Shown here piece after piece: positions 1 to 64,000 of a stretch of DNA of 64,000 nucleotides. This DNA is from Chrysemys picta bellii (taxonomy: Eukaryota), in contig NC_088791.1 of assembly GCF_011386835.1 (NCBI RefSeq), positions 132,184,001 through 132,248,000 on the forward strand. The letters run 5' to 3'. The notes beneath the pieces are model-generated. The model was not told where the DNA came from and did not search any database. It saw nothing but the letters and a program-made list of their open reading frames with translations. The translations under genes were made by a program, and so were the position numbers. Position 1 is the stretch's first letter. Every line of letters starts with the position of its first letter.

Positions 1-75
1 ACTTAGTTATGCATTAGTGAACCGAACTTCAGCAGATTTGTGGTTTAGCAAATGTTAGTCAACCCCCTCCACCTA

Positions 76-1135
76 CAATATACTTTCTAGTCCTTTGTTC
101 ATTCCTAGATTTAAATGACTCCAACCATGGAGCTTCTTTTGGAGAAGACCATTCCATATTCTATGTTAGTAGATCTCATCACTATAAATGTCTCTTGGTC
201 AATTTCATCACGCTATGATTTCATCATATTATGCATCCTTGTCCAGCTGTACAATTATGTCAATGAGGCTACGCTCCTGGACTGGGGCCAGAGCATGCAG
301 CATTTTACAAAGCTGAGTGCCATCTGAGGATGACTCAGTGGTCTGTCTGAAATTACTTGGTGGATGGCAGTCCAGTCCCCAATAGATTAATGTCCACACC
401 AACAAACAACCATCATAATTAGAATTATTTGGGCCCTGTGTTCAGGGCCGGCTCTAACTTTTTTGCCGCCCCAAGCTAAAAAAAAGAGCGCCGCTCTCCA
501 TAGCGCTGCCATAACACACACACTCAGCACCGCGCCAGAACCCCCCCCCCCCCGCATAGCGCTGCGCCGCTGAACCCCCCCTGCCGCCGAACCCCGCTGC
601 CAAACCCCCCCGCCGAACCCCCTCCAACCCCCCATGGAGCCGTGCCGCCAAACCCCCCAGCGTCCCCGCGGAGTGCCGCCAAACACCTCCCCCCCCCCCC
701 GCGGAGCACCGCGTCGCCAAAACCCCGCTGATCCTCCCGCCCCCCGCGGAGCGCTGCGCAATATACGTTCTAGTCCTTTGTTCATTCCTAGATTTAAATG
801 ACTCCAACCATGCAGCTTCCTTAGGAGAAGACTATTCCATATTCTACGTTAGTAGAGCTCACCACAATAAATGTCTCTTGGTCAATTTCATCACACTACT
901 TATACATTCTTGTCTAGCTGTACAATTATGTCAATGGGGCTACGTTCCTGCTGATTGTTAAATGCTTTACTGGACTGGGGCCAGAGCATGCAGCATTTTA
1001 CAAGACTCAGTGACATCTGAGGATGACTCAGTGGCCTGTCTGAAATTAATTGGTGGATGTCAGTCCAGTCCCCAGTAGATTAATGTCCACACCAACAAAC
1101 AACCATAATCATTAGAGTTATTTGTGCCCTGTGTT
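76..1135. repeat. Diverged tandem duplication of a ~370-bp intronic unit (76-442 and 759-1135)
   Basis: Both copies run from caatatac(t/g)ttctagtcctttgttcattcctagatttaaatgactccaaccatg to ...gccctgtgtt. They differ by many substitutions and by indels, including an extra ctgattgttaaatgcttta segment in copy 2. Confidence 0.9.
443..758. mobile_element. Truncated GC-rich hAT-type MITE (one end only)
   Basis: Begins cagggccggctctaacttttttgccgccccaagc, matching an end of the intact TSD-flanked MITE at 27516-27763. The interior is C-rich and the far terminal repeat is missing. Confidence 0.75.
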
Positions 1136-2056
1136 GAGAATCAGATGCCAAGGATAGATTGGATCATAAAGACTGAACTAACTTCTCACCACAAGGGATC
1201 GTCCCTCCAAGAAATTGCGATCAATTGAGAGGAGGTGGTGTGTAATTTAGAAGCTTGTTCTGCCACTGCCCAGCCTCTCTCTCTTTTGTGGATTTACTGA
1301 GTGTTTTGTTATCCAACCACAGTTGTCAGTCCAGCACCTTTCTTCATGCTGAAATTGACTGTAACAAAGAAATTAAATATCAATACTAAATCAAACTACC
1401 CCTCCCCTTTTTCTCCCCCCTTCCCTCCCCCTGCAATCCAAGGGGATCAGCATCTCTGACACTCAGACCGTTTATTTCTAAAGAGCTGTATAATGAACAC
1501 GGTATTAAACATTCTAAAATACAATAAAAACATTAGATCTGGGGACACCACTACAAAAATGTTCATGAATATCAGCTCTGTTGCTTTAATGCATCCTCCG
1601 TGGTGGTGTTTGTGCCTCTCTTGGCTTTGATTTCCATCAGCATTTGAGTTTCACTGTCACAAAAGGTCACAGAAAGTGAATTTCAGAGAGGTGTGCATGA
1701 ATCTTTGCAGAAACTGAAATTTTAAACATGGGAGTATTCTCAGTGGAAGGGCCTGCACATACACCCCCAAACATGTACAGCATTTACAACAAGATGACTT
1801 ATCTGACCAATCACAACATGGATCAAATTTTGATTATCAAATACACACACTGACTTGTTTTCAGTATTCATCCATTAACACTGATAAAGAATTAATTTGA
1901 GGAACTATCCAGAGGATAATTCCAGACCACAACAAAGGGTTTAATTGGTCCGATTTATTGTTCTTTGGGAATTACTTGCCAACTTCTAAAAAATACAGAA
2001 CAACTTTCTTAAGCTGAGATATCACCTTGACTGTCGGCCCCGTCTCCCCCTTCCAG

Positions 2057-2394
2057 GCTGGATGCACGCTGGCTACCCAATCATGTGTAATTTGGATTCA
2101 GTGAAGGAGTTGGTGAACATGGAATACATGCAAACGAATGGCCTTTGGGGTCCCATCCATGAGCTGGGACACAACCAGCAGCGGGAGGGCTGGGAATTCC
2201 CCCCTCACACTACTGAGGCCACCTGCAACCTGTGGTCTGTCTATGTGCATGAGAAGGTGCTGGGGATCTCCAGGGACAGAGCCCATGAAGAGCTACAGCT
2301 GCAGCATCGCAATAAAAGAATCAGCGATTACCTTGGCAAAGGAGCCCAGCTAAAGGACTGGAATGTCTGGACCGCACTGGAGACCTACCTGCAG
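2057..2394 (+). CDS. TCAF2: TCAF family (TRPM8 channel-associated factor, M60-like peptidase domain), penultimate coding exon
   Basis: Acceptor ttccag|gc (phase 1), donor cag|gtaaca (phase 0). Translates [11 protein letters not shown]...[13 protein letters not shown]...[21 protein letters not shown]...WTALETYLQ, the TCAF signature. HELGH is as in TCAF2, but orthology versus a local paralogue is not established. Confidence 0.93.
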
Positions 2395-3721
2395 GTAACA
2401 CAGAGGGATTCATGAGAAAGTGTCTGAATGCAAATGATTCTATAAAGGATGCTGGCTGGTTTGTATGTGCCACAAACATAGAAGCAGGTGGCAGGGGGAG
2501 AGAACTCAGAAACTTCTCCCTCAAAATTCAGGCCCCTCCCATTCGGGCTAAATAAGACTCACTATTCACTGAATGGCTTATTTATTCTACAGGCCTCAGT
2601 ACAACATACTGACATGGAATTACCGACCTATTCCAGTGTGTCTAGTAGAGGGCAGTGTTGGCACATTCACATCAGATAGCACATTTAATAATGCAGGTTA
2701 AATTGTTTCTGAAAAGTAACTATATAAAAAAGGCAACTTCAAACTCTAAGACACACTTCCTGTGTGCAGGCAGAATATGAGTCCCTCACTTTAGTGACTA
2801 AGGGATAGATTTTTAAGGGTATTTAAGTGCCTTAAAATGCAGATAGGCACCTGGTGGAATTTTCAAAAGGCACCTATGAGCATCTTTAGGATATTTTGAT
2901 AAATCTGGCCCTAAAAACTAAATTCTTACTCCTGTTAGTGCTACATAATCAGCAACATCTCAGAGAGAGGAAGGTGTATTATGCATCATCAGAGGTGTAT
3001 ATGTTCTAGTAGGTAACACAATGATGCAGAGAGTGCTGAGGGGGAGGGGGCGGTTCCCACATCACTCAGAGGAAGGAAGAAAGCATTAGTGCTCCAAGCC
3101 CTAACCCACTTTCATACTCACATACGCACGACCCGAGGCTGGTCAAGCCTGGGTGTAACGTAATAAAAAGAGCGGGAGGGGTGGACGGGAGTTTTTGTCC
3201 TGGGCCCAGGTCGTCTGGAGTCAGCTGTGATCGCTGAGATGCTTTAGCTTTTAGGAGAGTTTTAAGTCCTGGGTTCCTTTGGGGGTGTTCCATTTAGGGA
3301 CCTCTGCTCCTGATGCTTTTTGTACCAGTTAAAACCGCCTTTTTGTGGTCTTTTTAACTTTTTCAAAACACAACAGCTTCAGGGACGTGCAGCTCTGCTT
3401 CCGCCCACTTCCCAACCCCCCTGTTGTCTCGCCTGTGTTTTCCATCTCTGCAGCCCTGGTTCAGTGTACTTTTTCTTTTCTTATGGCTGTCTGTGGTTGA
3501 GTGGGAGAGAAACACAGCTGCAGATTTTTCATCTAGCACCATTGGGTTGTGACATGATCACTGAAATACAATTTCAGTACCTTACCCGAAAATGATATCA
3601 TGATCAGATAACCATGTAATAGTCATGAGGTGTGATTAGCCATAAATGTAGGTTTTGTCCATAATCCTCATAACATGGGACCAGATGCACTTTTAATGCT
3701 GGTTTTTTTCATGCTCTTCAG

Positions 3722-3961
3722 CTGCAGGAAGCCTTTGGCTGGGAACCTTTCATCCAACTCTTCTCTGAATACCAGACAATGTCTAACATCCCCACAGACA
3801 ACCCTTCCAAGATGAACCTGTGGGCAGAGAAGTTCTCTCGGCAGGTGAAGAAGAATCTGGCCCCTTTCTTTGTGGCTTGGGGCTGGCCTATCAAGGGGGA
3901 AGTCTCTAAGAAGTTGGCATCTCTGCCCAACTGGGATAAGAACCCAATGAAGAAAGTGTGA
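3722..3961 (+). CDS. TCAF2: TCAF family terminal coding exon
   Basis: Acceptor cttcag|ctg (phase 0). [18 protein letters not shown]...[28 protein letters not shown]...[12 protein letters not shown]-stop matches the TCAF C-terminus. Confidence 0.93.
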
Positions 3962-4569
3962 TGCTTTATTCACATGGAATGGTGGCTGTAATTTTTAGAG
4001 ATAATTCAGAGTCACTTGTCTTTCCTATAAGGCTAGATTCAAATCTGTTTGGTGCGAGTTTATTAATTATCTGTTTCATACTTGTTGGTATTTCTGAAGT
4101 AAGTTGCCTTTGCCATGTGAAGCAAACGTCTTCCGTGATCTGAATTTTCTGTTCCTTTCTCTGGGACAGCTTCTGCTAACTTTGTTCTCATGGAGTAGCA
4201 TCTTACTCTGAGAAGACCCATTGATTTTAGTAGGGCTACTTGTGGATAAATACCTTACTCTATGAGTAGTCCTATTACTCCATGTGAGTCAGGGAAACAA
4301 ACCAAAGATATCCACAGCACTGATTGCCTGCCAGGCTAGATTAGTAAATTACCTTCTACTATTTTCATAACACATTTCATATTTTGGGGTGTAGCTCAGT
4401 CACTCCTAGCTATAATCTGTAGCGAACTCTTGGGAAAATATCATCTGGCCCTGAGTTACTGTGATTTATCAATTTGTTTCGATCTTACTTTTTTTTTTTT
4501 TTTTTTTGATACCTCCGTATCTGACAATGCCTCATCTTGATTGCCTGAATAGAGCAGGTATCTGCCCAT

Positions 4570-4910
4570 GTGCCTTCTGATGAAAACTGATGAAAAGAAG
4601 TTGCTGAGGTTTTCCCACACCCTTTCTTGTCTAAATGTCCCTACTGATGGAGCTCCCACCTCTTCTCTTTTGGAGACCATTCCACAGTCTAAAAAATCCC
4701 TCCCCGTGAAGAGATGTTTCTTGATATCCCGTATAAATTCACCTCTGCATCTTTTGCTCAGTTGCACATTCATCAGATTAATCTGGAGCATCCATATTAT
4801 TCCAGTTCTGGGTCAACCTACATTTCTCCCACTGCAGTTCATTCCTGTCCATCAGTGGTAGGGGCCTGAGTTCTCTCCCTTTGCTGTCCATTTATATGTC
4901 CATCAGCAGC
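4570..4910 (-). mobile_element. Old CR1/L3-type LINE 3' fragment
   Basis: The - frame gives EFIRDIKKHLFTGR...EEVGAPSVGTFRQ, a decayed form of the CR1 ORF2 C-terminus (FRLDIRKNFFT...EVVESPSLEVFK). Boundaries are approximate. Confidence 0.5.
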
Positions 4911-7187
4911 ACTTGCTACTTCAGTCCTGGGTTCCAACAAAATGTTGCTAATACCTCAAATTGTAACTTTCAGAAATTCTTGAAATTCCCTTTGAGGCTC
5001 TAATACAGGTTGAACAATACACCACAATTCTGATATACCACTTTCTTGCCATTTCAATTCCATGAGCTCCCCACAGCTCTGCTGCAGTCCCTCAGTCTTG
5101 GTCTGCTCTGCTCCCTCCCATGTCAGTCCTGGGATGCCTCCTACACATCTGCCAAAGCACCTCAACCGCGAGACATTTTTCTGACGTTGACCTTCCGCAG
5201 GCACCACCCCCGGCATTTCCCCTGGTTATTATTCAATTAAGAATTAGACACCTCTGCCAACTCACTGTTATGTGTGAACTGAAGAGCTGAGAAGTTTTAC
5301 ACACAACTTCCTTCCCTAGGACTATAGGATATAAGGCAGCACGTACTAAAGCAATCAGGAACACTGTTGGAAAGAGAGAGTTGTAGTTGGTTTGCATGTG
5401 TCTGAAATTTGTCAGCATTGCAAAGTGAGGGAAGATCAGGGCTAAATCCATCGTTTACAGCTAGAAAATCCTAAACTAACTATTTTGTTAAGGAAATCTA
5501 AGGGGTTGCTTTGTGATTCTCCTATAGAGCACACTCCTCCCACGCAATCCTTAAGGCGCACTGCTTGTTGAAAATGGGCACTCGTAGTCATCCAAGATAC
5601 TTTACCAGCTGCAACTGTTTAGTTTGTGTGTGGTTTAAGAATTTGGTTTAAGAATTGACTGCCATATACCTGTTGCCTGGCAAGTGTTTGTTCACTAGTG
5701 GAATGGATACGTTCCTATTTAACCCTTTTGCCATGTGTTGCTGGCAATTAAAAGAGCTAGATTTAATTACTATGAGGTTCCCTATAAAAATTTACATATC
5801 GGCTTCATCCCCCACCCAAAAACTTAGGAAAAACTGAATTCCCCACTATGTGCTCTTGACAGGCACTGCTTTCTTCTTGCAAGCCCTGAGTTCATTGCAC
5901 AAAACAAACAAGATTTATAGGGGTATAGTGCCATGATCACCACCCACCTCTATTTCTGCTTCACCAGGGCCCCTTTAAAAAGTCACTCAGTCTCTGTTCA
6001 CCTTCTTACCCTCAAAAGTCCTTTAATTCACACTTCACCAGACTGGCAACAGAGTTTTTCAAAAACAGATTTCAGAAGTCCCAAAACAAACACAAAGTCT
6101 TTCATCAGCTCCACACACTCGCCTGTTTTCTGTGGGTCCCTAACTTACAGCCAGGCCTCCTGCCTCACTACTTCTCTCAGCCATCCACCCCTGCACCATC
6201 TGCTGCCTTTTGTATTTGAATGACCTGATTGCGCTCAGGTAGGGCTGATTCCTCTCAGCTTGTAAAATTAGGGGAACCTTAGCCCCAGGATCTCCAGCCC
6301 AAGGGCAAGCCACCAATGGGGGAAAGGGGACAGAATAAACTTGGGAAAGCCAGTAATAATTAATTAACAATATTTGTGTGCATATATATAAATAAAATAA
6401 GACTCCCCCCTGCCTCCAGAGTGTCTTACAACAGTCTTCAACAGAATCCTCCTCTCCTGGTGTGAGTGTCCAGTAAGGCAATGTATTCCTGCAATAGCCA
6501 CTTCCCTCCTCCCACCTCTTCACTGCAGCCTCCCCCCCCCCCGACACACACACTCACTGTTTGAGATTGGTGGGGTCCAGAGTTTGTGCAGCTCCATCTC
6601 TAGCCACAAAGGGAAGGAGCAGTCTGGTCTGCTATGGGGGCTTTACCACATGACACAGAGGTGGTGGTGATAGCTTAGATTGCTGGGTAGTGGGGCTTTT
6701 GTCAGGGTTCTTTATTTATAGTGTTGCCCTTTGTGGCTCTAGCAACAGCCACCATCACCCACCTCAAAGCCACCTCTTGTTCATGAAAGCTTCCTCTGCA
6801 CCACGTCTTTGCAAAATCTTCAGAGAGGAAATTAGTAGCATATAGGACCCTAAGCTGAGTCGTTGCTACCAGGCAGACACTCACATCAGAACACACACTC
6901 ACTTAGCTTTGTCCAAGGTCCACTCAAACATGCCAGACTGTGGATTTGGTCAGGGTGATCGTTTACTCCAGGCACATTTTGTACAGTTCACTAGCCCTTT
7001 CATTATCCAACAGGGATAATAGGATTTTAATACTATAGCACTTTATTCTTCTCTCGACCTTGCAGCATCTACAGCAAGGACTATGTCGGCTTAACTACAT
7101 TGATCAGGGGTGTGACTTTTTCACACTGACAAGATTCAACCTGAATCTTAAGTGTAGACCTGGTCTTGGATAGCTCTATGCCTGTTT

Positions 7188-7313
7188 ATAGATTCATAGA
7201 TTCATAGATTCTAGGACTGGAAGGGACCTCGAGAGGTCATCGAGTCCAGTCCCCTGCCCGCATGGCAGGACCAAATACTGTCTAGACCATCCCTGATAGA
7301 CATTTATCTAACC
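7188..7313 (-). mobile_element. CR1 3' end fragment
   Basis: (atagattc)x3 octamer tail followed by ggactggaagggacctcgagaggtcatcgagtccagtcccctg, the reverse complement of the turtle CR1 3' UTR. Confidence 0.85.
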
Positions 7314-7339
7314 ATTTATCAATTTATCTGTTGCCCTAC

Positions 7340-7480
7340 TTAAAGCCATATAGCCATCCTCATCTTCACTCTCGGCATCCTCTTGAACACCTTGTCTCAA
7401 GGATGAACAAAACCAACTTGGAACTGTTTCATCTGTGTCCTCTGATCTAATGCTGTCCAGGTTCTCTGGCCATTGTCCAG
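7340..7480 (-). other. Candidate orphan exon (phase 1-1, 141 nt, open frame), possibly part of the - strand SCAN-KRAB pseudogene
   Basis: Acceptor tttcttaatag|ct, donor taa|gtaggg. Peptide GQWPENLDSIRSEDTDETVPSWFCSSLRQGVQEDAESEDEDGYMAL; family not recognised. Confidence 0.3.
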
Positions 7481-8084
7481 CTATTAAGAAATGTTCGGAA
7501 AACAAACATCGGTAAACTCCTGCTTTAGATATATAAAGTCCTGGTCAGTTCCTACCCCCAATACTCCCAGCCTCCTCAGTATTTTATACCCTATTGACCT
7601 GCGACATGCCTCTGCAGTTCAGATTGTTTGAGGGAGATTCCCCAGCCTCATATGAGGCCTCCCCTCTGTGGGTTCAAGCAATGGACTGGCAGCAAACTCA
7701 TCAGACAGCGTCACAATCACTCAGGTCCCCTGGTCACGTTCTGGAATCTCCAGCAGTGGCTGGGCCAGAAGGTTTCACGTCCTCCTCAGAAATGTCACTG
7801 GCACAGAGCTTTATTTGCAATGTCTGAGCACACTCAGAGCTAAACAAATTCTGTAACTCTCATGGGGTGGTGAAGGAGTCCATGTTTCCACAATTTCTGA
7901 AAATGTGCTGTTGAAACAAGATGGCCTCTTTCATACCTTGAGGATTTGAGGTCTCCTGGGGTAATGCTACAAACAACCAAAGGCTAAGCACTAGAGGCCA
8001 GATTTCCAGCCTAGAAACCATCTCTGGTTCGTGCAGGTCCTGGAGTCCCACCACCCACAAGGTCCCACTCCCAACTGGGCCTAC

Positions 8085-10135
8085 TGTAGCCTATAGGGTT
8101 AATGTGCTTGCTTGCTTGCATATATATCTATATTTTTTTTTCTTATAGTTTAAGTATTTGGTTTATTGTAATAAGTTTATAGATTTATATTAAAGTAAGT
8201 TTGGCTGAAATGCAAGGGACCTACAGGCCATATCCTGTATGTTAAGCTAAGGCAAAGTTAGTATATCTATATCTGGGACCTTTCACCCAGATAGAAAAGT
8301 TGACCTACATATTGACACCTTTCACCTAAATAGCAAGTCAACACCCATGCATATGTCTAAGACCTTTTACCTAGATAGATAGATAATGGAAGAATGGCAT
8401 GGGGGGGAGGGTTCCAAGTTTGTACCCACAGACTTAACAGGAAGACCACAAGGAAAGAACTAAAATGACTAAAGAACAAAAATAACATGTGCGGATGTAC
8501 ATGTCATCAATACGCACAAACATACTAGCCTATGGAGTAAGTGTACCCTAACATTTTTGTGGGTGAGGAATGAAGTTTGGGCATAGGAGGAAGGATTTCC
8601 GGCACTTGTGCCCTATAAAAGAGGTGACCCACCTCACTGGAGTATTCTATTCTATCTATGACAACTACTACTACAGTAACTCCTCACTTAACATTGTAGT
8701 TATGTTCCTGAAAAATGCGACTTTAAGCGAAACGATGTTAAGCGAATCCAATTTCCCCATAAGAATTAATGTAAATGAGGGGGTTAGGTTCCAGGGAAAT
8801 TTTTTTCACCAGACAAAAGACTATATTATACATACATATATACATACACACACGCAGTATAAGTTTTAAACAAACAATTTAATACTGGTACACAGTGATG
8901 ATGATTGTGAAGCTTGGTTGAGGTGGAGGAGTCAGAGGGTGGGATATTTTCCAGGGAATGCCTTACTGCTAAATGAACTAGCAATTGACTGAGCCCTCAA
9001 GGGTTAACTCTCACAACACTCTACAAGGTCCAGGAAAGGAGGGAGGGCAGACAGAGAAATGCGCATTTCCCCTTTAAGTAGCTGACAGGCTTAAGTACAC
9101 TGCCCTGTTAATTAAATCAGTTTGCTGAGACCTGAGACCCGAAGCTACTGCCTAGAAGCTCCCTCCATCCCTCGTGTGTCCCCCCTGCTCTATGGAAGAT
9201 GGGGTAAGTGAAGTGCAGGAGCAGGGGGGAGGGGGAGACACCCTGACATTAGCCCCCCTCTTCCTCCCCTCCCGCACAGCAAGCAGGAGTCTTGGGGAGC
9301 AGCTACAAGGCAGAGGGCAGGAGCAGCACATGGCAGTGGGGGGAGGGACAGCTGCTGCATAGAGAACTTAGGGGAGCGGGGAACTGATATGGGTCCACCC
9401 TGGTTCCAACCACCCACCCGCTAGCTGCAACAGGCTGCTCTTCCTGCAAGCAGTGGACAAAATAGGCAGCTGCCAAACGACTAGAAGGGAGCATTTCACA
9501 ACTTTAAACGAGCATGTTCCCTAATTGATCAGCAACTTAACATCGAAACAACATTAACCGGGATGACTTTAAGTGAGGAGTTCCTGTATTAGTAGGCTGT
9601 ACTTGTTTTCTTAACTTTCTAACTTCCAAGAGGACTAGGCTAAGCTTGGTTTCCCTACTGTTTTTCTTAGTTTGTTTATTAGGTTTTGATTTTAAGTTTA
9701 AGTTAGTTAAGTAAACTCTAAGTTAGCTCTGATAGCTCTTAGCATTAGCTTCTTCTAAGCACTGCATCTCTCACTCAAGAATTGAGAAACTTGAACCCCT
9801 GAGGCGAGGCTGGTCCTGTGTCTCTTACCACCAGGTTATCAAGAAAGGGTGTGAGTATATTAACCAAAGCTTTGTAGCATATAATACTATATTACCATAT
9901 GTATCTTTTGAATAGCAGTAATGCAATTGTAATTTTGTAACTCTGATTATTTTACCCTTTAATTACTACTTCATTTATTTTAATAAAAAGTCTTTATGGC
10001 TATATCTGCCTCAGTGTCATACCCCCAAGGGTCCTTTGTAAATTCTGTGGAGCCTGATTCGGGACAAGAACTTTTATCTTCTGATCAAACAGATTGGAGA
10101 GCCTAAAACCCATATTATCCAAATTAATATTAACA
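8085..10135 (+). mobile_element. Solo LTR (~1.1 kb once the nested MITE is removed)
   Basis: TG...CA ends (tgtagcc...ttaaca), TATA tataaaa at 8614-8620, aataaa at 9982-9987. The target-site duplication is only imperfect (gcctac/ccctaa). Confidence 0.6.
8674..9586. mobile_element. Tc1/mariner (Tigger-like) non-autonomous element nested in the LTR
   Basis: TIRs cagtaactcctcacttaa / ttaagtgaggagttcctg, flanked by TA on both sides. Confidence 0.85.
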
Positions 10136-10786
10136 CCCTAAATCAGGCAACATTACGCAGGGCCTAGATTGAGACAGACTGGTAGAGGTGAGCATGGGCA
10201 GGCTACACAAGGGATCATGAGGACTGGCTCACCCCTGGAAAAACAATCAAACACATGTGATGTGTGCCTCGGGGGCAGGGTCTTGGGAGACATAGAGAGG
10301 TGTGATTTTCAGACCCATCTCAGAGCTGATTGGTCCAGGGGAGGAGGACCTACCATTGGAAGGCCCAATTGTGCCCCATAGTACATGCTCAGTGGCAGGA
10401 CATATGTCACACCCCTTAATGCTGATTGGTCCTAGGGCAGCGCTAAGAGGGGTGTGAACAGAGGTTAACAGGTGGGGTGTGGAAAGTTTGAAAGGTGGGG
10501 TGTAAGGGTTTGTCTACACAGAAAACTCCTGATTATCTAAAATCAGTTTTTAAACCGATTTAGTGAAACCAGTGCAAACCTCTTCACAGAGCTGTAATTT
10601 TTTTCAATGTTGATTTAGCTTAACTCAGTAAATTAGCAATTTAAAATTTTTAAAGTTTTTAGTTAACTGGTGCAAACTGTGTATGCAGACCAGGCCTAGG
10701 ACATGAGAGAAGAACCAAGAGCCACAGCAGACCTGGCACCAGAAGACCACACAGTGTCTATGGAATGAGAGAAAATAAATCTTTAC

Positions 10787-10905
10787 TGAGAGATCACAGT
10801 CCCATAATTCTCCCTCATGACATCCCTGTAAAGCTGCCTTTCATCCAAATGACCCCATGCCTCCTGTCTGACATACACAGCCATATCACGGAATGTCACC
10901 AGCAT
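10787..10905 (-). pseudogene. KRAB-A pseudo-exon
   Basis: Reverse strand reads [39 protein letters not shown]. Donor gtaaag is retained, the acceptor is mutated to ttcac, and two codons are deleted. Confidence 0.85.
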
Positions 10906-11614
10906 GTGAACTAATAAGTGACCCTACCTCCAATGACAATCCCACTACCCAGTGCTGAGTAATGAGGATAGGAAGACAGAAGCAGCAAATTGAGGGTGCC
11001 ATAATGCTCCCAACATTGCTGGCAGGATCCAGAGGCAGGGGTTCTACTAGTTCAGGATTTGGGACCTGTTTTATGTAGTGAGGTGGAAGGAGAAAAGAAA
11101 GGGGGAGCAGGGTAGGGAAAGCGGTGTTGGGGAAGAAACAAAGAAAAGGGACAGGATTGATTATGGGGAGAGAGACAGATATTTAAAAAAAGTAGATACA
11201 GAGAATTCACTAGTTCGAGGGTCATATTAAATACAATTACATACAACAACAGAAACAAAAGCCTACATTAAAAGGATGTTAAGGTGGCAAAGTCAAGCAC
11301 CCCAAAGTTACGAATTGTCAGAGTTAAGGCTGTCTGTGCAACCTTAGTGCATTACGATACAGTTTTAATTACTTGATCTTGTACTATTTTTTCAGAGGAC
11401 CCCATCTCATTCAGTGCACAGGATGGATGGATGGTGCTCATGGCATGGGTAGCTCTTTAATATTTCTTTTTCTACTCATCATTCAATGTGTGGCTCCCCA
11501 CTTTATTTAACACACACCATACAAACCTTGCACTAAATACTGAATTGGTCATTTCCTCATGGTTGTTTCTGTGGTGCTCATCACTCTAATATCTGAGTCG
11601 CTCCCAGCCATCAA

Positions 11615-11705
11615 CGAATTTATCTTCACAACACTTCTGTGAAGTGAGGGGTTATTATTCTTCCCATTTTACAGATGACAAGCTGAGGCACAGAGAGATT
11701 AAAGC
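11615..11705 (-). mobile_element. MIR/CORE-SINE fragment
   Basis: attattcttcccattttacagatgacaagctgaggcacagagagattaa is the MIR core motif. Confidence 0.65.
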
Positions 11706-12300
11706 CCAAAATTGTCAAAAGTGTCTATTAATTTTGGGTGCCCAATTTGAGAGACTTAGGACCTGATTTTTCAGAGTACTTAGGATTATATAGCACTTTA
11801 TATGTTCAAAGCGCAGCTCCCATTGACTTCAAGTCCCTTTGCCAACGCCTGAAGGTGCTAGAGCTTCTCAACAAAGCAGCTGTGAGCATTTCTTAACATG
11901 GACAAGACAACATATTTTTCTCTTCTCATTCTTAGAAATAGTGGAACTATTTTAGCTGAGACTTTGCAAAAAAAAATTAGTGTGAGGCACACACCTGCCA
12001 TGGAAAATTTCAGTCCAAGTGGTTAAGTATGTGAAGATCATGAGCAACTGAAAACAGAATCTTCTAATGGAAGGGGTTGGGCAAACTTAACTATAGGCAC
12101 TGCTACCAACTCTGCCTGTACTGAATTGTGAAGTTCATTCTCTTTCTCGTCCCTAAACCACACTGGTATTTTTTCCTCCTTTTCTGTGCTTTGGGAAATT
12201 CTCCTTTCCCAGTTCACAGTCCAGATGTTTATGTAATCAGCACTGGGCTCTCTTAGGATCATATATTGCCTCCCAGCAATCAATACCGGACTACCAAGTA

Positions 12301-13244
12301 CAGTAGAATCCCATTTATCTGATCTAATTGGGACTGGGGCCAGATTGGATAATCAAAAATTCAGACAGTCAGGAGAATGGGCAAAGAGCTTTCTATCCGT
12401 TATTTTAAGATGCGGCATTGCTTTTAAGCTAGCTGACGCCTCCCAGAAAAGCATTAAAACATAGCTCCCTTCTTATCTCCTTAACAGAATATACAAAGCA
12501 TTTGATTCTTGAAAACAATGTTTTGTTCATTTATTAACAGGAAAACCAACGTGAGTTTTTAACAAATTGTATTGATCATTTTTACATGCTTTACTCTTTA
12601 ACCCTGAACATTATAAGGACCATGTACAACGCCTGTTTAGTTACACAAGGCACCATCTCTATACAGTTGGTTTACACATGTACAAACAGTACAATTTTAT
12701 AAAAATGAAAAACTGATAATCAGTTGTCAGATGTCATTATGCTTTTTAAACTGACTGAGCCATCGCTGACTATCAGAGAAACACGCGTTCCCTCCTAAAG
12801 TTTGATTAAAGCTCTTAGCCTTCTCAAATAGTAAAGGACCACTAATAGGAATGCCTTCCTCTCCCGCCTGTATAAACCACCAATAAAGGGCTTCAGCCGG
12901 ACCACCGTCCTTCAATTGCTTCATGTTCTTCCGGGATGCAGAATTTGCTCGGTATTGTGTTTGATGTCCAATATTGTGCTTTTTCCAATGTTATAATCTT
13001 GGGCTATTTTTGAAAGTGACTGTCCTTTTTATTTTATTAATTACCTCTATTTTAGCATCCAATGACAGTACTACACTTTTTCACTTACTAGTCATGGTCA
13101 TTTTACAAGGCTGAAAAGCTGCGATGGTTACAGTAGTGTTGCCAAGGAGGTGACATCAATTTCCCATATTCCTGTGTGTGTGCTGGTTGGTCAGTTAATA
13201 TGGAGAGCCAGATAATGGAGGCTCGGATAAACAGGGTTCTGCTA
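12301..13244 (-). mobile_element. Tigger/pogo DNA transposon remnant with CENP-B-type HTH
   Basis: TA-flanked degenerate TIRs (cagtagaatcccatttatc / gataaacagggttctgcta). ORF 12727-12924 gives ALYWWFIQ..EEGIPISGPLLFEKAKSF...WLSQFKKH, typical of a pogo transposase N-terminus. Confidence 0.8.
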
Positions 13245-13598
13245 TACTGGTAACATGTACCCCATTACCAGATCCCACACTAATCACTAAAGACTAGACT
13301 TCCTTCTCAGGAAGACCAAAGTCAGTACTAACATAGTTCAGATGACCAGCTTTTGTACCCCAATCATTCATGGCTATGCAGCTGCACTCATTCACTAGGC
13401 TCTTTCTGAACAGTAAACTACAGGGAACATCCTAGACTGAAGAGAATTTGTTTGAGGACAAACAATGGGCATTGTACCCCTATAGCTGCATTATTCACAT
13501 ACATGGCTTTCCTCTCCCTCACTATCTCATTCTTCTTCTCTTGTCTCACTTCTTTACCCTCATTCCTCCTTGGAATTAACAGGATTAAATTTCCTTAC

Positions 13599-13870
13599 CC
13601 AAGTCTCTTAGATTTTTGATGAATTAGCTGGAAATCTTCTACCAGGGCCAGAGCTTCATCATCAGTCTGTGGATGAGATTTCCAGACCTAAGTCTGGATT
13701 CCCTCAGGCAGAATGGTCAGGAAATGCTTGAAAAGCAACAGCACTGTGATCTGCTCCTTTGTGTGGATCTCTGGCTGCAGAAAGTTCACAGAGTTGACTG
13801 TAAACTTCTCAGGATCCTTCAGACTCCTGATAACAAAATTGTTATCCAGGCCAATGCTGTACTATAGTGG
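13599..13870 (-). pseudogene. SCAN-domain pseudo-exon, paralogue of 24225-24650
   Basis: QFCYQESEGS*EVYSQLCELS / frameshift / LQPEIHTKEQITVLLLFKHFLTILPEGIQT*VWKSHPQTDDEALALVEDFQLIHQ, then donor gtaagg. Two in-frame stops and a deletion; the 5' part is replaced by repeats. Confidence 0.9.
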
Positions 13871-14074
13871 ATGTCTTCTTTTATGTTAATATAGACAATT
13901 GCCCCAGCTGGTGCGGGGTGGGAGGGCGTGGAGCTGCCGGTGAGTTCTCAACCCCCAGCAATTTTTCCTGTGCTCCGGCGTTTTTTTTTGTTTTGCTCCG
14001 CCACCAGCTTTTTTTTTTTTTTTTTTTTGCTCTGGGCCCCCCGCATCCTGCTATTTCACCTCTGTCATCTGGTC

Positions 14075-14988
14075 ACCCTATGTGGAGCATGCTTTCAGAA
14101 GTCTTAAAAAAGAATCCAAACCACCAAAAAAGAAAATCAACCTTCTGCTGGTGGTATCTGACTCAGATGATGAAAATGAAGACGCGTCGGTCCACACTGC
14201 TTTGGATTGTTATTGAGCAGAACCTGTCATCAGCATGGACGCATGTCCTCTGGAATGGTGGTTGAAGCATGAAGGTACATATGAATCTTTAGCGCATTAG
14301 ACATGTAAATATCTTGGGACGCCGGCTAAAACAGTGCCATACAAAAGCCTGCTCTCACTTTCAGGTGACATTGTAAACTAGAAGCAGGCAGCATTATCTT
14401 CTGCAAATGTAAACAAACTTGTTTGTCTAAGCGGTTGGCTGAACAAGAAGTAGGACTGAGCGGACTTGTAGGCTCTAAAGTTTTACATTGTTTTATTTTT
14501 GAATGCAGGTTTTTTTGTACATAATTCTACATTTGTAAGTTCAACTTTCATGATAAAGAGATTGCACTACAGTACTTGTATTAGGTGAATTTAAAAATAC
14601 TACACCACTACCTCCATATAACGCGACCTGATATAACACGAATTTGGATATAACACGGTAAAACAGCGCTCCGGAGGGGCAGGGCTGCACACTCCGGCGG
14701 ATCAAAGCAAGTTCGATATAACACGGTTTCAGCTATAATGCGGTAAGATTTTTTGGCTCCTGAGGACAGCGTTATACAGTGGTAGAGGTGTATTTCTTTT
14801 GTTTTTTACAGTGCAAATATTTGTAATAAAAATAAATATAAAGTGAGCCCTGTACACTTTGTATTCTGTGTTGTAATTGATATCAATATATTTGAAAATG
14901 TAGAAAACTTCCAAAAGTATTTAAATAAATGGTATTCTATTATTGTTTAATACCACAATTAATCTTTTTTAATCACTTGACAGCCCTA
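14075..14988 (+). mobile_element. hAT transposon 3' part with decayed dimerisation domain
   Basis: ACPLEWWLKHEGTYESLAH*TCKYLGTPAKTVP...LSLSGDIVN...NKLVCLSGWLNKK, and the terminal repeat tgacagcccta. Confidence 0.85.
14603..14790. mobile_element. TA-flanked Tigger-like MITE nested in the hAT element
   Basis: TA-caccactacc ... ggtagaggtg-TA, with internal gatataac repeats. Confidence 0.75.
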
Positions 14989-15546
14989 GTATTAACCAAA
15001 ATGTGTAAATTGATTTACTGATGTAACTGCAGTGAGATTGAATATAGGGTATTGTGCTATTAAGATAAGAAAGTAGCTAATAGCAAATAAGGTATATTAT
15101 ATAGAATGTTTTACATCCAGAATTCTTTATATTTGTGCTAAATTTTGCTGTGGAAACTTACTGGTAGCTAAACTGTTACAAATATCTGTTACAAATGGCT
15201 GAACTAATTTAGCTGAAACTTAAAAAAAAAAAAATCAACTTGAGACAGATACCTGGCACCAAAAATTTCAGTCCAAGTGGTTGAAGTACAATCCCTGTCC
15301 TAGCTACCTCTATATGTGCAAAGTTTGGAAGAATCCATTAAGCGAATAAGATGGATGCCCTGTTGAGTCTTGCGAAAGCAGTACACCAGGTTCTTTCATC
15401 TGGAAGAAAACCATCACTGATAAAGTTTGTAGATGACACACAAATGAAGAATATAGGTCTGATATAGAGCTATCTGGATCACTTGATAAGCTGGGCGCAA
15501 ACCAACAATATGCATTTTAATATGGCTACATGTAAATATATATACA

Positions 15547-17506
15547 TAGAATCATAAAAGTGTAGGACTGGAAGGGACCTCGAGAAGTCTCTATAGTCCA
15601 GTCCCCTGCACTCAAGGCAGGACTAGGTATTATCTATGCCATTATCTAAATCCTTGATGAAGATATTGAACAGAATCCACTTGATATGCCCTTCCAGTTT
15701 GACTGTGAACCACTGATAACTACTCTCTGGGAATGGTTTTCCAATCAGTTATGCACCCACCATATAGTAGTTCCATCTAGGCTGTATGTCGCTAGTTTGT
15801 TTATGAGACGGTCACGTGAGACAGTATCAAAATCCTTACTAAAGTCAAGATATACCACATCTGCCCTTTCATCCCAATCCACAAGGCTTGTTACCCTGTC
15901 AAAGAAAGCTATTAGGTTGGTTTGATATGATTTGTTCTTGGCAAATCCATCCTGATTGTTACTCTGGGGGAAGGATAGCTCAGTGATTTGAGCATTGGCC
16001 TGCTAAACCCAGGGTTCGGACTTCAATCCTTACAGATCTGGGGCAAAAATCTGTCTGGGGATTAGCCCTGCTTTGAGCAGGGGGTTGGACTAGATGACCT
16101 CCTGAGGTCCCTTCCAACCTTGATAGTCTATGATTCATCACTTTATTATCATGTAGGTGTGTTTGCAAATTGATTGCTTGATTATTTGCTCCATTATCTT
16201 TCCAGGAACTGAAGTTAAACTGACTGGTCTGTAATTCCCCAGGTAGTCCTTATTCCCCTTTTTATAGATTGGTATTATATGTGCCCTTTTCCAGTTCTCC
16301 AAAACCTCTCCTGTCTTCCATGAGTTTTCAAAGATCATCACTAATGGCTCAGATACCTCCTCTGTCAGCTCCTTGAGTATTCTAAGATGCATTTAATCAG
16401 GCAACAGCAACTTGAAGACAACTAACTTGTCTAAATAATTTTTAACTTGTTCTTCTCTATTTTAACCTCAGATCCTATCTCATTTTCACTGGTGTTCGCC
16501 CTCTTAGATGTCCAATCACTACCAAGTTTCACTTCTTGGTGAAAACTGAAACAAAAAAAAAATCAGTTAGCATGTCTGCCATTTCCACATTTTCTGTTAT
16601 TGTTTTTCCCCGCTCATTGAGTAACGGGCCTACCCTGTCTTTGGTCTTCCTCTTGCTTCTAATGGGTTGGTAGAATGTTTTCTGGTTACCCTTTATGTCC
16701 CTAGCTAATCTAATCTCATTTTTGTGCCTTGGCCTTTCTAATTTTGTCCCTACGTGCTTGCATGGTTTGTTTATCTTTATCCTTTATAATGAGACCTAGT
16801 TTCCATTTTTTGTAGGGCTCTTTTTTGAGTTTCAGATCATTGAAGATCTCCTGGTTAAGCCAGGGTGGTCTCTTGCCATACTACCTAGCTTTCCTATGCA
16901 GTAGGATGGTTTACTCTTGTGCCCTTAATGATGTCTCCTTGAAAAACTGCCAGCTCTCTTGAACTGTTTTTCCCCTTAGACTTCCTTCCCATGGGATCAT
17001 ACCTACCAACTCCCCGAGTTTGCTAAATTTGCCTTCTTGAAATCCATTATGTTTACTATGCTGTTTTCCCTCCTACCATTCCTTAGAATCAAGAACTCTA
17101 CCATTTCATGATCTCTTTTACCCAAGCTGCCTTCCACTTTCAAATTCTCAGTCAGTTCCTCCCTATTCGTCAAAAATCAAATCTAGAACAGCCTCTCCCC
17201 TAGTAGCTTTCTCAGCCTTCTGAAATAAAACATTGTTTCCAATACATTCCAAGAACTTGTTGGATAATCTGTGCCCTGCTGTGTTATTTTCCCACCAGAT
17301 GTCTGGGTAGTTGAAGTCCCCAATCACCACCAAGTCCTGTGCTTTGGATGATTTTGTGAGTTGTTTAAAAAAAGATTCATCCATCTCTTCTTCCTGGTTA
17401 GGTGGTCTGTAGTAGCCCCCTACCATGACATCACCCTCATTTTTTTTTTACCCCTTTTATCCTTACCTAGAGACTTTCAACAAGTCTGTCTCCTGTTTCC
17501 ATCTCA
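15547..17506 (-). mobile_element. CR1 LINE fragment (endonuclease and RT regions, with internal deletions)
   Basis: ORF 17163-17426: [10 protein letters not shown]...[15 protein letters not shown] (APE endonuclease). ORF 16138-16392: RILKELTEEVSEPLVMIFENSWKTGEV..NWKRAHIIPIYKKGNK..GNYRPVSLTSVPGKIMEQII. The 3' tail tagaatcat lies at the left end. Confidence 0.92.
15966..16136 (+). mobile_element. Turtle tRNA-derived SINE (Cry/polIII type) with CR1-like tail
   Basis: ggatagctcagtgatttgagcattggcctgctaaacccagggtt (tRNA-like A box region) followed by ggactagatgacctcctgaggtcccttccaacc...ctatgattc. Confidence 0.88.
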
Positions 17507-18485
17507 TCTTGGCACAAAGGTTATAGGACATATTAACACGATGGGGGACTCTACACTGGGAAGCAGTGACTCTGAAAATGATTTCGGGTTGATGGTTGAT
17601 ACTCCGCTGAACATGAACTCCCAGTGCGATGCTGTGACCAAAAGGGCTAATGAAATCCTTGGATGCACAAACAAGGGAATTTCAAATAGGAGCAGAAAGC
17701 TTATTTTACCTCTGTATTTGGCAATGGTGCGACCTCTGCTGGAATAGTGTGTCCATGTCTGGTATCTACAATTCAAGAAGGATGTTGATAAATTGGAGAT
17801 GGTTCAGAAAAGAGCCACAAGACTGGTTAGAGTATTAGAAAATTGTAGTGGGACTCAAAGAACTCAATCTAGTTAGCTTAACAAAGAAAAGGTTAAGAGG
17901 TGACTTGTTTACAGTCTTTAAGTACCTACAGGAGAAACAAATATTTAATAATGAGTTCTTCAATCTAGCAGACAAAGGTATAATACAATCCAATGCCTGG
18001 AAGTTGAATCTAGACAAATTCAGATTGGAAATAAGGTGTAAATTTTTAACAGTGAGAGTAATTAACCATTGGAACAATTTACAATTGGTGGATTATCCAT
18101 TGCTGTCCATTTTTAAATCAAGATTGGATGTTTTCCCAAAAGATATGCTCTAGGAATTATTTTGGGGAAGTTCTGTGGCCTGTGTAATACAGGAGGTCAC
18201 AATGATCCCTTTTGGCCTTAGAATTTATGAATCTGTGAAGAGTCTGGTTGGTACAAGGCGCCTCTGTGTCTTGCAAAACTTGTATGAAGAAAGTCTGTAA
18301 GGTCTGTGTGTGAAAGAACCTTCGGTGGCTGGGCGGCATAGTGGCTAGATCATTAGCCAGTGGGGATGTAGGGGGACCTGGGCCCTCCCTCTCCCCCAGG
18401 TCCCAGCCCAGGACCCTACCAGGGGAGATGGGTCTCCCGCCTGGCCGGTGTGGGTTCCCCCACTGGTACTTCCTACTAAAGTCTC

Positions 18486-18535
18486 TTTCTGTTCTTTTTG
18501 CGGATACAGACTAACACGGCTGCTACTCTGAAACC
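18486..18535 (+). mobile_element. Penelope-like element terminal fragment
   Basis: tttctgttctttttgcggatacagactaacacggctgctactctgaaacc, which I recognise as a common turtle Penelope-type end. Confidence 0.5.
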
Positions 18536-19394
18536 TTAGTTTGGGGTGTAGCCCCAAGTAGTCCATTTATCCCACAGTTGGAGCTTATCTGCAGACTCCC
18601 CTTGGCAGGGGAAGGCTTACTTGCCTCCAGTAGCTGCATTGGCTGGCAGGTCGCAGATCCCTACCTTCAGGTAGGCAAACAGAGAACTCTTGCCTCCTTG
18701 CCAGTCAGTCCCGCACTGAGCCAGACTCCCTTCTTTTCTCCCCTCTCCAGGCCTGGCATTGGCTGCAGGTATAGCGGGGTGGGGCTAGCTGAATCCATAG
18801 GGGTTTTTTTAACCCCTGCTGTGCCAAGAGGCAGTTTCTCTGCTCCTGCACACTGTGGTAATATAGTGTCAGCTAATATAATATACAATATTAATATTGT
18901 GGAAGCAGAGAAAGAACTGACAGGAAGGGGATGCAATGCATGACAGTTCTTTCTCTGCTTCCACAATATATATAATATCTGGTATATTTTTGTATATCTA
19001 TGAATTGTATTCATGTTAAACTCTTCCCAGGATGCTTTTTACTTATGTTCAGCTCTTTAACCAAGGGAAAATATGAAATGTTGTAATTTCTGTGCCAGGA
19101 ACAGAGACATGCCAAAATGACAAGATAAGATAAATGATTTTGTTGATGCTTGACCAACATGCAGACTGTACCAAGGTACAGGTGTTTGCTGACTTCTGGA
19201 ATACCATGTTCAAAACAGGATAAAAAACTGGCACAAACTGGTGTGTAAATCTTGGGTAATGCTGGAATACCCTGTTTTGTTGTAAACAACTTGAATATAA
19301 ATATGAGACAGGCTGACCACTGCAAGAGATTGTCTTCCAGATCTGGTAATGTACGAACGTCTCTGCATTGTGCTGATTTAGAGACTCAGCTACT

Positions 19395-19700
19395 TTAAGA
19401 CCAGAACAGACTATCATGATTATCTAGTCTGACCTTCTGAAAATCACAGGCCACAAATCCTCACCCACCCACTCCTGCCATAGGACCATAGCCTCTGGCT
19501 GAGTTAGTGAAGTCCTCAAATCTAGTTAAAGACTTCAAGTTACAGAGAATCCACCATTTACACTAGTTCAGCCCAGCAAGTGACCCAGGCCCCTTGCTAC
19601 AGAGGAAGGCAAAAAACCCTTTTGGATCTTTGCCAATCTGACCTGGGGGAAATTCCTTCCTCACCCCAAATATGGTGATTAGTTAGACCCTGAGCCAGCA
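19395..19700 (-). mobile_element. CR1 3' fragment
   Basis: ttaagaccagaacagactatcatgattatctagtctgacct...ggggaaattccttcctcaccccaaatatgg is a reverse-complemented CR1 3' UTR. Confidence 0.7.
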
Positions 19701-20729
19701 TCTGAGCAAATCATACTTTTAATTAATAAAATGACTGGTTGAGTCTAGGTTATCTGATGTCTAATCAATAAGAGAACTGAACCCTAATAACAAACTCTTT
19801 AGACAATCCAAGACATTATACAGGTGCAAGTGAAGGTCATGGGTAGTGAGAGGTATTCTTGCAGGCCTCATTGGGGAAGAGAAACAAACTGAAATGAGAC
19901 ACAGATTACATATTTAGGAACAGAGCAAACTCCCTCATCCACCCTACTCCATGGCCCTGGGCAGAATCAACCGATCAACCCTCATAGTCCCATAATGAGT
20001 GTCAATTCTTACTCTCAAAGCTACAGGATATGTAATTCCCATGCTGGCTCTCTTCCTCTCCTAGATTGTTCCCAGACAGAGCTAGTGTAAGAAACATCCT
20101 GAGAAGGGCCAGGGGTCACCTGAGTTGTAGTGTATTAAAGTGCTCTCAGTAGGAATGTGCTACTTACGGTGTAGTGAGCATGCTCAGTACATCTGCTGAA
20201 GCCACTGCCCTTCACTTGTCCTTATTAGCCGTAAGTTTCTGCGGACTGCTTTTGAGAGGGGTTAAAAAGTGGCAAAGGGGGCGAATCGGAGGAGGAGGCG
20301 ACCAGGGTCTGAGCAGGGGGTGAAAATTTACTGGTCTGGGGGGTCAAGCAGCTGGAGGCAGCATTAGGAAAGGGGCTAAAGGGCAAAATCAGGAATGAGG
20401 GGGGAGGAGGTGGAGTTAAGCCCAGGAGTGAGGTGCTGGCAGAGGGTGTCAGAGGGCAAAACCCTGGCACAAGCAGGGGCAGAGGGGGTAGCAGTTACCC
20501 CAGTGGCACTGACACACCAGTGCTTTGCAAAATAGTTTGTTGGGGGGGGGCAGAGGCATTTTTATTTGAGCAAAGTGGCTTTTTTGTATGGTCACACGAA
20601 CAGTGGGTTAAAAGCAGATGCAGCAGAAGGAAAGACGGAAAGTCTTTCTTTATAGAGGCAAACAAGCCCAGCTCTGAGATCGCTGCTCAGCCATCCCTCC
20701 TACACTGAAGACGGGGTCCCATTCAGTAC

Positions 20730-21039
20730 CTGCACATGCTGTCTCTCCGCTAGCTGAATTGCAGCTGCAACCCTTCTGCTAGTGTCTGTCTGCGCAGTGA
20801 CAGGGTTAAACCACAGAGCTCGAACGCCTTTGTAGAGAGGACCAGGAACTACTGCAAGGGGGGAAATTAATATAAAAGGAACTTCCTGTCCCCAACACTC
20901 CGTCCTTCTCACTTGTAACTTAGCCCACTGCAGCAGTTGTGCATTAGAGTTGCGTGGTTGAATCCGTTTCCAAAGAAGCATCGGCCCCAAACAAGGAGGA
21001 CTAGGTTTCCCTGGTCCCACGTGCTGCCAGCCCAGCGAG
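20730..21039. promoter_or_regulatory. Candidate bidirectional promoter with divergent first exons
   Basis: - strand donor cag|gtactg (exon end 20730) and + strand donor gag|gtgagt (exon end 21039) face away from each other. Between them: ETS-like acttcctgt (~20882), E-box cacgtg (21018) and a ZNF143-like actaggtttccc. The region lies between the two divergent SCAN paralogues. Confidence 0.5.
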
Positions 21040-22697
21040 GTGAGTCTGGGCTAAGAGGAGACAGCAGCGAGAGTCGTAGGAGGGCTGCAGAATTGAACAG
21101 CGGGGAGGCAAGAAATCTCTGCCTGCAGACCCAGGGGAACCGGCAGAGGCGAGAGAAGACGAGCCGGGGGGAGCCAACTCAGGGGCAGCTCGTAGTGAGG
21201 AGCTGAGGTGGGTCAGGGACTTTTCTAAACCGAACGGGGAGCCTGAAGTTGGTAGCCCAGGTCCGGGGGTCGAGGGGGAAAGAGAGATTTCTGCTTGGGT
21301 GCAATAGCCTGAGCCTTGAGCAGAGGAGCAGGGAAGTCCTGCCTGGATCTCTCGACTTGTCTATGGAATTGCAAGCACCTTACACAGGAGCCTTTTTTCA
21401 GCTGCTTCGCCTTCATGCTGATGTCTCCTGCAAGGAGGATGCAGAGATTTGGGAGTGGAGGTAGGGAGGGCACCTGCCCCTTTGCCTCCCTTGCCTGATG
21501 GTGAGATAATATACCTCTCAGAAAGATCTCTTTTTGAGAAGGAATTGTGTGTTCTGGGGTGGGTAATAGGGGTTTTTGTTTCAAAGCCTCTCATGCACTA
21601 AGGATGAAGTCTTGCCCTTTTATAGGGTGGCTACTGTCTCCTGTTCTCAGCAGGACTGATGCCAGGCTCCCCTTAGTACAGATGGCCACCACTTTACAGT
21701 GTTTGCAGTGGGACTAAAGGCAAGGCTACCCTCACTGAAGATGCCACACACTGTGCTGTCAGGAGGCAGAGAAGTTCATTGAGGAGCGGGTGAACATCTA
21801 GGGGACACACAGAGACAGTGTGCCAATCAGCTTAGAGTGCTGTGGGGAATCAAGGAGATGCTGGAGGACAGGAGAATGTGGGGGACAGTAGAAACTTGGG
21901 GGGTGGGGAGAGATACTCTTGAGGAAAGGGAATGTGGGGACAGGGTGGGAAAATCTGAGATAGCAGAAGACTGAGGGGAAAGAGAAGAATGTGGGGGACA
22001 GGTGGAGGCAGGAGATAGACAAGAGGGGCTGAGAGGTTGTGGATGGAGGAAGGAGAGGGATTGGGGTGGGGAAGAATGGCAGCTTGCTCCATCCAGGAGG
22101 TAAGGGGAAGATTAGTGGAGTTCCCCTCTAAGCAGCCAGGGAGGTGGCTCATACTCTTGTGTGTGCATTTACCGTAAGGTTGAATCTTCAAGCTGAACTG
22201 ATCACACCAATGGTGGGGCAGCAGACATACACTGAAGGCTAAAGAATCAGATGACTCCTTTTTTTAAAATCTGTGTCCTGACTTTTGGGGGCTAACTTGT
22301 GATTTTTGAACCACTGGGGCTGGTCAGACCCGCCAACGGGGGGGCAAAGAGGGGCAATTGCTCAGGCAGGCCACAGAGCTCCTAGGCGGACGAGACCGCA
22401 CTGGCCAATTGCGGCGGCCCGCGGGGCCCCCAAAGCGTGGGGCCTGGAGTGGTCATGCACACCTAGGAGTGACAGGCGATCCCAGAAGTGATGGATTTGT
22501 CACTTCTGCCCCGGGTCCCACCCCCACAGGGAAGGCACTGGGGCATGGAATTTCTGTCAGCAGACCTGGAGTTGGTAATAATGTAATGTGCATCTTTATG
22601 AGCAGGAGGCAGGCAACCCAGCTCCTTCTCCGGTTGTTCCTGGGCCAGGGAAAATAATGATCCAAACAGCGGACCAAATTCAGTGATGAATCCTGGT

Positions 22698-22839
22698 CAC
22701 GTGCTCCCTGAGGAACATTGCGCATGTGCTAAGAAGTCTCATTACAGCATCTTGGTTGGAGCCAGGAGAGGGAGAGAGAGCAAGCAGTAACTGCTGGGAG
22801 CTTTAGGAATAGGAACTGTGACCCATTACAGGACTTAAG
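22698..22839 (+). promoter_or_regulatory. Candidate alternative promoter or non-coding 5' exon of the + SCAN-KRAB gene
   Basis: E-box cacgtg 22698-22703, NRF1-like tgcgcatgtgc 22719-22729, donor aag|gtagtt at 22839/22840. Confidence 0.4.
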
Positions 22840-24224
22840 GTAGTTCTCTCTCTTATGCTTTCCTTTATGTGCTTTCCCCATAAAGTACAGCAGGTCCTCT
22901 CCTATCCCTTTTTTCTCTTCCATCTTCAGACCAGTCTTCTGTTTGCCTCTCGCCCCTGGCCCGTTTTCTCTGTCCCTTTCACTCCTTTCTCTGCTCTCTT
23001 TCTATACACACACACGCCCTCTGAATTGCTTTTCATTTAGATTAAAGAAAACAACCAATCAGAAAAGAGCAAATGTCTTTTTGGGGTAAGGACTGTCATT
23101 TATGGCATGTTTGTACCGCTCCTAACACAATGGGCCCAAGCCCGCTCCCAGCCGCGCCGCCAGTGAGTGCTGGGGGATGGTTCCCCCAAGCTCCAAGGGC
23201 TGGGAGCCAGGAGAGCGGAGCAGGCTGGGGCCGGGTCACTCCACTTCCCGCCACCCTATGAGTGCGGGGTCGGGCCTGCCCTGCGCTCACCAGGCGGCAG
23301 GAAGTGGAGTGACCCAGCTCCAACCTACTCCGCTCTGCCGGCTTGTGCTGGGGGGCGGTTCCCCCCTTTTCCCCTCAAGCCTGCTCCTGCCCCCCCCATG
23401 GAGGCCTGAGGCCCCCCACACACACCCTGTGGGGGGGCTGTGTAGGGCACCAAAATGGCTAGGGACAGCCCTGGACAGACCCCTTAGAAATTTAAAGAGA
23501 GTTGTGAGTTACATGGCTTTATACACTATGCGCCTCTTGTATCTGTTTTATGCAGATGCGACTCCATTGAGTGCAGTAGAGTTGCTCTTGATTTTCTCTG
23601 GCGTGAGTGAAATGAAGTTCTGGCTATTTAAATGAAGGCTGTGGGCCTTTGGCTTTTTATCATTTCATTGCTGTCTTGAGAGATCCAGAAGAGAGACTGA
23701 TGGAGCTGAACCTCTTGCAGTCTGTGAAAGTAAGAAACAGAAATCCATCATTGGAGGCAGATTAGCTCTTTCTTCTCCATGGTTCCCTGGAGTTGGGTGG
23801 GTGAGAGAGCCTGGTCTGCTTCTGAATGTATCATTCCTTTTCTCAGTTTTGTTTCTTTCCTCCCTGAAGCCTGCAGGAAGCACCTCTTGCGAGTGAATTT
23901 CACTTGGACCAATAAAGCCATCTAGATTTGTTTAAATAGTTCATCTCCAGAGTGTGATGTGCAAGCCTACGAATCATCAAACCACCACAAAAGGTACGCG
24001 CAGCAGGAAATGGTTAGTGGAGCTGATCCTAACTATGGGACGCAAAGGATGAATGTTTTTCACCAAGCATACAAGTGAGATGCAGAACTGAGACAACTAG
24101 CGCATAGGCCCAAGCTGGAGTAACCTCACAAAGACAGACAACAGACATGCAGCAGTGAGTAACTGCATCTGTGTGCCTTCAGTTACAGACACTGCCAAAC
24201 TGAGTGGTGCAATCTGAAGTAAAG

Positions 24225-24650
24225 ATGGAGGAGCAAGCCGTATTCAGCCATCGACTAGCAGCGGAAACAGCGCAAGCAGAAAACACACCCACTCTATCCC
24301 TGTCTGGGACAGTTGACTCCAGTAATGAGAGGGAAGCCACCCTGCAACAGTACAGCATCAGCATGGAGAAGCACTGCAGACACTTTAGACAATTCTGCTA
24401 TCAGGAAGCAGAAGGACCCCAAGAGGTTTACAGCCGACTCTGTGAACTTTCCCATCTGTGGCTGCAGCCGGACCTCCATAGAAAGGAGCAGATCATTGAG
24501 CTGCTGGTTCTTAAGAAATTCCTGACCATCTTGCCTGAGGGAATCCAGACATGGGTTCAGAGACTTCATCCAGAAACATGTGATGAGGTTGTTGCCCTTG
24601 TAGAGGCTTTCCAGCTAATTCATCAGGAGATTGGGAAATGTGGGCAAAAG
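24225..24650 (+). CDS. SCAN-domain exon of a ZKSCAN-like gene
   Basis: ATG 24225 (aagATGg). HFRQFCYQEAEGPQEVYSRLCELSHLWLQPDLHRKEQIIELLVLKKFLTILPEGIQTWV...HPETCDEVVALVE, then donor aag|gtaagg in phase 0. Confidence 0.88.
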
Positions 24651-25460
24651 GTAAGGACCACTGAATGTTAATTCAGATGAGGGAAGAGGTGAGGTGATGG
24701 AGAGAGTGAAGGCGAGATTGTTAGTGAATGTGTAAAATAAAGTATTTTTGTACTCTAAACAATTCTGTTACCACCTGAGGTGAACCCACTAATTTTATTT
24801 TGTATTGGTTGAATACTCATGTCTAAAAAGAGTCCTGACTATGAGAGAATATTGCCAGCTTATTTACTTTCTTGAGCCTTCAGTTCTTGAGTCCCTGGCA
24901 GAGTGCTATCAGATGATAGCCCTGGGGAGGGGAAGCCTAATCTTCTCTCAGGGAATGTGATAGTGCATTGAAGAGGAATATGCTGGTGGTACTTTGAAAA
25001 TGGCCTTGATTCTGGATGTAGCTCTGAGATGGTCCAAGCTTGAGCCCATGAAGAGCTGACCGAGAGTAATACTTCCAAAGCAAAGAGAAGGAAGAAAAGC
25101 TATCAAGGGAGAAGGTAGAGAGAGAAATAGACTGTCCCCCACATTTCATTTTATTTCAAGTGACTCTTAATGCGGTGACTTCTTTACATTTGAATTTTTC
25201 TAAATCTCCATCTCTCTCCTTATTCTTCAACCTGACCCTCCCCAGCTTCTGTCTCCTTCATTCTTTTTTCCCCAACACATTTTTCCCTAACCTGTCCTGC
25301 CCCCATTTTATCCCCCATGCACACACTCCCTCTCCTCTCTTCTTCCACTTCATCACAGAACAAACCCTAATTGGATTTACCTTGTGCCTGTACAGCCTGT
25401 AACTGAGCAGCAGGATTGTCACTGAATATCCATCTATTGAACAGGGAATACCTGTTTCAG

Positions 25461-25583
25461 ATTCCAGTGACATTCGAAGACGTGGCTGTGTATTTCACCA
25501 AGAAGGACTGGGGTCGTCTGGACAAAAGGCAGAGGGAGCTCTACAGGGATGTCATGCAGAAGAATTTGAAGACTACTCTCTGG
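25461..25583 (+). CDS. KRAB-A exon (123 nt, 4 nt shorter than the usual 127-nt exon)
   Basis: Acceptor tttcag|att. [41 protein letters not shown]. Donor tgg|gtaaag falls in phase 0 instead of phase 1. Confidence 0.85.
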
Positions 25584-26168
25584 GTAAAGATTAATTTTAC
25601 CTCATTACTTAAAAGCTGTGTGGTCTCCCAAGAACTTGTTAAGCTGTGGTTCAGGGTTCTTCTCTTGGATTTCTAGAGGCTCAGTCCTTGTAGTCCCCAG
25701 AAACTTTGTGAGAGATACAGTCACTGCCATGCAACCACTATTTTTCTGAATTGCCCTTTTAATGGAGGAGGCGATCTGTAGTCACACCTCAGCCTCATTC
25801 TTGTGGTTTAGTTGTGGAGTACAATCATAGAATTGCCCTGTCCACCCTCCCTGGGACTAACGCCAGCTCTGAAGGTGCTTGACTTTGAGAAATGGGTAAG
25901 TGTATTAACATTTGCACTGCTCATGACTTACCTAGTCCCCCATATGTGGATATCCTTGAGTCTCCAAAAGGGAAACAACATAACTCCAGCTACACATTTT
26001 ACTTCCCCAGTGGGTTTCTGTGGACATAATCTCATCTGTTGGCATTCTGTAATCCCTGCCTCCATGGAAGAACAGGTTGGGTTCATATCTATGATAATTT
26101 ATTTGTAATAAATGCTCAACAAATACATAACAAATCATGGTATTGCCTGGACTGTTTTCCCTGGGCAG

Positions 26169-26282
26169 GATTTGAGACTCCAAAACCTGATGTGAACTCT
26201 CGGATGGAACAAGAGGAAGAGCCTTGCATCCCAGATTGGCAGGATGCCAGAGAAAGGGTAATACCAAGAGAAGCCGGCACAG
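26169..26282 (+). CDS. KRAB-B exon (phase 1-1), out of frame with the preceding KRAB-A exon
   Basis: ggcag|ga ... acag|gtgag. The ancestral frame reads GFETPKPDVNSRMEQEEEPCIPDWQDAREREIPREAGTG-like KRAB-B. Confidence 0.8.
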
Positions 26283-27515
26283 GTGAGAAATAAATGAAGT
26301 TATCTCAGACACTATCAATGAGTGAATTAAAAAGTTGTGGTTTGAACAAAGCCATCGTGAGTTCTATTTGCTGTCATAGCAACTACTACTTTCATCATGA
26401 ATGAGATATCATTGTAGGATGGAAGAATGAAAGGTAAATGGCTGTGTTATGGGGCCTGTGCTCTAGAGACAACCTACAACAAAGGAGGGTCTTATGGGGG
26501 CTAGAGCATGGGAGAGCACATCTCAGGCTGGGGAACAATACAAAAGAAGCATGGTTTGGTTTTTTGGTGTTTATTTTTCTGATCAGCAGGAGCTGGCTGC
26601 TGCTGCTGACTGTGTTTTTTGTGCAGTGCTGCTATGAGAATTCGGCCTATTCTCGTGGCAGATGTTAATCATGGCTTCTAAGCAAACCTTACTGATTTCT
26701 GGCAATGACCATCCCCTTTTCCCAGGTTATAAACTGAAAGCTGCCTTGCCTTAAGGTGACTGCCACTTTCCTACAGCCTTTGGATATGGAAGTGAGGCTA
26801 GCCTTAGTAAAGATGGACATTCTCTCATGATCTACAGTGGGACTGAAGCCAGGCTGCCCTCAGTGACGATGGTTCCCCCTTTCCACTCCCCTGGCATTCT
26901 AGGGTTTGAAAACTGTACAGGACCAAGGAGGGTGACTTGGGGGTGACATGCAGGAAAACATGGAAAATGAAGCTTTGAGGGGTGGGAGACTGAGGTGAAA
27001 GGAAGGAAATATATGGGAACACGTGGGAGAACGTGGAGAGAGAATGTGACGAGCACAGTGGACTGGGTAGGGCAGGGAAAGGAGACTGGATAGTGATATA
27101 GAGAGGGATAGAATGGCAGCTTCTCCAGGGGTTAGGTTAGGATAAGCAGAGTTCCCCTCCATAGTCAGAGGTATAAATTATTGTTTAATGTTTGTTTGGC
27201 AAATGAAAAACAATGCAGTTCTTCCTCCTCCCCCCCCCCTTTTGTTTTTATTAGAATAGGTGCTAGACAAGACCCTCTGTAGGTTGACACAAGCTGGAAA
27301 TATTTTTTATGGCAATGTCCTTGGATTCTAGGACATCTGGAAATTCTGTAGTCATTTCAGGGGGAATTATAAAAGTGGAGGTGTTTATTGAAGTAGGTAC
27401 AGAAATTCAGTCAATACTGTACTTTTATTTAAAAAAAATTGATTGTCCCCACACTTTTAGCTTTGCATGCACTGCAGCATTTTCCTAACTATCATGTAAA
27501 CTGCTGGAAGAGGGG

Positions 27516-27763
27516 CAGCAGCGGCTCCAAGCACGTGCCTGGGGCGGCAAGCCGCGGGGGGTGCCCTGCCAGTCCCTGCAAGGGTGGCCGTCAGGTTGCC
27601 TTCAGCAGCATGCCGGCAGGAGGTCCACCGGTCCCATGGATTTGGTGGCAATTTGGCGGCGGGTACGCCGAAGCCACAGGACCGGTGGATCTCCCGCAGG
27701 CATGCCGCCGAAGGCAGCCTGCCTGCCGTGCTTGGGGCAGCAAAAAAGCTAGAGCTGCCCCTG
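27516..27763. mobile_element. hAT MITE with 8-bp target-site duplication
   Basis: TSD aagagggg at 27508-27515 and 27764-27771. Degenerate TIRs cagcagcggct / agctgcccctg. Confidence 0.9.
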
Positions 27764-29660
27764 AAGAGGGGAAGCTGGAGATTTTTGGCAACTAAATAGG
27801 AGACTTTTGACAATGCGGGAGAGGGAGTGGGGGGTGGTTCAGAATTAAGGGATATGCACAGGAGCTGAGTACTTCTGCTAAAATCAGAAGCAGGGAGATA
27901 GTTAAAAATACAGTCCCCACCTCTGAACTATCATTCCAAGCTGCCTGCAGCTTTGAGGAGGCAATGCTGCATCAGTCTGCACTCAAGTTTAGTTTTTTCA
28001 CAACTCTGAGGGCTAGAAGGAGAGGGCCTGATTATCAGTTCCAATACAGCCTCTTTACCTGGCTGGTAGGTAGGGGCCAAAAAGCTGGTGCGTTTGGCCA
28101 CTGGGAATATGTCCTTGCAGAGGAGGCTTCATATAACTTCTGTTGGTTCCCTGCTTCCCTCATCTAACAATCTCTCCGCTAGAACTGAACATCAGAACCA
28201 TATTTTCTTTTTAAACAATGAAAGAAAGATATTTGAACCCAACTCTGCCTCAACGGGAGGGCAAGGAGTGAATTCAGCAGCCATGAAATAGGATGTCCTT
28301 GCTAGTGAAAACAGATTCTCCTTTTCTTGCAGCATGATCCTTAAGTGGCATGCTCAAACCCCAATAAAGCAATTGATTCACAAGTGCACTAGAGTTCTTT
28401 ATCTCCCTTGTTGGCCACAAGAGAGACAGAAAAAGCACTGCAGACAGATTTAGAATTATCTACTCTAAGAAAATGCAATATTTTAATTCCCTACTTTTGA
28501 AGAAATTTAAAAACACTGAAGTGAGAATCATTATTAAAAAAAGTCTTTTTAAAAGCAAGAGACAGTGTCAGAATCACTATGCAAACTGCAACCAGAGGCA
28601 CATGAATAGAGCCATAAAATTCAGCTTTACACACTTACAATGGGACATGCTCAACTCATGAAAGATGGACTGTTAGTAAAAGCTTATGTCAATGGAATGT
28701 TGTCTAAGGCCTTGTTTACACACAAGGTTTAGTTAAGCTGATGCAAACCTGTATTCTGCACTCTCATGTAGAAGTGGCTTAAATTTATTTAACTGAAGTC
28801 AGTAAGGAATGGACTTACTCTAAAGAAATTGATTTAAGAGAGTCCACAGAAACCTATGTGCAGTCACAACCAACTTGTGTTTATAATTCAAAGATAATAC
28901 ATTTATGTTGCTAAGCACAACTGTAGGAGCGAGGTGCTCCTAAACATGAGTAAGGGAGTCAAATCTAGCCCTATAAAATAAACAGTGATAGGTGAAGAAG
29001 TCCCATTTCAACACACCTAATAAATAAATAAAAAGATGAAGGGCTAGATCACACTTGGCATGTTCACAGGCCCATAAAGGTAAAGGGCTTCTTTATCCCC
29101 ATAGTCATTCATATGGGGGTTTGTCACAAAGGGAACCCTTATACTCAGGAATGCTTCAATCTAGTGTCAATGCTGGTACTAACCTTTGCAACAGGGTGGT
29201 GAGGGGTATGACCAGACTCTCTTCTGTAGCCTCTCAGGACTTGAGGCAACTCCTGCTGACTTCAAAGGGCACTGGAAAAGCCTTAAAGGTGGGACTGAGG
29301 CTGCTCTCCCTGCAAATCTGTGCCTCTTTGCCTTGTGAGACCAACTCAAGGGCTGGGATTAAATGCCACCATCTAGACCCTAATTAACTAGATCAAAGAG
29401 ATTTAAATACCTACTTAAACACTAACAAGCACCACATTTTCCATAGAGGAAAATGTGGGATATTTAAAGAATAGATTAACTGTAACCATAGTAACATTTT
29501 AAAACACAAACCAGAGTGCTATATTAAAACCAATGCAAGTTTATAAGCCTTTTCTCATGGAGAAGTCTTGGGGAGTAAGAAACAGCACCAAAATTTATAG
29601 GTTTATCAGAGAGGCCAGCCAGTAGAGATGCTTAGTTAAGTGGTAATCAGTTCAGGTCAC

Positions 29661-29666
29661 TTTATT
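29661..29666 (-). terminator. Candidate poly(A) signal of the - strand zinc-finger gene
   Basis: tttatt (AATAAA on -), about 530 nt downstream of the stop at 30194. Confidence 0.35.
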
Positions 29667-30193
29667 TAAAGCCACCTAAATTAAGGAAGCCTTAGTTAAG
29701 TGTGTCAAGGACACCTCCACTCCGAGCCCCTTGCTTAGAGACGTTTAAGAACAGTTAGTTAAATTCACCTCATTTAAGAGCACAAGCAAGCTGAAATTAA
29801 GAGTGCATCAACAAGGGCCATTTAAATACACCTCATATAGTTGGGGACACATTAGCTAAGAGCACCTCAGATAAGGATGCTCTACTTAGGTGCATCTCCA
29901 TGAAGAACATCTCTGTTAATAGAGGCTGCCTGGGACAAATCCATCCTTGGTATTAAACCAGTTACTACAGTAAGCAAATGTGTGATTGATTTGATCCCCT
30001 ATGTTCACTGACTGCATCTCAGTAAAGGATGCCTCAGAGATTAAGAGCAGGGTCAGTGCTATAGCACTTGAAAGGCCTCTCAACTGTAACTCTACAATAT
30101 AAAAGCCATATTTGCCTCAGACAGGGTAAATCAGAATGACAGGTACATATATAAACATTTTGTTTGCCATGTTTACAGTACAAGGAGGATGGA

Positions 30194-30525
30194 TCAGGCA
30201 GTTGTCGGAGTAGCAGGAAGTTGAGAGATTGGAGGTTGTGCGGTAGCGAGAATTTCAGAAGTAGATGACTGGGATGAAACCTGAGAGGAAAAAGGCCGGG
30301 CATTTTCTGGGAGAAGGTTACTGGGGTTAAGAAGAAGGGGAAAAGGCAAAGAGGCCATAGCAGCTGCCTGCTGTCCTAACAGAAGTCCCAAGCTGTACAC
30401 ATTTGAATTAATGAGATCATTGCCTGGGAGGAGGACATTCAGCTGTTTCTGAATTTCTTGAAGGACCTGTAGCTGACTTTGCTGATTCAGAAGAAGCATA
30501 TCCATGTTGTCCCTCATTCTCCTCA
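30194..30525 (-). CDS. Terminal coding exon of the - strand C2H2 gene; unrecognised Gln/Leu-rich helical domain
   Basis: Acceptor tcttatcttcacacag|tg (phase 1), in frame with the finger-exon donor at 33273. Open for 110 codons: (V)RRMRDNMDMLLLNQQSQLQVLQEIQKQLNVLLPGNDLINSNVYSLGLLLGQQAAAMASLPFPLLLNP...-stop. Confidence 0.72.
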
Positions 30526-31035
30526 CTGTGTGAAGATAAGAGTATTAATTTCTACAATTTAAAGTGCTATGCATGGTACTTTAGAAACCTTTTTTATACA
30601 TACACTCTTCAAGTATAAGTCTTGACTGGTCCATAGCTACTTGCTCTGCGCCACCATTTTGTTGTTCCTCATGACATACTATAGAAGAGGAATGAAAATA
30701 ATATGTTAACATTTTAAGTGTAAAAAGAATGTAGAATAGTAAATCACACATTTACATTTAGCATGAATTATGTGATAAGCATCATAAGGCAGAACTGTAA
30801 ATATAGGATCATCTATATTCACAAGGACGAGCTCTTGCCACTAGTTCTCCAGTGCCTGGCTCCAGACCAGAGGGAAGCATATTTCACTCATTTTACAAAA
30901 GTGAAGGTGATTACCCATAGTGCAAGCCAGCTGAATGTCAGGCCCTTTTTAAAAAACACACACAAGTCCCCAGTATCATTTGATAACCTATGTTAAGCTC
31001 ACAGAGCTAACCATCTATAATGACATTCCTACTAA

Positions 31036-31745
31036 GGGCTTGGCTACACTTGCAAGTTAGAGTGCATTAAAGCAGCCCCAGATGCCTTAGCTCACTACCC
31101 ATCCACACTGGCAAGGCATGTAGAGCGCTCTGACTCCAAGGCTAGAGCGCTCCTGGTACTCCACCTCGGTGAGAAGATTAACACTTGCTGCGCCTTGGCT
31201 GAAATGCCCAGGCGTCAGTGTGAACGAGGTATTGCATTACTGCACTCTGATCAGCCTCTGTAAATGTCCCATAATCCCCTTAAGTCAAGTGGCCACTCTT
31301 GTCATTGTTTTGGAATCACTGCAGACATGCCGATATGCCCTTTGAAAGCGCCGTTTCTGACAGCCGGCATGCTTATCTGCTCTGAGACAAAGCAACCATT
31401 ACTGTGGAATGCTGTGTATGGGGGCGGGGGGTGGCGGGGAGAGAGGGATCTGTTGCTGTCTGAACTTACAAGATGGCATGCAGACATGCTCTCAGTCCCC
31501 CAAAAACCCACTCTCTCTCCCCCCACATATGCACAACACACTCCCTCTCACACTCCACCCTACCCCCTCATTTGAAAAGCACATTGCAGCCACTTACATG
31601 CTGGGATAGCTACCACAATACACTGCTCTCTGTGGCCGTTGCAAGAGCTGCTAATGTGGCCACGCCAGTGCGCTTGCAGCTGTCAGTGTGGACAGATTGC
31701 AGCGCTTTCCCTACTGCGCTCTATGAGGGCTGGTTTAACTCAAAG
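31036..31745. mobile_element. PIF/Harbinger-type non-autonomous element
   Basis: Left end gggcttggctacacttgcaag, with internal ccacactggcaag / gtgtggacag inverted motifs. The right end is degenerate. Confidence 0.6.
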
Positions 31746-33272
31746 CTGATGCACTTCAAATCTGACAGGCAAAAATCTAACTCAGTACCAGCCTGAATCT
31801 ATGAATTCTGAGAGCAATATGACTTCTTTTGGTGTCCTATAACATGGGCCCCCTTGTTGCAACTGAGTGTCTTTTATACAACTATGGAGTAAGTATTACT
31901 ACTCTATAATAAATGGGATCAATTTCTTTTTAAGTAGGCTCAGTATTAAGCTGATGTTATGTTCCTTTGTTATTTAATGAGGGGGAAACTATTTCTTCTT
32001 AATGACAAGATGTAAAGGGGAAGTGAGGTGGTGCCTTTTTGGAGAGGAGGGCTTATTTTGTATAAAAAGCTTTAAGTTTTTTATAATTACAAATGTCAGG
32101 AATATGAAGTTTTTAATCTTCACTGTTTATGTTGGGAGAGCTGGGTAGGTAACTCCATTATCTATGGATTAAGAGTTTCACACGCTTAGTTTAAGGAAAG
32201 TTAAATGCTTAGACAGAGCTTCTCTCTCTCTCTCTCTCAAGTGTTTTTTTGTTAGATGTGACAACTGGAATAAAAGTCACTTCTCTAAATTAGGCTGTGA
32301 TTAACTGCTCTGCTGAATCAGGGCCTCAATCAGGTTTCACTTCACTGAGGTCATAAAACTACTTGTTCCCCAGTCATTCATAGAGTCTTCCATGGTAGAC
32401 AACCCTTGAATTTCTAATTTGAAAGAATTTGTAATTTAAAAGAAAAAAAGTCAACTTAAGTATTCCAGTCATTTATATTATATATGATACACACACAAGA
32501 AAGGAACGAACAAATCCAGTTTCCTACCCCATATTTTCTAGGCCAATTTTAAAAGACTATACAAGATTATGAAATTTGTCCATGAGACTCTTAAGTAACC
32601 CCTTAACTTTAATATATTACACAAGTACTCCCAGAAGAACTGAGTACTGTTCTGTACCATGTATATTAGAAGATACCTCTGTTAAATAGAGAGTCAGTTT
32701 CTTTAGTAATCACGTAGACTGGTTTAAGTCTATCTGCTTTATTGCCTAGTGAGCAATGGATCCTTTTTCAAGGAGAGAGAGGAAAATGGCTCTTTCGTTC
32801 TTCCAGCATCTCAGAAGAGATTTTTTTCTTAATAAAGAGTCAATATGTAAGGACTCTTGTTATGCTGGTTTATAGGATTAAAGAGGATGGCAAAAAGAGG
32901 GACTTACCTTTAATAATTCATTAGGTGCATGCGAGTTATCAGTGTTTCATAGCTAGCTATCTTAGGGCTTTATACTGCCATGCATCATCATAGTATCTGA
33001 GCATCTTTCATGTGAAATCAATAGTGAAGTCTCTAATGCAATTCCTGGAGCATCATACAAAAGTGTCAGTATTGACATTATGGATGCATTTACTTAAGTG
33101 GGTCTCTGTTGGACATTGCATAGATATACACAAAACCTAAAGTGTAGTAGGCCAGGCCAAGTGTTTAGAATCCAATGGAGGCCACAGGACTGTGTACTAG
33201 ACTTCCTGTGCATTGGAATAAAGCCAGTACAGATGGTGTCCTCCATTTATTTAATCTAAGCAATCAAGTTAC

Positions 33273-33935
33273 CTGTTGCACATTCACTGGATGTCTCTCT
33301 CACATGGACTTTCTGATGTTTCAGGAAGTTTGAGCTCAGGCGGAAGCTCTTCCTGCATTCAGGACATTTGTAAGGTTTCTCTTCTGTGTGGCTTTTCTGA
33401 TGCTGGACAAGGGCTGAGCTGCAAGTGAAGCTTTTGCTACATGCAGCACAAGCATAGGATTTCTTTTTCATGTGGGTTTTACGGTGTGCAATTAGATTTG
33501 AGCTCCGGCCAAAGCTTTTCTCACATTCTTTACATTTATAGGGTCTCTCTCCTGTATGGATTCTCTCATGTACCACAAGGTTTGCCTTTCTGCTGAAGCT
33601 TTTCCCACACTTAGGGCATTCAAAGGGCTTTTCTCCTGTGTGGATTTTCAGATGGTTCAAGAAGGTCGAACTCCCCTTGAAGCTTTTTCCACATTCTGTA
33701 CATATGTAGGGACTCTCTTCCCTGGGGGGGTTCTGTTGATTAAGGGTGGCTTTTAGTTTCTTAGATCCTCTTGCTTGATGAGCGGATTTAATGCATCTCT
33801 TTCTCTGCTGCCTTTCTGGCCTGGCTTTCCCCCAGCCAGGACTGTGGGCTTCAGCTGGTTGCGATAACCCATCCTGCTCAAGATCTTCCTGATTAGGTTT
33901 CTCCTCCTCATTTTCACTCATAGTGCTATCGCTTG
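33273..33935 (-). CDS. C2H2 zinc-finger exon, 5 fingers, internal rather than terminal
   Basis: Fingers [85 protein letters not shown] with TGEKP-type linkers. Acceptor ttttattccag|ca (phase 1) and strong donor acag|gtaact (phase 1). Unspliced read-through would stop at 33256. Confidence 0.92.
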
Positions 33936-35195
33936 CTGGAATAAAAATGGGAGTTCTGACATGGTTTATTCCCTGCCCTGGGGAGAAAGAAAGCCTTGGA
34001 CTGGTACTTGCAAAGGCATCTCTCTCTAATTAGTGACTGTTCGTGAGGCCTTAAATCCGAAAAAAAATCCCACCAAATCCTTTCCCAAAGGGAAGGAGGA
34101 AGTGAAAAGAGGGGATGAGAGGACAGAAGGAAATAGGTGATGGAGGAGTGGGAGAAAGAGGAGTGAGGGAAGACAAAGATGAACAGATGAGACTCTCTCC
34201 CCTCTTGAGAATTTCCACCCCTCAGAACAGGGCAGATTAAGCCAAACACTTTGCCCATATAAATCCTGTTGCAAAGCAGGAAGAGAAAGGAATGGGCTCA
34301 AACGAGTGACCCCTCCCAGCTATCTCATCTTAGCCACTTATTCCTCTTCTCTCAGCCCACATGCCCTCCACCTCTGCCCATTTAATAGAGAATGAGAGCA
34401 CCTCCCTGCAGTCTGCCTGCTTTAAAATTGAGGTTTCCTCTCCCTCACACCAGGAACCTGGGCTTCCTTCTGATTTACAAAAATGTATGTTTAAGAGAAA
34501 GTCTCGCCCAGGAAAGCTAACAGGCAAACTGATTCAGTTACTGCCATTCAATGCATTAGTGAAGAGCCTGCTAGCTTATTCCCGAGGTTAGAGTTACACA
34601 TGTAGGGAGCTAAAAACACCACAATGTCCCTTTGGCATTTTCCCCTCCATTGGGAGGAAGGAGCAATTTCACTCATAGGAGTAAGGAGGCTTCCCCCAAA
34701 AACAGCTGCAGTGACTTGCAGATATTGTGTGTCTCTGCAGTGACCAACAGCCTTCACAACCCTGACAGTGCAGCAGGACCCAGGTAACCTTCACAGCCCT
34801 GCAAAATGCTTTTAAGGGGTAAGAGATACTTCAGATGTGAGAGTCCGAATTCACCTGCTCAGATCCCCTAACTTCTGGTGTCCTCCCACTTGGGGAGGCA
34901 GAGAGGAAGATAAAGCCAAAAGAGAAAGAAGTTCTGGCTTTTGTTTTCACTCATTTCAGGTGGATTTTGTTTTCCTGTTTTTAAAAAGTAGAAGAACCCC
35001 AGAGCAAAAAGGAGCACTCAGCATCACAGAGAGCACATGACTCCAGCTCAGTGCCCAACACAGGCTCTGGCATGGCAGACTGCAAACAGATGAGAGAAGA
35101 CCGACTTTAGAGCTCACAACACCTTTGCTGATATCCCAGCTTTCTAAGTTCACTTATTGTGGGTGACTTAACTGCTATAAATTACTCCTCCTCAC

Positions 35196-35274
35196 CTGTG
35201 CAGGAGTCTCCTTGGATCTCACTTTTTCTGGAGCCCTGGAGCCCAGAAGCCATAGGCTCTTCCTCCAGCTCCAT
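35196..35274 (-). CDS. Truncated KRAB-B-derived first coding exon of the - strand C2H2 gene
   Basis: cccctctcttcttctag|ATG GAG CTG GAG GAA GAG CCT...TGC ACA G|gtgagg gives MELEEEPMASGLQGSRKSEIQGDSCT. Its phase 1 end joins 33935 in frame. The older acceptor at 35307/35308 is now out of frame. Confidence 0.7.
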
Positions 35275-35491
35275 CTAGAAGAAGAGAGGGGATCTGGAGT
35301 TTGAAACCTTATTTAGTGGGAAAGAAAACAGATGCAATGCACCCCAGCAGTGATAACAGGTTATGTTAAGACAATGAGGGAGAACAATCCCACACTGGTG
35401 AGCAATTAGCCAGGGAGCCCAGAGTTTGGTGGAAAGAGCCTCAGTTTGGCAATCTTACAGGTAAGAGCAGGAGAAGAGAGTTTATCCTAAG

Positions 35492-35870
35492 GCAGGGGTT
35501 CTCAAACTTCATTGTACTGCAACCACCTTCTGACAACAAAACTTACTACACAATCCCCAGGAGGAGGAGGGACTGAAGCCTGATCCCACCTGAGCCACGC
35601 CCTCCTCCAGGGGGGCACAAAAGCCCAAGCCCCATCACCCCGGGAAGGGTGGACCAAAGCTGAAGCCTAATGGCTTCAGTCCCAGGCAGGGGGCCTGTAA
35701 CCTGACCCTGATTCCCAGGGTTGAAGCCCTTGGGGTTCAGTTTCAGCCCCAGATGGTAGGGCTCAGGGTTCAGCTTTGGCCCCAGCAAGGCTAAGCCAGC
35801 CTTGATGACCCCACAAAAATGGGGCTGTGACCCACTTTGGGGTCCTAACCCACAGTTTGAGAACCACTAT
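35492..35870. mobile_element. hAT (MER/Charlie-like) MITE
   Basis: Ends caggggttctcaaact ... agtttgagaaccactA. A related copy lies at about 36782-37112 (cagctgttctacaact ... tctgagaacccctg). Confidence 0.65.
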
Positions 35871-36616
35871 CCTAGAGAAAAGGTCAGGGTTAGTTAGCAC
35901 TCCATGGCTCAATCTCAACCACTTTCCTAGTGCCAACAAGCTCTTAGTGTTGGCAACAGGGAAACCCACCCAACACTATATTAACCTACTCTCTGGCCTT
36001 AGTGCCCCCTCCCACTCCTTTAAATTCTCCCCATGGCACTGCTAGTTCCTCTCCCTTCCTTCAGTTTCCTCCAGAACATAATTACCCCTCCCCACACACC
36101 CCAGTTCCTAAGTTTCCCCATCCAAGCAGAGTACCCTACATTCAGGCCAGGCTCACTTGATGAGGCCCAGAGGGGCTGGTGCTTAGGCTGTAGCTCATGC
36201 TCCAACTTTCCCTCCTTCTTCTTCCCCTGGGCTCCTCTGTATGCCCTCCTGTGAGCCTTTCATTGGAGAAGGTGCTGAGAGCAGTGATTGGCTGACAGAG
36301 TCAGGGTGGGAATGGCTCCTCCCACTGCCGCAGGCCAAAAGAGTGACTGCAGCAAAGGCTGAGGGCCCTGGGGAGATGGCAGAAGTGTTTGCTAGGGCAG
36401 AGTGTGTGGACCCTTCCTACAGGCATACATGTAAAGAGCTGGTGGCCTTCATGTGGGAGCAGCAGAAAGTAGTGCTACTGCCCCCTTCTGGAGAAGGAGA
36501 GGAGTGGGGAAGCTTTACCAAGATATCTGCAGGGGAGAGAGGGTGATCCACCTTAGACCCTTGAAGAGACTTCAGTTTCTCTGCTAATCTTTTCATTCTG
36601 TTATCTCATCCTCCTG

Positions 36617-38811
36617 CTTTCCCCAACACCCTTTGTCTGTTTTGTCCACCTTATGTGGCCTGTCTGACCCTCATTCTGTAAGCTGTCTGCCACAGGGCTC
36701 TTTTGTTTGGTATCTCTCTATACAGCATAAAGCCTAGTAGAGCCCTGATCCTTGTTTGGGGTTTATAGGCATTACCCTAATTCAGCTGTTCTACAACTGT
36801 GGGTTGAGACCCCAAAGTGGGTTGGGACCCCATTTTAATGGGCTCACCAGGGCTGGCTTAGACTTGCTGGAGCCAAAGCCTGAGCCCCACTGCCTGAAGC
36901 AGAAGCCTGAGGGCTTCAGCCCTGGGCAGCAGGGCTTAGGTTACAGGCCCCCTGCCTTGGGCTGAAGCCACTGAGATTTGACTTTGGGCCCCCTGCCCAG
37001 GGTGGTGGAGCTTGGGCAGGCTCAGGCTTTGGTTCCCACCTACTGGGGTCATGTAGTAATTTTTGTTGCCGGGGGGGGGGGGGGGTGTTGCAATGAAGTC
37101 TGAGAACCCCTGCCCTAATTCAAATAACAATCTCTTTTTATTATAAATATATCTGTGCTGGGGGGATACTGCTGCACACAATGCCAACTACACTGAGGCC
37201 TTGTGGTGGGAAAGGGAGACATAGGGAGATCTCAGTTGCTCTGTAGTCAGAGATAGTTAAGGATGTGATAGTGCTGTGAGAAATGGAGGCAGGAGGCCAC
37301 TTGAAACATGGGCTCAAAAACAAGGGAGGAATATAGCCTGAGATGAGAGTGGTTCCTTTCCATACAGTCTGTACTGGCTAGCAAGTTTCATAGAAGATCA
37401 GGGCTGGAAGGGACCTCAGGAGGTCATCTAGTCCACCCCCCTGCTCAAAGCAGGACCAATCCCCAACTGGTCCTCTCAAGGATTGAACTCACAACCCTGG
37501 GTTTAGCAGGCCAATGCTCAAACCACTGAGCTATCCCTACCCTAGTTTCCTGTGGTTCCTCAGTCACAAGTCTCCTGTCTGTTGCAAAAATATGTGCCAC
37601 AGCTAGCAAAATAGAAAGAATGAGAGACTTTTCCCCTGGCGTCACCGAACCAGGGTGTTTCATCCACAGAACTATGGCTACTTAGAAAGTGGTCTGCCTT
37701 AGTCCTTGTGACACCAACCAGCAGCTACCGTATTAGCAGGTAGGGAAAATACATGAATAAGAGGGAACTAGCTCCACCTAAAGTTTCTGCTATACTGAAT
37801 TGAGACGTTAATCCCTTACCATCATGCTTGGGCATCACATTTACCCCTTCCCAGTCTTGGCAACCCTAAGTGTTCAAAATAATTACTCGTGCCCCAAAAG
37901 TGATGAGGCTGGCTTAAAAATCATGAGATCTTAAAATAAATACATGTGGGTTCTTTTTATTTGCCATCTGGTTTCTGAGCCTTTACAGTGCATTTGGGTC
38001 ACATTTACCAACTTTTCTTTGCAACCATGAGGGCTAGAAACTAGAGCTGGTATTCAAATGGAATTTCCGTTCCCCAAGAAATTCTGACATTTGTTTGTGT
38101 CACAAATTGGGATGAAAAGTCAAAATTTTTACCTTTGTTTAACCCCCTCTTCCCTCCAAAGTTTACTGTTAATATTAATATTCATCATGATAGTTTTGTT
38201 TATGTTGTACTTGGGGCTGCCCTCTTACTAGTGCATGATGCCGGCTTCTTTCCATGTATAGTACACACCTGTATGTGTAGTATTCCTGGCACCCACAACA
38301 CAACAACTGTGCTTTGCTTCACAGCTCCTCCTGCTTCAAGGCTGGGGGGTGTCCTTGATTAACACACCTTTAAATTCCTAAAGACAATGCAGAAAAACTG
38401 TCCTGGAGTCAATGTCTCATTTTAAACAGACTTGTTTTATTTAGAAAACTTTTCTAAAAAAGCAACTGAGAAATATCCATACTAAAACCATCCCAGTACT
38501 CCTGCCTTTGGAGCCACCCAACCACGTCATGCATACACTCCATCCACCTGCACTGTGGCTTCTACACTGAAACCAGAGACGGGCTGCATGTGAGAGAAAT
38601 TCTGTGTGAAGCACGCACAATAGTATTTGGATAAATATTTTTTTAAGTCAGTGGAGCAGGAGGACTGGAGCATGGCTCTGCCACTTCCCAGGTGAGTGTG
38701 CTAACTAGTGGGCTACAGCATCAATCTCTTTCCCCAACACCCTTTGTCTGTTTTGTCCACCTTATGTGGCCTGTCTGACCCTCATTCTGTAAGCTTTCTG
38801 CCACAGGGCTC
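36617..38811. repeat. 84-bp near-identical direct duplication (36617-36700 and 38728-38811)
   Basis: ctttccccaacaccctttgtctgttttgtccaccttatgtggcctgtctgaccctcattctgtaagct(g/t)tctgccacagggctc, one mismatch. Confidence 0.9.
37386..37542 (-). mobile_element. Turtle tRNA-derived SINE (Cry type)
   Basis: Reverse complement of the SINE at 15966: ...ccctgggtttagcaggccaatgctcaaaccactgagctatccc, with CR1-like tail ggaagggacctcaggaggtcatctagtcc. Confidence 0.88.
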
Positions 38812-39394
38812 ACTGATTCTTTCATTATTTACTCCAAAGTGGAACAGCTTCAGCAGGAGACATTGAAGAAGCCTCACATAAGAATATCTCATACCTCTCA
38901 GATAGCAAATCCCTTCTCCCCCTCAGGAGGAGGATCTTGAACCAGGGCTCTCCCACATCCAGGTGAGTACTCTAATCACTAGGGTAAAAGTTATGAGAGA
39001 TACTTCTCCTCCCCCAACTTCTTGCTAAAACAGTGTAGGTGCTTAACACAAAGAGAGGGTTTGCAGCTGAGAATCCCAAGCAGAGGGAGGCATTCCCTAC
39101 AGCCAGGATTTAGGTACACCTCTCAGAGAGAAGGGTGGGGCTGAGCACACACCCCTCACCTTGGCAGCTCCCACAAGCTATTTTAGGCAAGGAACTACCT
39201 AGCATGCTGGCTTTTGTGAATCCCATTCTGAAGTGACTTTCTCTCCCCATTCATTGTATAGGGAGCCAAGGCACTTAAATCAGGCTTTGTGAATTGCAAT
39301 GATTTTCTAGGTGCCTAACAGTTAGGTGTGGCAATGCTGAGCCTACATTTCTTTGTGAATCTAGCCCAAGGAGTTCAATCTATTTAATTAATCA

Positions 39395-40070
39395 AAACAA
39401 ACAAACAAAAAGGTGAGGGTGATTTGATCACAGTCTGTGAGTACCTACATGGGGAACAGACATTTGATAAAAGAAGGCTCTTCAGTTCCTTAGGGCTTGG
39501 CTACACTCAGGACTTCCCAGCGCTGCCGTGACAGCGATGTGAAGCACAAGTGTAGTCGTGCCACCAGCACTGCAAGAGAGCTCTTGCAGCACTGTATGTA
39601 CTCCACTTCTCTCAGGGGAATAGCTTGCAGCGCTGCGAGTGAGCGTGTAGCGCTGCAGGCACTGATTACACTGGCGCTTTACAGCGCTGTACTCGCTGCG
39701 CTTAGTGGGGTGTTTTTTCACACCATTGAGCACAGTAAGTTGCAGCTCTGGCAACGCTAGTGTAGCCAAAGCCTCAGTCAACTGTATGGCAAAATCCAAA
39801 GGCTGGAAGTTGAAGCTAGATAAATTCAGACTGGAAATAAGGTCCAGTTTTTTAATGCTAAGGGTAATTATCCATTGGAACAAGTAACCAAGAGTTGTGG
39901 TAGATTCTCCATCACTGACAATTTTAAAATCAAGATTGGGTGTTTTTTCTAAGATATATGCTTTAGTTCAATCACAGCTATTGCAGCAGAAGAAGGAATT
40001 AGTTCAGGGAATTCCTATGGCCTGTATTATGCAGGAGATCAGACAAGGTGATCACAATGGTCATTACTTG
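39395..40070 (+). mobile_element. CR1 3' fragment interrupted by a Harbinger MITE (about 39493-39774)
   Basis: ggctggaagttgaagctagataaattcagactggaaataagg...ccattggaacaagtaacc is CR1. The MITE ends are gggcttggctacact / agtgtagccaaagcc. Confidence 0.75.
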
Positions 40071-41390
40071 CCTTAATCCCCAATTAATCCCACTGAAGTG
40101 ATAGAATAGAGGTTCATACCATGAGTAAAGGGTATCAGAATCTGGCCCTGATTGAATGAATAAACTGTAGATGGAGGCTATTTCAATGAGGTGGCAAACA
40201 GGTGAACCCACAAAAAATGGACAGTTCATACCTCCCCCAGCTTCTTGCTAAAACAGTGTAGGTGCTTAGCACCAAAAATTGCTGGAAGAGGTGCTTGAAA
40301 TCAGCTGCTTTCTAGAGGTTTTATGGATCAGGTAGGAGGGGCCAGTGCAAGAGAACCATGGAGGTTTTCCAGCAACAAGGGGGAGATGGTGTGAGACACT
40401 TTTGCCAGGAGCAAGTCCTGACCCACTAGAAACCCTGACAAGCCCAAATCTGTGGACTCCCCCCATCAGATACAGAAGTTAATTTGACACGCACACATTT
40501 TGTAAATTAACTATTAACACTTCTCTAGTTTTAATAATTCAAGAAAACCCCTTACCAACAAATAAAGCCACTATAGTAGTAGTAATTTAAACAAGTGTTT
40601 AATACAAGAAAATTTAGCAATTACTAAGAGCTGGCTTCACTGAACAACAGTCATTATTGACAGCTAACTCACATGGGGAGGAGTGTTTTTAGAGAGAGGA
40701 AGGTGTTGATATTTCATAGAAATAGAAGGGTGGCATTTTTAATGTATTTGAGGAACACATCATGGTCCACAAGACCCTCCAGAGATCAGGATGAGAAAGA
40801 ATGGCTTCATTTCATGCAACAATGCCTCCTTCTGGCCAATGTACAAAATGTGGTGGTGTTTTTTTAGTGGAATCCAGAAGGGACATCTTACACAGCCATT
40901 CTTATTTAGATGGATGATGAAATGAATTGAAGGCGACCAGGGTAAAGTCAGAGGTGGGTAAATGTGGAGTGTGGGAAAGAATAGAGGGGATCATCAGTGA
41001 GAATTCAAGAAGGTGGTAGAGGAATGCTGTGGAAATTAGTTGGGTATGTTTTTCCTATACTGAAAGGATTAAGGCTCCTCTGAAAATCCCACTCTAAGAG
41101 CTAGGTATCCAACTCCCATTGAATTTGAATGGGACTCAGGTGCCAAATTCCCATTCTAATTCAATGGGAGTTGGGTGCCTAATTCCCTTAGGCACCTTTG
41201 AAAATCCTAGCCTACATGTACTTGCAGCCAGCACTCTCTGTATGCTCAGGAACAGTTTGTAAAGTCCTTTACAAGGAGCATAGGTCAAAGGAATGGGAAG
41301 GACTAAAACCAACCCTCTTCATGCTCTGATGGTAGAAGTCATTATGTGGATGATTCAGAGAAAGCAGAAAAGCCCCTCCTCCTGGTGCCA

Positions 41391-41835
41391 TCAGCTGTAC
41401 AGCACCACAGGGTCAGAGAGGAGCTTGTAGTGGATAAGAAAGTAGGGGTAGCACTGGAAGTTGTCAAAGGCCACGTACACCTGGGGCTTGGTCACACTAT
41501 TGACACAAGAGTCATAGAGTTGCCCACCAGGCTCCTGTTCTGGGGGCCGGCGATAATGTGCTCTCCCAGCCACAGTCTTGCCCACCAAAACCTTGGCCAG
41601 GAACATGTAGCGCATCCCACCTTTCTTTGCACGGGAGTATCTGTTTGAATAGTCTGCTCTTAATGAGAAATAAATGCCCTGGCCAAAAATAGGGCTGTGC
41701 TGTTCCGGGAGGAACTGGCTGAAGTTTGTCTTGCAAATGGGCTCCACACTTCTGGCTGAGGTTCCAAAGAAGAGGTGCTTCTCCAGGTGTTGTTTCTCAA
41801 GCTTTGTTCTTCCCCAAGTCATGAATTTTTTCCGG
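41391..41835 (-). CDS. TIPARP-like: TIPARP-like gene, terminal exon (PARP catalytic domain, His replaced by Phe)
   Basis: Acceptor ctcccaattcag|c (phase 2). RKKFM...EKHLFFGTS...ICKTNF...FGQGIYFS...YS...YMFLAKVLVGK...RRPP...LYDSCVN...PQVYVAFDNFQCYPYFLIHY-stop at 41391. Confidence 0.92.
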
Positions 41836-42429
41836 CTGAATTGGGAGCAAAGAAGAAACAGAAGAAGGTTAGAGTCTCTGCCCTGAGGGGATGATGCTGA
41901 AGTTCCACAGGGAGACCATGAAGAGTAATCTCTCCCATCCATCCCTCAACTCTTACTTATGCAAAAGATAAGTAGCACAATCTTGAATTCCAGGGAACTA
42001 GGGTTCAGTCTCTTGCTTTCCAACTGAGAATTCAGAAGCACTCAAATAAACATCTACCCACAAAATCCATGCCTTAACACACTAATTAAGCCATCATGGA
42101 TGGATACATGCAACAATACACACTCATAGATGAATGCACCATCCAGTAATGCACAACTGTTCACTCACCAAATCAATATGCACAATTTATACCTACAGCA
42201 GAGCACTAGGATTCACCCAGTGCAGAGATAAGCACACTCTGGTGTAGATGAAGCAACCAATTAATGCACAAGGAAGTACCTATTAATGAACAAATATGTT
42301 TGCTTTAGTGCACTGGGACCCACAGTTCAAAGCAATAGTAGTAAGATTTTTGCTGTCAGTCTCTGAGCGTAGCAGGAACCAAAGACTAGAGGACTGATAA
42401 TAGTATTCCTATTCACAAGGAAAGAAAGA

Positions 42430-42725
42430 TGGTCCAGTGCTTAGGGTACTAGTCTCAGACTGTGGACTTGCTCTGCCACATACTTCCTGTATGATGTTGG
42501 AGAAATCATTTAGGCCAAGATCCACAAAGGTAATTAGGCCCCTACCTTCCACTGAAATCAGTGGCAGCTAAGAAACTAAATATCTTTGTGGATCAGGGCC
42601 TCAGTTCCCCATCTACAAAATGTGAATAATAGCACTTGACTGCCTCACAGGGATGTTGTGAGGATAAATACATTAAAAATAGTGATGTGCTCAAATACTG
42701 TGGTGATGGGGACCACATAAGTATC
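42430..42725 (+). mobile_element. MIR/CORE-SINE
   Basis: ctcagttccccatctacaaaatgtgaataatagcacttgactgcctcacagggatgttgtgaggataaa is the MIR core. Confidence 0.7.
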
Positions 42726-42968
42726 TAGGAAACTGGGACACTCTATTAACACAATGGGTTCTGTGGCGCTAGCGCTGGGATTCACACTCCTATCCTTTGA
42801 TGGCATTGGCATTCACAGTCCCTGCCTCTGTGTGTAGGAGCCACACCCTATAGCTCCACATTCATATTCCCAACCTCTGAGGATGGTGGGATGCTTAACC
42901 CTGGGCACCAGCACTGCAATTCACACTCCAAGGCTGTTGTCTCTAACTACATCCACTTCTCTTTTTAC

Positions 42969-43238
42969 TTGGTATATCTTTGCCAGAGATCTTCATTCCG
43001 GATCCTGTAAATTGCCAGCACCAGGACCTCATCCTCTGGAAGAGACTGGTGGAAGAGAACACAAGTAGAGCGGTATGCAGCTTCTGATGGCATCACCTCC
43101 ATTTGCAGGAAAGCCTGATCAACAGTTGGCTGTGGAATCCAAGCAGCAGGGTATGGACCATAGTAACCATCCATGGGATCTTCCCCAGGGATGTCATGAG
43201 TAGGACAGGAGGGTATACTGGCTTTACTTGGTATCATC
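42969..43238 (-). CDS. TIPARP-like: TIPARP-like exon 4 of 5 (PARP regulatory/N-terminal part)
   Basis: ctccttag|g ... accaa|gtaaaa (phase 2-2). ...GPYPAAWIPQP...EAAYRSTCVLFHQSLPE...IYRIRNEDLWQRYT parallels TIPARP YPETW...KSYRIIYNLFHKTVPE...ILRVQNQFLWEKY. Confidence 0.9.
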
Positions 43239-43325
43239 CTAAGGAGATAACGAGAGGGGAACATTTATTTTCCTACATGCTGTTGAAATGCCTGTAGGAG
43301 CATTGTTGCCAGTAGAGTCACGTAC

Positions 43326-43513
43326 TGCAGGTATGGCATCATACTGAGGAGTGATCGGTAGGAAGGCCGGCGCTGGATGTGGCGAACGTATCCCCGTTCC
43401 ATGTTATGTTGCACAAACCTCTTCAAATCCACGCTGTAGTGCTTGCCCCGGAGCTCGAAGTTGTGCAATTCCTTGTCCTCCTCAAAGGCAGAGAGGAGAT
43501 CACTGAAGATGGG
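43326..43513 (-). CDS. TIPARP-like: TIPARP-like exon 3 of 5 (second WWE, C-terminal half)
   Basis: ctcag|ccc ... ctgca|gtacgt (phase 0-2). PIFSDLLSAFEED...FELRGKHYSVDLKRFVQHNMERGYVRHIQRRPSYRSLLSMMPYLQ. Confidence 0.9.
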
Positions 43514-43805
43514 CTGAGCTCAGAGAGAATAAGAGGTGGGGATATGATGTTAGGATAAACAGGATAAAGGGAAAAATCAGGTATGCCTCCACTGTGCTCC
43601 CTCAATAGCACTCTAGCATTTCATTGGAGAAATGCCACCCCATGCTTTCTGGGAGTTTGAGGGCAGTCAGTCTGCATACAGATGCTCAGTCTCTCTTCAC
43701 CCACTTGCTTCTCCTTTAGTCATGGCTCTCTCCTATTATCATCATTCCTTTGCTTTTGCTACATTCCCCAACACTTTCAAATCTGTCTTCATCCATCCCC
43801 TTCTT

Positions 43806-44472
43806 AGGGTATGTCTGCACTACAAGTGCTACAGTGGCACATCTGCGGTGCTGCTGCAACCCCGCTGCAGTGTAGACACTTGTTACAGCAAAGAAGGCGT
43901 TTTCTGTCACTGTAGTAAATCCTCCCCCTTGAGAGCAGAATTGTTCTGTCAACTATCGGTGTCTACACCAGGGCTTAGGCTGGCTTCACTAAGTCTCTCA
44001 GGGGGGTGTATTTTTAACACCTCCTGGGTGATGTAACTAGGTCAACCTACGTTTTAGGCATAGACCAAGATTAACACAACATTCTCTTGGCCCTCACACT
44101 CCAACCTCTGCCCTGTTTCTAACCTTCCCTTTCTCAGCAAACTGCTGAAGAAATCAGCACTCATCTCTCCAACCATCTCTTCGGCCATGTCTACACTACC
44201 ACTTATCTCGGCAAAACTTATGTTGCTCAGGGGTGTGAAAAAAGCATCCCCCCAAGCGACATAAGTTTCGCCGGCATAGTGTACACAGCGCTATGTCAGC
44301 GAAAGAGTTTCCCCCGCCAACATAGCTATCCCCCACTCATTGGGGATGGTTTAATTACATCGACGGGAGAGCTCTCTCCTGTTGGCATAGAGCAGCTACA
44401 CAAGAGATCTTACAGCAGCACAGTTGCAATGGTACAGCTGTGCCGCTATAAGCTCTCTAGTGTAGACATGGC
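43806..44472. mobile_element. Two Harbinger-type MITEs (about 43806-44070 and 44184-44472)
   Basis: Ends gggtatgtctgcact...gtagacc and ggccatgtctacact...agtgtagacatggcc. A further copy lies at about 49365-49510. Confidence 0.7.
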
Positions 44473-45994
44473 CTTATTCAAGAACATCTTTGTCTATTTT
44501 TTATCTGGGCTTCCCTCTGGCCAGAGCAGAGGAGCAACTCCTCTCTAGGCAGCAAAAAAACCCACCCACCCTCCAAAACACCCTAATTTCTGCTGCCTGT
44601 GCTTTCATCAGCCGTATTGTCAGAGCAACATTTAACATTGTAGAACTGTATTCTCTGCTATGCAGACATCTCTGGTTCCCTCCTGTCATGGTTCCACTCC
44701 TATCCATGGAGCTGTGCTCTTGCTCTCTCACTGATGACAGCTACCACTTTGTGCCATGGCCCCTTATGCCCGGAATCCCACCAGCCTTAGTTCTCAGCCC
44801 ACTGCTCTCTCCTATCTGCCGTCGGCTCTTCCAGTCTCCCTCTCTACAGTGAGAGGGTTGTTGTACCCCTGACCCTTGCTTTGAAAACAGTGAGGCCATG
44901 GTTAGAAAAAAAACCAATATAAATATGATTTAAAAATTATTGGGGGAGAAAAGATTTAGGGGTTTCTGGAAGCTCTCCTCCGCTAGCTAATGTAAACCCA
45001 GTCCCTGGGCTCTGAGAAGGAGCCCCCTTAGGAATCCCTCAGGAAGAGGTCACAGTGAGAAGCTCCTCAGCAGCTCTGGAGAAGGAGGTGCCTGTACCAG
45101 CCCCTTGCTCCTTCCTCCATAACAACAGCAGGAGGTAGGGCAGGACAGCATCAAGCACTCCTCACCCTGAATATCCTGCATTAATAAGGTCAGGACCAGC
45201 ACTAATGTCTCTTCCTCCTGATACTCAGCAAGAAGAGAGGGAGCAGGTGAGCAGGCACTCCCAGAGATTGATGAGCAGGAGGTGTGGGAGTAGCAGGGGC
45301 TGGGAACAGCCCTCCTTCACACCATTTATGTGCTAGTCCAGGTGTATGTGGGACACATGGGACAAGCACCCTACAACTGTTACAGCTGCTGAAGGGTAAA
45401 GGGAAGGAGAAGGAAGTCAGCAGCTTTGGGAATGACAGCAATATAACAATATAGCAATATCCTGGCCTCCTGGATCATGGCTTTCCTGCCCATCCTCCCA
45501 CCCCCCACTGAAGAGGCAGGGTCTGCTTGGGCAGCCCTTTGATCTACCAAAAGAGAGGAGGGGAAATGAAGGCAATGTCTGCCGAGCCCCTGGCTATGGG
45601 GCTTTGTAGGGGTGCATGTAATCTGGGTCTAGCAGCAGCCAGTCTGTAAAAGGACAGCTTTGTGTCTCTCTGTTTTGGGTTCTTTTTTGTTATCATTCTG
45701 AATTCTAAGAAATAAAGTGTTTGATTGCAACCTTCCAGAAAGAGTATTTATGCTTTTATCTAACTTCTCTATGTGTATGCCACGAACTCTTGGCCTCTTC
45801 AGTCTCACTAGAGTCAACACAACAGCTTTCTCTTCTGCAGCTCCTGGTGGCTGGACGAGCCTTTCTGCAGTTACTCCCCTCACCAATCCTGTGTAATTGC
45901 ATTTATCGCAGTGGAGCATTATTTGAGGAGACAGCTCACATGAAAGACAGTAGCCAAAACATCATACCATGAGGTCTCATCCTCTTTCCCTCAC

Positions 45995-46166
45995 CTCCTC
46001 GTATTTTATCCATTTATCACCATTTTTCCAAAACACTGCCCACTGTGTGGGGAAATGGGGGTTCTGCTGTGGATCGCAGGTGTTGGAAAGACGCCTCGCT
46101 TTGTCATAGGTCTCAGAGGTTATCACTTCCAAGGAAGTCAGGGCAAGTTTCCCAGAAGAATTATTG
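45995..46166 (-). CDS. TIPARP-like: TIPARP-like exon 2 of 5 (end of WWE1, start of WWE2)
   Basis: ttttctcatag|c ... gag|gtgagg (phase 2-0). NNSSGKLALTSLEVITSETYDKARRLSNT...FPTQWAVFWKNGDKWIKYEE. Confidence 0.9.
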
Positions 46167-46621
46167 CTATGAGAAAAAATAAATAAATACATAGTTATAA
46201 GCATGTGTACTGCTGGGAGAGTGAGCCTGCGGTAGCGGCAATCTCCCTAAGGCAGTACTCCTCCACCATCCCCTATAATGCCCTCCCCTGGGAGAGACAG
46301 GGACTGGAGAAACTATGTATTCCTCACAGCCAGTGCCACCATTCTGTTCAGCACCTCCAGCTGAGAGTGGCTAGCATTGGAGCATAGCTGGGAGCTCTCC
46401 ACAGCCGGAGGTCCTTCACCATTCCCTAGAGTTCCTCCAGTAAGGGAAGACTCAACCTGTGCTAGAACAACTAGAAATCTGCCCCATTCCCTTCCTTGTC
46501 TCCTACTGTACAAGGCTAGGACCTGTGTTGAAGTGATCTCACTGCAGCTAGTTCTCTTGTGCTGTTCTTTACAGTACCTCCTGCTGGGAAATGCTGGGGC
46601 TGGAATTTTTCCATCACTTAC

Positions 46622-46905
46622 TTGTCCAAAAAATGAGCATGACTTTTGTTAACATTGCAGTAAAGATTTTCCAGGTGCCGCTGAGCTGAGTCACTCAAAC
46701 TCTGCCAGGCTTTGTTGTCGCTCCGCCTTAACTGCCAGTGGTAAGGATAGCGAGTGTGGTGGAGTGGGCAGCCAGCTCCTTCAGGACAGTTTCCTAGAAG
46801 GAAGTGATCACAGATTCTGATCCCATCTGCCTGATGGATATGGAACTGGGCCCCATCTTCACTGGCTAAGTGCTCTGGAGACCTCCTCTCATTCTGTAAA
46901 TCCAT
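46622..46905 (-). CDS. TIPARP-like: TIPARP-like first coding segment (CCCH finger and WWE1)
   Basis: ATG at 46905. HIHQADGIRICDHFLLGNCPEGAGCPLHHTRYPYHWQLRRSDNKAWQSLSDSAQRHLENLYCN closely matches the TIPARP CCCH-WWE. Donor aa|gtaagt (phase 2). The exon probably starts at acceptor 47025. The five exons total 1359 nt = 452 aa plus stop. Confidence 0.88.
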
Positions 46906-48058
46906 TGAGAAGACAATGCTATTTGTGTTCTTAGGAACTGGTTTCCCACTGGCTGAAGAAGCTCTCAGATCTCAAGGGCAGTGGAGTTGTAAAGAGCAGT
47001 TCAGTTCTTTGGAGGAACCCAACTCCTGGGAGAAAAATGGGGAAATTTAGTGAGGCAGGAAGCTGGCCGGAATGCAGAGCTTCCTACACAGGACAACTTT
47101 CTTTAGTGCTTCTCAATCCAGGCACATTGGACCACGTCTTCAAAAGTATTTAGATGCCATTGAAATCAACGGGACTTAGGCACTTAAATACCTTTGAGGA
47201 TCCGGGACAGATCCCCCAATAACTGGGCACTTGTCTTTGGCATTTTCTGCCCTCCCCAGCTGTAGCCCATGCCCCCAGGACTTTCTCCCCAATGGCAAAC
47301 CTTTCCTACTATGTGAGTCTCATGGATAGCCACTGCCCTTCCTCACATAGCTATCATCTCCTGCAAAATAAAACCAGCAGCTGGTGCAGTAAAGGGGAGT
47401 ACGATACTCCTCTGATTCTTTTGTGCTTGCTCTCTCTAGACTTTCCCACCACCTAGAGGTTCCCGCTCAGATTTATGTGCAGTGTCTTTGTCTCTAGTTT
47501 CTTCTTTTCACTTTCTCCTTTGCTCCAGTGGGAAGTGGATTCCAGACTTTCGCAGGAACCCAACTCCTGGAGGCATGAAGCTGTTCTGTGTGCGGATCCC
47601 TAGGGCTAGATTCTGGGCTGTGCCTCCAGAGAGGTGTTGTACAGAAAGCATAGTTATAGGGAATGGAATGGCCCTCAGCATAAAGTACAGGAATCCTAGC
47701 AGCTGCTATAATTTACCCCAACAATCCTGGAGCCCAGAATCCTCAAACCCCTCCCACTTCCAGCACAGCCCCTACATCGAAGCTTGCACTAGGAGAATGC
47801 TCCCTGGTCTATCACAGTCACTATACACTGCCTTAAGGGCATACAGTGGTCAGGGTGGGGACCAAAATCTGGACCCTAGTCCTCAACACCCATACACCTG
47901 TTACAGAGCCCCTTCCCCGGGCTTCATACCTTACAAACAAACACTGCTCTTCTCAAGGGATCATCCTCTCCTGAGCTTTACCTCTCGCAGTGGGATCCAA
48001 GCTCTACCCTGGCCTGACATCCCCTTTCCCCACCCCCACCCCACGTTTCTGAGGGTAA

Positions 48059-48073
48059 GTGGGAAATTCCCAC
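48059..48073. promoter_or_regulatory. Consensus NF-kB site upstream of a candidate first exon (donor gag|gtaaag at 47982/47981, - strand) of the TIPARP-like gene
   Basis: gtGGGAAATTCCCac, a near-perfect palindromic kB element about 80 nt upstream of the donor. Confidence 0.45.
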
Positions 48074-48574
48074 CCCCAGGGCAGTGGGGGTGGGAGGAGA
48101 AGTTAATTTCGTCGGTCTCCAGTCCCTCTCTGAGATCCTTTGATCCTCCCCACTAACTCCTGGGGCCAGCTGGTTTGGGAGAGTTACATGCTGACCAACC
48201 CAGGGCTCAGTCCCCTCCTCTCTCTGCCTCTGGAATAAACCAGGCGTTAAACCCTCACGGCAGTTGAACAGTCACCCCTGGCATTCCAGGCTCATCCCCA
48301 GGGCAGGGATACTTGTCAATCCAGTTTGCACAGCTGGGTGTAGACCACCCCTATGTTTCATGCCACTCCAATCTGCATACAGTGACCGGCAAAGCCCCTA
48401 TCCAAGAGTCAACCTGTTTCCCTCCAACTCACTCAGTCCTTCCACAGTGGGACTCCCGTAACTTTGTTGTAAGCTCCTTGCAGTAGGGACTGTCTTCCTA
48501 TGTGCTTTCACAGCACCTCCCGCAATAGGTCCCTAATCCCGATTGGGTCCTTTGGGAATGACAGCAATATAACA

Positions 48575-48813
48575 AGAGAGACAAGATGGGTGAGGTAATA
48601 TCTTTTCTTGGAACAACTTCTATTGCTGAAAGAGACAAGCTTTTGAGCTTACACAGAGCTTCTTCACGTCTAACAAAGCCAGACTTGAAGAAGAGCTCTG
48701 TGTAAGATTGAAAGCTTGTCTCTCTCTCCAACAAAAGGTGGTTCTATAAAAGATATTACCTCACCCACCTTGTCTTTCTAATGTCCTGGGACCAACATAG
48801 CTACAACCCTGCA
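48575..48813. mobile_element. Penelope-derived inverted-repeat element with 16-bp flanking duplication
   Basis: gagagacaagatgggtgaggtaatatctttt...gagctcttc and its inverse gaagagctc...aaagatattacctcacccaccttgtc. gacagcaatataacaa occurs on both sides. Confidence 0.75.
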
Positions 48814-50984
48814 GACAGCAATATAACAATGCATATGCACACATAAACTACTCCACTAGGAGCCTGTTCACCTAGGTGTCATTCTAACTCATATTCCCAT
48901 TGCTCTCCCAACAGGACTCATTTCCCTGTGTTTTAACACATAGCAGATGGGTTCACCTACAGTTTTTCCACAGTAACAGCCGCTATCCCTGGTGCCTAGA
49001 ACTCTTCCCCCCCCCCCCCCTTATTACTGGAGTGCCCATTCATCCTCCCCCAGCAGTGCTGGAGTCTCCACCCTGCCCACTCCCATTGAAGGTGTCCATC
49101 TTCTTTCCTCCAGGCCTGAGAGATACCATAAGCAGGCCAGAGCCAACCAGGTATTGAGTATCAGAGGTGCTGAGAGCATCAGATCATGAAAGAAAAATAA
49201 TTATATTGGTATAAAAAAATTATTTAGAAAGTAATTACTAAGAAAAGAGTGGATTTTTTTAAACAGGAATTTATTTTAAAGCGATCACAGAACAGCTGTC
49301 TTCACAAATTCACCCAGACCACGAAATGAAGGCGTTTAGGACAGATTTTCAAAGGCACACTTAGGGTATGTCTACACAACACACAGAAGTGAGCCTCCCA
49401 GGCCGGGTCGACAGCCCACTCAATCCCTAGGCTTCAGAGTCCCAGCCTGATCTGCAAAGTCAAAGCAATGTCTACACAGCTATTGCCCCCTAGCCCAAGG
49501 CTGACAACCCAGGATGGGAGGCTCACTTCTGTAGGCTGTGTAAACGTATTTAGGTGCCTAATTCCCAGTGGAAGTCAATGGGAAGTAGGCCAGGATCAAA
49601 ATGTCATATAATCTTTTAAAAATCTCCCCCTTCATCTTATATGTAGGCAAACAGTGCAATGAGGAATTTTATCTTGTATCAAGGCAAACAGTAAAATGAA
49701 GACATTAACTATTGGCATGTGAAATCTCCTCTGAACATTCTATTAGGTTTTTTGTTGTTGTTTTAAAAGACAGACAACACAAAAGAATTAATCTTTTGAC
49801 CAAGTGAAGTTATAAACAAAAAAGAAAGAAAAATAAGTCATGTTTAAAGATAGTCAGAATTTTTTGAGCAAATTTATATCAAAGTTATTTTTTCAAATAT
49901 TCTTTTGAAATATTACATTTAAAAAATTCAAAGCAAACATTAAATAAAAAGTGTAACCTGTTGGTAACCTGTTGGTTGCTCTTCGAAGTATTTTTCCCAC
50001 AGTTTGTTTTGTTTTTATTGAAATGCCAGGTTTTATTGGTCAGCTCAGACACATGGTGATATTATAACAAAATCAAAACTTTCATTTTTGAAAGTATCCC
50101 AATTCAAAGCTGAAAAATGTTGCTTAGAAAAATATTCTGAGAAAAAAAATCAGAACATGAAAAAGTCGAACTGTTGTGAAACACAAGACAGAACGCACTT
50201 TCAACTATGCCCAAAGTTTCTAACTATTTTTTTCCTATTTTTGACCCATTTTAATCATATTGCCCTCAGCCACAGTCCAGATGGTTTGCTTTTGGTGTTT
50301 AATGAAGTGTTTTGGTGTTTGCTTTTGGCATTAATGAAGCAGAAAGTACCTACATTACAATTTCATTTGCCCTACGCGGAAGTAAGTCATACAAAATAAC
50401 TTTATTAAACACAACCCTGTGTCCAAGTGACTTCACATGATCAAACCCCAAGGATACATCATCCTTTGTTACTGAATGACAGAAGAGTGATATGAAGGGA
50501 GCCTTTTGCACTTATTGGTCAAGACACTTCTCCTAGAAGAACACAGGAAGAGGGCCAATCGATATCCTCCATGTGGTATCATCAACAAGAGCCACTACAC
50601 ATGGACACTCATTATTTCTCTCTTTTCTTAAGTCCTCAATGTTAATACACCAAGATGAAGTGAAGCTCCACTGGTGCTTCAGTGTGACAGCTCCCACCAC
50701 AAACCATAACTGGAGCTGAGACACGGACACCTGAACAGTCCATTTTCAATGTTAATTAATCAGAGTGTTGCCTGCCATATTTCCCTCCAAATATGAGATA
50801 AGAAAGGCAAGGCACACAAGAAAGATGTCAGTCCCTTAGTACGTTAATTCATGCAGTGGGGTAGGGGAGGGCCATAACCCTTAAACTCTATCGTCCTCTT
50901 ACCCACTTGGTCCTTAGTTTTCTTTTAAAGAAAGTTGAATAGAACTAAACACCATCAAATCTTGATTAACCAAGACTCAGTTAC

Positions 50985-51001
50985 CTGTAAAACTCACTTA
51001 T
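50985..51001 (-). pseudogene. Candidate 17-nt TRIM micro-exon (phase 0-2)
   Basis: tttttcttcttcag|ATAAGTGAGTTTTACAG|gtaact, strong splice sites. Its position and phase match the short exon that follows the coiled-coil exon in TRIM genes. Confidence 0.4.
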
Positions 51002-52920
51002 CTGAAGAAGAAAAAGGTAATGCATCCCCAACATGTATTAATTTCATTGAACTTTCCCTTGATTATTCAGATTAAACAATTGCCCTATTGTGACTAGATA
51101 TTCAGAATGGTTTACCATGGAACACCTAGTCCATCCTAATTCTGCCTCATCAGTTATGGGATAGCAGCCCCCATCTAAAGTCTGCCTCTCTGGAGAAAAG
51201 TTAATACAACAAAGAAGAATTTTGCACCCAGTTTGTACCTTGTCATTCTCTTGTTTCCTTAAGATCTATTTCATTCTATTGGTTGAATGTTGACTTTATG
51301 TTTCACTGGGCTAAACAAAGAGAAGATAAGACATCTACAAGCATTTGAAGTGTTCAGGGCTGTCCAAAGGGGGAGCTGCTGTAGGAGAAGCAAGATGACA
51401 GAGTCTGTAAGACAGTGGGGCCCAATTCACCAGCCAGGGCACTCAATATGGCTCCCAACAGCAGCAGCATTTCAGAGGTGGGTTTATTTAATCCAATATA
51501 AATTAAAAAGACTAGATTATTTCCAGAAACCCACCTGCTCCAATTTAAGTCTCTCTCCTAAATTAACTCCTTTATCCCCACCCTTCAGCTGGGTTAGAGA
51601 GTTGAGGCCCCAGATCCTCTTCTCCCTCCCTGGGGTGGCTGAAAAGGCTTTCCTGTACCTTCCAGGGTCTCAACAGATTAATATGATAAATCTGCTTTTG
51701 CTTAATAGATAAATCTGCTTTTTGTCCAAGCGATACATTTCATAATCTACTGGCCCCACCTGACAGAGTAATATAAGGCATTCTTAAACCAATTTAACAG
51801 TATTCACACAAGTTACACTGGTGCACTTTCTGTGTGTAGACCAGGCCTGAGAAGAGACAGGAATTACTGTAAGTGAACTTTACTTAAAAGGCTAAACTGG
51901 GAGCTGGTTTAGGGGTTCCCATTCAATTTTTTCAGTGCAATGATGACTGAAACCCAGCTGCCTGCAGCAGAAGCATCTGGACAAGGGGAGCTGGAGCTGG
52001 GGATAGGATGGATCGGATGTCCCGTAGGCATCTGGTCAGGGGGTGGGCAGAGGGGGAAGGGGAGGAGGAAAGGGTGTTACCAGTTTTGGCTGCCTTTCAG
52101 TAAAAGCTAGTAAGATTTTAATAATGATAAATAACAACAAAGATATACATAAATTGGGGAGAAGGGAGTTTTTCCCCTTTTCTCCTCTGTTATATGTTAT
52201 ATTCAGTGCTTAATTTGTAATGAAAGAGGTGCCGGGGCCCGAGCAATTTTTTTACATTCATAACTGATGCAGCAAGCTTAGAGGTGCCGGGGCTCAGCCT
52301 TGGCACAAATTAAGCACTGGTTATATTGGAACAAATCCAAAGCCACATAGCTCTTCACAGCTGTCACTTTGCTACTGCACTCCATGGTCACTTGGAATTT
52401 CCTGGTGGCTGCAAGGGTAAAACCCATTCTCTTGCTTCGAAAGCAAAAGCTCCTATCACCTGAGTGAAAGGACACTCTCCATTATCTGTTAGCTGTGTAA
52501 AACACACGGTCAGGCAGTTTCAGTCCCAACCAGTAGTGGAGCAGTAGGACACATGCACAAGGATCCTCCTTCCCTGAGTCCCAATCACCTGTTTTCTACC
52601 AAACTGAAAGTCATAGTGTAGGTGAATATGATGTATTGAAGGGTGAATGGGTTGCTGGTATGTGTGCAGATAGATGAGAGGTGTAGATGTGTCTGTGGGA
52701 TGTGGACAGTAGGGCTGCCAGTGTTCCAGGTTTTCCCAGGATCGTCCCTTTTCTGAGGTAGCTGTCCTGGGAAATCTGGTCAGTGATCAGGGTAAGGGTG
52801 GTCAGTACACACTGCCAGCTGTCCAACTTTATGGGCTCGCAAACATCCTGGACATGCTGGGTTTTCATACCTCAGGGGTGGCAACCCTAGTGGATAGGAA
52901 TGTGAGTTTGAGATCCTCAC

Positions 52921-53154
52921 CTTGAAAAATGTGGTAAGATCTTGTTCTTGCAATCTGGCTTCTCCTTCAGAAACGGACTCCTGCCCAGAGATCAGTTCCG
53001 CTCTGATGCTGCTCAGATTTACTACCTTGTCTCTGAGGAAGGCCTCGTCCTCCTGTCTCAGTTGTCAGAGGGACACCTGTTCTCTCTCCCTCAATAACTG
53101 GTGGAGTTTGGCAGACTCACAGATGACCTGCTGGAGGTTCATCGCAACTGAGTC
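52921..53154 (-). pseudogene. TRIM coiled-coil exon (TRIM69/XNF7-like), 234 nt, with an in-frame stop
   Basis: ccatctcccag|gac ... aag|gtgagg (phase 0-0). DSVAMNLQQVICESAKLHQLLREREQVSL*QLRQEDEAFLRDKVVNLSSIRAELISGQESVSEGEARLQEQDLTTFFK. TGA at 53065-53067. Confidence 0.75.
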
Positions 53155-53517
53155 CTGGGAGATGGCAAAACAGACTGAAAACACCTGTTTATTTCACACC
53201 GTGAAAACAAATAATGTAAAAGTCACAATTTTCTAATAGATTATTTTACACACACCATACTTTCTGTTGCTTAGCTGAAGAAACAGACTCAAGGTTTCTT
53301 CTGATTTTATAAATTCGTATTCATTACCCATGATAATAATAAAAAGGGTAGCTCAGAATTGCCAGCTCTTCTGACTTTATTGAAAGTCTCATTTTTTTGT
53401 TTGTTTGTTTTTAATATTTCTTATGCTCTCCCATTTCCTGGCAGCAGAAGTGCAAATTGCAAACATTTCCCTTATCCCACCATTCCCCATGCTTACAATG
53501 GGGCTAAAGCTATAGGC

Positions 53518-53648
53518 TAGGGTAACCAGATGCTCCGATATTATCAGGACTGTCCCAGTATAGGGGGCTTTGTTTATACAGGCTACCTATTACCCTCCCC
53601 CAATACACCTGTGTCACGATTTTTCACACTTGCTATGTGGTCACCCTA
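53518..53648. mobile_element. Short MITE (tagggtgaccagatgtccc family)
   Basis: Ends tagggtaaccaga ... tgtggtcacccta. Confidence 0.75.
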
Positions 53649-53854
53649 CTACAGGCTGACCTTAGTAAAGATGACCACGATGTTACTCCAGTCTTTGTAT
53701 TTATATGTGAGTCTGTCCCTGCTAAAGATGGCTATCTTCTGTTGTTTCTAATGGTACATCCCAGGCTGCCCTCAGGAAAAATGGCCACCTCATGGGTCCT
53801 TGCTGGTTAATAGATAGAAAACGGTAGAGACAGGGAATGTAGGGGCAGTAGTTT

Positions 53855-53995
53855 CATAAAGTTTAAGGCCAAAAGGGACCATCCGATCATCTAGTCTGAC
53901 TTCCTGTAAATTCACAAGCCATTGCATTTCCCCCAGATACCTCTATGTTGAGCTCAATTACTTTAGTTAGATTAAAGAATTTTAGTCCTTGGCAG
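53855..53995 (-). mobile_element. CR1 3' fragment
   Basis: cataaagtttaaggccaaaagggaccatccgatcatctagtctgacttcctg is a reverse-complemented CR1 tail. Confidence 0.65.
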
Positions 53996-54819
53996 AGTGA
54001 GGAGGGTGTGGTGTCAGAGAAAGAAGGTAAGAGTTGGTGTAAATAGAAAATAAAGATAGTCTTTAGTTGTGTTCATCCCAAGCATGGTGTGCTGGGTGGG
54101 GTCTCTGTCATCTCTACAGGTGTGACAGAGGGATTTGTGTGCAGAAGGAGACTGAGGAGGATGGGAATATGGGGTATAAGAGGAAGATTGGGGGATAGAA
54201 GAATGTGGGGTGCAGAAGGAGGCTGAACTGGTCCGGGGCATGTAGGGTGCAGAACGACACTAGGTGTTAAAGGGAATGTGGGATGCAGAAATTGATTAAG
54301 GCAACAGGGAAATATGGGGTGTGGGAGAGAGACTGAAGAATTGCAAAAGGGAAATGGAGTGGTGCATGGGAGTAGGGATGGCAGAGAATGAGTTGTGAGA
54401 GTAGGAGACAGTGAGGGAAAGGGGAGGGAAAATATGGAGGCAGGTGAATGTAGGGAATACATGGGGGACAGGAGACTGGGGCAGCATGAGGGGAAGAATG
54501 AGAATGGGGCAGGAAACTGGAAGGGGTGGGGGAGGGAGACAGGATAGCAGGGTTGCCAACTCTAATATTTTCATCAGTCCCGTGATGGTTAAATATTTTT
54601 TATTCCCTCCCCCCCCAATCTTATGAGAAGTTTCTGACAGCTTGGGACTTCTGGCTGTGCTGTAACAGATGCTGAAGTTCTAACTTCAGCCATTAGATGC
54701 CGGTGCTGGGAGTCCGAGCTGCAGGTGTTGGGCTGCAGCCCCGGCTGCTACTAGCAGAGATTGCTGTGCCACTTGCCACCTGTGCAAAATGGTGAAGCAG
54801 CAACTTGTGGGGAAGGACG

Positions 54820-55083
54820 AGGTTGGCCAGATGTCCTGATTTTATAGGAACAGTCCCAATATTTAGGGCTTTTTCCTATATAGGTGCCTATTACCCACCA
54901 CCCCCTGTCCCAATTTTTCACACTTGCTATTTGGTTACCCTAGTCAGGGTTAGGGTGACCAGATGTCCCGATTTTATAGGGACAGTCCCGATTTTGGGGT
55001 CTTTTTCTTATATAGGCTCCTATTACCCGCCACCCCCGTCTCGATTTTTCACATTTGCCGTCCGGTCACACTAGTCAGGGTTA
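54820..55083. repeat. Tandem pair of the same short MITE, each copy followed by gtcagggtta
   Basis: Copies at about 54820-54942 and 54951-55073: ccagatgtcc(t/c)gattttatagg(a/g)acagtccc...cacacttgc/acatttgc...ggt(t/c)ac(c/a)cta. Confidence 0.85.
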
Positions 55084-55899
55084 CTAGAAAGACTGCGGGG
55101 CAGGGAGCTGGCTCAGGGTCAGCAGCTTGTACCTGCCCCCTCATTCCCCGCTTACTGCTGCAGTGTGGTGAAGAACAAGGTTTAGCAATTGAGGGGAATG
55201 AAGGAGAGAGAAGGGACCCAGGAGTGTATGCACCTCTCCAACCTGCAGCGAGTCAGCTCCAGCCCAGTTGTGCTTGTCTCCTTCCACCTCTTCGGCTGCT
55301 GGACTAAAAGGGCACAGACAGTGTCCTGAGAGGCACAGCCCAGAGTGTAAGGGGATGGAGCTGGCCCGTGATTGTTTTGAGGAGGGAGAAGGCAGGGGAC
55401 GGTGGGAGGCTGTGTACATTGGAAGGAAAGGCTTGAGCAGGAGGCCGGGCCAGGGAAAGGAGCTGGCAGTGTCTCTCTTGGCAGAGAGAGCTACTCAGGG
55501 GACAACATCTAAGGAAAGATACCTGGCTAGGGGCCAGTGTCCAGGCAAGAAAGAGAGCAGCAGAGAGGCGGGGGAGAGCTAGTGAAAGTTCCCTGGACAG
55601 GAGCAGAGGAGAGGCTTGGGAAGAATGCACAGGGACATAGGTGCTGGAACTAGGGGTGCCCCTGCACCCCCTGGCGTGAAGTGGTTTCCATCACATACAG
55701 AGTTTACTGTTTGTATAGTGGGGTTGCTGAGAGCCATTGAATCAAACCGTTCCAGCTCCCGGGCACAGGGATGCATTGGTCAGACATGAAAGGGAGACTG
55801 CCCCCCTTCTCTCCAGTGTATTTTCGGTAGAATTCTGGTGATTTTCCTGAACTGCCCACAAACAAAAGATTGATTCCCCCTCCGTGATCAAACAAACCC

Positions 55900-56680
55900 C
55901 GTGCAAATGTGACTTTTTTTCCTTTAAAATCTCGACTTCAAAAAATGCAGCCGGTGTCCCCGGGTTGCCAATCGCGCTCGCCTCTCGCCTGGGGATGTAA
56001 GGGTTACAACCATAGAGCACAGCCCTCACCCATTGCCTACTGAGAAGCAGGAAGTATTTACAGGCAGGGGGACAGGACGGGGGAGGTTGGCGGACTTCAG
56101 AAATAAGGGACTTCCTATTCCCAGCAGTCCATTACCCTGGAGCCTGTTGTTTGCTCTCCTTGGGGCTGGGGGAGCATCTAGTAGCCAAAGTGCCTGAACC
56201 CCTGCTTCCAATGATCCCTCCCCCGCCCTTGCCAGAGAGCATAAGGGAATAAAATACACCTCTGTGCTGCCAGTGGGAGAGGTGAGTCAGGGATGGGGGA
56301 GCCTACCATAATGGGAGAGGGTGGAAATGCAGCTCCAGGGGAGGGGTGGGGGAGAGAAAACAACAGCTGAGAGGCAAGAAATTGCTGCCCGTGAGGCTGG
56401 GCTATGATGACTGAGAAAGGAAAGAAAAACCAGCCAGCTCCGAGACAGCACACGGGGGTTTGTGCGGCTACAACCCGGCAGAGTCCCCTTCCGCTGTCAC
56501 AAAGGCTGGGGCTAAATAGCGGCATGTGGGTTGCCCGAGAGTCCCCTGGGGGATTTGTTCTTGTTGTAGCCCCAAATGCTGTCAGTTAACTGTCTGCGGG
56601 AGAGAGGTAATTGGGGAGGCAGGGGAGAGGGCTAAATGCTGGTTTGGTGTATGTCCCTCTGGTAGGTGCCTTTCCCTGCA
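55900..56680 (+). promoter_or_regulatory. CpG-enriched candidate promoter and 5' exons of the + strand 9-finger gene
   Basis: CpG cluster (ccggtgtccccgggttgccaatcgcgctcgcc) with a CCAAT box, and + donors gat|gtaagg (55997) and ctg|gtaggt (~56661). Confidence 0.35.
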
Positions 56681-57540
56681 GATCACTGCTAAACTCGATT
56701 GTTTTTATTGGTCTAGGAACGCTGATGTGAGGATCCCAAGATTCAGCCCCCTCCGCTTTTTCTGTGTCTCTTCCTCCTCTCTCTGTTTCTGCTCTGTGCC
56801 CTCAGCACATCTTGCTCCCGTTTTTTATTGTCTCTGTCTCATCTCTCTACCCTCACCTCCCTCATCTTTGTCTTCACTATTCTGCTTCTTCTCTTCCTTT
56901 TCCCTTCCTCACTTCCCTCGTCTTAAAATCGTTATGAGGACAGGCTCAGTGCTTTGTGCAAGTGAAAGGGTGTCGAGGGGGACCGAACACATCCCATGAT
57001 ACCAGTGAGTGGTGAATTGGGATTTATGAACGGGGGAACTGTGGGAGCCAGTGTACAGTGTCCATGAAGGGAATTCTTTCCCATTCTTCTCAGAGCAGGA
57101 GATAAGAGATGTCAGGGAAGGCTGCTTCCAGTGTAGCTGCCTAAACACATTGTTTGCAGTCAAGGTGTCTGCTTCATGAGCCTGGATTCTGTGGGACTGA
57201 TACTTCTCTCACTTAGGCCAGTGTAAATCCAGGGCAACTCAGATTAAATCACTGGAATGACACTGGTGTAAATTAGAACAGAATCAGGCTCTTGCCCTCT
57301 TTCTCTGAGGGTCTGGGCTACTGGAGGAAATATGTGGGGAATGGAAGAGAGAGAGTGTAGGACAGTCACAGATGCAGATCAGGACTGAGGTGTGGTGCCA
57401 GAGCTCTGAGTCTATAGGAATAGCAAGGGGAGGCATAGGTCAGAAATGAAATGCTTTGGCAGAGCAGTGAAGAGAGGGAGAGCCCAGGACTGGAACAGCA
57501 GAGGGTGCTGTATGTCTGGATTCTCATTCTGTTCCAGCAG

Positions 57541-58544
57541 GTGATGGGAACATGAATGAAAATGAGGAGGAGGATCCTCAGCAGGAAGGTCCCAAGCCAG
57601 TGGAAGCCCCTGGGACATTATCAGACTTTTTCATAAGGGAAGCTTTTCCGAGTTCTGACCAGGACAAAGCCTGTGAGAGGCAGGAGATACATTCTCCAGA
57701 GGAGAGACAGGAAAAACCTATTCGTTGTGAAAGAGGCTTCAGGAAACGCAAAGACACTATCGTTCACCAGAAAACTCTCCTGGGCGAGAAGCCTTACATC
57801 TGTATTGAATGTGGGCAGAGCTTCAACCGGAGCTCGGACCTTATCCGCCATCAGCGGATCCACACTGGCGAGAAACCCTATGTGTGCACCGAGTGCGGGA
57901 AAAGCTTCAGCCGGCGCTCGCACCTTATCCAGCACCAGAGAATCCACACGGGGGAGAGACCCTACCAATGCAAAGACTGTGGGAAGAGCTTCAGCCAGAG
58001 CACGCATCTCGTGCAGCACCAAAGGAACCACACCGGAGAGAGGCCCTATGTGTGTGCAAAATGTGGGAGGAACTTCTACCAGAACTCGGGGCTCATCAGA
58101 CATGCCAACTTCCACACGGGTGAGAAGCCCTACAAATGCCCCGAGTGTGGGAAATGCTTCAGTGACAGCTCCAACCTCATCGCGCACCAGCGGCTGCACA
58201 CAGGGGAGAAGCCCTACAAGTGCACGGACTGTGACAAATGTTTCAGTGAGAGCTCTAAGCTGATCATCCACCGCCGGACCCACACAGGAGAGAAGCCCTA
58301 CATGTGTCCTGAGTGCGGGAAGAGCTTCAGCCAGAGATCTCACCTTGTCCAGCACCGCAGGACGCACACAGGAGAGAAACCCTACAAGTGCTCCGAGTGT
58401 GGGACGAGCTTCAGCGACAACTCCACCCTGATCCGGCACCGCAGGACGCACACTGGGGAGAAGCCCTTCAAATGTGCGCAGTGTGGGAAGAGCTTCAGCC
58501 GCAACTCATACTTAGTGTCGCATCAGAGAGTGCACGTATGGTAG
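57541..58544 (+). CDS. C2H2 zinc-finger terminal exon, 9 tandem fingers (330 aa from ATG 57552)
   Basis: Acceptor ttctgttccagcag|gtgat (phase 1), an acidic [12 protein letters not shown] linker typical of KRAB-ZNF terminal exons, and nine intact CxxC...HxxxH fingers with TGE(K/R)P linkers. Helix -1/2/3/6 residues: RSDR, RSHQ, QTHQ, QSGR, DSNA, ESKI, QSHQ, DSTR, RSYS. Confidence 0.95.
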
Positions 58545-61500
58545 GGAGCAGCAGTGGCTCGGTCCCTGGGCAAGTATGGTGCCATGAAGGGACATGAAAC
58601 ATCTGCAGCAATTGGGAGTGTGGGTGACTGAATCAAAGAGGAGGGTGGAACACATTCCTGGGATGACAGGCAATGTTTGGGGTCACAGAGTGGTGGGAGC
58701 CAAGGAGCAGTGTGCTGGGACATGGATCAGTCTGGAATCTCAGACCTGGCAGGTGATGAAATGACAGGGTCAATTTTCCTGTTTGTTTTGGTTTGTTCCT
58801 TTTTAAATTATTTTATTTTGAAGTGAAGGTAAAAATGCCAAGCGGTAATTTGGCTCTGGGTCACACCTGCAGCTTATAAGATTGTGGCACACAACTTGCA
58901 GCCTACTGGTGACGCCTCAGTTTTGCACAATTTAAGTTCTCCTCTCTGTACCTATATTAAGTTTGTAGCCCTTACAGTTGTGAAGAATGACTTCAGAATG
59001 TGACCCAACCTAGTGCTAATAACTGCCTGCATCTGCAGGCAAATAAGCGGGAAACCACTCCAAGAGATGCTCTGCTCCTCTGTTTAGGGTGCTAACATTG
59101 AAGACTCACCATGAAACATTTAAATTGTAATATATTTGACCGTTTTACTGCTAGTTATTTTAGCAAAAGTATCAAGCTGATGTGTTTATCCAGTGTGGCT
59201 GGATATCCTAGAAATTAGGAATAGAGAAGACGTATGAGTTCTGTGATGTGCTTATTATTTCTGTAATTGACTCCATGGCTTCACAATATCTCCAGAAGGG
59301 TGGAGTACTGGTGAGAGCCAATGGAGGGTCTGGGGGGCAGGAGAATAAAGAACTCCTGTGTGTGCTAAAGCTCCGGAGCAGATCCAGGAGTCTGAGCAGT
59401 TGCTGGCCAAGAAAGCTTGTGAAAGGCTCATTCTATAGCTAGCTCGGCAAAACTTGCCACTCTCTAAGGGATCAGAACTCTTTGGGAACTTGAAGCCACT
59501 TCTGGACTCTCAACAGATGACAAAATATTATTTAAATGTATTTTGAAATATTAAACTCTGACGGGAGCAGGGAACTTGCTTGCAACTCCTGGAGGAGCAG
59601 GGACCTTTGTTTCCCGCTGCTCGAGGAAGTGGAGGAACTTTGTGGAGTGGATGCCTTTCTTTGAAGCTGCAGGGGATCTAAGGCTTTTGCTTGCAACTGC
59701 AAGTATTTTCCATGGACAACTTCAGACCAATGGGTTTTTGGTTTTGACTTCCCAACAAATGCTCCAGAAATCTGACAGAGAGTCAGACAGATGCTGGATG
59801 GATCCAGAAATTCCAGGACTCATTTGCTCTACGTACTTTCAAAGGGCATACATGCTTTTCAATTTGCAGACTCAAAGATTAAGCCAAAGTTCAGCTAAAG
59901 TTGACTGACTTTTAATGGTCTGATCTTTTCACATCCAAATTTTATGAAGGAAACATACTGAACTTTGGTAAATGCCTGCTGCATGGCTGATCTGGCAGCG
60001 CTCTAGAATTCAGTGATGGGGGCTGCAATTTGGGGTAGTTCCAGTGAATGGAACTTTTCTGTTAAATCAAATCAAAACACTGCAGCCAATTATTGGACTT
60101 AAGCCAGCAACTCCTAATGCTTGAGACCAACTCAAAGGAAAACCCTGGCATCGCGAATTTGGTCTCAGAGAAGCAATGGCACTTTCCTCACTGAAAACTC
60201 CTTCCCCTGCAGTCCTCCGAGCATATGTTGTCCTTCTATGTGCTTTGTACGGTGCTGTGTACATTTAACAGTGCTCTATAAATTAAAAATAACTGTGTGC
60301 ATTTATTTCTGATTAAAATCTTTATGTAAACTTATTTAAAATTGTATGCAGATTCGGTGTAGTCTTAGGGCTCAGGGCCCATTGCCAGAGCTGCTAAGGT
60401 TGTTCACCACTCTTACGAAGACACTGTAATCAGTGTCTTTCGAATTTCCTTTGTGCCCCATACTAGATTTATTTCCCCTGTTCATTGCCACACAGCTGAA
60501 ATCATTAGCTTCCCCACATCCTGTCCTTCCCATAGTGATATAGCTGTCGAAGGGTGATCTGGGCACTGCCATTTCTTTGCTCATGTAGCGGTTACAGTAT
60601 ATGTTCCTCTTCCAGCAGGACTTTAATCTGTACCGGGGGCACAGAGCCTCATAAGCAGAATGCAGGAGAGAGAGGTATGTGTAAATTTAAGAGGTCGCTG
60701 AGAGCTGGAAAGCCTGCTCCCAAACTGCTGGATATATGGACTCTTGCAGACAGGAGTGAAGCCTGTCTCCTCCCTAGTAGCTTCTTTACAATTTGTCTCC
60801 TCTCTCTGGATCATATTTAGCTACTATTGGAAAAACCTTGGTAAATTTTCTCATTTAAACAGAAATTCCATGGAGATTGTCTAATGTTCTGGCCATACCC
60901 CATCCCAGGTATCGGTTCCTATCAGGTGCCTAGGTCCTCCTGTCAGTTTAATGGTGCTTTTTAGAATACTCTAGCTTCCTATTGTGCGACTGGTGCTTAG
61001 AAACCACAGTGATACCAAGGCACCTTAGAAGTACCTAAAACAGATTGATTAATGGATTAATAATGTCTCTGAAATAAAATCTCTCTTTCCAATACTTTCT
61101 GCTTTCCCATCTTTTTTTCCCCCCCTCTGAGTGAGATCTTGAACTCCCCAGTTTCATGGCCCCAGTAGGGACCAGATTTGGAAATGAATGGGTGTGACCT
61201 CTTCACAGCGAGATGGGTTTTGTCTAGCACAGCTGCCACGTAACCCATATAAAAACCTGGAGATGATGGGAATTCTTAGGATTTGTCTTCAGTTTCATCT
61301 AATCTATCTGTGTGAATCTAAGATAAAAGCCCAGAGCATGAAACAACCTACTCACTCCCTTACAGGAGTGGCCGAGTGGTGTAATCTCATTCTAGAATAA
61401 TCCACTGTGAGATGAACGTGGCTACAGCAGAGCTGAGGTCTGGGTAGGAGGGGTTATTCCTACAGTCCTGGCAGCTTGGTGGTTTGTGATCTGTTCTGTA

Positions 61501-64000
61501 ATTCCTCCTTAGAATAGCAAATGTGACAGAGAGTGCTACAGCGAAGGCTGAAATGCAATTTCCATTATAACCCCATCTCTCATTATAGCTCATAACTTTG
61601 GCAAATTCCTTTTGGGCTGAAATTTTCTATGCTTGGTCTCAGGAGCCATCAATGAGGTGTGTGCATATAAAAAACAAACCAACCCACCCCAATGGAACAC
61701 ACTGAGCCAGATGAATAGCTTCCCCTTTGCACCAACTAGGCTAGCCCAAAGGGGGCTGTAAGGCAGCAATAAACCACACCCAGTGAATATGCCCAGTGCA
61801 TGGGGGTTCTGTGCCTCCTCTGCAGGAGTCCTTCTCCCTCCAGAGTAGAAGGCATCCAGGATGTGTCAGGGCATGTAAGAGGCAGAATGGAGGAGAGATG
61901 GAGCAGATCGAAGGCAGAGGGAGATGTAGCCAGGGGAAACTGGCCCTTTTCCCTGCTGTCACAAACCCTATAGGGACTTTTTTTTAAAAACAAAACACTG
62001 AAACAAGAAACTGCACACGCTTCTCCCTCTGGGGAGAGGATGAAGAACAAACACATGACATGTATTAGTCACACTGCTTAATGCATTGCTGGAAGGTGCT
62101 CAGATAACACAATGATGAGTGTGGCATAACAACCTGAATAGAACAGAAGTGCAAATTGGAGCTGCCCTAGCTTACGCTGTGGGGCCTTTTTAAATTGTGT
62201 AAATAAAAGTACAGAGGGATTAAGTCACACAATCTGGACTCTTAGGATCAGACCTAGTCAACTAGATCACAGTGCTAGTGCACCCCCATGGGCCAATGCA
62301 GGCAGTCATCAGTTACAGCAGCCCAAACTGGCCCCGGGGATCAAAAGTGTGTAAAGGGGGTTCACAGTCACCTTTGCCCCTACCCCCTTGGATCCTGTGC
62401 AAAGCACAGCTCAGCGAGACCAGAGGGGCTGGCTCAATGTGTTCCATGGACCCAGGGCATGTCACTAAATCTCGGTTTTAGCCATCCCATGGCAATTCTG
62501 TGCTTCGCACACCACATAGGGCCCAGTGTCTGAAGCCACAAACGCAGAGCTGGTCAACCTCTCATCAGTCACTTCCTTCATTTTGTGCAACAGCGTGGAA
62601 GCAGAATGTTATTTATAGAAACTGTGCATGCACTGTGTAGCATCTGACTGGGGATGATGCTGCCGCACTGAGCCTTGCTTCCTGTCCAGGTTTCCTCCCA
62701 CAAACTTGTCCCATTGGTTCCCCTGAAACATACAGTGTAAGTGGTCTAACCACAGGTACCCTTTTGCGTGTCATGCTTAGGAACTACCTTCCCACATGCC
62801 TCCTGAAGTCAATGAGTGACAGTTAAACAAATGTCAGTTTTGCATTGAGCTAAATAAGCTCCAGGGTACCTCTGTGAATCATTTGTCAGATGGGAAAACT
62901 GAGACACAGGGCCACACCCTGGGGCCCAGTACAGCTTGTTTGCTGCACTTCAACAGGGCAAAGCAGGCCAGCTTTAAGGGCAACTAAAAGGTCAACTGAG
63001 GATTCCCCTGCTGTAGAGGGATCTCCAGGTGGCATAGAACCAGTGTTGGGAGCATGAGGGCACTATCAGAACATGTTATGCCCCCATTGGCCAATGCAGG
63101 CAGTTATCAATTACAGCAGCTCAAAGTGGCCTCAGGGATCAAGAGCACGTAGAAGGGATTCACAGCCACCTTTGCCCCTACCCTAATTTAATAATGTGCC
63201 AGATCCTCTGGTTGGAAGTCTGGCTGAACTGGAGAGACTACCTGCAGGCAAGGGGATTGTAGAGGTGATGTAAGCCTTTCCCCGACAGCTCCTGCATAGA
63301 GGGGGGTGGGCTGGAAGGCATAGCCTCAGGGAAGAGGATGTGGCCACAGTGCTGCTGCACTCCGGCTATTGGCTGCTATTTTAGTTCCTGAAAGGCTGGT
63401 GCAGCACAGCACTGCATAAATTAGAGAAGCCCTGAGGCTGCTCTACCTTATACTGGGAGCCATGCAGATGCCTGGAAGAAATGAGAATAGAGGGAGATGC
63501 AAAGGTGACTGAAAACAGTTTTACACACATACATACACACACTCACACAGACACCCCTCTCCCCCATTAGGGTTGCTAATTTTGGTTGGATGTATTCCTG
63601 GAGATTTCATCACATGACATAATCTTTAATTAAAGATTAATCTTTAATTCCTGGAGACTCCAGACCAATCCTGGAGGGTTGGCAATGCTAACCCCCACCC
63701 ACTTCTGCATCGAGTGTATCTCAACTGAAATGGAGAATTGAGCCCAAAGCATGTACACTATATAAGTGTAGTAGACCATTATTACAGCAAGGCAGTAGCA
63801 GAGGTAAGCATAGAATTCAGTTTGGGGCTTCCAGCTCTACATCCACTCCTCTGTCAATATTACACATATTGGCATAATGAAATCTTGGTAATGTTTGCTT
63901 GGTTTTTAGGGCTTGATTTGTAATGACTGGTACCTAATACTATATGAAGATGATTTGAGTGCGCAAATATCATAAATCCATTATGAGCTATATGAGCAAG

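What the first reader, a model, noticed from the sequence alone, without database searches (positions are those of the whole stretch)
41391..46905. Intact TIPARP paralogue with a predicted dead PARP active site (F-Y-V), convergent on ZAP/PARP13
Seen: five exons splice in frame to 452 aa (CCCH-WWE-WWE-PARP) with TIPARP-like intron positions and sequence. The NAD+-binding His of HLFHGT is TTT Phe (HLFFGTS, 41766-41768, two substitutions from His), Tyr is kept (GQGIYF), and the third triad position is Val (PQVYV). Established: TIPARP/PARP7 and PARP12 have H-Y-I and are active mono-ADP-ribosyltransferases. ZAP/PARP13 has Y-Y-V, is inactive and is an antiviral factor. Inference: an independent origin of a PARP pseudo-enzyme from the TIPARP branch in turtles, kept open across all exons, which suggests a retained non-catalytic immune or decoy role.
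Basis: partly seen in the sequence, partly recalled or inferred. Interest (0 to 1): 0.85.

Follow-up and report, generated by a model that had tools for sequence, protein, structure and literature searches.

The report
Conserved turtle TIPARP-like gene lacking catalytic histidine
This painted-turtle gene is an intact relative of the enzyme TIPARP/PARP7 that all sampled turtles have kept under selection although its key NAD-binding histidine is replaced, so it is probably a second, independently evolved inactive PARP like the antiviral protein ZAP; its activity and role are untested.

Summary
Five minus-strand exons (46905-41391, all GT..AG) splice to 452 aa. The product is identical to RefSeq XP_042701254.1, "TIPARP-like", of Chrysemys picta bellii. 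The fold is CCCH finger, WWE1, WWE2, then PARP/ART domain. The triad is F328-Y360-V424; the Phe codon TTT is at 41766-41768.

F-Y-V and the 452/453-aa length are the same in all 17 turtle orthologues fetched, including Pleurodira and soft-shells. dN/dS is 0.15-0.33 overall and 0.10-0.23 in the ART domain, so this is not a pseudogene. It is also not the ZAP orthologue. It sits in an old "TIPARP-like" clade found from bony fish to reptiles, apart from TIPARP proper and from PARP12/ZAP.

The histidine was probably lost before the gene arose. A sister paralogue 4 Mb away has Y-Y-V, exactly ZAP's triad. The codons read CAT, TAT, TTT, one step each. Two scincoid lizard genes with Y-Y-I may share the loss.

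Loss of activity is inferred, from the published TIPARP H532A result. An immune or decoy role has no support yet. RNA evidence is one exon1-exon2 junction contig, and an antisense transcript overlaps exons 3-5. The scan also noted this stretch as s1-325563.

The parts
46622..46905 (-). Exon 1. Start codon at 46905-46903; CCCH zinc finger (C32, C40, C46, H50 = 46812-46756); first half of WWE1.
   Evidence: Weak Pfam zf-CCCH and WWE_4 hits. C32, C40, C46 and H50 are invariant in 47 family members. The exon1-exon2 junction is present in an RNA-type contig of run X6.
45995..46166 (-). Exon 2. End of WWE1 and start of WWE2, including W137 and W141.
   Evidence: W141 (46028-46030) aligns with index 114 of the ZAP chain. 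That is W611, the adenine-stacking Trp, if the chain covers residues 498-699.
43326..43513 (-). Exon 3. Rest of WWE2.
   Evidence: Pfam WWE PF02825 at 2.4e-4, above the curated cut-off. Fold match to 7kzh and to single WWE domains.
42969..43238 (-). Exon 4. Low-confidence linker (aa 218-227), then the N-terminal helices and strands of the ART fold.
   Evidence: AF2 pLDDT profile. The PDB alignment to PARP12 starts at aa 255.
41391..41835 (-). Exon 5. ART core with all three triad positions, and the stop codon at 41393-41391.
   Evidence: Pfam PARP PF00644 at 6.1e-16. Same acceptor position and phase as TIPARP and all paralogues.
41766..41768 (-). Phe328 codon TTT, in place of the NAD-binding His.
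   Evidence: TTT in Chrysemys, Emydura, Pelodiscus, Chelonia and Gopherus. TAT in paralogue B; CAT or CAC in the other paralogues.
41670..41672 (-). Tyr360 codon, the second triad position, retained.
   Evidence: Invariant in the family.
41478..41480 (-). Val424 codon GTG, the third triad position (Ile in most of the family).
41703..41720 (-). Remodelled D-loop: S344, Q345 and E349, where the family has D, P and G.
   Evidence: Gly349 is present in 39 of 39 other members and lost in both A and B. D344 and P345 are lost in A only.

Best explanation
This is a functional protein-coding gene, called group A here, of a sauropsid-expanded TIPARP-like family. It encodes a compact CCCH finger, WWE1, WWE2 and ART-fold protein whose ART domain has most likely lost ADP-ribosyltransferase activity. 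It is kept for a non-catalytic job.

Shown:
- The gene model and the fold.
- F-Y-V fixed across turtles.
- Strong purifying selection on every domain.
- Placement in the TIPARP-like clade, with a Y-Y-V sister paralogue.

Inferred:
- History: the ancestor of A and B changed His (CAT) to Tyr (TAT) and lost the D-loop Gly. Group A then changed Tyr to Phe (TTT) and altered two more D-loop residues.
- Mechanism: without the His that holds NAD+, the protein does not transfer ADP-ribose. It probably acts through its ZnF-WWE module, which keeps the Trp that ZAP uses to bind ADP-ribose, and through surfaces of the rigid ART fold. That would make it a reader or scaffold for ADP-ribosylated partners, or a competitor of the active TIPARP-like enzymes. 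This resembles the C-terminal two thirds of ZAP-L.
For: - Gene model and identity to RefSeq.
- Identical exon structure, reproducing the annotated proteins exactly in Emydura, Pelodiscus, Chelonia and Gopherus.
- F-Y-V in 17 of 17 orthologues from Cheloniidae, Emydidae, Geoemydidae, Testudinidae, Trionychidae and Pleurodira.
- Among 291 PARP motifs fetched, Phe occurs only in this group.
- NG86 dN/dS is 0.15-0.33 overall and 0.10-0.23 for the ART domain, with dS up to 0.26-0.39. Binomial p = 6e-17 for the whole gene and 2.5e-8 for the ART domain.
- Careful ML tree: A+B 98/95, the sauropsid clade 100/100, TIPARP proper and PARP12/ZAP outside. Outgroup names.
- Shared derived sites 328, 349, 362 and 417 in A and B.
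- Codon path CAT, TAT, TTT.
- AF2 pLDDT 87, pTM 0.85. ART fold TM 0.9 to PARP12. ZnF-WWE-WWE TM 0.72/0.77 to ZAP 7kzh.
- W141 aligns with ZAP W611, if chain 7kzh covers residues 498-699.
- Published: a single H532A change destroys TIPARP activity (PMC8404992). ZAP's Y-Y-V positions are needed for its antiviral function although it is inactive (10.1101/2021.06.22.449398).
Against: - No enzymatic or NAD-binding measurement exists for a Phe at this position.
- The rest of the nicotinamide pocket (G329, Y360, S368, Y371) is retained. The ART domain is also the most constrained part. Both would fit residual or altered catalysis equally well.
- RNA evidence for the sense mRNA is one low-depth junction contig from a close relative.
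- All 22 members of the orthologue cluster carry source names, and the 15 listed come from NCBI or UniRef, none from Logan read assemblies. TIPARP proper has many Logan-derived entries.
- Most RNA-type contigs over exons 3-5 fit an antisense transcript better.
- Nothing links the gene to immunity. The one ISRE-like core upstream is not conserved.
Confidence: 0.6

Rival explanations
1. The protein is still an ADP-ribosyltransferase with an unusual F-Y-V site. The aromatic Phe stacks on NAD+ in place of the His hydrogen bond. The strong constraint on the ART domain then reflects catalysis, perhaps with changed substrate or kinetics.
For: G329, Y360, S368 and Y371 are retained. The ART domain has the lowest dN/dS. 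The ART fold is predicted with high confidence and is close to the active PARP12.
Against: TIPARP H532A is catalytically dead (PMC8404992). The D-loop Gly, invariant in 39 of 39 other members, is also lost, and two further D-loop residues are changed. The sister lineage carries exactly the triad of the inactive ZAP.
Confidence: 0.2
2. The gene is a dominant-negative or decoy regulator of the interferon or AHR circuits run by TIPARP-type enzymes. This is a specific sub-case of the non-catalytic reading.
For: It keeps the same ZnF-WWE-ART architecture as the active paralogues, without the long N-terminal region. PARP7 is a known negative regulator of type I interferon signalling (PMC11837972 abstract). 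ZAP is a precedent.
Against: No conserved ISRE, GAS or AHRE element within about 1.6 kb upstream. There are no expression data after immune stimulus. dN/dS shows no sign of an arms race at the resolution available; all regions are below 0.55.
Confidence: 0.15
3. It is a young or neutrally drifting pseudogene that happens to be open.
For: None beyond the missing His and the thin RNA evidence.
Against: Length and splice sites are unchanged in lineages that include both turtle suborders. dN/dS is far below 1, with p = 6e-17.
Confidence: 0.01
4. It is the turtle orthologue of ZAP/PARP13.
For: A ZAP-like triad and a ZnF5-WWE1-WWE2-like fold.
Against: - It groups with the TIPARP family, with a frog ZAP-like protein and a fish PARP12 as outgroup.
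- It has the single terminal ART exon of TIPARP, not the split ART exons seen in the PARP12-like and PARP11-like loci.
- It has no N-terminal four-finger RNA-binding domain and no CaaX box.
- A separate locus ending in CVIL at chr1:103.99 Mb is the likely ZAP.
Confidence: 0.01

Closest known systems
ZAP / PARP13 (ZC3HAV1), long isoform
   Same: Both have a CCCH finger, WWE1, WWE2 and ART fold, with the catalytic His replaced by an aromatic residue and Val at the third triad position. The adenine-stacking Trp of WWE2 appears to be retained. Both are kept by selection although the predicted site is dead.
   Different: This gene comes from the TIPARP branch, not from PARP12. It has no N-terminal four-finger CpG-RNA-binding domain and no CaaX farnesylation box. 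It has Phe rather than Tyr. Its ART domain lies in one exon. No antiviral activity is known.
TIPARP / PARP7
   Same: Same family and domain order, the same last-intron position and phase, and the YPYF motif near the C terminus.
   Different: Identity is only about 36%. The true TIPARP is a separate gene on contig 9 of this genome. TIPARP has H-Y-I, is active, and carries a long N-terminal region that is absent here.
Turtle TIPARP-like paralogue B (chr1:136.2 Mb in this genome; P0158, P0159, P0161)
   Same: It is the sister gene (98/95). It has the same exon lengths 188, 270 and 445. It shares loss of His328 and Gly349, plus S362 and N417, and is also under purifying selection.
   Different: B has Tyr (Y-Y-V). 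It keeps D344 and P345. It has an extra coding exon and an N-terminal extension of about 65 aa starting MGQNNS.
PARP9 (Q-Y-T)
   Same: It is another vertebrate PARP whose His is replaced and which works mainly through partners (own knowledge; mentioned as inactive).
   Different: PARP9 belongs to a different subfamily (macro-PARP) with different domains. It was not compared here.

Membership tests
PARP/ARTD superfamily (ART fold) | Sequence and fold of the PARP catalytic domain | tested here: met
   Pfam PF00644 at 6.1e-16. PARP12 2pqf at E 2e-30. Foldseek TM 0.9.
Catalytically competent H-Y-[E/I/L] PARPs | His at the first triad position | tested here: not met
   Phe328 (TTT) aligns with the His of PARP12 and of 37 of 39 family members.
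Catalytically competent H-Y-[E/I/L] PARPs | Tyr at the second triad position | tested here: met
   Y360 is invariant.
Catalytically competent H-Y-[E/I/L] PARPs | Measured ADP-ribosyltransferase activity | not testable with these tools
   Needs a biochemical assay.
TIPARP/PARP7 orthologue | Groups with TIPARP proper in a tree | tested here: not met
   It lies in a separate clade. TIPARP proper forms its own 100/100 clade, and a separate locus on contig 9 matches TIPARP proteins.
TIPARP-like clade (RefSeq name; bony fish to reptiles) | Groups within the clade; ZnF-WWE-WWE-ART order; single terminal ART exon | tested here: met
   Collinear with the 456-aa member P0017.
ZAP/PARP13 | Descent from the PARP12/ZAP lineage | tested here: not met
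   PARP12 and ZAP-like proteins are the outgroup. The ART domain has a different exon structure.
ZAP/PARP13 | N-terminal four-CCCH RNA-binding domain | tested here: not met
   The protein starts about 30 aa before its single finger, and an in-frame stop lies upstream in the same exon.
ZAP/PARP13 | Degenerate triad with an aromatic residue for His and Val at the third position | tested here: met
   F-Y-V here and Y-Y-V in sister B. ZAP is Y-Y-V.
ZAP/PARP13 | C-terminal CaaX box (long isoform) | tested here: not met
   The C terminus is ...DPVVLYS, with no Cys.
Pseudogene | Frame disruption or neutral dN/dS | tested here: not met
   The frame is open and the splice sites intact in 5 species. dN/dS is 0.15-0.33, p = 6e-17.

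The most novel reading that the evidence does not exclude
Groups A (F-Y-V) and B (Y-Y-V) of turtles, perhaps with the Y-Y-I genes of scincoid lizards, are one ancient sauropsid lineage of pseudo-PARPs derived from the TIPARP branch. They would be a second, independent invention of a ZAP-like ZnF-WWE-WWE-dead-ART module. They would act as ADP-ribose-reading scaffolds or antagonists in interferon or antiviral or xenobiotic signalling, controlled in part by the antisense transcript seen here.
Probability: 0.2. Interest if true: 0.7.

Novelty: new variant of a known kind. Interest (0 to 1): 0.5.

Why it matters
Only two vertebrate PARPs are generally treated as inactive, PARP13/ZAP and PARP9. ZAP's dead ART domain is nevertheless essential for its antiviral function, for reasons not yet understood.

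A second lineage arose independently from the TIPARP branch. It lost the same His, gained the same Val, and has been held under selection across both turtle suborders. That gives a natural replicate for asking what a dead ART domain attached to a ZnF-WWE-WWE module is good for.

The finding also shows that the RefSeq label "TIPARP-like" hides an old gene family of at least six turtle members. In the hits listed here the family is missing from mammals, birds and crocodilians. No paper found here describes it.

Tried and rejected
- Upstream coding exons or a longer N terminus: rejected. An in-frame stop lies 22 codons upstream in the same exon. RNA-type contigs run unspliced to at least 47058. 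The 17 annotated orthologues are 452/453 aa, apart from two shorter entries (432 and 143 aa).
- TRIM-like remnant upstream (note s1-325634): ten minus-strand open stretches between 48501 and 53942 gave no TRIM, B-box or SPRY Pfam hit. This was only a light check.
- Interferon or AHR control elements: one ISRE-like core, GAAAGTGAAA, lies at 47506-47515, 610 bp upstream. It is not conserved in Emydura, Pelodiscus, Chelonia or Gopherus. No AHRE or 3-spaced GAS lies within about 1.6 kb; the 4-spaced GAS-like and NF-kB-like matches were not checked further.
- RNA support: both run searches listed no run on record as RNA. Laying four runs gave one sense junction (46166|46622, run X6) and no contig across the other three introns.
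- Single origin of the His loss in turtles plus lizards: the free tree does not show it, but the AU test does not reject it (p = 0.237). Left open.
- Pelodiscus paralogue B (P0161): its DNA was not on record, so B's dN/dS rests on three cryptodires only.
- Supplementary expression tables of the painted-turtle genome paper are not held. Its text mentions only Tiparp proper.
- Tandem copies in the window: none.
Full report
**Observation**

On the minus strand, five open stretches join through canonical GT..AG introns. The exons are 46905-46622, 46166-45995, 43513-43326, 43238-42969 and 41835-41391. They give a 1359-nt frame of 452 codons plus stop. The ATG is preceded in the same exon by an in-frame stop 22 codons upstream.

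The product is 100% identical to P0275, RefSeq XP_042701254.1, "protein mono-ADP-ribosyltransferase TIPARP-like" of Chrysemys picta bellii. The window is therefore painted-turtle chromosome 1 (G000:C1:132.18-132.25 Mb), and the gene is already annotated.

HLFFGT lies at aa 325-330. Phe328 is TTT at 41766-41768, Tyr360 is at 41670-41672 and Val424 is at 41478-41480.

**Domains and fold**

- Pfam finds the PARP catalytic domain in exon 5 (6.1e-16) and WWE in exon 3. Exon 1 gives weak CCCH and WWE_4 hits.
- An AlphaFold2 model built on 47 family members has pLDDT 87 and pTM 0.85.
- Its C-terminal part superposes on human PARP12, PARP14 and PARP15 catalytic domains, with TM about 0.9 and rmsd about 2 Å.
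- A separate model of aa 18-215 has pLDDT 92.8. Its best match is the ZAP ZnF5-WWE1-WWE2 central domain 7kzh (E 3.6e-12, TM 0.72/0.77). Its second WWE matches ADP-ribose-bound WWE domains of RNF146, HUWE1 and TRIP12.
- In the sequence alignment to 7kzh, W141 pairs with chain index 114. That is W611, the Trp that stacks on adenine in ZAP (PMC9720839), if the chain covers residues 498-699. This numbering is my inference.
- In the alignment to PARP12 (2pqf), Phe328 sits opposite the catalytic His.

**Paralogues in the same genome**

A six-frame search with exon 5 finds seven further loci about 42-54% identical that keep the C-terminal YPYF motif. By best protein matches, they are as follows.

| Group | Place | Triad or His motif |
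|---|---|---|
| C | chr1:109.5 Mb | His kept (HLFHST) |
| B | chr1:136.2 Mb | HLFYGS, Y-Y-V |
| D | contig 22 | His kept |
| E | chr1:347.9 Mb | His kept |
| F | chr1:204.3 Mb | His kept |
| G | contig 16 (an older type) | His kept |
| TIPARP proper | contig 9 | H-Y-I |

- A frameshifted remnant lies on contig 13.
- PARP12-like, ZAP-like (ending CVIL) and PARP11-like loci are separate.
- In the PARP12-like and PARP11-like loci the exon with the His motif ends right after YGKG, so the ART core is split.
- In every TIPARP-family locus, including TIPARP proper, the whole core lies in one terminal exon with the acceptor at the same place and phase.

**Orthologues and fixation**

The 90% cluster of this protein holds 22 sequences. 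All named ones are 452 aa, apart from one 143-aa fragment. They come from Lepidochelys, Caretta, Chelonia, Eretmochelys, Natator, Mauremys (two species), Pangshura, Trachemys, Chrysemys, Chelonoidis, Gopherus and the pleurodire Emydura. Pelodiscus has a 453-aa orthologue.

- Identity to the window's protein runs from 99% (Trachemys) to 90% (Emydura) and 86% (Pelodiscus).
- All 17 fetched orthologues read F-Y-V.
- The DNA of Emydura, Pelodiscus, Chelonia and Gopherus has the same five exons, the same lengths and GT..AG at every junction. It reproduces the annotated proteins exactly. The codon is TTT in all five species.
- Contigs of three runs from two coded organisms cover the codon without any variant.

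**Selection**

| Comparison (Nei-Gojobori) | dN/dS |
|---|---|
| Group A, whole gene, all pairs | 0.15-0.33 |
| Group A, ART domain | 0.10-0.23 |
| Group B, exons 2-6 (three cryptodires) | 0.26-0.43 |
| Group B, ART domain | 0.16-0.21 |

- For Chrysemys against Emydura, dN is 0.044 and dS is 0.26.
- The ART domain is the most constrained part in the deep comparisons.
- The excess of synonymous change is significant: binomial p = 6e-17 for the gene and 2.5e-8 for the ART domain.
- A neutral pseudogene is excluded.

**Phylogeny**

A careful ML tree used 67 proteins and 492 columns under LG+C20+F+G4. It was rooted on a fish PARP12, a frog ZAP-like protein and one unnamed relative (names).

- TIPARP proper falls in its own clade (100/100).
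- The window's gene falls in a different, older clade of "TIPARP-like" proteins. That clade also holds lungfish, sturgeon, paddlefish, bowfin and gar, a caecilian, lizards and turtles.
- Within a 23-sequence reptile clade (100/100), group A is sister to group B (98/95).
- Group A holds both Emydura and Pelodiscus, and group B holds Pelodiscus. So the A/B duplication predates the turtle crown group.
- No mammal, bird or crocodilian TIPARP-like protein appeared among the listed hits of three database searches. This is absence from hit lists, not a proof of loss.

**History of the active site**

- Against residues that are at least 80% conserved in the other 39 members, group A differs at only seven positions. 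Five of them lie in the ART core (328, 344, 345, 349, 362); the others are 302 and 417.
- Four of the seven are shared with B: non-His328, loss of Gly349 in the D-loop (Gly in 39 of 39 others), S362 and N417. S344 and Q/H345 are A-only.
- The codons are CAT or CAC in the His-bearing paralogues, TAT in B and TTT in A. The "two substitutions from His" are therefore best read as two single steps through a Tyr ancestor shared with B.
- Two scincoid lizard proteins (Hemicordylus, Lerista) read Y-Y-I. They share with A and B a "PI[YF]G" motif before the Tyr loop that no other group has.
- The free tree puts these lizard proteins next to group C with weak support (88/55). Forcing A, B and these lizards together costs 8.5 log-likelihood units and is not rejected (AU p = 0.237). 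One old loss in an early reptile, or two parallel losses, both remain possible.

**Is it inactive?**

This is inference. A single H532A change destroys TIPARP activity (PMC8404992). ZAP, with Y-Y-V, does not bind NAD+, yet needs those residues for antiviral function (10.1101/2021.06.22.449398). Here the His is gone, the invariant D-loop Gly is gone and the third position is Val.

Against this, G329, Y360, S368 and Y371 of the nicotinamide pocket remain. The domain is also tightly constrained. Residual or altered catalysis therefore keeps about one chance in five.

**Expression**

- No run on record as RNA holds the stretch.
- Four runs whose contig totals (72-202 Mb) and local coverage look like RNA were laid on 41250-47100.
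- One contig of run X6 joins 46166 to 46622 with CT..AC ends. On the minus strand that is GT..AG, exactly the predicted exon1-exon2 junction. X6 is from a relative about 0.8% divergent, and the contig depth is 3.8.
- Other contigs run unspliced from 46702 to 47058, as expected for a 5' UTR.
- No contig shows the other three junctions.
- Instead, contigs cover 41250 to about 45700 without gaps, then stop. Run X25 has two joints, 43149 to 45228 and 43149 to 45341, with GT..AG on the plus strand. An AATAAA lies at 45711-45716 on the plus strand. So a spliced plus-strand transcript overlaps exons 3-5 in antisense, and it probably explains most of the RNA signal over the ART exon.
- All 22 members of the orthologue cluster carry source names, and the 15 listed come from NCBI or UniRef, none from Logan read assemblies. 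TIPARP proper has many Logan-derived entries. That fits low or restricted sense expression.

**Function**

An immune or decoy role is untested.

- One ISRE-like core lies 610 bp upstream, but it is not conserved in four other turtles.
- No region shows dN/dS above 0.55.
- The painted-turtle literature mentions only Tiparp proper, as induced by anoxia.
- No paper found here describes the TIPARP-like family or its His-less members.

**Verdict**

The gene is real, old and selected, and it is not the ZAP orthologue. The convergence on the ZAP-type triad is real, but it belongs to a pair of turtle paralogues (A and B), and perhaps to a wider reptile lineage, inside an undescribed TIPARP-like family. 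Loss of activity and any immune role remain predictions.

Noticed in passing
window 41250-43150 and 45230/45342 to about 45730, + strand: A spliced plus-strand transcript lies antisense to exons 3-5 of the PARP gene. Run X25 shows joints 43149 to 45228 and 43149 to 45341 with GT..AG on the plus strand. Contig coverage stops near 45700-45780. An AATAAA lies at 45711-45716. Its 5' end lies upstream of 41250 and was not traced.
   Followed up: partly
L025:5088-8412 (G000:C1:136.2196-136.2229 Mb, + strand): Sister paralogue B is intact in the painted turtle. Its triad is Y-Y-V (Tyr codon TAT), the same as ZAP. Its dN/dS is 0.26-0.43. The predicted N terminus MGQNNS fits an N-myristoylation signal, which would parallel ZAP-L's lipid anchor. 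The first-exon donor in Chrysemys was not resolved.
   Followed up: partly
L017/L018 (G000:C13:43.307-43.310 Mb): A TIPARP-like ART exon here is matched in two overlapping pieces in different frames. It is probably a frameshifted, decayed copy.
   Followed up: no
L002, L004, L005, L006, L007, L008 (G000 chr1:109.5, contig 22:18.6, chr1:347.9, chr1:204.3, contig 16:3.2, contig 9:24.2 Mb): The genome holds five more TIPARP-like genes with an intact His, plus TIPARP proper. All have the ART core in one terminal exon with the same acceptor phase. The locus at chr1:347.9 Mb is the one noted by the scan as s1-318391.
   Followed up: partly
window 47506-47515, - strand: An ISRE/IRF-like core, GAAAGTGAAA, lies 610 bp upstream of the ATG. 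Four other turtles read GAAAGTGAGA or more diverged variants at this place, so the core is not conserved.
   Followed up: yes
window 48501-53942, - strand: Ten open stretches in the region that another note calls a TRIM69/XNF7-like remnant gave no TRIM, B-box, coiled-coil or SPRY Pfam hit at E up to 1. Short or decayed exons could have been missed.
   Followed up: partly
L019:19183-23599, L020:22547-26188: In Emydura and Pelodiscus a C2H2 zinc-finger gene lies 4-6 kb downstream of the orthologue, in the same orientation. This fits the zinc-finger genes in the window, so the neighbourhood is conserved between the two turtle suborders.
   Followed up: no
L012 (G000:C1:103.987-103.991 Mb): The likely true ZAP orthologue ends in a CaaX box (CVIL) and has Ile, not Val, at the third triad position. 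Its His-motif exon was outside the fetched stretch.
   Followed up: no
P0001 (709 aa, source not looked up): The top hit of the representative search carries three tandem WWE-less PARP catalytic domains in one predicted protein. It is either a tandem gene array fused by annotation or a true multi-ART protein.
   Followed up: no
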